A stretch of 64,000 nucleotides of DNA from the NCBI RefSeq assembly GCF_009914755.1, contig NC_060933.1; one strand, 5' to 3'. The notes below the pieces were generated by a model. That model saw nothing but the letters and a program-made list of their open reading frames with translations, had not been told where the DNA came from and ran no database searches. This stretch comes from the human T2T-CHM13v2.0 reference genome, Homo sapiens. The translations under genes and the position numbers were made by a program. Below, one piece after another: positions 1 through 64,000 of this stretch; position 1 is the first letter of the stretch; every line of letters begins with the position of its first letter.

Positions 1-6503
<6,503 letters not shown>

Positions 6504-7059
6504 CCATTTTTAGATTTTTTTTTATAGCCCTTTTACCCCTCCCACTTCTTGTGCTGTCTTGGTGTGTGTATGAAAAAGAGAGAGAGAGAGAGAGGAAGGA
6601 GAGCAAGAGTGAGAGAAAAAGAGAATATGGTTACTTAGCCCTTTTTCCCAAATCTGTTTTTGCTTTTGGGGATAGGATATGGTTATGGTGAAGTACTCCA
6701 CACAGACCCCACCAAGTTTGCCTCTCCTGCGCTACAGCCACTGAGCAGGTGACTGAGGCGCTGTTGATCCAGGGTCATATCCTTACTCGCCCTAGAATGT
6801 AAGCTCAGGCAGGGCAGAGGCCATGCCTGACATGTGCATCCCAATGCTTTACACAGCCTAGGTGCCTAGCACATGCTAGATGCTTGGTAAATATTTGCTG
6901 AATGAAAGATCAAATGAATGATTGCAGCAAGCAAGTCCTGTAGGCATCCTGGAGCCCAAGGATTCTGCAGTAGGCAGCTTTCACAGAGGTTCTTCCAGTG
7001 TAGTGGCTCTAGCTCTGGGTGAAGTAGGATCATCAATGTCGGCCCCCAGGGTTCACAGC

Positions 7060-7223
7060 TGTTCTGAGCCCCGCCCCCAGGTGGCAGGGCAGCCCAGTCA
7101 GTCAGTCACGTGCTGGCGGCTGGCCAATCATCGGGGGCGGCGCGGGGAGGGGTGGTGTGGACGGAGAAAGTGAAAGGTGAGGCACGGCCCTGCAGATTTT
7201 CCAGCGGATCCCCCGGTGGCCTC
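7060..7223 (+). promoter_or_regulatory. GALT: GALT CpG-rich promoter: GC boxes, (GTCA)3, E-box, CCAAT
   Basis: GTCA x3 at 7097-7108 overlapping CACGTG at 7107-7112, CCAAT at 7124-7128, GC boxes near 7070 and 7134, high CpG density. Confidence 0.85.
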
Positions 7224-10977
<3,754 letters not shown>

Positions 10978-11084
10978 CCACGCCGACCACAGGGCCTTGA
11001 ATCCTTTTTTGTTTTCAACAGTCTTGCTGAATTAAGCAGAAAGGGCCTTGAATCCTGGCCTGGAATTTGGGCAGATATAGCATT

Positions 11085-11090
11085 AATAAA
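11085..11090 (+). terminator. GALT: GALT polyadenylation signal AATAAA
   Basis: AATAAA about 108 nt after the stop codon. Confidence 0.85.
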
Positions 11091-12229
11091 ACTGTGCATC
11101 TCAAACTTTTATCACATACTCTAATATCAGAGGAGTGTGAACCTTCAGAGATCTAGGGTTAAAAGCTAAAGGCATAGCTCCAGCTACAACTTTTCTTTGT
11201 CTACAGATGTGTAAAATCTTGATGCAAAAATCTACCCCAAATTTCTGAACAAAATTAATATTCAGTATTATATCTAGCCTATAGATTCTCTTACTCTTGG
11301 TGTAATGACAGCATTCCCAGTTTAGGAAACTGTTTTAAAATCTTGTGTCTTGGTTGTGGCTGAGGCTTTGGGAAGGCCAGAGCCCCCTTTGCCACCACCC
11401 CTAGGGTGTCAGCTCCAAGCCTGGGCCTGAGGGTTTGATGGGGAGCGGGTGAGCTGGATCCTGATCCCAGTGGTCAGTGGCCAGATCCTGGGCTGCTGGC
11501 CAGAACCCTGGCTTTGTGAGTGGCTGCAGCTTGGCTCTGCTCCAGCCCACAGGGGCTAAAGGGGCGGGTAGGGAGTGTGTAGGGAGCGTGTACGTGGCTT
11601 TGTGTCCTTGGCTCCTCCAGACTCTCACATGTGCGGGCACCATATACTTCTGCTGCCCTTGTGCCCCAATCATTGCACAAACAGAAACAGCTCTGACAGA
11701 GAAGGGACTGCTAGAGTTAGGAACCCTAGGGCCTGGAAGGAAGGTATGGCTCTCAGAGTGACCTGGGGTCTATTCAGTCCCCTCTGGACCTGTTTCCCTG
11801 GCAACGCTGTGGGAACAACAGTCTATGCAACACAGGAGACCTGATGCCACTGGTGTCCTCCAAATTTTAAGGCGAAGGCAGGCATTGTGAATGATGCAGG
11901 GATGGCCAGAATGGTTTTTGCCTTCGTTCTTTCCCCAGGGGAACCAAGCCTGTGGGTGGGGAAATCACACTAAGGCTGGACAGTGACTGAATCTGGCCCA
12001 GGAGAAACTTGGCTGCCTGCCTTCCAGACCAGGGTTTTTCTTCCCTGAGATCCTGGAGGGGAAGTACCTGGAACTTGGGAGTGTTGCCCTGGTCTGGAAG
12101 ATCTGATAGACATAGTATGCACACATTTCCCTCGAGCTTCCCATGACTGGGGAGTAGATGAGAACCCTGAGTGGGTGGCTGGTTTCTTGAGGCATACATA
12201 TACCCGACACACCTTACACCTCTGATTTG

Positions 12230-12372
12230 GCTGCATTTTGGAATCATCTGGGAAGTTTTAAACAATACTGGTGCCTAGGTCCAACCTCCAGAGACTCTGA
12301 TTTAATTGGTATGGGGTGGGGTTTTGCAGTTTTCAAACCACAATATCCAGCAAAGTTTGAGAACCACTGCCC
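12230..12372. mobile_element. MER5-like DNA transposon fragment
   Basis: gaatcatctggg...ctctgatttaattggt...gtttgagaaccactg. Confidence 0.6.
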
Positions 12373-12639
12373 TACACAGCCCTCCTTCTTCTTTATCTTA
12401 TCTGGAGTCAGGGGCACCTTCAGCTTCTCCAATCACCTGGCCAGTGGCTCTTGTTTCCAGTCCTGCTGTTCCAGGGTGGATAGGCCTTCAGGCGGAGACC
12501 CAGGAATCCAGCTCCAGACTCTGTCCCAAGCAGCCTCTTCAGTCCGGGACGGGACAGGAAGTGTCCGGCGGAGGTGGGGGTGGAGGTGATTGGCAGTTGG
12601 AGTCTCCAATGGGCCAGGAGCCCCCCTATTTCACTCCTC

Positions 12640-12761
12640 TCCTTCCATTGGCGCCTGGGCGGAGCCACCCCCGCTGCGGGGGCCCAGGGCGGGAGGGAGT
12701 AGAGGCCGGGGCAGAGGGCGAGGGCGAGGGCAGAGGGCGCTGGCGGCAGCGGCCGCGGAAG
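12640..12761 (+). promoter_or_regulatory. IL11RA: IL11RA GC-rich promoter and non-coding first exon (donor after 12761)
   Basis: Small CpG/GC-box cluster ending in GGAAG|gtgagg, upstream of the ATG exon. Confidence 0.75.
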
Positions 12762-14439
12762 GTGAGGCCTGGTGTAGACGCCAAAGTCTTGTCAGGAGTG
12801 GGCGGGGCAGGGTGATGTATGATCTGAAAGGCCGGGAGTGACTAACGACTGTCAGTGTGTGTGTGCCTGTGAGGCTGTGTCTGTGTGACAGTATCATTGT
12901 GTGCGATTCTGAGTGTCACTTGGTGCAGCTGTCAGCTAATGTGACTGCGTGTGTCAGTGTGCATGGAGCTGGAGGTGCATGTGGCTGTGCAAGTGTGGGA
13001 TTATGTGTGTATCTGTCAATGCACATTTTTGGTGGGACTGGGTTGTGTGTTTGTGTGAGAGGGACTGTGACCACATGAGGGAATGTGTTTTGGGAAGGTC
13101 TCTGTGGGGTTTGAGACCATGTCTGCCAGCGTGAGAGTGGGTGGCTGGCTTTGTGTGTGCCAATGTGTGACTTCAGCAGTAGCAGAGCAAAAGTGAGGTT
13201 TGTGACTATGTGTGTGTCCTGGGTCCTAACTTAAACCGTGTGGGAGTACAGCTGTATTCATGTATTGGGGGACCTACCTCAAGAGCCCATGGGACTGACC
13301 TTTCTCTTAAGTGTCCAGCATTGACAGACACACCCACAACACACGTGGCTTCCCCTCCTTCCTCTGCTCAAGAATCCCCAGCATCAGGTCTACTGCTCCT
13401 TATTTTCTGTTTCCCTGCTTGGCTCAGTTTCCCTTACGTGCCGTTTTCTGTCCCTATTGCTGTCTTACTAGAGATACCTCTGTGTGTTTCTTCACAGCTT
13501 TGTTCCCCTGGTCTCTCTGTGTGGGTGCATTTCCAGTTTTGCCTTTCCTGCCTCTCTGTCTCTCTCTGTGCCCCTATGCCTGCCTTCCCTGCTGATCTTG
13601 ATCTCTGGCTAGTTGGGGGCCTGTAACAGTGATGAGATGCGGGTCTGCCCCGGCTAAGAGCTCCCTGAGAGAGGGGGCTTAGACCATGATGAAGAGTTGC
13701 TTTTAGGCGGTGCTGTGAGCCCTGGTAGGGGCTGTGTGCGTGTGTGACTGCGTGAGTGTATGAATATGTGTAAGTGTGTCTGAGTCTGAGGCGGTGTGGC
13801 TGTGCCCGTGTGACTGTGAGTGACCGCATGTGAGAGTGTATGAGTCTGAGGGTAACTGTGGGTCTTGTGTATCTGGCACCAAGGGACCAAAGGCATTTCC
13901 TGGTGCTGGGGCCCAAAGAATGGAGGGGGAGGTGAGAAATGGCTGGAACTTCCAGGGGAGGGGGAACTGGACTCTTTGGCCTCTCCTTATATCCCCCAAC
14001 CTGGGGCCTCCCTTCCCCTGGAAGCACAGCCAGCTGTACCCTAAGGAAACATTTGGTGAGGAGTGAAAAGAGGGGGAGTTTGTATCTGATTTTTCATTTG
14101 ATTGTGTCCACGTGTGTTCAAAGGCATGCCCTTTTGTTAACTGTGCCTCTTGAGTCTGTGTGTGAATGTGACTGTGTCTGGCTGTGTGAAAACACAGGGC
14201 ATCTCTCACTGACAGGGACATAAGTATTAGCCACCCTCCTTTCCCTCTTGCTGGCCTTGGCTGTGTCTGTGGCTTCCTTTCCAGACTTGGGGGAGGCCTC
14301 TTCCCTTCCCAGGGCCTTGGGTGGGAGGGAAGGAGGGAGGAGGCAGGAGCAGGGAGGGGGCCTGGCTAGGGGCGGCAGAGCTCCAGGGCTTAGAGGGGGC
14401 GGGGCAGGGAAGGGGAAGGAGGGGATGGCTCTGGGGTCC

Positions 14440-14527
14440 CAGAACTGAGTGGAGTAGGAGACGGGGGCTGTAGCTGGTGAGAGGAAGTCCTAGAGGCTAT
14501 GGACACTCTGCTGCTGGGATCACCGAG
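14440..14527 (+). other. IL11RA: IL11RA alternative non-coding first exon (donor after 14527)
   Basis: ...GGATCACCGAG|gtaggg donor preceded by a G-rich GC box at ~14395. Matches a recalled IL11RA 5' UTR. Confidence 0.7.
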
Positions 14528-15510
14528 GTAGGGTGGGGCTAAGCAGGGTAAGTGTGGCTGGGTGGCCAGGGGTGAGCCAACTGGACACACTCAGACAGAC
14601 ACACAGACAGGTGGAGGCCCTGCTCTGCTCTACTCCTACTCCTGAAGGGTCCGTGCTCTTCCTCTTCTGGTCGTGTTCCCAGAGCCCTTTCCCCGCCTGC
14701 CCCTTCGTTCTCCATCCACTTCACCACTGCCTTCCTCCTTCTGCTCCCCCTTGTCCAGAATCTCTCTCTCCTAGCATCCCCCACCTGCCATATAGACACA
14801 CTGTTAGCTTTTTGAGTTTCCGCTGACCCCAATCCAGTCTTTCCAACACTTCCCACACTGCCCCATCACCTCCTAGTCCTGATCTCTGAGTATCTCTTGG
14901 TGCTGTGGCCCCCATGCCTGTCCCTGCAGGCTCCCAGTTCCTCTCAGCCTCTCATCCCCTTCCCTCCCCTCCCCTCCCCGCCACCCTGTCTCCATTTCCA
15001 TCTGCTGGCTCCTCGCCCACCCCCAGCCTCTGGCAGCAGCCAGGGCATCTGGATCTGCTTAACTACACAGCCCCAGCCTGCACCCTAGCCCCATCCAGCT
15101 TCACAAACTGGAGACCAACGAAGTGTCAAGAGCCAGGCCCAGCTGAGTGGCCCAAGTAGCCAGACCAAGGAGCCAGGTTCAGGCGAGAAGCCTGGCAGCC
15201 AGGGCAGGGGTGGGCCTCAGGGTGGGAGTGCAGGATGGGCTCAGATCCATGATGACACCCTTCCCCCAGGGTGATAAGGTCTGCCTAGGTTAATCAGAGG
15301 CAGTGATAAGCCCTGGACCAGGTGGGGGTAAATACCAGAATTCCCAACAGCTGGACTGGAGGGGTTAATGGGAGTGGCTGAGCTGGTGCCAGTGCTTGGT
15401 GCCAGGGGTGGGCGCCAAGGGCAGTGGAGGGGGAGTTGCTGGCACAGTCTGTTGCCTCCGGCTTTTGTTCTGGGCCCTAAGCCCAGGACTGAGATGGAGG
15501 GTGTGAGGGG

Positions 15511-15522
15511 GTGTGTGTGTCC

Positions 15523-15553
<31 letters not shown>

Positions 15554-15564
15554 CACGCACATGC
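15511..15564. repeat. (GT)n(GC)n microsatellite in IL11RA intron 1
   Basis: Alternating purine-pyrimidine run, directly visible. Confidence 0.95.
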
Positions 15565-15729
15565 AAAGCACTGGGTATACAGTGGGAAAGGGGACCTCAG
15601 GTCAGTTCCCGCAGTGATTTCTAACAGCCTTACCCCACTTGGTGCATCAATTTTTCTCCTAGGAAGCCTCAGTTTTGGAGAGGAAGAGCCAGGCTTTAGC
15701 CTCCCATCTCAGGGGTCGGGGATTTTTGA

Positions 15730-22028
<6,299 letters not shown>

Positions 22029-22390
22029 AGGACCCAGGAGGGCTTCGGCAGATTCCACCTATAATTCTGTCTTGCTGGTGTGGATAGAAACCAGGCAGGA
22101 CAGTAGATCCCTATGGTTGGATCTCAGCTGGAAGTTCTGTTTGGAGCCCATTTCTGTGAGACCCTGTATTTCAAATTTGCAGCTGAAAGGTGCTTGTACC
22201 TCTGATTTCACCCCAGAGTTGGAGTTCTGCTCAAGGAACGTGTGTAATGTGTACATCTGTGTCCATGTGTGACCATGTGTCTGTGAGGCAGGGAACATGT
22301 ATTCTCTGCATGCATGTATGTAGGTGCCTGGGGAGTGTGTGTGGGTCCTTGGCTCTTGGCCTTTCCCCTTGCAGGGGTTGTGCAGGTGTG

Positions 22391-22396
22391 AATAAA
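22391..22396 (+). terminator. IL11RA: IL11RA polyA signal AATAAA
   Basis: AATAAA about 360 nt after the stop codon. Confidence 0.85.
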
Positions 22397-22449
22397 GAGA
22401 ATAAGGAAGTTCTTGGAGATTATACTCAGAAATTATTATCCAATGCTGC

Positions 22450-22455
22450 TTTATT
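22450..22455 (-). terminator. CCL27: CCL27 polyA signal AATAAA
   Basis: TTTATT on the + strand, about 19 nt past the CCL27 stop. Confidence 0.85.
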
Positions 22456-22473
22456 ATTTGGCTATTGGGGGCT

Positions 22474-23163
22474 TCAGCCCATTTTCCTTAGCATCCCAAA
22501 ATTCAGCTTGGGCAGAGTCCCATGGAGCTTTCTCTCTTGGTGCTCAAACCACTGTGACAGGCTGGGGTTCTGGGGGTGGATGCAGATGCTGCGTTGAGCC
22601 AGGTGAAGCCTGGGTAGAGAAAGGTCCAAAGCTATGACCATAGCTTGGGGATGAGATTAGGGTCATCCCCAATGACCCTAATTAGGGGTTAGGAGCAAGG
22701 ACCAGATGAAAACCTGAGTTGGCAACAGAATTAGCAGTTAGGGCTGGGGTTGGGATCAGCATTAGGGGTTGGGACTGAGGTCAGAGTCAGGGGTATCAGG
22801 GGTGGGAGCTCACACGAAAGCCTGGAGGTGACAGTCCCCGTCAGCCTCCTGCAGTTCCACCTGGATGACCTTCCTCAGTAGCTTGTCTGAGAGTGGCTTT
22901 CGGTAGAGCTGAGTACAGCAGGCAGTGCTGGGTGGCAGTAGGAATGCTAGGGGCAACAGGGCCATGTGTTCAGAGGGATCCTGACCAAGAACCTCTCTGC
23001 CAGACAGCTGGAGGTTAGGTTGGATTTCCTGGGTCTTTTCAACTTCATCCCATTCACCCAGACCCCCAGCTTTCTATACCCCCAAGTACTCACCTGCTGT
23101 AGGGTCTGGGCTCAGGAGCAATGACAGCAGCAGGAGGCTGCAGAAGGTTGGGGGCCCCTTCAT
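22474..23163 (-). CDS. CCL27: C-C motif chemokine 27 (CTACK/ILC), 112 aa
   Basis: Exons 23163-23094, 22946-22814, 22609-22474 (70+133+136=339 nt). Reads MKGPPTFCSLLLLSLLLSPDPTAAFLLPPSTACC...; GT-AG introns. Confidence 0.98.
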
Positions 23164-24031
23164 GTTGCTCAGCCTAGACTCTTCCTTCTCTCTCTCTCCT
23201 CCTCCCCTACCTTTTATCTGGGTGCCTTTTACCTGGGGCACTAGGTGAGTCAGAGGCAGTTGGAGATGTACTGTGTAACCTGTGACACTCCTGGGCCCTA
23301 ATTCTCGGCCTGTTGCCACAGACTCCTTCCTCATCTAGGATAGCCATTTCCCATGTGCTCCTAAGCTCTGGGCAGTGAAGCTGGGGGAAGGATTAGTGTG
23401 TGATGTAGGGACTGATGGAACAGTGAGTAAGGGCAGTCAAGCATCCACAGCAGCATCTAATGATAGACATTCACACTCAAATACGCATAGCCACACATTC
23501 AAAGTCACTCCTCAATCACTTGGTCAACCTCACAAAGTCATACTCATGATCAGACAACCGTAGACAAAATTATATAGCCCCGGTTATACTCAAAGTCCCT
23601 CTCCCACCCAATTGTGTTTTCACAGTCATCCAATCACAAGCAAATTCACACTAGCACACACAGATTCTGATAGGGGAGTTGTGGGTGGGGTGGGAGCAGA
23701 GGGCAGGCAAGCACCAACTTGCCTTCACCTTCTCCTCCCCACTTCCTGGCTTGGCCTGCCTGTCTTATCAGAAGAAATGGATGGGAATGGGTCCCTAGAG
23801 CAGGCCCTTCTGGCTGAGGAGGTTCTTGGCTGAGGCCAGCCCCATTCAGAGAAGCTGGGGGAAGGCCCTTTATGGTAATATTAAGGGTGTTTTGGAGATG
23901 CTGAGGTGGGGCAGCTTTCCCCAGGATGATGAGACAGGGAGGAAAGGTGGGGTAGATAAGGAGGGAAGATAAAAGCTCTTTGGTGCTAGGTTACTGTTGT
24001 CAAAACAGGTAAAAGGCCCAGTGAATCTTAC

Positions 24032-24131
24032 CTTCCTGTTTTTGTCTAGTCCTGTTCCAGGAATGCCAACCTCTTGCCAGCAGGGGCCTAGGGTCTCCAG
24101 ATCCAGTCCCTGACTTGTTGAAGACATTGGA
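24032..24131 (-). pseudogene. Frameshifted PESKY-type alternative CCL27 exon
   Basis: Reads SPMSSTSQGLDLETLG, then in the shifted frame LLARGWHSWNRTRQKQE, then AAG|gtaaga. Resembles the recalled mouse PESKY N-terminus MSPTSQRLSLEAPSLPLRSWHPWNKTKQKQE. Confidence 0.75.
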
Positions 24132-25429
24132 CTCAAGCACTCAATTACATCTTTGTTTTACTCAAATTCCAGCCTCCTTCCTGGGCCTGGAGGAACATCC
24201 CCTCTCCCTACCCGGGTTCAGTCACACCCTCATGTCCAACTGCTATACCCCCTGCATCCCACCCTCCAGCTATAGCCGCTTCTCTCCTAATCCCATACCC
24301 AGCTGTCACTCCGTTCTTTACCCCCTCCCCGCAATGCAAAGCTCCTATTCATCTTTATCCAGTCCTTTCCAGGAAGCTGGGAGCTGCCTAGGGTGGGGGT
24401 ATGCTGCCAAGTTCAGTGCCCCTGGCTCCTTTAAGAATTTCCCACTCCTGGTCCAGGGATCTCAATCTGCAAGTCCTGCTCTATATTTGAAACATAAACC
24501 AAGTCATAACACAGTAATCCAGCCCTTATCTTGTTGCAGTCGTCTGCTGTAGGGTCAGCCACTCTCTATGGAGTAGGCTTTCTCTTGGGATAGGGCTTAG
24601 GCCTTTCTCTTGTGTCCCAAGGCTTGTTGGGTGTAGCCACTGAGGAAATCCCAAGGAAATCTCCCAGGTTCCTCGGGCTTGTCATAGACCTTCTTCATCA
24701 CTTGGCTGTGCGCTACATACTTTCTGGTCTTCCCTGGGCTTGTCGGTCCAGAAGTCTTCGGAAGGCAGAAAACAAATGCTTTTGGGTGTGCACCCATCTC
24801 TCCCCTTTAAGACCAAGTCTTCTCCCCAGCCACAATCTGCTGTAGCTTTGGCCCCAGCCAGAAACTGGGCCATCTCTTTCTTTAACTTAATCTTGTGGTG
24901 CCCTTTCTGGTGCTGGGTCCAGTCCCTAACTGAAGGCAGGCCCACATAGCAGTCCCTGATTCTCACCACTTGAGGAGTTAGTGGGTCCCAGGCTGATTGG
25001 GTGACAGAAGGGGGCGGCAGAGAGCAGTGGCCCTTGGACTCTCCTAGGGAGGGAGCAAGAACTTCTAGGTAGGCTGATGCCAAGGATCTCTAAACTTGGG
25101 ATCAGACTGGAGGAGCCAAAAGTTGGGGTATGAACTGTAGGAAAGGTCGCCAACCCAAGTCGCTCCTCTGTGGCAGGCAGCTTCTAGGAATCTCCCCCTC
25201 TTATCATTTACAGCCTGCATCCTACACCTCTGCTTAAAATGTTTTAGATATACTCCCAGCAGAGAAGATTCTTCAGACAGCTGGCAAAGTCCTCGCTCCG
25301 AGGAAGGGAGTAACAGGCAGGATTATTTAGTTCTCTTCATATAGGCGACTCACAGTATGGGTTTTTGGGGGTTGGGATTGGGGGAGACAGCCATTGATAG
25401 TAACAGGAGGCCTGACACTGATGAGGGGC

Positions 25430-26800
25430 TTTGACGTGGAAGGGCACCCTTCCAGGGAGGGACGCCCTGTCAGTACGGAACAGAGCCCGTGTGGGGAGGG
25501 GCGCTCGGCTCGAATGGCGACAGCGGCGGCAGAGTCAGGAGGTCAGTACGGTGGGCTTCGGTTTAAATCTTTAATGCACTGGCTGGCTGGGCAGCGGCGG
25601 TGGGGCTGCGGCGGGGGAAGCCACGACCCGAGCGCTGGGGAGTAGGACCCAGGCCGCTGGACAGACAGCTCATCAGGCCTCGCAGAGGCTCCAGCTTCTG
25701 CTCCCCGGGGTGCGCCGAGCTGTGGGGCGACCCGACACTGGCATGAGGCGGGGCGGGAGCTACCGGATTCCCCCCGATGGGTCCTCAGAGACTGAGTCCC
25801 GTCCATGCCCGGGGCGGGTCCGCGGTATCGCAGCCTCCTCACCTCCGCTCCCTCCGCCACATGCGAAGCCAGGGGAAAAAGTAGAAACAGCCCCAGTAGA
25901 TCCTGCAGAGAGAGGGCAGAGCCGGGCGGGGCGGGGCGGGGCGGGGAGGAGCTGACCCTACAGACTCCGCCCCGCGGTGCCTCGCCGTCGAGGAAGGCTC
26001 CGCCCCGCCTCTAAAAGCGGCTCCCTTCGCGCCCACGCCCCTGGGAGGCTCGCCCTGCCCACCCCTCGCCCCCGCAGAACTCCACCCTCCCCCACCCCGG
26101 AGCCGCCTGGTTCCTCCTCCGCAGAACCCGCCTCCACTCACTCCTCCTCCGCCTCCAGCGCCACCTCGTATCTCCTCATTCCCGACATGTCCTGGGCTCC
26201 GAACGTCTCCTGGGGAGCGGCATGATTGAATCAGGGATTCCCTAGCCCCAGGTCCCCTTCTCCGTCATTCTCAGGACGAGGCTGCCCAGTTCTCAGGTAA
26301 TCTGAGGCTGATGCCCCCGAGAAGCCTCAGTTGCCACCACGGGACAGGGTGGGCTTGGAGATTTGGGAGGCACTGGAAGTTAAGGGGTGAGGAGGCCGGT
26401 CATCTCCGGGGCCTGGGGCATTTAGGGGGCCAGGGCGAGAGGTTTGGCGGTCATGGGGCTGGGAGATTTGGGGCCCTGGGTGAGGATTTTCAGGGGCTGG
26501 GGTCACCTGGAGGGGGGGCTGAGAGGGGTCAGCGCAGCCTAAACTCCCGCCCTCCCTGGCTCCACCCCGGAAACGGACCGTTACTATTACGTCACAGGGA
26601 TGCCGTTGCGCACTAGGTTTGCCTGTCCCCCGGAAGGGGTGGGGTGTTCATGTCTCCCAGAGGAGGCGGAGTCGAAACGTCATCTTACGGGGTGAGGCCA
26701 GGGGCGGAGTCGGTTGATTAAGATGCGGGCAAAGGACCCTCTTTTATAGGTGTCAGGTCAGGTTTTGGAGCTACACCTTGGGGGGCCGAGGCTTCCGCAG
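25430..26800. promoter_or_regulatory. CpG island, probable bidirectional promoter
   Basis: Dense CpG, tandem GGGGCG boxes at 25923-25946, CRE-like ACGTCA at ~26589 and ~26678, + strand donor CTCAG|gtaat after 26296. Confidence 0.8.
25563..26188 (-). CDS. Small 3-exon ORF, 87 aa (LOC730098-like uncharacterised protein)
   Basis: Exons 26188-26142, 25902-25843, 25719-25563 (47+60+157=264 nt) with canonical GT-AG sites. MSGMRRYEVALEAEEEIYWGCFYFFPWLRMWRRERSSAHPGEQKLEPLRGLMSCLSSGLGPTPQRSGRGFPRRSPTAAAQPASALKI*. ATTAAA at 25570-25575. Confidence 0.7.
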
Positions 26801-27849
26801 CAGGCAGCAAGAAAAGAGAGTTGGGACTAAGTCCAGTACTGTTTTCTTAATCCCCACGTCTCCTCTACCCCTCCCTGGGCTTCTGCCCTGCCGAGTGCCT
26901 CTCTTGCCTGCCTTCCTCCCCTTGTATGACCCTGGGCCGAGGAGGAATAGGTCCTCAGATAGAGTCCAGTCTAGAAAAGGCCAGGCTACGGAAATACCTA
27001 GTTGAGTGGCCTCGGCTAAGTCACTGAATGGCCGGAGGGTCATTGCCCTTCCTCTCTGGTCTGAGACCTATCTTCTTGTGATTTTTTTTTTTTTTTTTTT
27101 TTTGCTACATTCATTCAATCAACAAATATTTGCTGAATGACCACCTGTGTGTCAGGCACTGTGCTGGGCATGGGGATGTAGTAGTAAAGAAGACAGGTGG
27201 CCGGGCACGGTGGCTCACGCCTTTAATCCCAGCACTTTGGGAGGCCGAGGTGGGTGGATCACGAGTTCAGGAGTTCAAGACCAGCCTGGCCAAGATGGTG
27301 AAACCCCGTCTCTACTAAAAATACAAAAGTTAGCCGGGCGTGGTGGCAGGCGCCTGTAATCCCAGCTACTCGGGAGGCTGAGGCAGAGAATTGCTTGAAA
27401 CTGGGAGGCGGAGGTTGCTGTGAGCTGAGATCGCACCACTGCACTCCAGCCTGGGTGACAGAGTGAGACTCCGTCTCAAACAAAACAAAACAAAACAACC
27501 AACAAACAAGACAGGCACCTTGTCTGCCCTCTGAGAGGTAGGGGTAGAGCTGGGAGGATCAAAAGAGAATAGTGAGATTCTTACTATAAATGGAGCAGGC
27601 TGGCTGGAAGAAGTAGAAGGTGTCAAGAAAGGGCAATCAACCCAGTGTGGGAGGTTGGAAATAGCTGCCCCAGAGCTCTGACATCCCAGTCAAGGCCCAG
27701 TACTGAGCTGTAGTCGGTTTGAGTAAGGGGAAAGACAGTTTTGGGGCTGGGCTGACTGTATAGGAGGGAGTGACCAGAAATAAGTGGGGTGAAAGTTTCC
27801 TCTGGTTGAAATGTGAGGAATGGATACCCCTCTTCTCTCCCTCATCCCA

Positions 27850-30250
27850 CCCTCTTTCTCCCTCTCATTCTTGTCTTCCCTTGTCTGAGCCACATAGAGA
27901 GAGCAGACAGAGAGATCCATGGGTGCTAGGTGGTTTTATTGGAAGCACTGCAGTCTGGGAGTTCAGAAGCTATGCTTTCACCACGTTCACCCTTTCACTC
28001 ACATTCACACTCATGTTGACACTCCAGGCCTGGCTGGGTCAGGTCTGGTGCCGAGGAACTAGAGGCCTGGTCTTCCCTTCTGGTCCTTGGTTCCCCAGGC
28101 CAGGGCTGTCTCTGGCACTGTCATGGGCTAACTGCTGTGGCTCTTGCTCTGGGAAAGGAAGGAGAGGAAGGGCCATGGGCTGTAATCTTAGACAGGGCTC
28201 AGAGGGGGCAGACAGGACTGGGGAGGGCCAGGCTTTCCTTGGCAGAGGTCTTCCGCAGTCTCCAGTTTGTGCAATCCATCCAGGGCTGGTCTAGAGGCTG
28301 CCTTTCAGTGTGGTGAATCTGGAGTCAGAGAGAATGGAGCCATAGAACTCATCTTCCTGAAAGGCCCTGGTGTGAGGGGCAGATGCTGGGGACCAGATCT
28401 GGGAACCTGTTTTAGGGGCTTCCTTGTGGGAGGGATTGGGCAAGGAGAAGTGAAGGAAGTAACATGGTGAATGGAGACCTGGATGATGGAGGAAGTGATT
28501 GGGAGGGGAGGAGACTGGACATTCTCCACCCCGACTCATAGGACAAAGTGCCCTGCAGCCATCCCTGAAGAGGAGGTAGCAGAAGGCACCAAAAATGTTC
28601 CCAGGAATTAGGTGTTGATTTGCTAAGAGGCAGAGTCCCCAGAGTTGTTGGTATCTCCCAGAGCTAGGGAGTGAGTATTAGCTTTAGGGCTTAACATGGG
28701 AAGGCCATAGCCCTGACTGGAACTTGGGATATCTGTGTCCAGAGCTTTAGTGTTGCTCTCTACTCCACCCACATGCACTGTTCTCTTCTTCCTCTGGGAA
28801 GTCCAGGCTAGAGAGACAGAGCCTATAAAGAGAAGAGCAGCCAGAGGCTCCAGGACCCATCCAGGCACTGATACATACAGGAACAGCTGGGGTACAGGCA
28901 CATCTACATCACACAGGTGCACACAAAGGGCATAGGCATACCCACACCACACAGGCACACACATAGACTGCAAAGGAATACACACAATGCACAGGTATAC
29001 CCATGTCACACAGGACGTAAAGTCATCACAAGGGCACACCCATTTGGCATATGTACAGTCTCAGGTGCATATCAGTCTCAGGACCTGGATGTTGATATTG
29101 TGAAAGGAGAATAAATCTCAGAACCCCCAAATCATTCAACCAAGGGGAAAGTCAAGCTGGGAATTGTGTCAGGCAAACCTGCCTCTTGTTTTATTCCTAA
29201 AAGAGATAGCTACAAAGAAAAAGCTACATACCTCCCTCACAATTTGTCCACAGGGAAATTCCTTATGGGCCTCAAGATCTTTACCTTAAAACAGTTGTGC
29301 TGAATTTCACCCTGGCAATGTAAACTGATAGCTTATCTTCACAGGTGCAGGACAATAGACAGAACTCAAAGTCATCCCTCTGCTCACCTGAGACAAATGT
29401 GTATCTGATTGCTTCTTCTGCCCTATTTATGCAAAAATGCAGATCCACTGAGCCAGACTAAGGCATCAGTGTGACTATTCCTTTACTCCCCACTCCATGT
29501 AAATTGTGTATTCAGTGAAAGGCTGATCAAAGACCCCCAAAAATGCAGCCTTTTGTCTCTTATCTACCTATGACCTGGAAGCCCCCACTTCGAGTTGTCC
29601 CGCCTTTCCAGACTGAACCAGTGTACACCTTACACGTATTGATTGATGTCTCATGTCTCCCCAAAATGTATAAAACCAAGCTGTGCACCGACCACCTTTA
29701 GCACGTGTTGTCAGAACCTCCTGAGGCTGTATCATGTCATGAGTGTGTGCTCAACCTTGGCAAAATAAACTTTCTAAGTTGATTGAGACCCATCTCAGAT
29801 ACTTTTGGATTCACAACATGAACTCAGCTTCCTTTACAGACCCCTGAGACCTGCACATTGATCCCTGCCATGCCCCTCCGTACCGTTTAACCCCTGCCCC
29901 ATTTTACTCACTCATGGCAAGAAAACCAATATGCTGAGAAGAGGAGTGTTGCCACACACACAAGAGGCCATGGAGGATGAGCAGAGATGGACAAATGAGG
30001 AGAGTCCCTGGGAGCAGCAGGTGTGCATGGGTGTGCAGGAGTCCTTCTGCTTGTGTGGAGTCTGTGAGACTGTGTGTGAGGTTGGATGGGGAGAGCAAGC
30101 AGGAGAGGGATCATGATCATGAGGGCGAGGGAGTCCTTGGAAGACTGAGGGTCCATGAGTGTGTGTGGATCTGTAGGAGGCTGTGGCTGTCTCCTATTTA
30201 TGGCCCCCTAAAACTTTCATTTTCTACGTTCAGAAACTTCCTTCCCTAAT
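27850..30250 (-). pseudogene. Unprocessed CCL19-like chemokine pseudogene (promoter, 4 exons, 3' UTR)
   Basis: Collinear with CCL19: TATA segment ctcctatttatggcc (30191-30205), exon 1 29971-29912, exon 2 28663-28540, exon 3 28318-28238, exon 4 28148-28128, AATAAA 27935-27940. Carries a stop, a frameshift and lost splice donors. Confidence 0.85.
29099..29815 (+). mobile_element. Solo ERV1 LTR (MER4A-like) in intron 1 of the CCL19-like pseudogene
   Basis: TGTGAAAGGAGAATAAATCTC...TTCACA termini, internal AATAAA, imperfect flanking ATAT/ACAT. Confidence 0.75.
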
Positions 30251-30985
30251 GGTGTGTAATAAAGAATTTGACTGCCTTTTGTCCCTGGCTCCTGAGAGGG
30301 AGACTAAACCTTTGGAATTTCCCAAGTAATAGGAGTGTCTTTATTACTCATGAGCCCCTTGGAACACACCTGGGTTTATGCTAAGAGATGAGATGGCTCA
30401 GGTTAGAGGTTGGTCACAGTAAAGACCAACCATGTGATTAGAGAGTTGAGACTTTGGGCCAGGCTGACCTCTGGGGAGGAAGGGGGCGCTGGAGATTGAA
30501 TTCAGGTATGTGGCCAATAATTCAATTATGCTGATGTAAGGAAATCTCAAAAAAAACTCTGGACACCAAAGCTCATAAAACTTTCTGGTTGATGAACACA
30601 TTGATGTCCCAGGAGGCTGATGCACCTTATGTCTCCACAAGGAGAAACCACTGAGAGAAGCTCTGCATTTGAGACCCTCCTAGACTTCATCCTGTGTGTC
30701 TTTTCATTTGGCTGTTTCTGATTTATACCCTTAATAAACTAATTAAACACAGCACTTTCCTGAGTTCTGTGAGTCACTCTAGCAAATTATCAAAACTGAC
30801 GGGTTTTGGGAACTTCTCAGACTTGTAGCCAGTTGGCCAGAAATGTGGGTGGCTTGGAGACCCTACTTGTGGCTGGTATCTAAACTGGGGACAGTCTTGT
30901 TGGGGACCTTTCCCTTAAACCTGTGGAATCTGGTGCTAACTCTACGTGGCTAGTGTCAGAAGTGAATTGCAGTCCATGAGTTGGT
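30250..30985 (+). mobile_element. MER21-like LTR
   Basis: Motifs such as ttcctgagttctgtgag, ctagcaaattatc and gtgtcagaagtgaattg; similar to the element at 55.9-56.8 kb. Confidence 0.55.
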
Positions 30986-32336
30986 AGCAGAATACTTTCC
31001 CACTGGATAGCTCCCCATCGCCTCTCTCTCCCTTTTTGTGGAGGAAACTCTTTTCTCTTTCACAACTCTCCGCAGTAGACTGCACCTGTTTTTCACTTTT
31101 TGGCTTCAGCTCCGAGAATTTCAGCAATAAGCAGTTTGGACAAGGGGAGGAGAGTTTGCACTATTACCATTAGGGGAAGATTTGCAAGGTTTGTGATGTT
31201 GCTCCTTTGGAGGCATTTGAGCCATCAGTCTCAAGGCTGGGAGTCAGGGTTTGGTTCAAGATTAGGGTCAGAGGTAGGAATGTGTCTCCTCCCTAGGTTC
31301 CTCACTGCCAGCTCTTCTCTGTAATACTAAGATACCTGGGAGTAGGAGGAGTGGGAAAGATGGGACATAGCCACCCACTAGATTCCCTGAGGGACAATCA
31401 CAAGAGCAGGGTAAGGATGAGAAGGTCCTCTCCCAGATTCTCCAGACCTCCCTGGGCCTATCACAGTGCCTATATATCCACCATCTGAGATCCATTCCTC
31501 CCTTGGAAAGTGAAGCTAAAGGGAACATTCTTTGGAAGCAGGTTCAGCTCCCCTATCTCTCATCTCTGGACTCTAGGACTTCACCTTCCTGGCCCAGCCA
31601 GCACTGTCCCTCTCCCTTATTGACCCATTTTCCTATGCCCCAGAGCTGAGTTAGAATAGCTGGAGGAGAACTTGGCCTAGAACATGCCCATTCTCTACCG
31701 TGGCCTCCCTATCCTGGGAATTGAGAGGGATTTTTGAGGAGAGGGTTTGGTCTGCTCACAGAGTAACAGGAAAAGAAAGGAATGAGGGAGTCCTGAGAAG
31801 CAGGCTTACTGTGTACTGGTTGCCAATTTGTCTGAGTCCAGTGGGAGAACACATCCAACAAGTTATATGAAATGGATTTATTACTCTCAGGTAGGCAGCA
31901 AGGGAAACAGAATCCCAGGATTAATTGTGAGGCAGCCCCCAAGGCTCAGGAAAGCTGCCCAGGGCAGATGGCTTCATCTGCCTATGCTGCACTTGCACTG
32001 CAGCCAAGGACTCCAGAAAGCAGCCTGCCTTGGGTTTTATACCCCAGGGCAATGTGAATTCCTGGGCTAAAACATTGAAGGATATTGTTTCTGGGGTGGG
32101 ACTAGAAGAGAGCCTGTTCCTTGTCTGTTTCTGTCACCTCTTCCTTATCTCAAGATTTTGCATTCCAAGTGAGAAAGGGAGGAGAACTGGGTCAGTGTAC
32201 GGTCACCCAGAGAACTGTTCTGCCAGACCCAAGAGATAGACCTCTCAGAAGACACTATTGTGGAGTGCTATTCTGTTTCCCATTCCAGATCTAGAGTATA
32301 TAGTGGAGCAGATTTAATTGCCTGTATTTTTCTGCC

Positions 32337-32380
32337 TCATCCATCCATCCATCCATCCATCCATCCATCCATCCATCCAT
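32337..32380. repeat. (CCAT)n tetranucleotide microsatellite
   Basis: About 11 units, directly visible. Confidence 0.95.
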
Positions 32381-33908
32381 GTGTCTATATGTCTACTCAT
32401 CTTTATCTCTTCATCAGCCCATTCTTCCTTCTTTCATCTTTCATTTATTTTTTCATATATTCATTGTGACCTGTTCATCTGTATGTTCAACCATTATTCA
32501 TTTATTGTTTCCCTTCATTTGTTTGTCTCTCAGTTATGGTAATAATTAACATTTATGATACTTAAGTGCCAGGCACCATGCAAAATGCTTTAAATTCATT
32601 GTCTCATGACAAATCTATGAAGTGGATTGCTGTGGGCTGTTTTTGTTCATGCAGACCACTTTTCTACTTTTCTATACCCCTTTTTGTGGTTCCTGTAGGA
32701 AACTCCTTTCCCACTTAACATGGTCTTGGTGGGGCTGTCAGCTACAGTGCTCTGATCAGAGTACCCCTTTTCCTGGCCACTGTGATAGACTGAAGAACTG
32801 AGTATGTATCACAAGTACAGTTAACCAGAGCTTTCTATGAGATTTGATGTTTGGATGCTAGGAGAAAGAGAGTCTCTTTTAGATCAATCAATATAAAAAT
32901 TTAGGCTTAAGGCTTCTAGTGGCCATATTTCTTGCTACTAGAAGAGCACCTGTATCTTAGACCATTTTCTGTTTCTTAACAGAATACCTAAATCTGGGTA
33001 ATTTATAAAGAAAAATAATTTATTTCTTACAGTTATGGAGGCTGAGAAGTCCAAGATTGAGGGGACATACCTGGTGAGATCCTTCTTGCTGGTGGGGACT
33101 CTCTGCAGGGTCGTGAGGTGTGGCACAGGGCATCACATGGTGAGGGGGCTGAGTGTCCTAGCCCGTGTCTTTTCTTAGGAAGCCTCTAGTCCCACACCCA
33201 TAATAACCCATTACTCCATGGATGGATTCATCCATTCATCAAGGCAGAGCCCTCATGACCCAATCACTACTTAAAGGCCCCACCTTTCAATATTGCTACA
33301 TTTGGGATTAAATTTCTTTTATTTATTTTTAATTTGTTATATATTTTTAAGAGACGAAGTCTCACTCTGTCGCCCAGGCTGGAGTGCAGTGGCATGATCA
33401 TGGCTCACTGCAGCCTTGAACTCCTGGTCTCAGCCAGTTCTTCTGCCTCAGCTTCCCAAGTAGCTGCGACTACAGCTACAGGTGTGCACCACCATGCCCA
33501 GCCAGGGATTAAATTTCAGCATGAGTTTTGGAGGGGACAAATATTCAAACCATAGCAACCTGTCTATGACAGGAATGAGATCCCTACACAAAAAGATTAG
33601 TCAGAGCATGGTGGCTCATGCCTGTAATCCCAGCACTTTGGAAGGCCAAGGCGGACAGATCACCTGGGGTCAGAAGTTTGACACCAGCCTAGCCAACCTA
33701 GTGAAATCCTGTCTCTACTAAAAATACAAAAATTAGCCAGTCGTGGTGGCATGTACCTGCAGTCCCAGCTACTCGAGAGATGAGGCAGGAGGATTCTCTA
33801 ACCTGGGAGCGGGAGGTTGCAGTGAGCCGAGATCGTGCCACTGCACTCCGGTCCGGGCTACAGAGCGAGACTCTATTTCAAAAAAAAAAAAGAGAGGAAT
33901 TGAGGTAA

Positions 33909-34118
<210 letters not shown>

Positions 34119-34125
34119 TGAGTAG

Positions 34126-34350
<225 letters not shown>

Positions 34351-37134
34351 TAGCCAGGATGGTCTTGATCTCCTGACCTTGTGATCTGCCTGCCTCGGCC
34401 TCCCAGAGTGCTGGGATTACAGGTGTGAGCCACCGCACCCGGCCAGCCTGGCTAATTTTTGTAGAGACAGAATTTCCCCATGTTGCCCAGGCAGGTGTCA
34501 AATTCCTGAGGTTAAGCAGGCCACCTGCCTCAGCCTCCCAAAGTGCTGGGATTACAGGCGTGAGCCACTGCATCTGGCCTCATACCTAGTTTTGATATAA
34601 CAAATTTAACTTTTTGCTCAAGGTGCTTTGAATTGGGTTTTTGCCGTTTGCAACCGAAAAAGCCCTCAGTAAAAATGACTGTATTATCCCTATTATACAG
34701 ATGGGAAACTAAGACCCAGAAAGGTTAATTTTCCCAAGATTTCCCAGTTTATAATGAGTGGAACACTGGTATTCGGAGCAAAACTCTGCTTTATTACCTG
34801 TATGTGTCCATCTGCCCATCTATCCATCCGTCCATCCCATCCATTTATTTCTCTGACCCTCTTTCAATGCCAAGACACTGAAGACAATTAGTCTTGTTTC
34901 ACTTGCCAACTTCAATTCTGAAGCTGAGTCTGGATCAGGGATTGGTAAACTTTCTGTAAATGTCCAGATAGTAAATATTTAAGATTCTGTGGGCCATACA
35001 GTCTTTGTAGCAACTACTCAGCTTTGCTGTTGCAGCACAAAAGCAGTCATAGATATATTTAAATGAATAAGCATGGCTGTATTCCAATAAAACTCTATTT
35101 ACAGAAACAGGTGGCAGGCTGCATTTGGCCCATGGGCCATAGTTTGCCAATCCTAGTCTGGATCAATGGGGAAGACATATTATGTTTTATTATTGGGAAC
35201 ATGAACAGGGAGTGCCCTTGTGTTTGTACTGTGATTATATGCTTAAACGATTGTAGTGTGTCCTTGGTGTATGTGAGTGATTGGCTGTGTGATTGATTAT
35301 GTGTCTGTGTATGTATGTGTGTGGGTAGAGACACGTAGGTGGGTAAGGGTGTCGGCAATTATGTGTTTGTGTATGGTGTTTTTGTTGTTGTTGTTATTTT
35401 TGTTTTTTGAGACAGGGTCTCGCTCTGTCACTCAGGCTGGAATGCAGTGGCGTGATCTCGGCTCACTGTAACCACCACTGGGCTCAAGCTATCCTCCTAC
35501 CTCCCAAGTAGCTGGGACTACAGGTGCGTGCCACTACACCCCACTAATTTTTTGTATTTTTAGTAGAGATGGGGTTTCACCGTGTTGCCCAGGCTGGTGT
35601 CAAACTCCCGGGCTCAAGTGATCCGCCCGCCTTGGCCTCCCACAGTGCTAGGAGTATAGGTGTGAGCCACTGCGCTGGGCGGGTTTGTTTTCTGGCTGCT
35701 TTTTCAATCCATCTCTTTGTGGTTCTCAATCTGCAAGGGCCTGCAGGGGGCGTCCAGTGCCTAGGGAAAAGGGGCTCCTGGCCTGGACTCTCAACCTCAT
35801 GGGGCCTGCAGAGGGCGTCTAGCATACGGGGAAAATGGAGTGTGTGGTTCCTGGCCTGTGGAAGAGGGGATCTGGCCTAAGTGGGCTGTCATGTCTTGTT
35901 CCAGAAAGGGGCTGGAAATGAGCAAGAAACCAAATTACTCAACTTCTGAAAGTCCCTGATCCTGGGAAGGGGTCTGCTTCACTTCCTATCCTTTTGCGAA
36001 TCCTCTATTCATGTCTGGAGGGTCTCAGTCCAGCTGGAGGGGCAGAGCTTGGCTCTGCAGTCCCAGAGTGTGGGTGGAACATTGCACAGAACTTCTGGAG
36101 GTGATGGGATATCAGGATAGGGGGAAGTCTTGAGCAATAGCATACACCCCTTCCCTGCGTCCTATCCCCTGGAGCTTGAAATAACGCCACTGCCAGGGTT
36201 TCCTCAATAGTTATCTCCTCTATTCCCTGCAGTTTGGGTCACTCTGAACCTCAGGGTGCCTGGGCCTGGGCTGAGCTTGCTTGGGAGAAGCTCAGGAAAC
36301 AAGGGCCCCTGGATGTAAAGCTGAGGGTGACCTCTGCTATGTGGTTGGAGATGGGGAGCCCTGGGGTGTCAGAGGGAAGTAGGGAGGGGAGGCTGCCTGA
36401 AGGAGATAGCTTTGCAAAAAGAACCTCAAGGATGGGTGGGAATGGAGAAAGGACATTCCAGACAGAATGAACAGCAAGCACAAAGGCTCAGAGGAGGGAC
36501 ATAAGAGTTTGTGATTAATCCCAATGTAGGTGGGGCGGGGAAAGGGCTAGTGGTGGGAGAGGCTATATGTGTGTGGGAGGTGGAGTGGGGGAGTTATTTC
36601 TGGTCATATATAATTTTGAAAAATTCCTGAGGAAGGAGCCATGGGGATGGCCAAGCCCAGATGTTGCAACTGCCCTTAGGAAGGAGGCTGAAGTCAGGGC
36701 TGGGCTGTAGTAGCAGGGCTGAAGAAGTGGCGCAGATACCAGAGACATTAAAGAGGTAGAAGTTGGGCTGGGCATGGTGGCTCATGCCTGTAATCCCAGC
36801 ACTTTGGAAGGCCAAGGCAGGTGGATCACTTGAGCCCAGGAGTTCAAGACCAGCCTAGGCACAATGGGGAAACCACATCTCTACAAAAAATACAAAACTT
36901 TGCTGGGCATGGTGGCGGGCCCCTGTAGTCCCAGCTTCTCAGGAGGCTGAGGTGGAGGATCTCTTGAGCCTGGGAAGTTGAGGCTGAAGTGAGCCATGAT
37001 TATGCCACTGCACTCCAGTCTGGGCAACAGAGTGAGACCCTGGAAGAGCCAGGGATGGTGTACAGATCTACTTCTGGGTTCCAGGCTGCAGAGCCAACTG
37101 CCTATTTGGGATTTCCTTGGCTTTCTTACAGATA

Positions 37135-37557
37135 CTGGATTGGGCTGTTTTTGCATTGTTATAAAGAAATACCTGAAACTGGGTAATTTATAAGAAAAAA
37201 GGTTTAGTTGGCTCACAGTTCTGCAAGCAATACAGGAAGCATAACACTGGCATTTGCTTCTGAGGAGGACTCAGGAAGCTTACAATCACGGCAGAAGCTG
37301 AAGGGGGAGCAGGCATCTCATATGGCAGGGGAAGGAGCAAGAGAGAAACAGAGGGAGATGCCACACGCTCTTAAACAGCTAGATCACATGAGAACTCACT
37401 CATTTTCAGGAGGACAGCCCCAAGGGGGTGGGGCTAAGCCCTCCATGAGAAATCCATTCCCGTGATCCAATCACCTCCCGCCAGGCCCTATTTCCAATAC
37501 TGGGGATGACGCTTCAACATGACATTTGGGCAGGGACACATTTCCAAACTATATCAG
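37135..37557 (+). mobile_element. MaLR LTR (MST-type)
   Basis: ataaagaaatacctgaaactgggtaatttataag...ccaaactatatca. Confidence 0.75.
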
Positions 37558-37909
37558 ATACCTTATTCCAAAACCAAACTCCTGATTCTCAACACCTCCC
37601 TCCTAGCTTGTCTTCGTCTTCTCCCCAGTTATCCATCTCAGAAAAGGAAGCCACCATCCCTCCAGGGGCTCAGGCCTGAAGCCTGGTGTCATCCCTGGTT
37701 TTTCCCTTGCCCTTATGCTTCAAATATAATCCATCAGCTCAGCCTCATGTTCTACTTATAAGTCCATATTGGATTCCTCTTCTCTATTCCAACTGCCACC
37801 ACCTAGGTTAGGCCAGCATCATCTCTTTCCTAGACTACTGGAAAAGCCCTCTGACTTCCCCATTCTTTGTACAATTCATTTTTCCTGACTGCTGATAGGG
37901 TCTTTGTAA

Positions 37910-38125
<216 letters not shown>

Positions 38126-38444
38126 TAGAAAGAGGATGTTCTCGATCTCCTGACCTCGTGATCCACCCGCCTGGGCCTCCCAAAATGCTGGGATTACAGG
38201 TGTGAGCCACTTCGCCCAGCCAGTAAACTGTTAATGAGATCATGTTACTCCTCAGATTAAATCTTTCACAGCACTTATAGAACAAAATCCTCACTCCTTC
38301 TTGTGGCCTGCAAAGACTTGGATCCTATGATTCCAGCCTCTGTGTCCTACCTCTTCTTATGCCATCTCCTCCTCGTCCATTGTCCTCTGGCCACACTGGT
38401 CATTCCTCCTTGAATGGCTGGCTTCTTCTCTTTTAGGTGTCCTG

Positions 38445-39505
<1,061 letters not shown>

Positions 39506-40635
39506 CCTGTCTGGTTTGAACCCCCTTCCTGCATAAAAGCCCTACAGGCCAGATACTCACATTCCCAGCCTCTCTTGCATCTAAGAAAGTCCAACCAATC
39601 TGGATGTACCTTCTCAGGGCTGTGAATCAAGTATTAGTGATGCAAAGAAGCAAGGACCATGGGGAATCCATTTTGGTGGTGGCAGTAGAATTGGTGGCAG
39701 TGCCATTGTCTCTCACTTGGCCCTTTGACTCATCAGATCCAGTGGTGTTTGAGGTGTCTGTGGCCAATTACCATGCAGTATGAAGCCCAAGAGCAGGTTG
39801 CTCACATTTCCAGCATGCTTGCTTCTGGGTCATTGTCACCTTTCCCTTAGTCTGCACCTGCAGCCTCATGGAGAGTTCTTGATGACCGTTGACTCATAAG
39901 CCAATTTTTCAGCTGGGTATATATGATTCTGCACAATTTTCTGGAACTAGTTTAGAGTGGATCACTATAGCATTAAGGCCCCATTCAGGGTGATCCTGAA
40001 AGACAGTGGTGGGCGGATCACGAGGTCAGGAGATCGAGACCATCCTGGCCAACATGGTGAAACCCTGTCTCTACTAAAAATACAAAAATTAGCTGGGTGT
40101 GGTGGCGCGTGCCTGTAATTCCAGCTACTCAGGAGGCTGAGGCATGAGAATCGCTTGAACCCAGGAGGCGGAGGTTGCAGTGAGCCGAGATCGCGGCTCT
40201 GCACTCTAGCCTGGTGACAGAGCGAGACGCCTTCTCAAAAAACTTCCATATTGTGGAGAGGACCATGTGCCAGTGAATGGCAGGCAGTTCTAGGAGCTGG
40301 GAGCTTCAGTCCTACAAGCACAACTACCAAAAATAGCAGTGAGTTTGGAAGAGGGCTCTGAGCCTCAGATGAGATTGCAGTGCTGGATGACATCTTGAGT
40401 TCATTTCTTTTATATTTTTAATTTTTATTTTTGCCTGACAGTCCAAATATGTTTGTATGACACCTTGAGTTCAGCCTAGTGAGGCCAAGATCAGAGGACC
40501 CAGTCAACCTAGACCTACACTGTTGGCTCACAGGAGCTGTGAGATAATAAATTTGAGTTATTTTAAGCTGCTAAATTTGTGGTGATTTATTTTACAGCAA
40601 TAGAAAACCAATACAAGGCTGGGTGCAGTGGCTCA

Positions 40636-41320
<685 letters not shown>

Positions 41321-42012
41321 CTACTGACTGTAACTTTTATCCATATTCCCTTCCATGTGAAATGTGTCTATTTTTCTGTTCTTTAACTGACTCCTCTTTT
41401 CTTTTATCCTCCTTTATTGCATTCTTGAATATAGGTTGTTGTGGTGGTATTACTACTACTCAGCAAGATTCTGGTTTTACTTCTCATCTTGGGAGTTACC
41501 ATCAAGACGTTAGGTATGGCTGTGTGACCCACTTTGGCCAATGAAATGTGAACAGAAATGGCATATGTCACTTGTGGACAAAAACATTTAAGCAAGAATT
41601 TCCCTTGCTGTCTTCCTTGACTGGAGCGACCATGGAAGCCTGTGTTGAGATGAAGAGGCTGCCAACAGATCAAAACACTTGAAAACTTGAGCAGCCACAT
41701 GGACTACAACTGTGCTGGAGACTTGCCTGGACCCACAGCAGGCTTGGTATGCATGGGGAATAGAATTTTGTTGTATTACACTCCTCAGATTTGGATGTCA
41801 TTTGTTATTACAGCATTACCTAGCCTATTCTGACCAATCAGGTGTGTTGGTGGTGGTTACCAGGTGTTAGAAAATAGAGATGTAAGATTACAGTAAAACT
41901 GGAGGGGGAAAACATGTCACCCCAATATCTTGGATTTAGAAGCAGATGTTGCTATGGAATGAATTGTGTCCCCCCCCAAATTCGTATGTTAAGTCCTAAC
42001 CCTAAATGTGAC

Positions 42013-43005
<993 letters not shown>

Positions 43006-43020
43006 GCACTTTTTTTTTGA

Positions 43021-43284
<264 letters not shown>

Positions 43285-43939
43285 TGAACCACTGAGCCTG
43301 GCCCATCTTGGCACTTTTGATCGTGGACTTCTAACCTTCAGAACTGTGAGAAAATAAATTTCTGTTGTTTAAGCTACACAGTCTATGGAATTTTGTTATG
43401 ACTACCTGAACAGACTAAGATGGATGTGGTAATTTCTAAGGCTCTGAGTTGTCTGTCTTTCGGGGGGGTGAATTTTTTTTGGCTGTATAAACAAAGGTGA
43501 TATTATGTTAGGTGATACGCTCAATTTTCTAAGAAGTCTAGGGTTTGGGAAGAAGGATGTATGTTGATCTTGGATAGCCATAGTGTGGACTATAGAGATA
43601 TTTATTATTATTATTTTCATTGCCCACAAAGTTAGCCCCTTTCTGTGTTTGAGAAACTTCCTATTATATTACTCTTGGTTACTGGTAGACTTTGCTTTCC
43701 ATCATAGAATCCCCAAAAGTCACATACTAATTTTCCCAGCCCCCTCTGCACTAGGACTTGGACACATGACCTAGGCTTTGCTAATCATAGGACTGTGAAT
43801 AGGAAACTAGTAGTGATGTGAAGGAGTGGGGTTATTAGAGAATCCATTTTTGGTGGTGGTAGCCGTGGTGGTGAAAGTGATGTCTATTTTACAGGGGCAG
43901 CTGTAGCTATGATTCCAGAGGTGGCATCTGGCAGGCTGA

Positions 43940-44414
<475 letters not shown>

Positions 44415-47400
44415 TAGGTTCAAGTTGAGAATTCTTGAACTCCTTGGAGATCCATGATGGAATGAGGTGGTAAGGGGAGAGCCCATCACCAGCCCTCCAC
44501 TTGTCCCTCTCCTCTTCCTATCCACAGTTCTATCCTGCACCATGAAGGGTCTCACGTGTCTGGGTGTAAACACTCCAGCCCCATACATACAAGCTCCTTC
44601 TACATTCCCTGCAAATAGCTACTTCTTGGCTACCCTCTGGACCTGGTAGTGTGTATATCAGTAACATAGTCTATCCTAGGAAGAACAAATCTGAGGAAGA
44701 GGCCCATAATGATATTGGAAGCTACTTGGGGGCATTTGGGCAGGAAATTCTCTGTTTTTCAATTCCTGAAATATGGTCTAGAAGAAAAGAATGAGTTCTG
44801 GGTGGGTGCTCCCTTGGTCCTGTGGACTTTTTTTTCCTGTGTCCAGAGATATGATTAGAGGAGGGCCAGATCAGGGTCATCTAAAACATGGGATGCAGGG
44901 CAAGGGCCCCAGTTGTCTGGACATAAGCATTGTCCTGGCCACTTGGCATCGCCTTTTGGTGGTGCCACCATGCTGTCTTGGAGGCCTATCTGGACCATCT
45001 GTACTGTACCGTATGCTCTGGGAGTGGTTCTGGCTGCCTAGGCTCACTTATTCTCGCTATTTTCTGCATCTTCCCAGGGTCTTTTTAATAAACTCCTTTT
45101 CTGTTGGAATCAGCCAGTGAGTTTCAGTGGCTTGCAAGTAAGAATCCTGATCCACACTTTTGTTTATTTGCCTTTTGTTTTTGGAGGAGAGGGGGAAGCT
45201 TCATGAAGACCAAGACCATATCTATCTTGTTCACTATCGTATCACCAGCACCTAGAATAGTGCCTGGAATGAATAAGTGTTCTGGGTTGCAGACAGTGAT
45301 GAGGCATCACTTTAGACGTGAGGGGTTTTCCCAGGGCTGGAAACCTATGTGATGGCAGCGCTGAGACTACTGGGGGCCTTACACTAACATTCAGAGTGAT
45401 ACTCTGGCACTCAGTGCTGCCATACCAGGAGCCATTTACGTAGACTACAGAGAGGATGGTGCCCCCTGGAGTTGTGCAGTGCTGCTGTCCTGCCTCACAG
45501 GTTTAAGTGTTCCTGACAGTGGTAGGGTTTCCTGAGAGGAATGGTGGCTTGATAGTAATGGGGGGACCTTGACATTAATGGGTGTCCTGTCAGCAATGAG
45601 GACATAATAGGCATTGGGACATCCTATCAGGAATGGGGGTTCCTCAACTGATGAGCACTTTGCAGTGTTGAGGCCCTGACAGAAGGGCTGGCTTCCTCTT
45701 GGGAGAGGACCCTTGAAATGATGGTTTGGCAGGAATGAGGTCGACGTGGTGATTGGGGTTTGGATTGTGTTAGGCTCAGATTTCCAGGGACTGGGATTCT
45801 GAGATCAAAAGCCCTAGGAGATCTGGTTGTCCCAGAATGGTAGTGTTCCTGTGGCTGGGGTGAAAGCTTTCCCACCTCTGCCAGGTTGGAGCCGAGGGTG
45901 GCTCACATCTTCTGCATCCCCCTGGAGCCACGGGGAAGACCCAAAGGCCCTAGAAGTAGGGTGGGGAGGCCTGATTCCCTCATCTACCCTGATCCTTAGA
46001 GGTTCTGTCCTTGCTGTTTTCCTCCAACCCTGCCCTGCCTGCCCCTGGCCCCTTGGGAGATGGAAGTGTCCCTCAGAAATGGGCCTTTTGAGAGTTGATG
46101 CTGCCTTGCTGCCCTCAGATGCTTTGCTCTTCAGAGGTCCTCTGCCACCTGCCGATCAGACGCCTGGCCCCACTCCTTTCCAGGAGCCCTGCCTGTCACA
46201 AGGTTCCTTGTCCTGCCTCTACCCCTACCCTCCAGATCCCCAGCACTCTTCCTACATTCCTCATTTCCTTTCAATATCACCAGGTCCTGGCATCTGATAC
46301 TCCCCTGGGAATAGGAGTAGGGTGGGCATTGCTGTAGCCCAATCCCCTTCTCTACTCCTCTGTTGTTGGGAAAACTGAGGCCTGAGTAAACTCCCTCTTT
46401 GAGGCTCTGGGGAAGCTGATGCTCCTTCTACTGCAGAGGCCCAGGAAGCTGGAAGCCCTCTAGGGTGTGTCTTTGTGTCTGGGTTCAAGTGTTAGGACCC
46501 CACCTTTGGCCACCAGCTTCCTCTCTTGTTTTTTCCCCAGCTCTTTCTAGCAAGCTGAGCTTTTCTACCCCAACTAGACTTCCCAGCCCCCAGCCCTCAG
46601 TCCAAGTGCTGCCCATCAGTCAGGCTTAGACTGCAATCCCAGCTTTGCCACTCACCAGTTGAGTTGACTTGGGAGGTCATTCTCCTCTGTGCTTCAAATT
46701 CCTTATACATAGAATGGTACTAATGATACCTCATGGGATCGTTTGAGGGTGCAGTGATGTAGTGCCAAGAAAGGACTCAGCTTGGAGACTCGCACATGGC
46801 CAGCACCCAAAAGTAGTGGCTTTCCCTATTTCCATGGGCTGCTTCTCCACATCTGGCCTTGCTGTACTGTTCTCCATTTGTAATTAGGAGATAGGTCAAC
46901 TCAGAGAAGTGGTATGTGTAATAGTTCAGAGTAGATATTCTGGAGCCAAACTGCCCAGACAGGAACGCCAGCTCTGCCTTTTTTCTAGTTGTCTATCCTG
47001 GGCAGGCGACTTAACCTCTGTACCTCAGTTTTCTCAGCTGCAACATAAGAATGGTAATAGCACTTAAAGCAGTGCCCAGTACCTGGTAAGCGTCAGTGGT
47101 GAATTAGCTAATACTCAGAGCCATGTCCTTCCATGTGGACAAAGTCTCAGGGATCACCTAGGAAGTTATCTGACTGGAGAAATGCCTGCTGATTCCTACA
47201 GAGGGGCACTTGCAGGAAATTTCCCAATTAGGAGTCCTGAGCCTTCATGAAACTGTTATATCTAAGGTTTTCTGGTGGTTTCTGAGTTTCCCGTAGCCTA
47301 GAAGGAGGGAGTGACATGGAGCTTGCCTGCCGAGAAGTTGAATATGAGATGATCAAAACCGTATGAAGCTGGCTCTGAACAAACGCTCAACCACACAACA

Positions 47401-50400
47401 GAGATAGCCCCAGCTGTCTTGAGAACTGGATGTGCTCCTGGTGGGGGGCGGGGCATGGTGGGAAAAGGCCATGTTCAGTTCCATTTTTGTTAATCATATG
47501 TGTATTGGGGCTTATTTCATGCCAGACCCTGGCAGAGCAATGTTAGCAATGGAGTTGGATGAGGCCCAACCTCTCCCTTGGGAGCTCCCTCAACAAATAG
47601 GAAAGGGAGATTTTCATCCCCCAAAGGCTAAGAGCAACCTGAGAAGGGATGTCAGATACTTTTAGGGAGATATTGGCTGCTGAGATATTGGCCTTTAGGA
47701 TGGGAGGTATCACCCAGCTGCAGGCCTTGAACCTGTAACAGATGCCATGTGCGCTAGAGAAGAAGGTGTCTATCTATAGGCAGGCAACAAGGCCTCCACA
47801 TCCTAACTGGGAAGCTAGGAGTCCACACCACTCCTCAGAGATCTGACAATCTCTGGTGGGCTCCTGGCCCACCAGAACTCTGGATAAATGAAAATGCAAC
47901 AATTGTCAGTGACTCACCGTGAAAGAGGAAGCAGATGTTGATTAAATGTAGTCACAGTGCTGAGAATGTTAGAGTGGGGCAGGATGCTCAGTTGCTCCAA
48001 TTGCTCAGATTGCTGGGCAATTGTACCTGGCAGGGAGATAAGGGGGTAAGACCCAGTGCCCAGGATGGGTTGGTATGGTTGGGGGGTGGGAAAAAGAGGA
48101 AGGCAGAAAGCTAGGATGGAAAGCATTGGCTGTAGAAGGGGTGGGGAGGGTTGCATGCCAGCTCCCCTGGGACTCTGGTGTCCACCCCTTCAGATTTCCT
48201 CCAAGTTCTTCATTTCCCAGGCTTCCAGGGTCAATTGAATCCAAGGCACTTCACTAGCTCCTAGATTATTTTCTCTTTTTATGAGCCTCAGCATCTCCTT
48301 TGATCTCAGAGGGTGGCCCCAGGGAGAGTTTTCTGTATGTGCAAGACTTTGTGGGGTGTCTATGCAAATGCTGGCGGTTTAGCATGAGAACCAAAGATTC
48401 AGGAGCCAAGTCTTTGTTTGGAAGGAGTCTCAAAAATCAAGCTCCTCTCTCCCATCTGACAAATGGGGAAACTGGATCTCCGGGTGCAGAGTGGAAAAGG
48501 AACTTGCCCAGAGTCACACAATGAGTGGGGCAGAGACAGGATCATGGGACTCTGGCCCAGGCAGTGAATTCAGGATTTGCTCTGTACCTCCTGGCGGCAG
48601 TGTCATGGAGGTAGCGTCCAGGGGCCCCTATCCTGGTAGCATCTTCTTCAAGGTTCCCACTCTCACCTGCCCTGCTCCGTCTGTGTGTTCCTCCGATAGT
48701 CCAGAAAGATCACTTTTGTTGCTTCTGTGGCAGGCTGACTTCCTCTAAATGTCACTGGCACTGAGAAGGATTTCAGGCAATGTGCTCCCCTCCCATGTGT
48801 GTTTGTCCTCTGAGACACCAGCCTGCTGGGATGCGGGGCACGGGGTCCACAGCTGGGAGACCTAGAACGCCATGGCTGGCTGGCTTGGTGGATGGATGAA
48901 AGAATGGCTGGGTGGGAAGTGCGTGAGTGGACAGTTGGCTGGATGGAGGTCTGATGAATGCAGAAACAGCTGAATGAATGGATGCATGGATGCATGAATG
49001 GATGGGTTATTGCAGCTTTTCTTGAAAACTATCCCTATCCCTCCCACCCACCTGGTATTCCAGGTGATTCTGAGACCTGGGATACCCAAGGTTTTGAGCA
49101 CCTGCATCTGGGAGCAGAGGAGAGGAAGAGGATGTCATGCTCTCAGTGAGGAGGGGCTTTCACAACTCCCTCACCATTTCTCCCTTTTCAAGGCCTGCCC
49201 AGGCCTGGTTTTGTTGCTGGCTGACGTATACCCGATATAATGACACCTCTCTTCCCAAGCAAGGGTGCTCAATCTGGCCTCCTTGCTGTCATCTGACCCC
49301 AGTGGCACAGCCTTGTCACTCCCAGCTGGAGAGGCCCTTAGAGAACACTGTCTGGAGGCTAGCCTGCTTCCCCAGGAGACTTCTCAAGTACGAGGCACTC
49401 ACTCTGTACAGAGAAGCCCTGTGGGATGCTCCAAGAGTCACACGGCTCTCATCTCCCAGAGCTGAGATTCCTTTCTGGTCTCATCTGGGGAGATGTCTCT
49501 GGTCTCAGTGTTGCCTTTGAGCCCTGGAGCCCATGTAGACTGTAGGGGTGGTGGTAGGGCTCCTCTATGTGGAATCTCCTGTGCTTCCCTGGCTACTCCT
49601 TCTTCCACCCCGTGGGCCTCTCTCCTGTCTCTGACCTCTGACTCCCAGGTCTGTCTGTCGGTGTCCCTGAGAGGCATGGCCCCAGGATTGCAAAGATGGG
49701 GCTGGACCTTGCTCAGTTTGGCTGAGAGAGGAAGGCTGGCCTGGAGGTCAGATTCTGTATGGACAGAATGAACAGATGGACCCTCAGCCCTGGCTGCTGA
49801 GCCTTTCCTCACATATTTATTCATTCTCTAAACAAATATTTATTGAGGGACTGCCTTGTGCCAAGCAGCATGCTGGACACCACAAAAACAGTGGAACCCA
49901 AAATAGATGTGATCCCAGTCCAAGAACATGGACAAATTTGGACAAACCAGCAACTATAAGTCAGGGTGATGAATGCTGTGAGGGGCCACTGCAGGAGGCT
50001 ACCTAACCCAGCCTGGGGTCAGGGAAGGCTTCCTGGAGGAAGAGGCGTCTGGACCCAGATGGGAAGCCAGGTGGGCAGAGGAGAGAGAAGAGTGTGCCAG
50101 ACCAAGGGAAGGGCATGGGTGGATGGGTATTTTCCCCCAGGCAGTAGAGCTGGGCCCTTTGCCCCACTCCACCTCCCCCAGCCGTGAGAGCTGGTTCCCC
50201 ACAACTCCCTTCCCCCCAGTGACACTGGATTCCTTAGACACCTGGATGCTTGAACACCTGCCTTGGAGAGCAAAGAGTGGGAGGCATGAGACGCTGGCTC
50301 ATTCAGGGAACTGACCCAAGCTTAGTGTCGCTGAACTATGGAAAGCAATGAGGCTGATCCTGAGAGCATCAGGTTGTTAAGTGGAGGTGAGCAAGGAGAC

Positions 50401-50515
50401 CCCCTAGGCCACAGAAGAGAAAATAGATCCTGCCATTCCACCTCCCCCTTCCTATTCCTGTCCACCTGGCTAGACAGCAAACGGACAGCAGACAGATCTA
50501 TGGGTGCCAGGTGCC

Positions 50516-50608
50516 TTTTTTTTTTTTTTTAAGGCTAGTTAAGCAGTAGGAGTGGAGAAAGAACAAAGAAATCTGTAACAGGTTGTGATCAATTAGTTGT
50601 AAACACCA
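50516..50608 (-). pseudogene. 5'-truncated hY3 (RNY3) RNA retropseudogene with A-tail
   Basis: Minus strand TGGTGTTTACAACTAATTGATCACAACCTGTTACAGATTTCTTTGTTCTTTCTCCACTCCTACTGCTTAACTAGCCTT plus A15 matches the hY3 sequence. Imperfect target-site duplication. Confidence 0.9.
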
Positions 50609-50614
50609 GGCGGC

Positions 50615-50620
50615 TTTATT
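50615..50620 (-). terminator. CCL19: CCL19 polyA signal AATAAA
   Basis: TTTATT on the + strand, about 220 nt past the stop. Confidence 0.85.
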
Positions 50621-50841
50621 GGTAGCATTGCAATCTGGGGGTGGAGCAGCTTTACTCTGACCACACTCACCCTCTCGCTCACACTCACACTCACACACAC
50701 CCCAGGCCCTGTCCTGGCTGGTCAGGTCTGGTGCAGAGGAGCTGGAAGCCTGGTCCTTCCTTCTGGTCCTCGGTTCCCCAGGTTAGGTAATAATTCACAA
50801 TGCTTGACTCGGACTCCGGGCTCCCTCTGCACGGTCATAGG

Positions 50842-51443
50842 TTAACTGCTGCGGCGCTTCATCTAGAGGAGGAAGGAGAGGAAGGATCATGGGCTGGAAT
50901 CTTAGACAGGAGCTCAGAGGGAGGAGACAGGGCCAGGGAGGGCCAGGCTTGCCTTGGCTGAGGTCCTCTGCAGTCTCTGGATGATGCGTTCTACCCAGGG
51001 CTGGTCTGGGGGTGCACAGAGCTGGCGGCCCCTCAGTGTGGTGAACCTGGGGTGAGAGGCCGGAGAGAATGGAGCCCCAGAATCCAGCATGCCTGGGGAC
51101 CATGTCTGGGAACCTGTTTCAGGGATTTCCTTGAAGGGGTTGGGCTTGGCATGGAGAAGGGGAATAAGAAGGTGGGAGTCTCAACAGGGGCTAAAACGGG
51201 AGATGAGGCTAGACACCCTCCCCACAACTCACACTACAGCAGGCACCCTGCAGCCATCCTTGATGAGAAGGTAGTGGAAGTTCCTCACGATGTACCCAGG
51301 GATGGGTTTCTGGGTCACAGACAGGCAGCAGTCTTCAGCATCATTGGTGCCACTCAGAGTTGGGGCTGGGATGGGGAAAGAAGGTGACAGGACACAGGGA
51401 CCCTTGAGGGTGGCATGGCCATGGCCCTAGCTCGGATTGAGGA

Positions 51444-51495
<52 letters not shown>

Positions 51496-52164
51496 TGGTG
51501 GGGTCGGGGAGGAGTTAGACCTGGTATTCAGCCATTATGCACCAATATGGCTCTGGCTCTACTGGTTGCTAAATATATTGTCATACTTCTAAACTGTTTT
51601 GTAAATAACCACTGCCCTGAGCCCCACAAATGACTTCCTGCTGCCCTGATCACCCCAACCTCTCTCCCAGGACAATCCAGCAAGTAAAGAGTTAATGCAG
51701 GTCACAGTGTGGGAGGGGCGTGGGGTAGGGTAGGCTGGTGTTAGGAGCCTTATTAATTGCTAAAATTTTTGAATATCAGCCTTGGCTTAGTGTCTGCCAT
51801 TCTCCCTACCTTAAGCAAATCTCCTTCTGCCTGGGAAACGGAGGCAGCAGGAAATAGAGCTTGCAGAGACAGTCACAGCCATAGGCCCCAGGATGTGCTA
51901 AAAGACACACCCGCATTGGGATTCAGGGGCACAGGGACACCCACACTTACAGGCACACATGCAGGGACCTGCCAGGCTCACCGAAATATACAGACCTAAG
52001 CATTTGCCTGAACTCACCATGTCCCTTACGTCCAGTGCCAAGCAATCTGAGATCTAGACATTACCCACTGCCAGCCCCCCACTGCCTCTGACCCTGACTC
52101 TCCCTTCAGCCTTACCTGGGGAAGTCCAGAGAACCAGCAGGCTGAGGGCCAGTAGCAGGGCCAT
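50842..52164 (-). CDS. CCL19: C-C motif chemokine 19 (MIP-3beta/ELC), 98 aa
   Basis: Exons 52164-52116, 51365-51233, 51046-50953, 50862-50842 (49+133+94+21=297 nt). MALLLALSLLVLWTSPAPTLSGTNDAEDCC...MKRRSS*. Intron 3 is GC-AG. Confidence 0.98.
51448..51494. repeat. (TG)~23 microsatellite in CCL19 intron 1
   Basis: Directly visible. Confidence 0.95.
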
Positions 52165-52322
52165 GGAGGGTGAACAGAGGCAGGCCAACGGTGAATGTGT
52201 GAGCGCCAGCTGTCTGGGTGTGTGCAGGATCTGTGTGAGGCTGCAGGGCGACTGGGATGCAGGGGTGAAATGCAAGGTGTGAGTGATGTGAGGCTGGGAA
52301 TGTGAGCCCTGCAGCTGACTCC

Positions 52323-52364
52323 TATTTATGGCCAGAGCTTCACTTTCTCTGCCTGAAATTCCCC
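52323..52364 (-). promoter_or_regulatory. CCL19: CCL19 proximal promoter: TATA-like box, ISRE-like and NF-kB sites
   Basis: Minus strand: ATAAATA at 52323-52329, GAGAAAGTGAAGC at 52337-52349, GGGGAATTTC at 52355-52364. Confidence 0.8.
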
Positions 52365-53770
52365 TTCATGTCCCATTCTGTGATTCCCCTGTTGCCCCCC
52401 TCTTTCTGGCAGAATCGCACCCTGCCCCCCTTCTTCCCCCTGCGGTTGCCCTTTCCTTCTGCTTTCCTTGGCTCCTGCTCTGAGAACTTAAGTCTGCAGT
52501 CTGGCCCAGTAAAGGGGGCTGTGCACTGTTTCTCCAGAGAGAGGGATTGCCCTGTCATCCCATTGATGGCATTTGCATCATCAACCATGAAGCTGGGGTT
52601 CAGAAGTGATGGTCAAAGGTGGGGCCCACAGTGAGGAACTGTGCTCCCTTCCTTAGGTTTATCCCTTGTCCTCACTGGTGCTTCTTTCTTGGGCTGGTGG
52701 TGAAGAAGGCTCCCTGGCACCCTCAGGACAACCATGAGATCCTGGGGTGGCCTCCAAGGTCATCACTGTGCCTGCCCACTATGTGGGAACCAGTCCTTCC
52801 CTTGGGGCAAGCAGAGCTGAAAGGCCAGGTACCTTGGGAGGAGGCCCAGGACCCCCATCCCACATCTCAGGCCTCTGGGGCTCAGCAAACCCTCCCCTTC
52901 CTCTATTTACTGTTTTCCTATGTCCAACACCTGGGTCAAAGGAACAGCTGGAGGGAGACTGGCTTGGAATAGCCCCCTTCATTTTCCCCCTTTTCTCAGT
53001 CCTGGGAACCAAGAGGGGATTTCTAAGGAGAGGGGCTGGCCAGCTCATATTCAGACAAATCTTAAAATTTCAAGGAATCGGCCGATGGGGGAGGGGACAA
53101 GTGACTTCCCATCCTTATGAGAAAGGTCAGAAGAGAAGGCCTTGAAAGAGAAACTAAATGTGAAACGCCCAGTCACCCGTCGTCACCCAAACCCTAGACC
53201 CTCTTTTGGATGGAGAGAGGGAGGGGGAACATTTCCCTCTTAAATTTCTGACTTAGCTTCTTTCCATTCATTAATCATAATAATAGTAATGGTATTTTTG
53301 ATTGTTTACTATGTGCTAGGCTCTATGTCAAGGACTTTACCACTATTACCTTGCTTAACTTTCCCAAAACAATACCATTGATGTAGTTTTTCTTATTTTC
53401 ACATTATTATTCTTATTTTACACATAAGGAACATGAGGCTCAGAGCACAAAGCCACACAGCTAGTAAGTACTGGAGCATGATTTGGACCCAGGTGTGCTC
53501 TAGGGTTTGCAGTCTTTACCTCCACTCCACACCTCCTGTCTGCCACTTGGTCATGGCACAGCACGGGTAGTCACGGTGCAGAGGAGGGAGACTCTGCAGA
53601 CAGAGCGCCTAGCTTGGGATTCAGATTCCACCACTTACTAACTGCGACAAGGTGAAAATTCTCCAGTTTCTGTGTCTTAGTGTCCTTATTTGTAAAATGG
53701 GAATGGTAGAAGATCTACTTCTTAGGATTAAGTGAGGAACCCTGAGTAAAGCCCTTAGCTTAGAGGCTGA

Positions 53771-54184
<414 letters not shown>

Positions 54185-55247
54185 TGATCTATCCATTCTT
54201 CTGTCCATGATGGTTCTGGTTATTCTGTTTGCCCCAGCCTATCCATTCTCCACTCTTCACGGCCCTGCTCTGCTCCCTGGAAGGCTGACCTCTGCAGATA
54301 GCATTACTTAGGGTCACCTGCTTTCTGGCTTCTGTTTGGGGCTGGCCCATGGGAAGCAGCAACTGATCAGTGGTGGAAGGAGAGAGGGGTATTAATTCCC
54401 CAAATCCTTCATCTTGCTGCAGTTCTGGCAGTGAATAATTTCCCCTGTGGCAGTTGTTCTCAAAGAGTAGCCTTTGGGCAGCAGCAGCAGCATCACTTGG
54501 GAGCTTGTTAGAAACACGAATTCTTAGATTTTACTTCCCACTTACCACATCTGAGACTCTGAGGATGGGGTCCAGCAAACTGCATTTTCACATACCCTCC
54601 AAGTGACTCTGATATGTGCTAAAGTTTGAGATCCAAACGAGCCTCAGGGATACCATCAAATATACCTCATCACAGGAGTCTCAGGAGGAGAATAGAGAGA
54701 ACAGGGCATTAAAAAAATTGAAGAAATAATGACAAAACATCTGAAATCTGATGAAAAGTATGTATATACATATCCAAGAAGTTCATTACGCCTGGCCTGC
54801 TATGTTGTTATGTTTATCAGAGATCTTTGTTTCTTTGTGTGGCTGTAAGTTATTACTTTTTGTCCTTTTGTTTCATTCTGAAGGTCTCCCTTTAGCATTT
54901 CTTTGTTTGTTTTTTGTTTTTTCTTTCTCCCTTTAGCTTTTCTTATGGGCAGATGTACTATTAATGAACTTCCTAAGTTTTGTTTATCCAGAACAGGAGT
55001 TTGAGACAAGCCTGGCCAACATGGTGAAACCCCATCTCAACTCCTGACTACTCAGCTACTCAGGAGGCTGAGGCAGGAGAATCCCAAGGCTCACCTTGGC
55101 CTCCCAAAGTGGTCTACAGATTGAGGCCCACTGATCTACAGTGATCCTTTTGGGTTGCCTCCCTTCCACGGGTCTATCTCTATTCTTTTTTTTTTTTTTT
55201 TTTTTTTTTTTTTGATACAGAGTCTCAATATGTCACCCAGGCTCTAG

Positions 55248-55731
<484 letters not shown>

Positions 55732-55945
55732 TGATCCACCCGCCTCGGCCTCCCAAAGTGCTGGGATGACAGGCTTTGGAAACACTGTTCCCTCCTCTTG
55801 CCCCTTCAAGCCTTTGTATGATAATGGTTTCTCACCATTGCTAGACCCCAACTGCCTATCATCCCATGTTAGTTCCTTAATCCTGACCTAATCTCTTAAA
55901 TTGTCCCTTTATTAAAATCTTTCCAGTTAAATTTTTTTTGAGTGT

Positions 55946-56845
55946 ATGTGATATTGTGAAATATATATCTGGTCTTCATCTTCCTTTTCTGACATATAGC
56001 TCCTAAAATCCTTGGAATCTTGGGAGAGATTGTGTCTTTTGTATGCTAATGAGATAACTGGTGGCTGGGGGCCTCTAGACAGCCTCTGGATGGGAGCTAG
56101 TCAGCAGAAGAACCAGCCACATGGTTAGAGAGTTGGAACATTCTCTAACATTCTGTAGTGGTGGGGAGTCCCACCCACTCCCCACCTCTGGGTAGGGGAA
56201 GAGGGGTTGAAACTTGAGTTGATAAACCAATGGCTGATGATGTAATCAATTATACCTAGGTACTGATACTTCCATTAAAAACCCGAAAGGACTAAGTTGG
56301 GGTGGGGGCTTCTGGATAGCTGAAAACATGGAGGTTCTGGAGGAGGGTGCCCAGAGAGGGCATGAAAGCTCCACACCTTTTTTTCCCCATACCTCACTCT
56401 ATGCATCCCTTTCATCTGGCTGTTTATCTGTTCTTTGTAATATCCTTTATAATAAATGGGTAAGCATAAGTAAGTGTTTCTCTGACTTCTGTGAGCCGCT
56501 GTAGCAAATTAATTGAACCCCAGGTGGGTTGTGGAAACCCTTATTTATAGCTGGTCAGTCAGAAGCATAGGCCACACTCTGTGCTTGCAATTGGTATCTG
56601 AAGTAGGGGGGCAGTCTTGTGGAACTGAACCCTCAACTTGTGGGATCTGATGCTACCTCCAGGTAAATGATGTCAGAATTGAACTGAATTAGGGGACACC
56701 CATCTGGTGTCCACTGAGGAACTGTCTGCCAGATAATTTCTTGGTGGGGAGAAATCCCCACACACTTATGGGTACCCAGAGGTCACAGAAGTATTGAGTG
56801 GTGAGAGGGAGTAGAGAGTAGGGAAACATGGTTTTCCCTGTATCC
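55946..56845 (+). mobile_element. MER21-like LTR
   Basis: tgtgatattgtgaaatatatat...ctcctaaaatccttggaatc...gtcagaattgaactgaatt. Confidence 0.65.
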
Positions 56846-60605
<3,760 letters not shown>

Positions 60606-60744
60606 ATCGTATAGTGCAAAGCTGGCGGAGAGGTTTTAATTCAATTTCAATACCATCTGCCTGGAGTGCCTGTTGGGAAGGACCCTGAGAATCAGCAGGA
60701 AAGGGTGAAATAATGAAATAATAATAAAGAAGGCATCTGTTACA

Positions 60745-61830
60745 CATTCATTCAATAAATATTTATTGAGGGCCTCCTATGTGCCAGACACCGTTCTTGG
60801 CACTGAGATACAGCAGTAAGCACAACAGATACGCGTTCCTGCTCTTGCAGAGTTGTTATGCTAATGAAAGAGACAAACAATAAGCAAACAAGAAAAATCT
60901 ATACTATCTCAGATGGCAATAAGTGCTATGAAGAAAAATAAAGAAGGCAAGAGGGATAGGGAGTATTGAGGGAGGGGGTTATTTTAAATAAGGCAGTCAG
61001 GAAAACCTTTACTAATAACATTTGAGCAGAGAGCTGACCTGATGAAGGTGAGGGAGAAATCCATGCAGAGGTCTGTGGGAAGATGTTCTGGGTAGAGAAA
61101 ACAGCAAGGGCAAAGAGTCAAGAGTGTATCTGAGGAATAGCAAGGAGGCCAAAAGGGGAGGGTGGTAGGAGATATACAGTCAGATAATAACAGGGGCCAG
61201 ATAACACAGGGTTTTGTAGGCCACTGTTATATTCCGCGGAGTGAGATGGGGAGCTATTGGAAGGTATTGAACAAGTATGATGTGACATAAACTCGCTCTA
61301 GCTGTTGAATGGAGAGTAGATCAAACTGGTGCAAGAATGGAAGCAGGGAGACCAGGGTGGAGGCCGTTGCAACAATCCAGGGAGGAGATGATGGTGCATG
61401 GAGTTGGTGAGAAGTGCTCAGATTCTGGAAACAAAGTAGAGCCAATAGACTTTGCTGAGGGGTTCAGCATAGGATATGAGAGAAAGAAGAGGAGAGAATA
61501 CTGCAAAATTTTTGACTTGAGAAACTTGGATATAATTTTAGTTAACAAGATGAGGATGATTGAAGAGGAGTGGGTTTGTGGGGAGATCAGGACCCTGGTA
61601 TAGACTTAAGTTGAAGCTGCATGTTGGGCATATTAATGGAAATGTTAAGTAGGTAGCTGGGATGAGTCTGGAGTTCAGGGAAGAGATTCTAGCTGAAGAC
61701 ACACATTTGGGAGTAAATGGATGGTACTTAAAGGTATGAGACAATGAGGTCACCAAGAGAGTGAGTGTAGATAGAAGAGGTCCAAGTTCTAAGTCCTGGA
61801 CCTCTCCAACATGAACAGATCAGGAAGAGA
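60745..61830. mobile_element. L2 element
   Basis: cattcattcaataaatatttattgag...ctatgtgccagacaccgttc terminal motif followed by typical L2 body. Confidence 0.75.
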
Positions 61831-62219
61831 AACAGGAATCAGGGAAGGAGGTGGCAGTCAGGGTGTTCCGAAGGTACCCACTATCATGGCAAAAAGGGAA
61901 AGGACACAGGCCCGGTGTGTGAAGTGTTTAAGGCACCTACCCACAGCTGTTGGTTTAGATAATCCAATGGGGGTGGGGGACTGGAGGTCAGGGAGGTGTT
62001 TGAAACAGTTTCTGACCACAGGTACAGAGGCATCAGCGCTACGTGCTTCGCCTTGTTCACCCTCTTCCCAGCCAAGTCGTTTATACAGGGTTCTTGGTTC
62101 AGCCTGAGTCCTGGGAATCTTGTTCCAGCTCAGGGCGATCAACCCATTCAGCCCAGCCTAGCCTCATCCTTTTTTCAAGGAGCCTGCCCAACTTTCGTGC
62201 TCCAGGTCTGGCCAAATCC

Positions 62220-63200
62220 CCGCCCCAGGGGTAGGAGATCCTGAATGCGCGCGTACTAGCCATTGGGGCAGGGGAGTCAACCAAGTTCGTGGTGGGGGTC
62301 GGGGTGGGTGAATGACTGTAGGGAGAGGACCCGGACTAGATGGTTAGTGTATGTCGCATGCATGAATGTGCGTATCCCGAGCTGTGTCTGTGGGGCTCTG
62401 GGCGACCGGGGCATGTGTGCGGATGTGTGTCCGCGCCCGTGAGCGTGCCCATGCATCTCCCTTCCTGGGCCTGCAGGGGGCGCCCCGAGCCTGGGAAGGG
62501 AGGCTCTGGAGTGGGGCGCGGCTGCGGCAGAGGGGTGGGCGCATGCGGCTGTGACCCTGCGAGCTCCTCAGAGAGGCTGCGGTGAGCGGGCGTCCGAAGT
62601 CCCTGGGCCTGGAACAGCCTCTGGCGCCCTCCCGGCTCCCTGGCCCCGCCGTCCCTGGGGTCCCCGCGCGCGGGCCGGGCGTATGGAGGGGAGGCTCGGG
62701 CTGTGGGTGGTGCCCGCGCATCCGATGACCTGGGCCGACAGTTACCCCGGGCCAGGACACCGCCGTCCGGCCAAACCCCTGCCACCCAGGCCCCCGAGCC
62801 TCGGGGGTCCTCTGCGGGGCCGGCCCAGCCCGGTGGCCGGGGGAAGGCCCGTGTTTGTCGGCGAATATGAAGCATTTATCTTTCCCTCCCACGCCCCAAA
62901 TAGTCCCGATTTACCCAGAGCCCAAGGTGCCCAATGTTGAAGTCTTGAAATAATTACTGTTTGGCTTAAAGGCTGAAGGAGGGTTCACATCACCTCTGGC
63001 ACTTCGCTCGCACCCGATAGATATCTTACACCACTCATTACGGGGCCAACGCTAAGAAAGGTTTCCTTATTCCAAGGAAATATATTAGGCGCGAGGCTGG
63101 GGCTGGAGGATGAAGGGCTATAGCCTGACATGGGCGGAAAAGGAACTTGTCTTGCCCATAAGTGGACACAGGGAAACGCGCAACCTTTGGCCTAGAATGA
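62220..63200. promoter_or_regulatory. CpG island with no coding gene seen in the window
   Basis: High CpG density, NRF1-like GCGCATGCG at 62539-62547, GC box at ~62218, CTCF-like motifs. Confidence 0.7.
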
Positions 63201-64000
63201 GACACATGTGAGAACAAATCGTGAAAATAATTGAAAACAAATTGGTCCTAGAAAGATGAAGGAAATGAGAATGGAAAATTCAACCCCCACTCCTGTTTTC
63301 CTGTAGCAGACAGAGGACTGCTGCCTCCTGGTGGCCGAGCGGGGCAGTGAGCGCCTCCCAGCAGGCGGAGGCTCACACAGCGCAGGGGATACTCCGAGCA
63401 GAAGCTGGCGCTGGCTGCTTAGGCCTTCACAAGTGGTGTTCAGTTATTCTCTTAATATTGGATTGAAATTTATTATTACCACAACCCATGATTCTAAAGC
63501 AAAAGTCTCAAAGAATATGGTAACAGACTTTCTCTGGGGTGTTTTAGTTTGCTGCCTACTGAGAAATGGTTGTCTTGAAGAAAACAGAGCTTTCAGCTTC
63601 TTGACATAGCAATAGACGTAGGTCACCAAGGTCACAAGGTCATACAATTCCCCTTAAAGTAGGCACTACTAGAAGAATTACAAATATAGGCCTGGCACAG
63701 TGGCTCTTGCCTGTAATCCCAGCACTTTGGGAGGATGAGGCTGGAGGACCCCTTGAGGCCAAGAGTTGGAGACTGCAGTGAGCTATTACTGCACCATTGC
63801 ACTCCAGCCTGGGCAACAGAGTAAGACCCTGTCTCAAAAAAAGAATTACAAATATAGGCGTTAGAAAAAAAGAGAGTTGGCAATTTCAGCATCCATAAAA
63901 ATGGTAATCCAGCCCAAGACTGATGGCAAAGGATAGAAACGTTGATGACTTTAACAAAACAGCATTATTTTGTCCCCAGATACAAGGAGAAGTAATGCCT

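What the first reader, a model, noticed from the sequence alone, without database searches (positions are those of the whole stretch)
22474..26188. Broken long non-secreted CCL27 (PESKY-type) isoform: the upstream small ORF and CCL27 look like one ancestral gene
Seen in sequence: exons 26188-26142 and 25902-25843 (107 nt, ending in phase 2, ...WRRER-AG) join exactly to an exon at 24131-24032 (AG|T CCA ATG = S-P-M) that ends in a strong AAG|gtaaga donor. That exon is 100 nt. At 98 nt it would enter CCL27 exon 2 in the required phase 1 and give a 157-aa chemokine without a signal peptide. The frame break sits in the C-run at 24083-24086. Removing 2 nt gives MSSTSQGLDLETLGLLARGWHSWNRTRQKQE|AFLLPP, about 19/31 identical to the mouse PESKY N-terminus as recalled; PESKY is a nuclear, signal-less Ccl27 splice form. 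I also recall a longer mouse isoform starting MSGLRRYEVALEAEEEIYWGCFYFFPWLRMWRRERSP. As written, the splice gives 92 aa ending at TGA in CCL27 exon 2, a possible NMD target. The acceptor (ttgag, no pyrimidine tract) looks decayed. Inference: the intracellular CCL27 isoform was lost in this lineage.
Basis: partly seen in the sequence, partly recalled or inferred. Interest (0 to 1): 0.88.

Follow-up and report, generated by a model that had tools for sequence, protein, structure and literature searches.

The report
Human PESKY exon cannot encode CCL27
Upstream of the human skin chemokine gene CCL27 lies the counterpart of the rodent exon that makes a non-secreted, nuclear form of the chemokine (PESKY), but in humans and a monkey its start codon is out of step with the chemokine, so mouse PESKY results should not be assumed to hold in people.

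Summary
In detail: every coordinate, splice signal, phase and the 92-aa product were reproduced.

- **Homology:** 24131-24032 is homologous to the rodent Ccl27 alternative 5' exon. LOC730098 coding exons 1-2 form the N-terminus of long Ccl27 isoforms in muroid rodents. The inferred rodent exon is 98 nt; the human one is 100 nt.

1. **Break position:** it fits best at 24103-24084, upstream of the proposed C-run.
2. **Age:** a green-monkey model is 27 of 27 identical to the human chemokine-compatible frame, so the break is not human-specific.
3. **Third acceptor:** rodents use three acceptors. The human equivalent of the third (24087) is still in frame and gives a 143-aa ORF, though the site is weak.
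4. **LOC730098:** it is a conserved 87-aa gene with its own third exon, not a remnant.

Loss in primates versus gain in mouse-like rodents is unresolved, because no DNA from other mammals could be fetched. I lean towards gain. Human expression was not testable. This is a modest but useful caution for the chemokine literature.

The parts
26142..26188 (-). LOC730098 coding exon 1 (ATG 26188-26186, 47 nt). It is also the first coding exon of the muroid long Ccl27 isoforms.
   Evidence: tblastn of P0051 residues 1-16 gives 26188-26141, 87.5% identity, E 0.001.
25843..25902 (-). LOC730098 coding exon 2 (60 nt, ends in phase 2). It encodes the near-invariant aromatic core that begins IYWGCFYFFPW.
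   Evidence: tblastn of P0051, E 2e-11. The core is also present in turtle and emu proteins. The donor scores above 24 of 30 annotated donors.
25563..25719 (-). LOC730098 coding part of exon 3, ending ...ALKI then stop. This is the part that makes LOC730098 a separate gene product.
   Evidence: 21 of the 36 proteins fetched end in ALKI. All 12 placental orthologues compared do, with 67-84 of 87 residues identical for 11 and 63 of 71 aligned for Echinops.
24032..24131 (-). Exon X: the human counterpart of the rodent Ccl27 alternative 5' exon (PESKY exon). It is 100 nt. The ATG at 24127-24125 is in frame 1; the CCL27-compatible frame 0 has no ATG.
   Evidence: tblastn of P0051 gives 24133-24095 in frame -1 (77%) and 24095-24033 in frame -3 (52%), E 1.6e-4. 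P0069 gives 24151-24095 and 24074-24033, E 3.9e-5.
24084..24103 (-). Interval in which the human reading switches frame relative to mouse-like rodents (net +2 nt).
   Evidence: Frameshift-aware protein-to-DNA alignment. Against four muroid peptides the break falls at 24094-24093, plus one extra codon at 24089-24084. Against Jaculus it falls at 24103-24102, plus one extra codon at 24071-24069.
24032..24113 (-). X from the second acceptor (caacaag|TCAGGG, 82 nt). It corresponds to the rodent RERS|Q... forms and to the green-monkey model. After LOC730098 exon 2 it is out of frame (86 aa).
   Evidence: The acceptor scores below all 30 annotated acceptors, 69th percentile of AGs.
24032..24087 (-). 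X from the third acceptor (ccctag|GCC, 56 nt). It corresponds to the rodent RER|R... forms P0061, P0063 and P0067. In human it is in frame and gives a 143-aa signal-less ORF.
   Evidence: translation open to the CCL27 stop. The acceptor scores above 4 of 30 annotated acceptors, 90th percentile of AGs.
24026..24031 (-). Donor gtaaga after X.
   Evidence: 8 of 9 consensus positions. Scores above 21 of 30 annotated donors, 98.5th percentile of GTs.
23207..23380 (-). 5' extension of CCL27 exon 1, entered through a good acceptor at 23380. X's ATG frame runs on here for an 89-aa ORF that stops at 23209-23207, 44 nt before the CCL27 ATG at 23163.
   Evidence: Unnamed protein P0112 maps to 24127-24032 and 23380-23210. 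The human translation is 82 of 89 identical. The acceptor scores above 13 of 30 annotated acceptors, 97.8th percentile.
22814..22946 (-). CCL27 exon 2 (enters in phase 1). It holds the premature TGA at 22877-22875 of the frame-shifted readings.
22474..22609 (-). CCL27 exon 3 coding part.

Best explanation
The segment 24131-24032 is the human orthologue of the rodent Ccl27 alternative 5' exon (exon 1a, the PESKY exon).

**In mouse-like rodents** this exon works in two ways.
- As a first exon, its ATG opens a signal-less chemokine (PESKY).
- As an internal exon, it is entered from the first two coding exons of the upstream small-protein gene (the LOC730098 orthologue) through any of three acceptors. 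This gives chimeric long isoforms.

**In human, and in at least one Old World monkey,** the ATG frame and the chemokine frame of this exon are out of register, with a net 2 nt more than the 98 nt inferred for rodents. PESKY proper would give 55 aa. The two longer chimeric forms would give 92 and 86 aa. All three end at a premature TGA in exon 2, 61 nt before the last junction, and would be expected to be decay targets.

What remains in human is an exon with a strong donor, poor acceptors and no usable chemokine ORF from its own ATG. It is most likely a non-coding 5' leader or vestigial exon.

LOC730098 is a separate, deeply conserved 87-aa gene that lends its 5' exons to Ccl27 in rodents.

**Shown:** homology, frames, splice-site scores, sharing with green monkey, and conservation of LOC730098.

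**Inferred:** the rodent exon length (from protein models), the decay of the frame-shifted transcripts, and the direction of change. I lean towards a gain of the in-frame ORF in mouse-like rodents rather than a primate loss.
For: - **Frames and product lengths:**
- **Homology:** tblastn of rodent isoforms hits X in two different frames, with E 1.6e-4 (P0051) and 3.9e-5 (P0069). P0069 homology continues upstream of the acceptor to 24151, as expected for a first exon.
- **Distribution, exon 2 search:** all 74 proteins found with CCL27 exon 2 were read. Of these, 19 carry an X-derived peptide before exon 2. Eleven are named for muroid genera, three are unnamed rodent-like records, and one each is named for Jaculus, Marmota, Chinchilla, Lynx and Chlorocebus.
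- **Distribution, long isoforms:** the forms with the LOC730098 exon 1-2 peptide plus X occur in 8 clusters. Seven are named for muroids and one is unnamed.
- **Sharing with green monkey:** P0003 is 27 of 27 identical to human frame 0 over 24113-24033. That span covers the break interval.
- **Splice sites:** strong donor, weak acceptors.
- **LOC730098:** 21 of 36 fetched relatives end in ALKI. All 12 placental orthologues compared do (67-84 of 87 identical for 11; Echinops 63 of 71 aligned). The core motif is present in marsupials, turtles and emu.
- **Lean towards rodent gain:** the Chinchilla model is colinear with the human ATG frame across the break interval, and no non-myomorph protein starts at the X ATG and continues into the chemokine.
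Against: - No DNA of any other mammal could be fetched. The 98-nt rodent exon, the position of the break and the direction of change all rest on predicted proteins (Gnomon, Ensembl, unnamed assemblies), and such models exist only where a frame is open.
- The ATG and 9 of the next 11 residues (10 of the 13 aligned) match rodents in human frame 1, and the donor is strong.
- The Chinchilla argument rests on 13 residues. tblastn gave no alignment for that part at E < 0.5.
- The third acceptor leaves a 143-aa in-frame chimera possible in human, so "cannot encode" applies to PESKY proper and to two of the three long forms, not to every route.
- No expression data of any kind were available.
Confidence: 0.8

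Rival explanations
1. LOC730098 and CCL27 were one ancestral gene encoding a long intracellular chemokine. A 2-nt insertion in the C-run 24086-24083 broke it in the human lineage, and the acceptor then decayed.
For: - The net excess of 2 nt is real.
- The ATG and flanking codons are conserved in frame 1: 10 of 13 residues against Mastomys.
- The donor is strong and the first acceptor is weak.
- NCBI files the LOC730098 orthologue under the Ccl27 gene in rat (P0078 is named C-C motif chemokine 27 isoform X5).
- Gnomon fuses the two genes in 3 of 5 marsupial clusters.
Against: - The break is shared with green monkey, so it is not specific to the human lineage.
- The C-run placement scores 88, against 97-99 for a break at 24094-24093.
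- LOC730098 keeps its own exon 3 and ALKI end in all 12 placentals compared.
- The marsupial fusions join after exon 3 and keep the chemokine's signal peptide internally. That is a different architecture.
- No intact form was found outside mouse-like rodents.
Confidence: 0.25
2. Humans still make a signal-less CCL27 by other routes.
- LOC730098 exons 1-2 joined to X at acceptor 24087 (143 aa).
- An exon at 25220-25155 joined to X at 24113 (138 aa, as in the green-monkey model).
- An ATG in intron 1 at 22965 that runs straight into exon 2 (95 aa, as in the chimpanzee and bonobo model).
For: - All three ORFs are open in the window.
- The 95-aa ORF is letter for letter P0001, which a source names for Pan troglodytes and Pan paniscus.
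- P0003 is an NCBI model for Chlorocebus.
- Acceptor 24087 is the best of the three X acceptors.
Against: - The hub's RefSeq table lists one CCL27 transcript and no X exon.
- The 25155 donor scores below all 30 annotated donors.
- Acceptor 24087 scores above only 4 of 30 annotated acceptors.
- A search with the P0003 N-terminus found only P0003 itself, 1 of 2 candidates.
- A search that would have found a human-type chimera in the 81-261 aa range returned none.
Confidence: 0.12
3. Chance. The exon-like segment and its resemblance to PESKY are coincidental.
For: The acceptor at 24131 is no better than a median AG.
Against: - There are significant two-frame tblastn hits for several independent species: P0051, P0069, P0034 (E 0.003), P0029 (E 0.002) and P0003 (E 1.8e-15).
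- The donor is at the 98.5th percentile.
- An unnamed spliced protein uses exactly this ATG and donor.
Confidence: 0.01

Closest known systems
Mouse PESKY, the signal-less nuclear isoform of Ccl27/ESkine (Baird et al. 1999, recalled and cited by reviews seen; the primary paper is not held)
   Same: The human exon is homologous and lies in the same place, upstream of the signal-peptide exon. It keeps the ATG and a strong donor. 19 of 31 residues match if the two human frames are joined.
   Different: In human the ATG frame does not continue into the chemokine. The ORF ends after 55 aa. No human transcript or protein was seen.
Muroid long Ccl27 isoforms (NCBI models such as Mastomys X1, Grammomys X2, Cricetulus X2, Rattus CRA_f, Phodopus X2, Microtus X2)
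   Same: The first two exons are the same (33 of 35 residues). The same internal exon has three acceptors whose positions can all be found in human.
   Different: Two of the three human forms are frame-shifted, the human acceptors are weak, and RefSeq annotates no such human transcript.
LOC730098 small-protein family (uncharacterized; orthologues named 'uncharacterized protein LOC...' in many mammals)
   Same: Human LOC730098 is a typical member: 87 aa, invariant aromatic core, ALKI end.
   Different: In human it is annotated as a gene apart from CCL27. In rat NCBI lists the orthologue as a Ccl27 isoform (P0078).
Conjoined or read-through transcription of neighbouring same-strand genes (general knowledge)
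   Same: The upstream gene's 5' exons are spliced to the downstream gene's exons. This recurs in rodents, and in another form in marsupial models.
   Different: In rodents a dedicated intervening exon (X) sets the frame. In human that exon breaks it.

Membership tests
PESKY-type Ccl27 isoform | Alternative 5' exon upstream of the signal-peptide exon, homologous to rodent exon 1a | tested here: met
   tblastn hits of P0051, P0069, P0034, P0029 and P0003 on 24151-24033.
PESKY-type Ccl27 isoform | Donor able to splice the exon to exon 2 | tested here: met
   AAG|gtaaga matches 8 of 9 consensus positions and scores above 21 of 30 annotated donors. This tests sequence only; usage was not tested.
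PESKY-type Ccl27 isoform | ATG of that exon in frame with exons 2-3, giving a whole chemokine domain without a signal peptide | tested here: not met
   The ATG at 24127 opens a 55-aa ORF that ends at TGA 22877-22875. Frame 0 has no ATG.
PESKY-type Ccl27 isoform | Expression (brain, testis, eye) and nuclear localisation | not testable with these tools
   No expression data are available here. The properties are quoted from reviews.
Muroid long Ccl27 isoform (LOC730098 exons 1-2 + X + exons 2-3) | N-terminal 35 residues from the upstream gene's exons 1-2 | tested here: met
   33 of 35 residues identical between human and Acomys. tblastn.
Muroid long Ccl27 isoform (LOC730098 exons 1-2 + X + exons 2-3) | Open frame through X into exon 2 | tested here: inconclusive
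   Acceptor 24131 gives 92 aa then a stop. Acceptor 24113 gives 86 aa then a stop. Acceptor 24087 gives an open 143-aa ORF.
Muroid long Ccl27 isoform (LOC730098 exons 1-2 + X + exons 2-3) | Competent acceptor on X | tested here: inconclusive
   The three acceptors score above 0, 0 and 4 of 30 annotated acceptors. The rodent sites could not be scored because no rodent DNA was available.
LOC730098 small-protein family | Aromatic core in exon 2, own third coding exon, C-terminal ALKI | tested here: met
   The human translation ends ALKI. All 12 placental orthologues compared do so too, with 67-84 of 87 identical for 11 and 63 of 71 aligned for Echinops.
CC chemokine (Pfam PF00048, IL8) | Chemokine domain present in the product | tested here: not met
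   The rodent and monkey long forms match PF00048 (P0051 E 1.6e-8, P0043 E 7.4e-8, P0003 E 8.4e-6). The human 92-aa reading leaves the chemokine frame and stops after 23 out-of-frame codons.
Nonsense-mediated decay substrate (50-55-nt rule, general knowledge) | Stop codon more than about 50-55 nt upstream of the last exon junction | tested here: met
   The distance is 61 nt. Actual decay is not testable here.

The most novel reading that the evidence does not exclude
Signal-less, intracellular CCL27 may be a recurrent feature that different mammal lineages reach by different 5' exons.

Catarrhine primates, human included, would have replaced the rodent PESKY start with their own routes:
- a chimera of the conserved 35-residue LOC730098 N-terminus with CCL27 through acceptor 24087;
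- a start in intron 1.

On this reading the deeply conserved LOC730098 N-terminal module acts as a targeting domain that is appended to the chemokine in rodents, in marsupial models and possibly in humans.
Probability: 0.1. Interest if true: 0.65.

Novelty: new member of a known kind. Interest (0 to 1): 0.4.

Why it matters
PESKY is listed as a synonym or product of CCL27 in human-oriented reviews. It is also used in hypotheses about the human brain, cancer and wound healing. If the human locus cannot encode it, intracellular CCL27 functions shown in mouse cannot be carried over to people through this isoform. Nuclear CCL27 in human cells would then have to come from uptake of the secreted protein or from other, untested transcripts.

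The locus is also a clear case of a conserved small-protein gene (LOC730098) that shares its 5' exons with a neighbouring chemokine gene in some lineages only.

Tried and rejected
- **Primary papers:** Baird 1999 and Gunsolly 2010 are not held. Whether they already say that humans lack PESKY could not be checked.
- **Literature search:** the search for PESKY plus CCL27 found 15 papers and listed 14. I read the PESKY passages of 13 and did not open PMC3527566. None says the human frame is broken. One calls PESKY a mouse isoform.
- **LOC730098 in print:** 4 papers, seen as a listing only.
- **Pfam:** no family was found for the LOC730098 N-terminus (P0043 and P0051 at E <= 1).
- **ESM Atlas:** no usable hit for P0076.
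- **Green-monkey N-terminus:** the search returned only P0003 itself.
- **Representative search with X frame 1**: 7 hits. I fetched 3. P0112 is relevant. P0111 and P0113 are unrelated repeat proteins. P0114-P0117 were not fetched.
- **Chinchilla N-terminus:** tblastn gave no alignment on X at E < 0.5.
- **Chance resemblance:** rejected.
rejected as the best fit, but not excluded.


Full report
**Observation**

On the minus strand, LOC730098 coding exons 1 (26188-26142, 47 nt) and 2 (25902-25843, 60 nt) end in phase 2. The segment 24131-24032 (called X here) is exactly 100 nt. It is preceded by gtgcttgag and followed by AAG|gtaaga.

- CCL27 exon 2 (22946-22814) must be entered in phase 1. Exon 1 + exon 2 + X leaves phase 0, and the reading ends after 92 aa at TGA 22877-22875. 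That stop is 61 nt before the exon 2/3 junction.
- X frame 1 holds the ATG (24127-24125).
- X frame 0 is the frame that runs open through the whole chemokine. It has no ATG and is closed by a TGA just upstream.
- Splice sites were scored with a weight matrix built from the 30 annotated donors and 30 annotated acceptors of this window. The X donor scores above 21 of 30 annotated donors (98.5th percentile of all GT between 22000 and 27000). The acceptor at 24131 scores below all 30 annotated acceptors (52nd percentile of all AG).

**Homology**

A search with CCL27 exon 2 for longer proteins gave 74 hits. I read all of them.

- Nineteen carry an X-derived peptide directly before exon 2. Eleven are named for muroid genera (Peromyscus, Grammomys, Mastomys, Cricetulus twice, Rattus, Phodopus, Arvicola, Microtus twice, Myodes). 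Three are unnamed. One each is named for Jaculus, Marmota, Chinchilla, Lynx and Chlorocebus.
- Eight clusters (seven muroid, one unnamed) begin with the LOC730098 exon 1-2 peptide and continue through X into the chemokine. One example is the 164-aa Mastomys isoform X1.
- Between ...RER and the first alanine of exon 2 these forms have 33 residues. That implies a 98-nt exon if the phases are as in human.
- tblastn of that protein against the whole window gave six alignments with E <= 0.001, all on the expected exons. X was hit in two frames: 24133-24095 (frame -1, 77%) and 24095-24033 (frame -3, 52%), E 1.6e-4.
- P0069 is an unnamed record. Its 96-residue chemokine part equals the protein NCBI names Mus musculus isoform 2 precursor. 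It carries a PESKY-type N-terminus of 31 residues. P0069's homology continues upstream to 24151, as expected for a first exon.

**Where the break is**

I aligned rodent peptides to the human exon with a frameshift-aware alignment.

- The four muroid peptides place a 1-nt deficit at 24094-24093, plus one extra codon at 24089-24084.
- Two of three penalty settings gave that result. The third gave a single 2-nt excess at 24094-24093.
- Jaculus places the shift at 24103-24102, plus an extra codon at 24071-24069, in three of three settings.

Proteins alone cannot fix the exact base. The interval 24103-24084 is the safe statement.

**Three acceptors**

Rodent models enter X at three places: RER|S-PMS..., RERS|Q... 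and RER|R-LPL.... The human equivalents are 24131, 24113 and 24087.

- After LOC730098 exon 2, acceptors 24131 and 24113 give 92 and 86 aa and then a stop.
- Acceptor 24087 (56 nt) is in frame and gives an open 143-aa signal-less chimera.
- This fits a break that lies upstream of 24087.
- Acceptor 24087 is the best of the three. Even so, it scores above only 4 of 30 annotated acceptors.

**Age and direction**

- The NCBI model Chlorocebus sabaeus isoform X1 (P0003) reads X from 24113 in frame 0. It is 27 of 27 identical to human over 24113-24033, which spans the break interval. The out-of-register state therefore predates the split of humans and Old World monkeys.
- No protein outside mouse-like rodents starts at the X ATG and continues into the chemokine.
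- The Chinchilla model follows the human ATG frame across the break interval and shifts elsewhere. It is only 13 residues, and tblastn found nothing there at E < 0.5.
- Jaculus and murids themselves read the middle of the exon differently.
- On the other side, the ATG, the residues after it and the donor are well kept in human.

I therefore treat loss against gain as open and lean towards a gain of the in-frame ORF in mouse-like rodents. No DNA of other mammals could be fetched with these tools.

**LOC730098**

A search with the N-terminus of the rat long form gave 47 hits.

- Of the 36 newly fetched sequences, 21 end in ALKI like the human protein.
- All 12 placental orthologues compared do so. 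Eleven have 67-84 of 87 residues identical to human, and Echinops has 63 of 71 aligned. They cover rodents, primates, a rhinoceros, a goat, a mole, a bear, an aardvark, a tenrec, an armadillo and an anteater.
- Marsupials, two turtles and an emu keep the aromatic core.
- Pfam has no family for it, and the Atlas gave nothing.
- In 3 of 5 marsupial clusters Gnomon fuses the whole small protein to the whole chemokine, signal peptide included. This is a different join from the rodent one.
- NCBI names the rat orthologue a Ccl27 isoform (P0078).

The two genes therefore form an old, same-strand pair with recurrent joint transcripts. LOC730098 is nonetheless a gene in its own right.

**Other uses of the exon and other signal-less ORFs**

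- A search of 1.84 billion representatives with X frame 1 found P0112 (89 aa, unnamed). It maps to 24127-24032 and then to 23380-23210. That is X's ATG and donor joined to a good acceptor that extends CCL27 exon 1 upstream (above 13 of 30 annotated acceptors, 97.8th percentile). The same 89-aa ORF is open in human (82 of 89 identical) and stops 44 nt before the CCL27 ATG. This suggests that in a close relative X serves as a 5' leader of a transcript that still encodes secreted CCL27. The origin of the record is unknown.
- The human equivalent of the green-monkey form (25220-25155 + 24113-24032 + exons 2-3) is an open 138-aa ORF. Its donor scores below all 30 annotated donors, and the form is a singleton in the database.
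- An ATG at 22965 in intron 1 runs straight into exon 2. Its 95-aa ORF is letter for letter P0001, which a source names for chimpanzee and bonobo.
- Exon 2 of LOC730098 joined directly to CCL27 exon 3 is also in frame (80 aa), as in a Cervus model (P0075).

**Literature**

The search for PESKY plus CCL27 found 15 papers and listed 14. I read the PESKY passages of 13.

- Several speak of PESKY as a product of the CCL27 gene in a human context or list it as a synonym of human CCL27.
- One calls it a mouse isoform.
- None mentions the human frame.
- The primary papers are not held, and supplements were not consulted.
- A mouse study calls the signal-peptide exon "exon 1b", which fits an upstream exon 1a.

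**Verdict**

The feature is real and the homology claim is right. "Broken" holds for PESKY proper and for two of the three long forms. The break is old and shared with a monkey. Its placement in the C-run and the "one ancestral gene, lost in this lineage" reading are not supported as stated. The finding is a useful, moderate correction to how PESKY is cited for humans, not a new kind of system.

Noticed in passing
window 26188-25563 (-): LOC730098 is a deeply conserved 87-aa protein with an invariant aromatic core and an ALKI end. It is present across placentals, and the core is kept in marsupials, turtles and emu. It has no Pfam family and only list mentions in 4 papers.
   Followed up: partly
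P0093, P0097, P0102 (marsupial models): Gnomon fuses the whole LOC730098 orthologue to the whole CCL27 orthologue with the signal peptide internal, in 3 of 5 marsupial clusters. These are read-through transcripts or merged models.
   Followed up: no
window 24127-24032 joined to 23380-23207 (-): An 89-aa ORF runs from X's ATG through a good acceptor into a 5' extension of CCL27 exon 1. It matches unnamed protein P0112 (82 of 89) and would act as an upstream ORF of a secreted-CCL27 transcript.
   Followed up: partly
window 22965-22963 (-), intron 1 of CCL27: This ATG is contiguous and in frame with exon 2. Its 95-aa signal-less ORF is identical to P0001, which a source names for Pan troglodytes and Pan paniscus.
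   Followed up: partly
window 25220-25155 (-), inside the LOC730098 3' UTR exon: This is the human counterpart of the first coding exon of the green-monkey CCL27 isoform X1 model. The ORF is open (138 aa), but the donor is poor and the model is a database singleton.
   Followed up: partly
window 24508-24455 (-): This segment is homologous to the alternative first coding exon of a ground-squirrel CCL27 model (P0008; 72% over 18 residues, E 2e-4). Human has no ATG in that frame within 24560-24430.
   Followed up: partly
window 26225-26142 and 25902-25843 (-), second reading frame: Vole, hamster and unnamed models (P0041, P0053, P0066 tested; P0065, P0068 and rabbit P0011 by eye) read LOC730098 exons 1-2 in another frame, from an upstream start, into Ccl27. 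The same overlapping frame aligns in human.
   Followed up: no
window about 23320-23164 (-): P0002 (164 aa, 23 member sequences, unnamed source) is spliced human-identical CCL27 with an ORF reaching about 150 nt upstream of the annotated start of exon 1. This implies transcripts with a longer exon 1.
   Followed up: no
window 25843 joined to 22609 (-): LOC730098 exon 2 and CCL27 exon 2 both end in phase 2. A direct join to CCL27 exon 3 is therefore in frame (80 aa), as in a Cervus model (P0075).
   Followed up: no

What the first reader, a model, noticed from the sequence alone, without database searches (positions are those of the whole stretch)
27850..30250. Fossil CCL19 paralog with its promoter, about 22 kb from CCL19
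Every part of CCL19 has a collinear counterpart in the same orientation. The TATA segment ctcctatttatggcc is identical, with an ISRE-like ctttcattttct next to it. The ATG is kept (29971; MASCVCGNTPLLSILVFLP*). Exon 2 reads ALGDTNNSGD-[1-nt deletion in the CC motif]-CLLANQHLIPGNIFGAFCYLLFRDGCRA versus CCL19 TNDAEDCCLSVTQKPIPGYIVRNFHYLLIKDGCRV. Exon 3 has a 13-nt deletion removing the fourth Cys. Donors 2 and 3 are lost, and exon 4 (SKSHSS*), the 3' UTR and AATAAA remain. I do not recognise this as an annotated gene. The diverged mature region raises the possibility that it was once a distinct CCR7-family chemokine, perhaps still intact in other mammals.
Basis: seen in the sequence. Interest (0 to 1): 0.75.

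Follow-up and report, generated by a model that had tools for sequence, protein, structure and literature searches.

The report
Ancient dead copy of CCL19
About 22 kb from the human chemokine gene CCL19 lies an old, broken tandem copy of that gene, introns and core promoter included, whose tail is now part of a predicted non-coding RNA; it is an ordinary kind of gene relic that seems to have gone unnamed.

Summary
On the minus strand, window 27920-30244 is collinear with CCL19 (50593-52370). This covers the core promoter, 5'UTR, ATG, all four exons, blocks of all three introns, the 3'UTR and AATAAA. About 2 kb of upstream sequence was copied too. In the whole T2T genome the copy matches only itself and CCL19, and it does not match CCL21. 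It cannot encode a chemokine: it has a stop in exon 1, a 1-nt deletion in the CC motif, a 13-nt deletion that removes Cys4, lost splice sites and no Pfam IL8 hit. It is old. Non-coding K2P is 0.35-0.5, three interspersed repeats were inserted after the duplication, and a rabbit protein model matches its intron 1/exon 2 junction. One of those repeats cuts the core promoter off at about -70. The divergence of the mature region fits neutral decay. No intact orthologue was found; a dugong 'CCL19-like' model lacks Cys3. I read it as an ancient unprocessed CCL19 pseudogene, partly reused as lncRNA LOC124902146. Interest is modest.

The parts
31100..32438 (-). Copied upstream region. Three collinear blocks (31100-31299, 31447-31758, 32339-32438) are homologous to CCL19 upstream 52468-52659, 52751-53047 and 54159-54258. 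They are interrupted by an interspersed repeat at 31794-32169.
   Evidence: One search gives 61-66% identity with E down to 1.6e-23. One search gives local scores of 34, 71 and 29 against shuffle maxima of 14, 14 and 16. One search shows 31100-31760 has no other match in the genome, so the similarity is not a shared repeat. One search shows 31794-32169 is a repeat family (452 first-look candidates, 40 scored, 69-77% identity). One search shows that repeat is absent from the CCL19 side.
30245..30998 (-). Interspersed repeat of about 750 bp, inserted after the duplication at the point equivalent to about -70 of CCL19. It contains a perfect kB-like GGGAAATTCC (30323-30314) that is not homologous to the CCL19 kB site.
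   Evidence: One search found 1304 first-look candidates; 40 were scored, at 67-72% identity over query positions 103-856. One search found no counterpart in CCL19 52300-53000 and one other copy in the window, at 56386-56686.
30186..30244 (-). Core promoter remnant. It holds a degenerate kB-site remnant (GGAAGTTTC, opposite CCL19 GGGGAATTTC), the ISRE-like GAAAATGAAAGT (30224-30213) and the TATA-containing 15-mer (30205-30191).
   Evidence: The kB and ISRE consensus sequences are recalled, not tested.
29908..30173 (-). Exon 1-like segment. It comprises the 5'UTR remnant, the ATG at 29971-29969, a signal-peptide remnant with a net +15 nt relative to human CCL19, an in-frame TGA at 29914-29912, and a retained GT donor at 29907-29906 in phase 1. 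The 5' end (30173) is only the position equivalent to the CCL19 TSS.
   Evidence: One search gives a score of 23 against a shuffle maximum of 17. One search shows non-anthropoid CCL19 proteins also have the longer signal peptide.
28670..29907 (-). Intron 1-like segment. Collinear blocks are 29893-29844, 28930-28785 and 28738-28697. A repeat of about 720 bp (29099-29815) with TG...CA ends and an internal AATAAA was inserted after the duplication. Exon 1 of lncRNA LOC124902146 (29026-28773, GT donor at 28772-28771) lies here.
   Evidence: One search gives a score of 21 against a shuffle maximum of 15. One search found 4669 first-look candidates; 40 were scored, mostly at 78-84% identity. One search shows the repeat is absent from CCL19. 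The lncRNA exons come from the hub's table, and the splice dinucleotides are read.
28540..28669 (-). Exon 2-like segment. It has a 1-nt deletion in the first Cys codon of the CC pair (between 28634 and 28632), a 2-nt deletion near 28545, and a donor changed to AT (28539-28538). Cys3 (DGC) is still readable.
   Evidence: One search gives 15/28 identity to CCL19 exon 2. One search gives no Pfam hit, whereas CCL19 exon 2 scores 24.4 bits.
28319..28539 (-). Intron 2-like segment: 70.6% identity, K2P 0.39.
28238..28318 (-). Exon 3-like segment. The acceptor AG (28320-28319) is kept and is used by the lncRNA. A 13-nt deletion (between 28298 and 28297) removes Cys4. There is an in-frame TAG at 28293-28291. 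The donor reads GA where CCL19 has GC.
   Evidence: The lncRNA exon 27920-28318 comes from the hub's table.
28149..28237 (-). Intron 3-like segment, retained in the lncRNA. It is the most similar segment (85.4% identity) and lies inside the low-divergence tract 28423-28156.
   Evidence: One search finds 17.1% differences inside the tract and 31.1% outside, reached by 2 of 300 permutations.
27920..28148 (-). Exon 4-like segment: SKSHSS, a TAG stop at 28130-28128, the 3'UTR, and AATAAA at 27940-27935. The 3' end coincides with the end of the lncRNA.

Best explanation
This is an unprocessed pseudogene of CCL19. It was made by a tandem, same-orientation segmental duplication of at least about 4.5 kb. 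The copied segment ran from about 2 kb upstream, through the whole gene, to just past the poly(A) site.

The duplication is old. It post-dates the marsupial split, predates the anthropoid-specific changes in CCL19, and probably predates the human-rabbit ancestor.

The copy then decayed. An interspersed repeat was inserted about 70 bp upstream of the start site and separated the TATA and ISRE-like core from its upstream region. The reading frame collected a nonsense codon, three deletions (1, 2 and 13 nt, the last removing Cys4) and lost splice sites. No CCL19 CpG is kept as a CpG in the fossil.

A tract of about 270 bp around exon 3 and intron 3 is markedly less diverged than the rest. I take this as a later gene-conversion event with CCL19; that is an inference.

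Today the locus makes no chemokine. Its exon 3 acceptor, retained intron 3, exon 4 and poly(A) signal form the second exon of the predicted lncRNA LOC124902146, whose first exon lies in old intron 1.

Shown: homology, lesions, repeat insertions, uniqueness in the genome. Inferred: age, gene conversion, order of events. Not tested: transcription and any regulatory activity.
For: Collinear homology of every gene part, with shuffle controls.

Uniqueness. Genome-wide, the 750-nt 3' half matches only itself and CCL19. Neither the fossil nor CCL19 shows DNA similarity to the CCL21 gene.

Lesions. These are documented. The fossil exon 2 and exon 3 translations have 0 Pfam families, while the CCL19 exons hit IL8 at 24.4 and 29.5 bits. 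Among 13 ATG-ORFs of 40 aa or more in 27850-30350, none is a chemokine ORF.

Age.
- K2P is 0.53 for the 5'UTR, 0.46 for exon 2, 0.39 for intron 2 and 0.35 for the 3'UTR.
- Three repeat insertions are absent from CCL19. Two of them are only 67-77% identical to their genomic relatives.
- None of the 13 CCL19 CpGs is kept as a CpG, and CpG o/e is 0.07 against 0.21.
- At 12 of 13 sites where human CCL19 differs from the eutherian majority, the fossil has the majority residue or a one-step derivative of it. This is my count on the alignment and the translation.
- In the tree the fossil lies inside the eutherian clade (support 100/96) and outside the human+Aotus pair (100/99).
- Residues 2-68 of rabbit protein A0A5F9DUS5 (P0103) match the translated fossil intron 1/exon 2 junction: 31/67 identical, E 6e-11. 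tblastn places that part on the fossil and not on CCL19.

lncRNA. The exon borders coincide with the fossil's exon 3 acceptor and its poly(A) site (hub table).
Against: No genome of another mammal could be read here, so the age rests on divergence, repeat logic and two protein models from other species.

The protein tree is largely unresolved. AU tests do not reject fossil+anthropoid CCL19 as one clade (p 0.33).

The exon 3 part of the rabbit model looks like canonical lagomorph CCL19. That model could be chimeric rather than evidence of gene conversion.

The low-divergence tract could reflect something other than conversion. Its support is 2 of 300 permutations, on a tract chosen by the scan itself.

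The lncRNA is a predicted model (XR_), and no expression data were seen.

I could not consult GENCODE or pseudogene databases, so 'unannotated' is shown only for the RefSeq table supplied.
Confidence: 0.9

Rival explanations
1. The relic is a selected non-coding element. Either the TATA/ISRE-like core acts as an inducible promoter or enhancer in the CCL27-CCL19 cluster, or the pseudogene-derived lncRNA has a function. This would add to, rather than replace, the pseudogene origin.
For: The 15-nt TATA segment is identical in both copies although the surrounding promoter is only about 52-62% identical. The fossil's ISRE-like motif fits the recalled consensus exactly; that strict pattern occurs only twice in 64 kb, against 0.28 expected. 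RefSeq models a spliced, polyadenylated lncRNA that reuses the fossil's signals (hub table). lncRNAs with AL162231.x names are reported from expression studies, and one is paired with CCL27 in psoriasis, but I could not map any of them to this place.
Against: No RefSeq enhancer or silencer feature is listed at 30.2 kb in the hub table. The modelled lncRNA starts at 29026, not at the fossil promoter. Identity runs of 13-16 nt also occur elsewhere in the alignment, so the 15-mer is not far beyond what neutral decay allows. No expression, chromatin or conservation data were available.
Confidence: 0.15
2. The copy is a fairly recent (primate-lineage) duplication that decayed unusually fast. On this reading the rabbit and dugong models come from independent, lineage-specific CCL19 duplications.
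For: The AU test does not reject fossil+anthropoid CCL19 as a clade (p 0.33), nor dugong-like+manatee CCL19 (p 0.197). The fossil shares ..TSAK with primate and colugo CCL19, and the dugong model shares LLK and ISAK with afrotherian CCL19. The four residues shared by the fossil and the dugong model all fall at codons where CpG decay could give parallel changes; that is an inference.
Against: Non-coding K2P is 0.35-0.5 and intron 1 is nearly unalignable. Two old repeat families (67-77% identity to relatives) were inserted after the duplication. The fossil keeps the pre-anthropoid state at 12 of 13 sites. The rabbit model matches the fossil's intron-derived sequence and not that of CCL19. The residues shared with lineage-specific CCL19 lie mostly in the exon 3 tract, where conversion is suspected.
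Confidence: 0.08
3. The locus still encodes a secreted CC chemokine, or another protein, through unannotated splicing.
For: The ATG, a hydrophobic leader, Cys2, Cys3 and several conserved motifs (IPG, YLL, DGCR, FTTL, DQPW, TSAK) are still readable. A 113-aa ORF (28964-28623) runs from old intron 1 into exon 2, and a rabbit model has a similar reading.
Against: There is a stop two codons before the exon 1 donor. The CC motif is frameshifted, Cys4 is deleted, exon 3 has a stop, and donors 2 and 3 are lost. There is no Pfam IL8 match. The fossil exon 2 translation had no hit among 5.8 billion or 1.84 billion proteins.
Confidence: 0.01

Closest known systems
CCL19 (human, window 50593-52301, minus strand), the parent gene
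   Same: Four-exon layout; TATA-containing 15-mer; ISRE-like element; 5'UTR; ATG; phase-1 first intron; short C-terminal exon 4; 3'UTR; AATAAA. Orientation is the same and about 2 kb of upstream sequence is shared.
   Different: The fossil has a nonsense codon, deletions of 1, 2 and 13 nt, lost splice sites, three repeat insertions, no CpGs left at any of the 13 CCL19 CpG positions (4 CpGs elsewhere in the fossil), and no IL8-domain match.
Mouse Ccl19 pseudogenes in the expanded Ccl27-Ccl19-Ccl21 cluster
   Same: They are unprocessed CCL19 copies made by segmental duplication inside the same chemokine minicluster. PMC3749542 (passages seen) states 5 Ccl19 pseudogenes in C57BL/6J.
   Different: The mouse copies are described as products of a mouse-lineage expansion of whole three-gene units, including inverted repeats. 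The human relic is a single, much more diverged, same-orientation copy of CCL19 alone. I found no CCL27- or CCL21-like sequence copied with it.
Named human chemokine pseudogenes such as CCL3P1
   Same: A duplicated chemokine gene relic lying next to its parent in a chemokine cluster. CCL3P1 is named in PMC10189238 (passages seen).
   Different: Those have gene symbols and are discussed in print. For this one I found no symbol and no paper.
Dugong 'C-C motif chemokine 19-like' (P0089) and rabbit A0A5F9DUS5 (P0103)
   Same: Both are divergent CCL19-like models that exist beside a canonical CCL19 in their orders. P0089 shares QHL-IPGNI, AFCY and VDC with the fossil and is its sister in the ML tree (support 65/72). 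P0103 matches the fossil's intron 1/exon 2 junction.
   Different: Both are open reading frames in their databases. P0089 has lost the original Met, Cys3 and the conserved Trp, and scores 24.2 bits on IL8 against 63.3 for manatee CCL19. Orthology to the fossil is not established, and their genomic positions could not be checked.

Membership tests
Unprocessed (duplicated) pseudogene of CCL19 | Homology to the parent extends through introns and flanks, so it is not a retrocopy. | tested here: met
   Introns 2 and 3 are 70.6% and 85.4% identical. Intron 1 blocks align. Promoter and upstream blocks align. The downstream flank 27851-27940 matches 50438-50521.
Unprocessed (duplicated) pseudogene of CCL19 | The parent is CCL19 specifically, and no other chemokine. 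| tested here: met
   A whole-genome DNA search returns only the fossil itself and CCL19. There is no similarity to the CCL21 gene. The short exon 4 is of CCL19 type. At protein level, exon 2 matches CCL19 exon 2 at 54% but only at chance-level genome-wide E (0.72), and an unrelated chr16 hit scored 0.46. The DNA evidence therefore carries this point.
Unprocessed (duplicated) pseudogene of CCL19 | Disabling lesions and no intact ORF. | tested here: met
   TGA at 29914-29912; 1-nt, 2-nt and 13-nt deletions; TAG at 28293-28291; donors read AT and GA. No chemokine ORF among 13 ORFs.
Unprocessed (duplicated) pseudogene of CCL19 | Neutral evolution of the copy. | tested here: inconclusive
   Pairwise dN/dS against CCL19 is 0.50 (bootstrap 0.28-0.91). 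Values of 0.65 or more occur in 21% of bootstraps, so immediate death is not excluded. CpG loss is complete at the 13 CCL19 sites. No outgroup DNA was available.
CC chemokine (Pfam IL8, PF00048) | Adjacent CC pair plus Cys3 and Cys4 in one reading frame. | tested here: not met
   The first Cys codon of the CC pair is frameshifted and Cys4 is deleted. Only Cys2 and Cys3 are readable.
CC chemokine (Pfam IL8, PF00048) | Match to the family profile. | tested here: not met
   The fossil exon 2 (46 aa) and exon 3 (20 aa) readings have 0 families at E<=10. The CCL19 exons score 24.4 and 29.5 bits.
Transcribed pseudogene / lncRNA | A transcript that uses the relic's own processing signals. | tested here: inconclusive
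   The borders of RefSeq model XR_007080304.1 (hub table) coincide with the exon 3 acceptor AG (28320-28319) and with the site about 20 nt after AATAAA. A GT donor follows 28773. The model is predicted, and no RNA data were seen.
Interferon/NF-kB-responsive promoter of CCL19 type | kB site(s) and an ISRE next to the TATA box, with inducible activity. | not testable with these tools
   Motif level only. The ISRE-like element is intact and the homologous kB position is degenerate. The perfect GGGAAATTCC lies inside the inserted repeat. The consensus sequences and the CCL19 promoter biology are recalled; a paper search for 'CCL19 promoter' + ISRE found none.

The most novel reading that the evidence does not exclude
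Early placental mammals had a second, tandem CCL19-type gene between CCL27 and CCL19. It worked for a time and then died independently in several lineages, while gene conversion with CCL19 kept refreshing its 3' half. It may still be coding or semi-functional in a few mammals (the dugong 'CCL19-like' model is the lead). In humans its interferon-type core promoter and its pseudogene-derived lncRNA would retain a regulatory role in the CCL27-CCL19-CCL21 cluster.
Probability: 0.1. Interest if true: 0.55.

Novelty: new member of a known kind. Interest (0 to 1): 0.33.

Why it matters
The human CCL27-CCL19-CCL21 minicluster is usually drawn with three genes. A fourth, ancient CCL19-derived member would show that the tandem duplication seen on a large scale in mouse also happened, once and much earlier, in the lineage leading to humans.

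There are three practical points.
- The relic explains the origin of a predicted lncRNA, LOC124902146.
- The 3' tract of about 270 bp is roughly 83% identical to CCL19, so it is a possible partner for gene conversion and a possible source of cross-mapping for probes or short reads aimed at CCL19 exon 3, intron 3 and the 3'UTR.
- It gives comparative genomicists a dated marker with nested repeat insertions and discrete lesions, useful for tracing chemokine cluster evolution.

It is not a surprise in kind, because duplicated chemokine pseudogenes are common.

Tried and rejected
Searches that gave nothing or did not apply
- The sigma-70 promoter and terminator scan found no more than shuffles did, and it does not apply to a human locus.
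- Rfam found no family in 27000-32600.
- The composition profile was unremarkable.
- The fossil exon 2 reading had no hit at E<=10 with the search for homologous proteins ('longer'), 0 hits among 1.84 billion representatives, and no usable ESM Atlas hit. With a 33-46 aa decayed query these are weak negatives.

Alignment problems
- The global MAFFT alignment mis-aligned exon 1 and intron 1, and it aligned the inserted repeat to the CCL19 promoter. I replaced those parts with local alignments. The 'promoter' and 'ex1 CDS' rows should therefore be disregarded.
- I first took GGGAAATTCC at 30323-30314 for the counterpart of the CCL19 kB site. One search shows it lies inside an interspersed repeat.

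Phylogeny
- The tree used 50 rows: 48 of the 106 retrieved proteins, one per genus, plus the two rows from the window. I left out isoforms, fusions, partial sequences, rows without a source name (except P0090), P0103 and the shark sequence.
- The tree is mostly unresolved (25 of 47 inner branches open). Both AU tests were non-significant.
- The bootstrap script for exons 3-4 stopped on a division by zero, so only the exon 2-4 and exon 2 intervals are reported.

Literature
- 'CCL19 pseudogene' occurs in 2 papers, both on mouse.
- CCL19P1 and LOC124902146 each had 0 occurrences in the 20 of 50 papers listed.
- 9p13 + chemokine + pseudogene + CCL19 gave 4 papers, 3 listed. I checked passages only in PMC10189238 and saw none on this locus; the other two I judged irrelevant from their titles.
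- CCL19 + 'unprocessed pseudogene' gave 1 paper, unrelated.
- 'CCL19 promoter' + ISRE gave 0 papers.
- AL162231.x lncRNA names exist in papers, but I could not map them to window coordinates.
Full report
**1. The observation**

Read on the minus strand, window 27.9-30.3 kb visibly parallels CCL19.
- blastn aligns 27928-28347 with 50608-51082 at 72.0% over 478 nt (E 3.7e-74), and 28386-28608 with 51093-51303 at 67.8% (E 3.5e-11).
- Softer scoring joins these into one HSP, 27928-28669 vs 50608-51365 (67.9% of 800, E 1.9e-94), and adds 29966-30040 vs 52159-52229.
- The 5'UTR/ATG region scores 23 in a local alignment, against a shuffle mean of 10.2 and a maximum of 17 in 200 shuffles.
- The core promoter scores 20, against a mean of 9.2 and a maximum of 16 in 500 shuffles.
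- The 15-mer GGCCATAAATAGGAG occurs exactly twice in the window, even with two mismatches allowed: at 30205-30191 and at 52333-52319, both on the minus strand.
- Intron 1, which the global MAFFT alignment could not handle, contains three collinear blocks. The largest is 28930-28785 vs 51966-51824, with a score of 21 against a shuffle maximum of 15.

- MASCVCGNTPLLSILVFLP* from the ATG at 29971;
- the two frames of exon 2 on either side of a 1-nt deletion in the CC codons;
- the 13-nt deletion in exon 3;
- SKSHSS*;
- AATAAA at 27940-27935.

**2. Anatomy and lesions**

*Exon 1-like.* It keeps the ATG, a GT donor (29907-29906) and phase 1. It has an in-frame TGA at 29914-29912 and a net 15 extra nucleotides relative to human CCL19. 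Part of that difference is on the CCL19 side: in the alignment of 25 mammalian CCL19 proteins, the anthropoid sequences have a signal peptide 4 residues shorter than all the others.

*Exon 2-like (28669-28540).* It has the 1-nt deletion in the first Cys codon of the CC pair and a 2-nt deletion near its end. AT stands where the donor GT should be. The position homologous to the intron 1 acceptor reads CT, although this depends on the alignment.

*Exon 3-like (28318-28238).* It keeps its acceptor. It lacks 13 nt, including Cys4, and reads FTTLKGSL* in the original frame. It is followed by GA, where CCL19 uses a GC donor.

*Protein-level checks.* The fossil's exon 2 and exon 3 readings hit no Pfam family, while the CCL19 exons hit IL8 at 24.4 and 29.5 bits. 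BLASTP of the in-frame part of exon 2 against CCL19 exon 2 gives 15 of 28 identities. None of the 13 ATG-ORFs of 40 aa or more in the region is a chemokine ORF.

**3. Extent and uniqueness of the duplication**

Upstream of the promoter, three further collinear blocks match CCL19 upstream sequence: 31100-31299, 31447-31758 and 32339-32438 against 52468-52659, 52751-53047 and 54159-54258. Their scores are 34, 71 and 29 against shuffle maxima of 14, 14 and 16. The stretch 31100-31760 has no other match in the whole T2T genome, so this is duplication and not a shared repeat.

Downstream, 27851-27940 matches 50438-50521, and 27109-27170 weakly matches 49819-49879.

Genome-wide, the 3' half of the fossil matches only itself and CCL19. 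Neither the fossil nor the CCL19 gene shows DNA similarity to the CCL21 locus, apart from Alu elements in the CCL19 flank. A genome-wide protein search with the 33-aa exon 2 reading found CCL19 exon 2 at 54% identity, but only at a chance-level E (0.72). An unrelated chr16 hit scored 0.46. The assignment to CCL19 therefore rests on DNA.

**4. Repeats inserted after the duplication**

Three stretches of the fossil are interspersed repeats with many genomic relatives, and none has a counterpart at the homologous place in CCL19.
- *30245-30998.* 1304 first-look candidates; the 40 scored are 67-72% identical.
- *29099-29815 in intron 1.* 4669 candidates; the 40 scored are mostly 78-84% identical. 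It has TG...CA ends and an internal AATAAA.
- *31794-32169.* 452 candidates; the 40 scored are 69-77% identical.

It begins about 20 nt upstream of the ISRE-like element, at the position equivalent to roughly -70 of CCL19. Only a remnant of the kB site, the ISRE-like element and the TATA box are still contiguous with the gene. The perfect GGGAAATTCC at 30323-30314 lies inside the repeat and is not the CCL19 kB site.

**5. Age**

K2P distances on the reliable parts of the alignment are 0.53 (5'UTR), 0.46 (exon 2), 0.39 (intron 2), 0.27 (exon 3), 0.17 (intron 3) and 0.35 (3'UTR). None of the 13 CpGs in CCL19 exon 2 to 3'UTR is a CpG in the fossil, and 7 of them read TG or CA there. CpG o/e is 0.07 against 0.21. 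The two older inserted repeats are as diverged from their relatives as the fossil is from CCL19, so the duplication is at least as old as those insertions.

The protein database turned out to hold mammalian proteins. CCL19 exon 2 retrieved 26 CCL19 orthologues, and a profile retrieved 106 proteins. On the alignment, human CCL19 departs from the eutherian majority at 13 sites. By my count, at 12 of these the fossil has the majority residue or a residue one nucleotide step from it. The examples are PGN, RAF, VD, K in ..RK, SK.HSS, ALG and the longer leader.

In an ML tree of 50 rows the fossil lies inside the eutherian clade (support 100/96, against marsupials and platypus) and outside the human+Aotus pair (100/99). 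The rest is unresolved.

A rabbit UniProt model (P0103, A0A5F9DUS5) matches the translation of the fossil's intron 1/exon 2 junction over residues 2-68 (31 of 67 identical, E 6e-11). tblastn of that protein on the window places this part on the fossil (28811-28479) and not on CCL19. It also shares NNS with the fossil where CCL19 has NDA.

I infer a duplication after the marsupial split and before the human-rabbit ancestor. Converting the K values to time relies on substitution rates that I recall, and gives roughly 90-160 My.

**6. A less diverged 3' tract**

A scan finds that 28423-28156 (the end of intron 2, exon 3 and intron 3) has 17.1% differences, against 31.1% elsewhere. This is reached by 2 of 300 permutations. 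The tract includes an intron of a dead gene, so constraint is an unlikely cause. I favour a later gene conversion with CCL19. The rabbit model points the same way, or else is chimeric: its exon 3 part carries lagomorph-specific CCL19 residues (GLQL, PPEQ, VGR).

**7. Was it ever a distinct chemokine, and is it intact elsewhere?**

Nei-Gojobori dN/dS between the fossil and CCL19 is 0.50 over 74 codons (bootstrap 0.28-0.91) and 0.36 for exon 2 (0.14-0.84). If the copy had died at once, the expected value would be the mean of 1 and the CCL19 value, roughly 0.6-0.7. That lies inside these intervals. Exon 2 is not significantly more diverged than intron 2 or the 5'UTR. The 'diverged mature region' therefore needs no special explanation.

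The supplement of Nomiyama et al. 2012 (PMC3568907; supplementary tables searched) lists one CCL19-group gene each in human, cow, elephant, opossum and wallaby, and two in mouse.

The best lead for a surviving copy is the dugong 'C-C motif chemokine 19-like' model (P0089). It shares QHL, AFCY and VDC with the fossil and is its sister in the tree (support 65/72). However:
- both are long branches;
- the shared residues could arise in parallel by CpG decay (an inference);
- the AU test does not reject dugong-like+manatee as a clade (p 0.197), nor fossil+anthropoids (p 0.33);
- the dugong model itself has lost the original Met, Cys3 (DGC to HDF) and the conserved Trp, and scores only 24.2 bits on IL8 against 63.3 for manatee CCL19.

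**8. What the locus does now**

The second exon of the predicted RefSeq lncRNA LOC124902146 (27920-28318) begins exactly at the fossil's exon 3 acceptor. It retains intron 3, whose donor is lost, and it ends about 20 nt after the fossil's AATAAA. The first exon (29026-28773) lies in old intron 1, 73 nt downstream of the inserted LTR-like repeat, and ends at a GT (hub table). The relic's 3' processing signals therefore appear to be reused. Whether the transcript or the stranded TATA/ISRE core has any function could not be tested.

**9. Novelty**

The RefSeq table supplied has no pseudogene here. Five paper searches found none that mentions a human CCL19 pseudogene, CCL19P1 or LOC124902146; for the larger result sets only the listed papers and some passages were examined. 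The reviews and surveys I opened (passages only: PMC3568907, PMC3749542, PMC10189238, bioRxiv 10.1101/526145) describe the human cluster as CCL27, CCL19 and CCL21. GENCODE-style lncRNA names AL162231.1-.4 occur in expression papers, but I could not place them on the window. I could not see GENCODE or pseudogene databases, so an existing entry there remains possible.

**Verdict:** a real and well-preserved relic of an ordinary kind, apparently unnamed. Its value is modest, mainly for the history of the chemokine cluster.

Noticed in passing
window 50951-50952 (minus strand): CCL19 intron 3 begins with GC, not GT (AAG|GCAAGC), so it is a GC-AG intron. Several database 'isoforms' (for example chimpanzee 'CCL19 isoform 2', P0001) read through this intron (..SAKASLALPGPVSSL).
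   Followed up: partly
alignment A2; window 52164-52116: Anthropoid CCL19 proteins (human, Aotus, Piliocolobus, Nomascus) have a signal peptide 4 residues shorter than the other eutherian CCL19s in the alignment, and they share several derived residues (PGY, RNF, MK.RSS).
   Followed up: partly
window 50515-50610: Just around its poly(A) site, CCL19 carries about 90 nt that the fossil lacks. The stretch ends in a run of 16 A and is flanked by similar short sequences. Homology to the fossil resumes after it (27851-27940 vs 50438-50521). It looks like a small retroposed insertion into CCL19 after the duplication.
   Followed up: no
window 30323-30314: A perfect kB-type decamer, GGGAAATTCC, sits inside the old interspersed repeat inserted upstream of the fossil promoter, about 120 nt from the TATA box.
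   Followed up: partly
window 28623-28964 (minus strand): A 113-aa ATG-ORF runs from old intron 1 into the fossil's exon 2. Its last 62 residues are 46% identical to the N-terminal part of a rabbit 'uncharacterized protein' (A0A5F9DUS5). The likely reason is that both are translations of orthologous non-coding DNA.
   Followed up: partly
window 29099-29815: The repeat in intron 1 has one genomic relative that is 95% identical over 449 nt (chr1:202127630-202128081), while the other scored copies are 78-84% identical. This suggests a more recent duplication or conversion involving this copy or its relative.
   Followed up: no
window 53144-53155 (+ strand): The only other exact match in the window to the strict ISRE-type pattern GAAANNGAAAST lies about 850 nt upstream of the CCL19 start site.
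   Followed up: no
proteins P0078, P0084, P0045, P0072 (equids); P0039, P0075 (guinea pig): Several species have more than one CCL19-type entry in the protein database. From the sequences seen, these look like isoforms or intron-retaining models of one gene rather than extra genes.
   Followed up: partly
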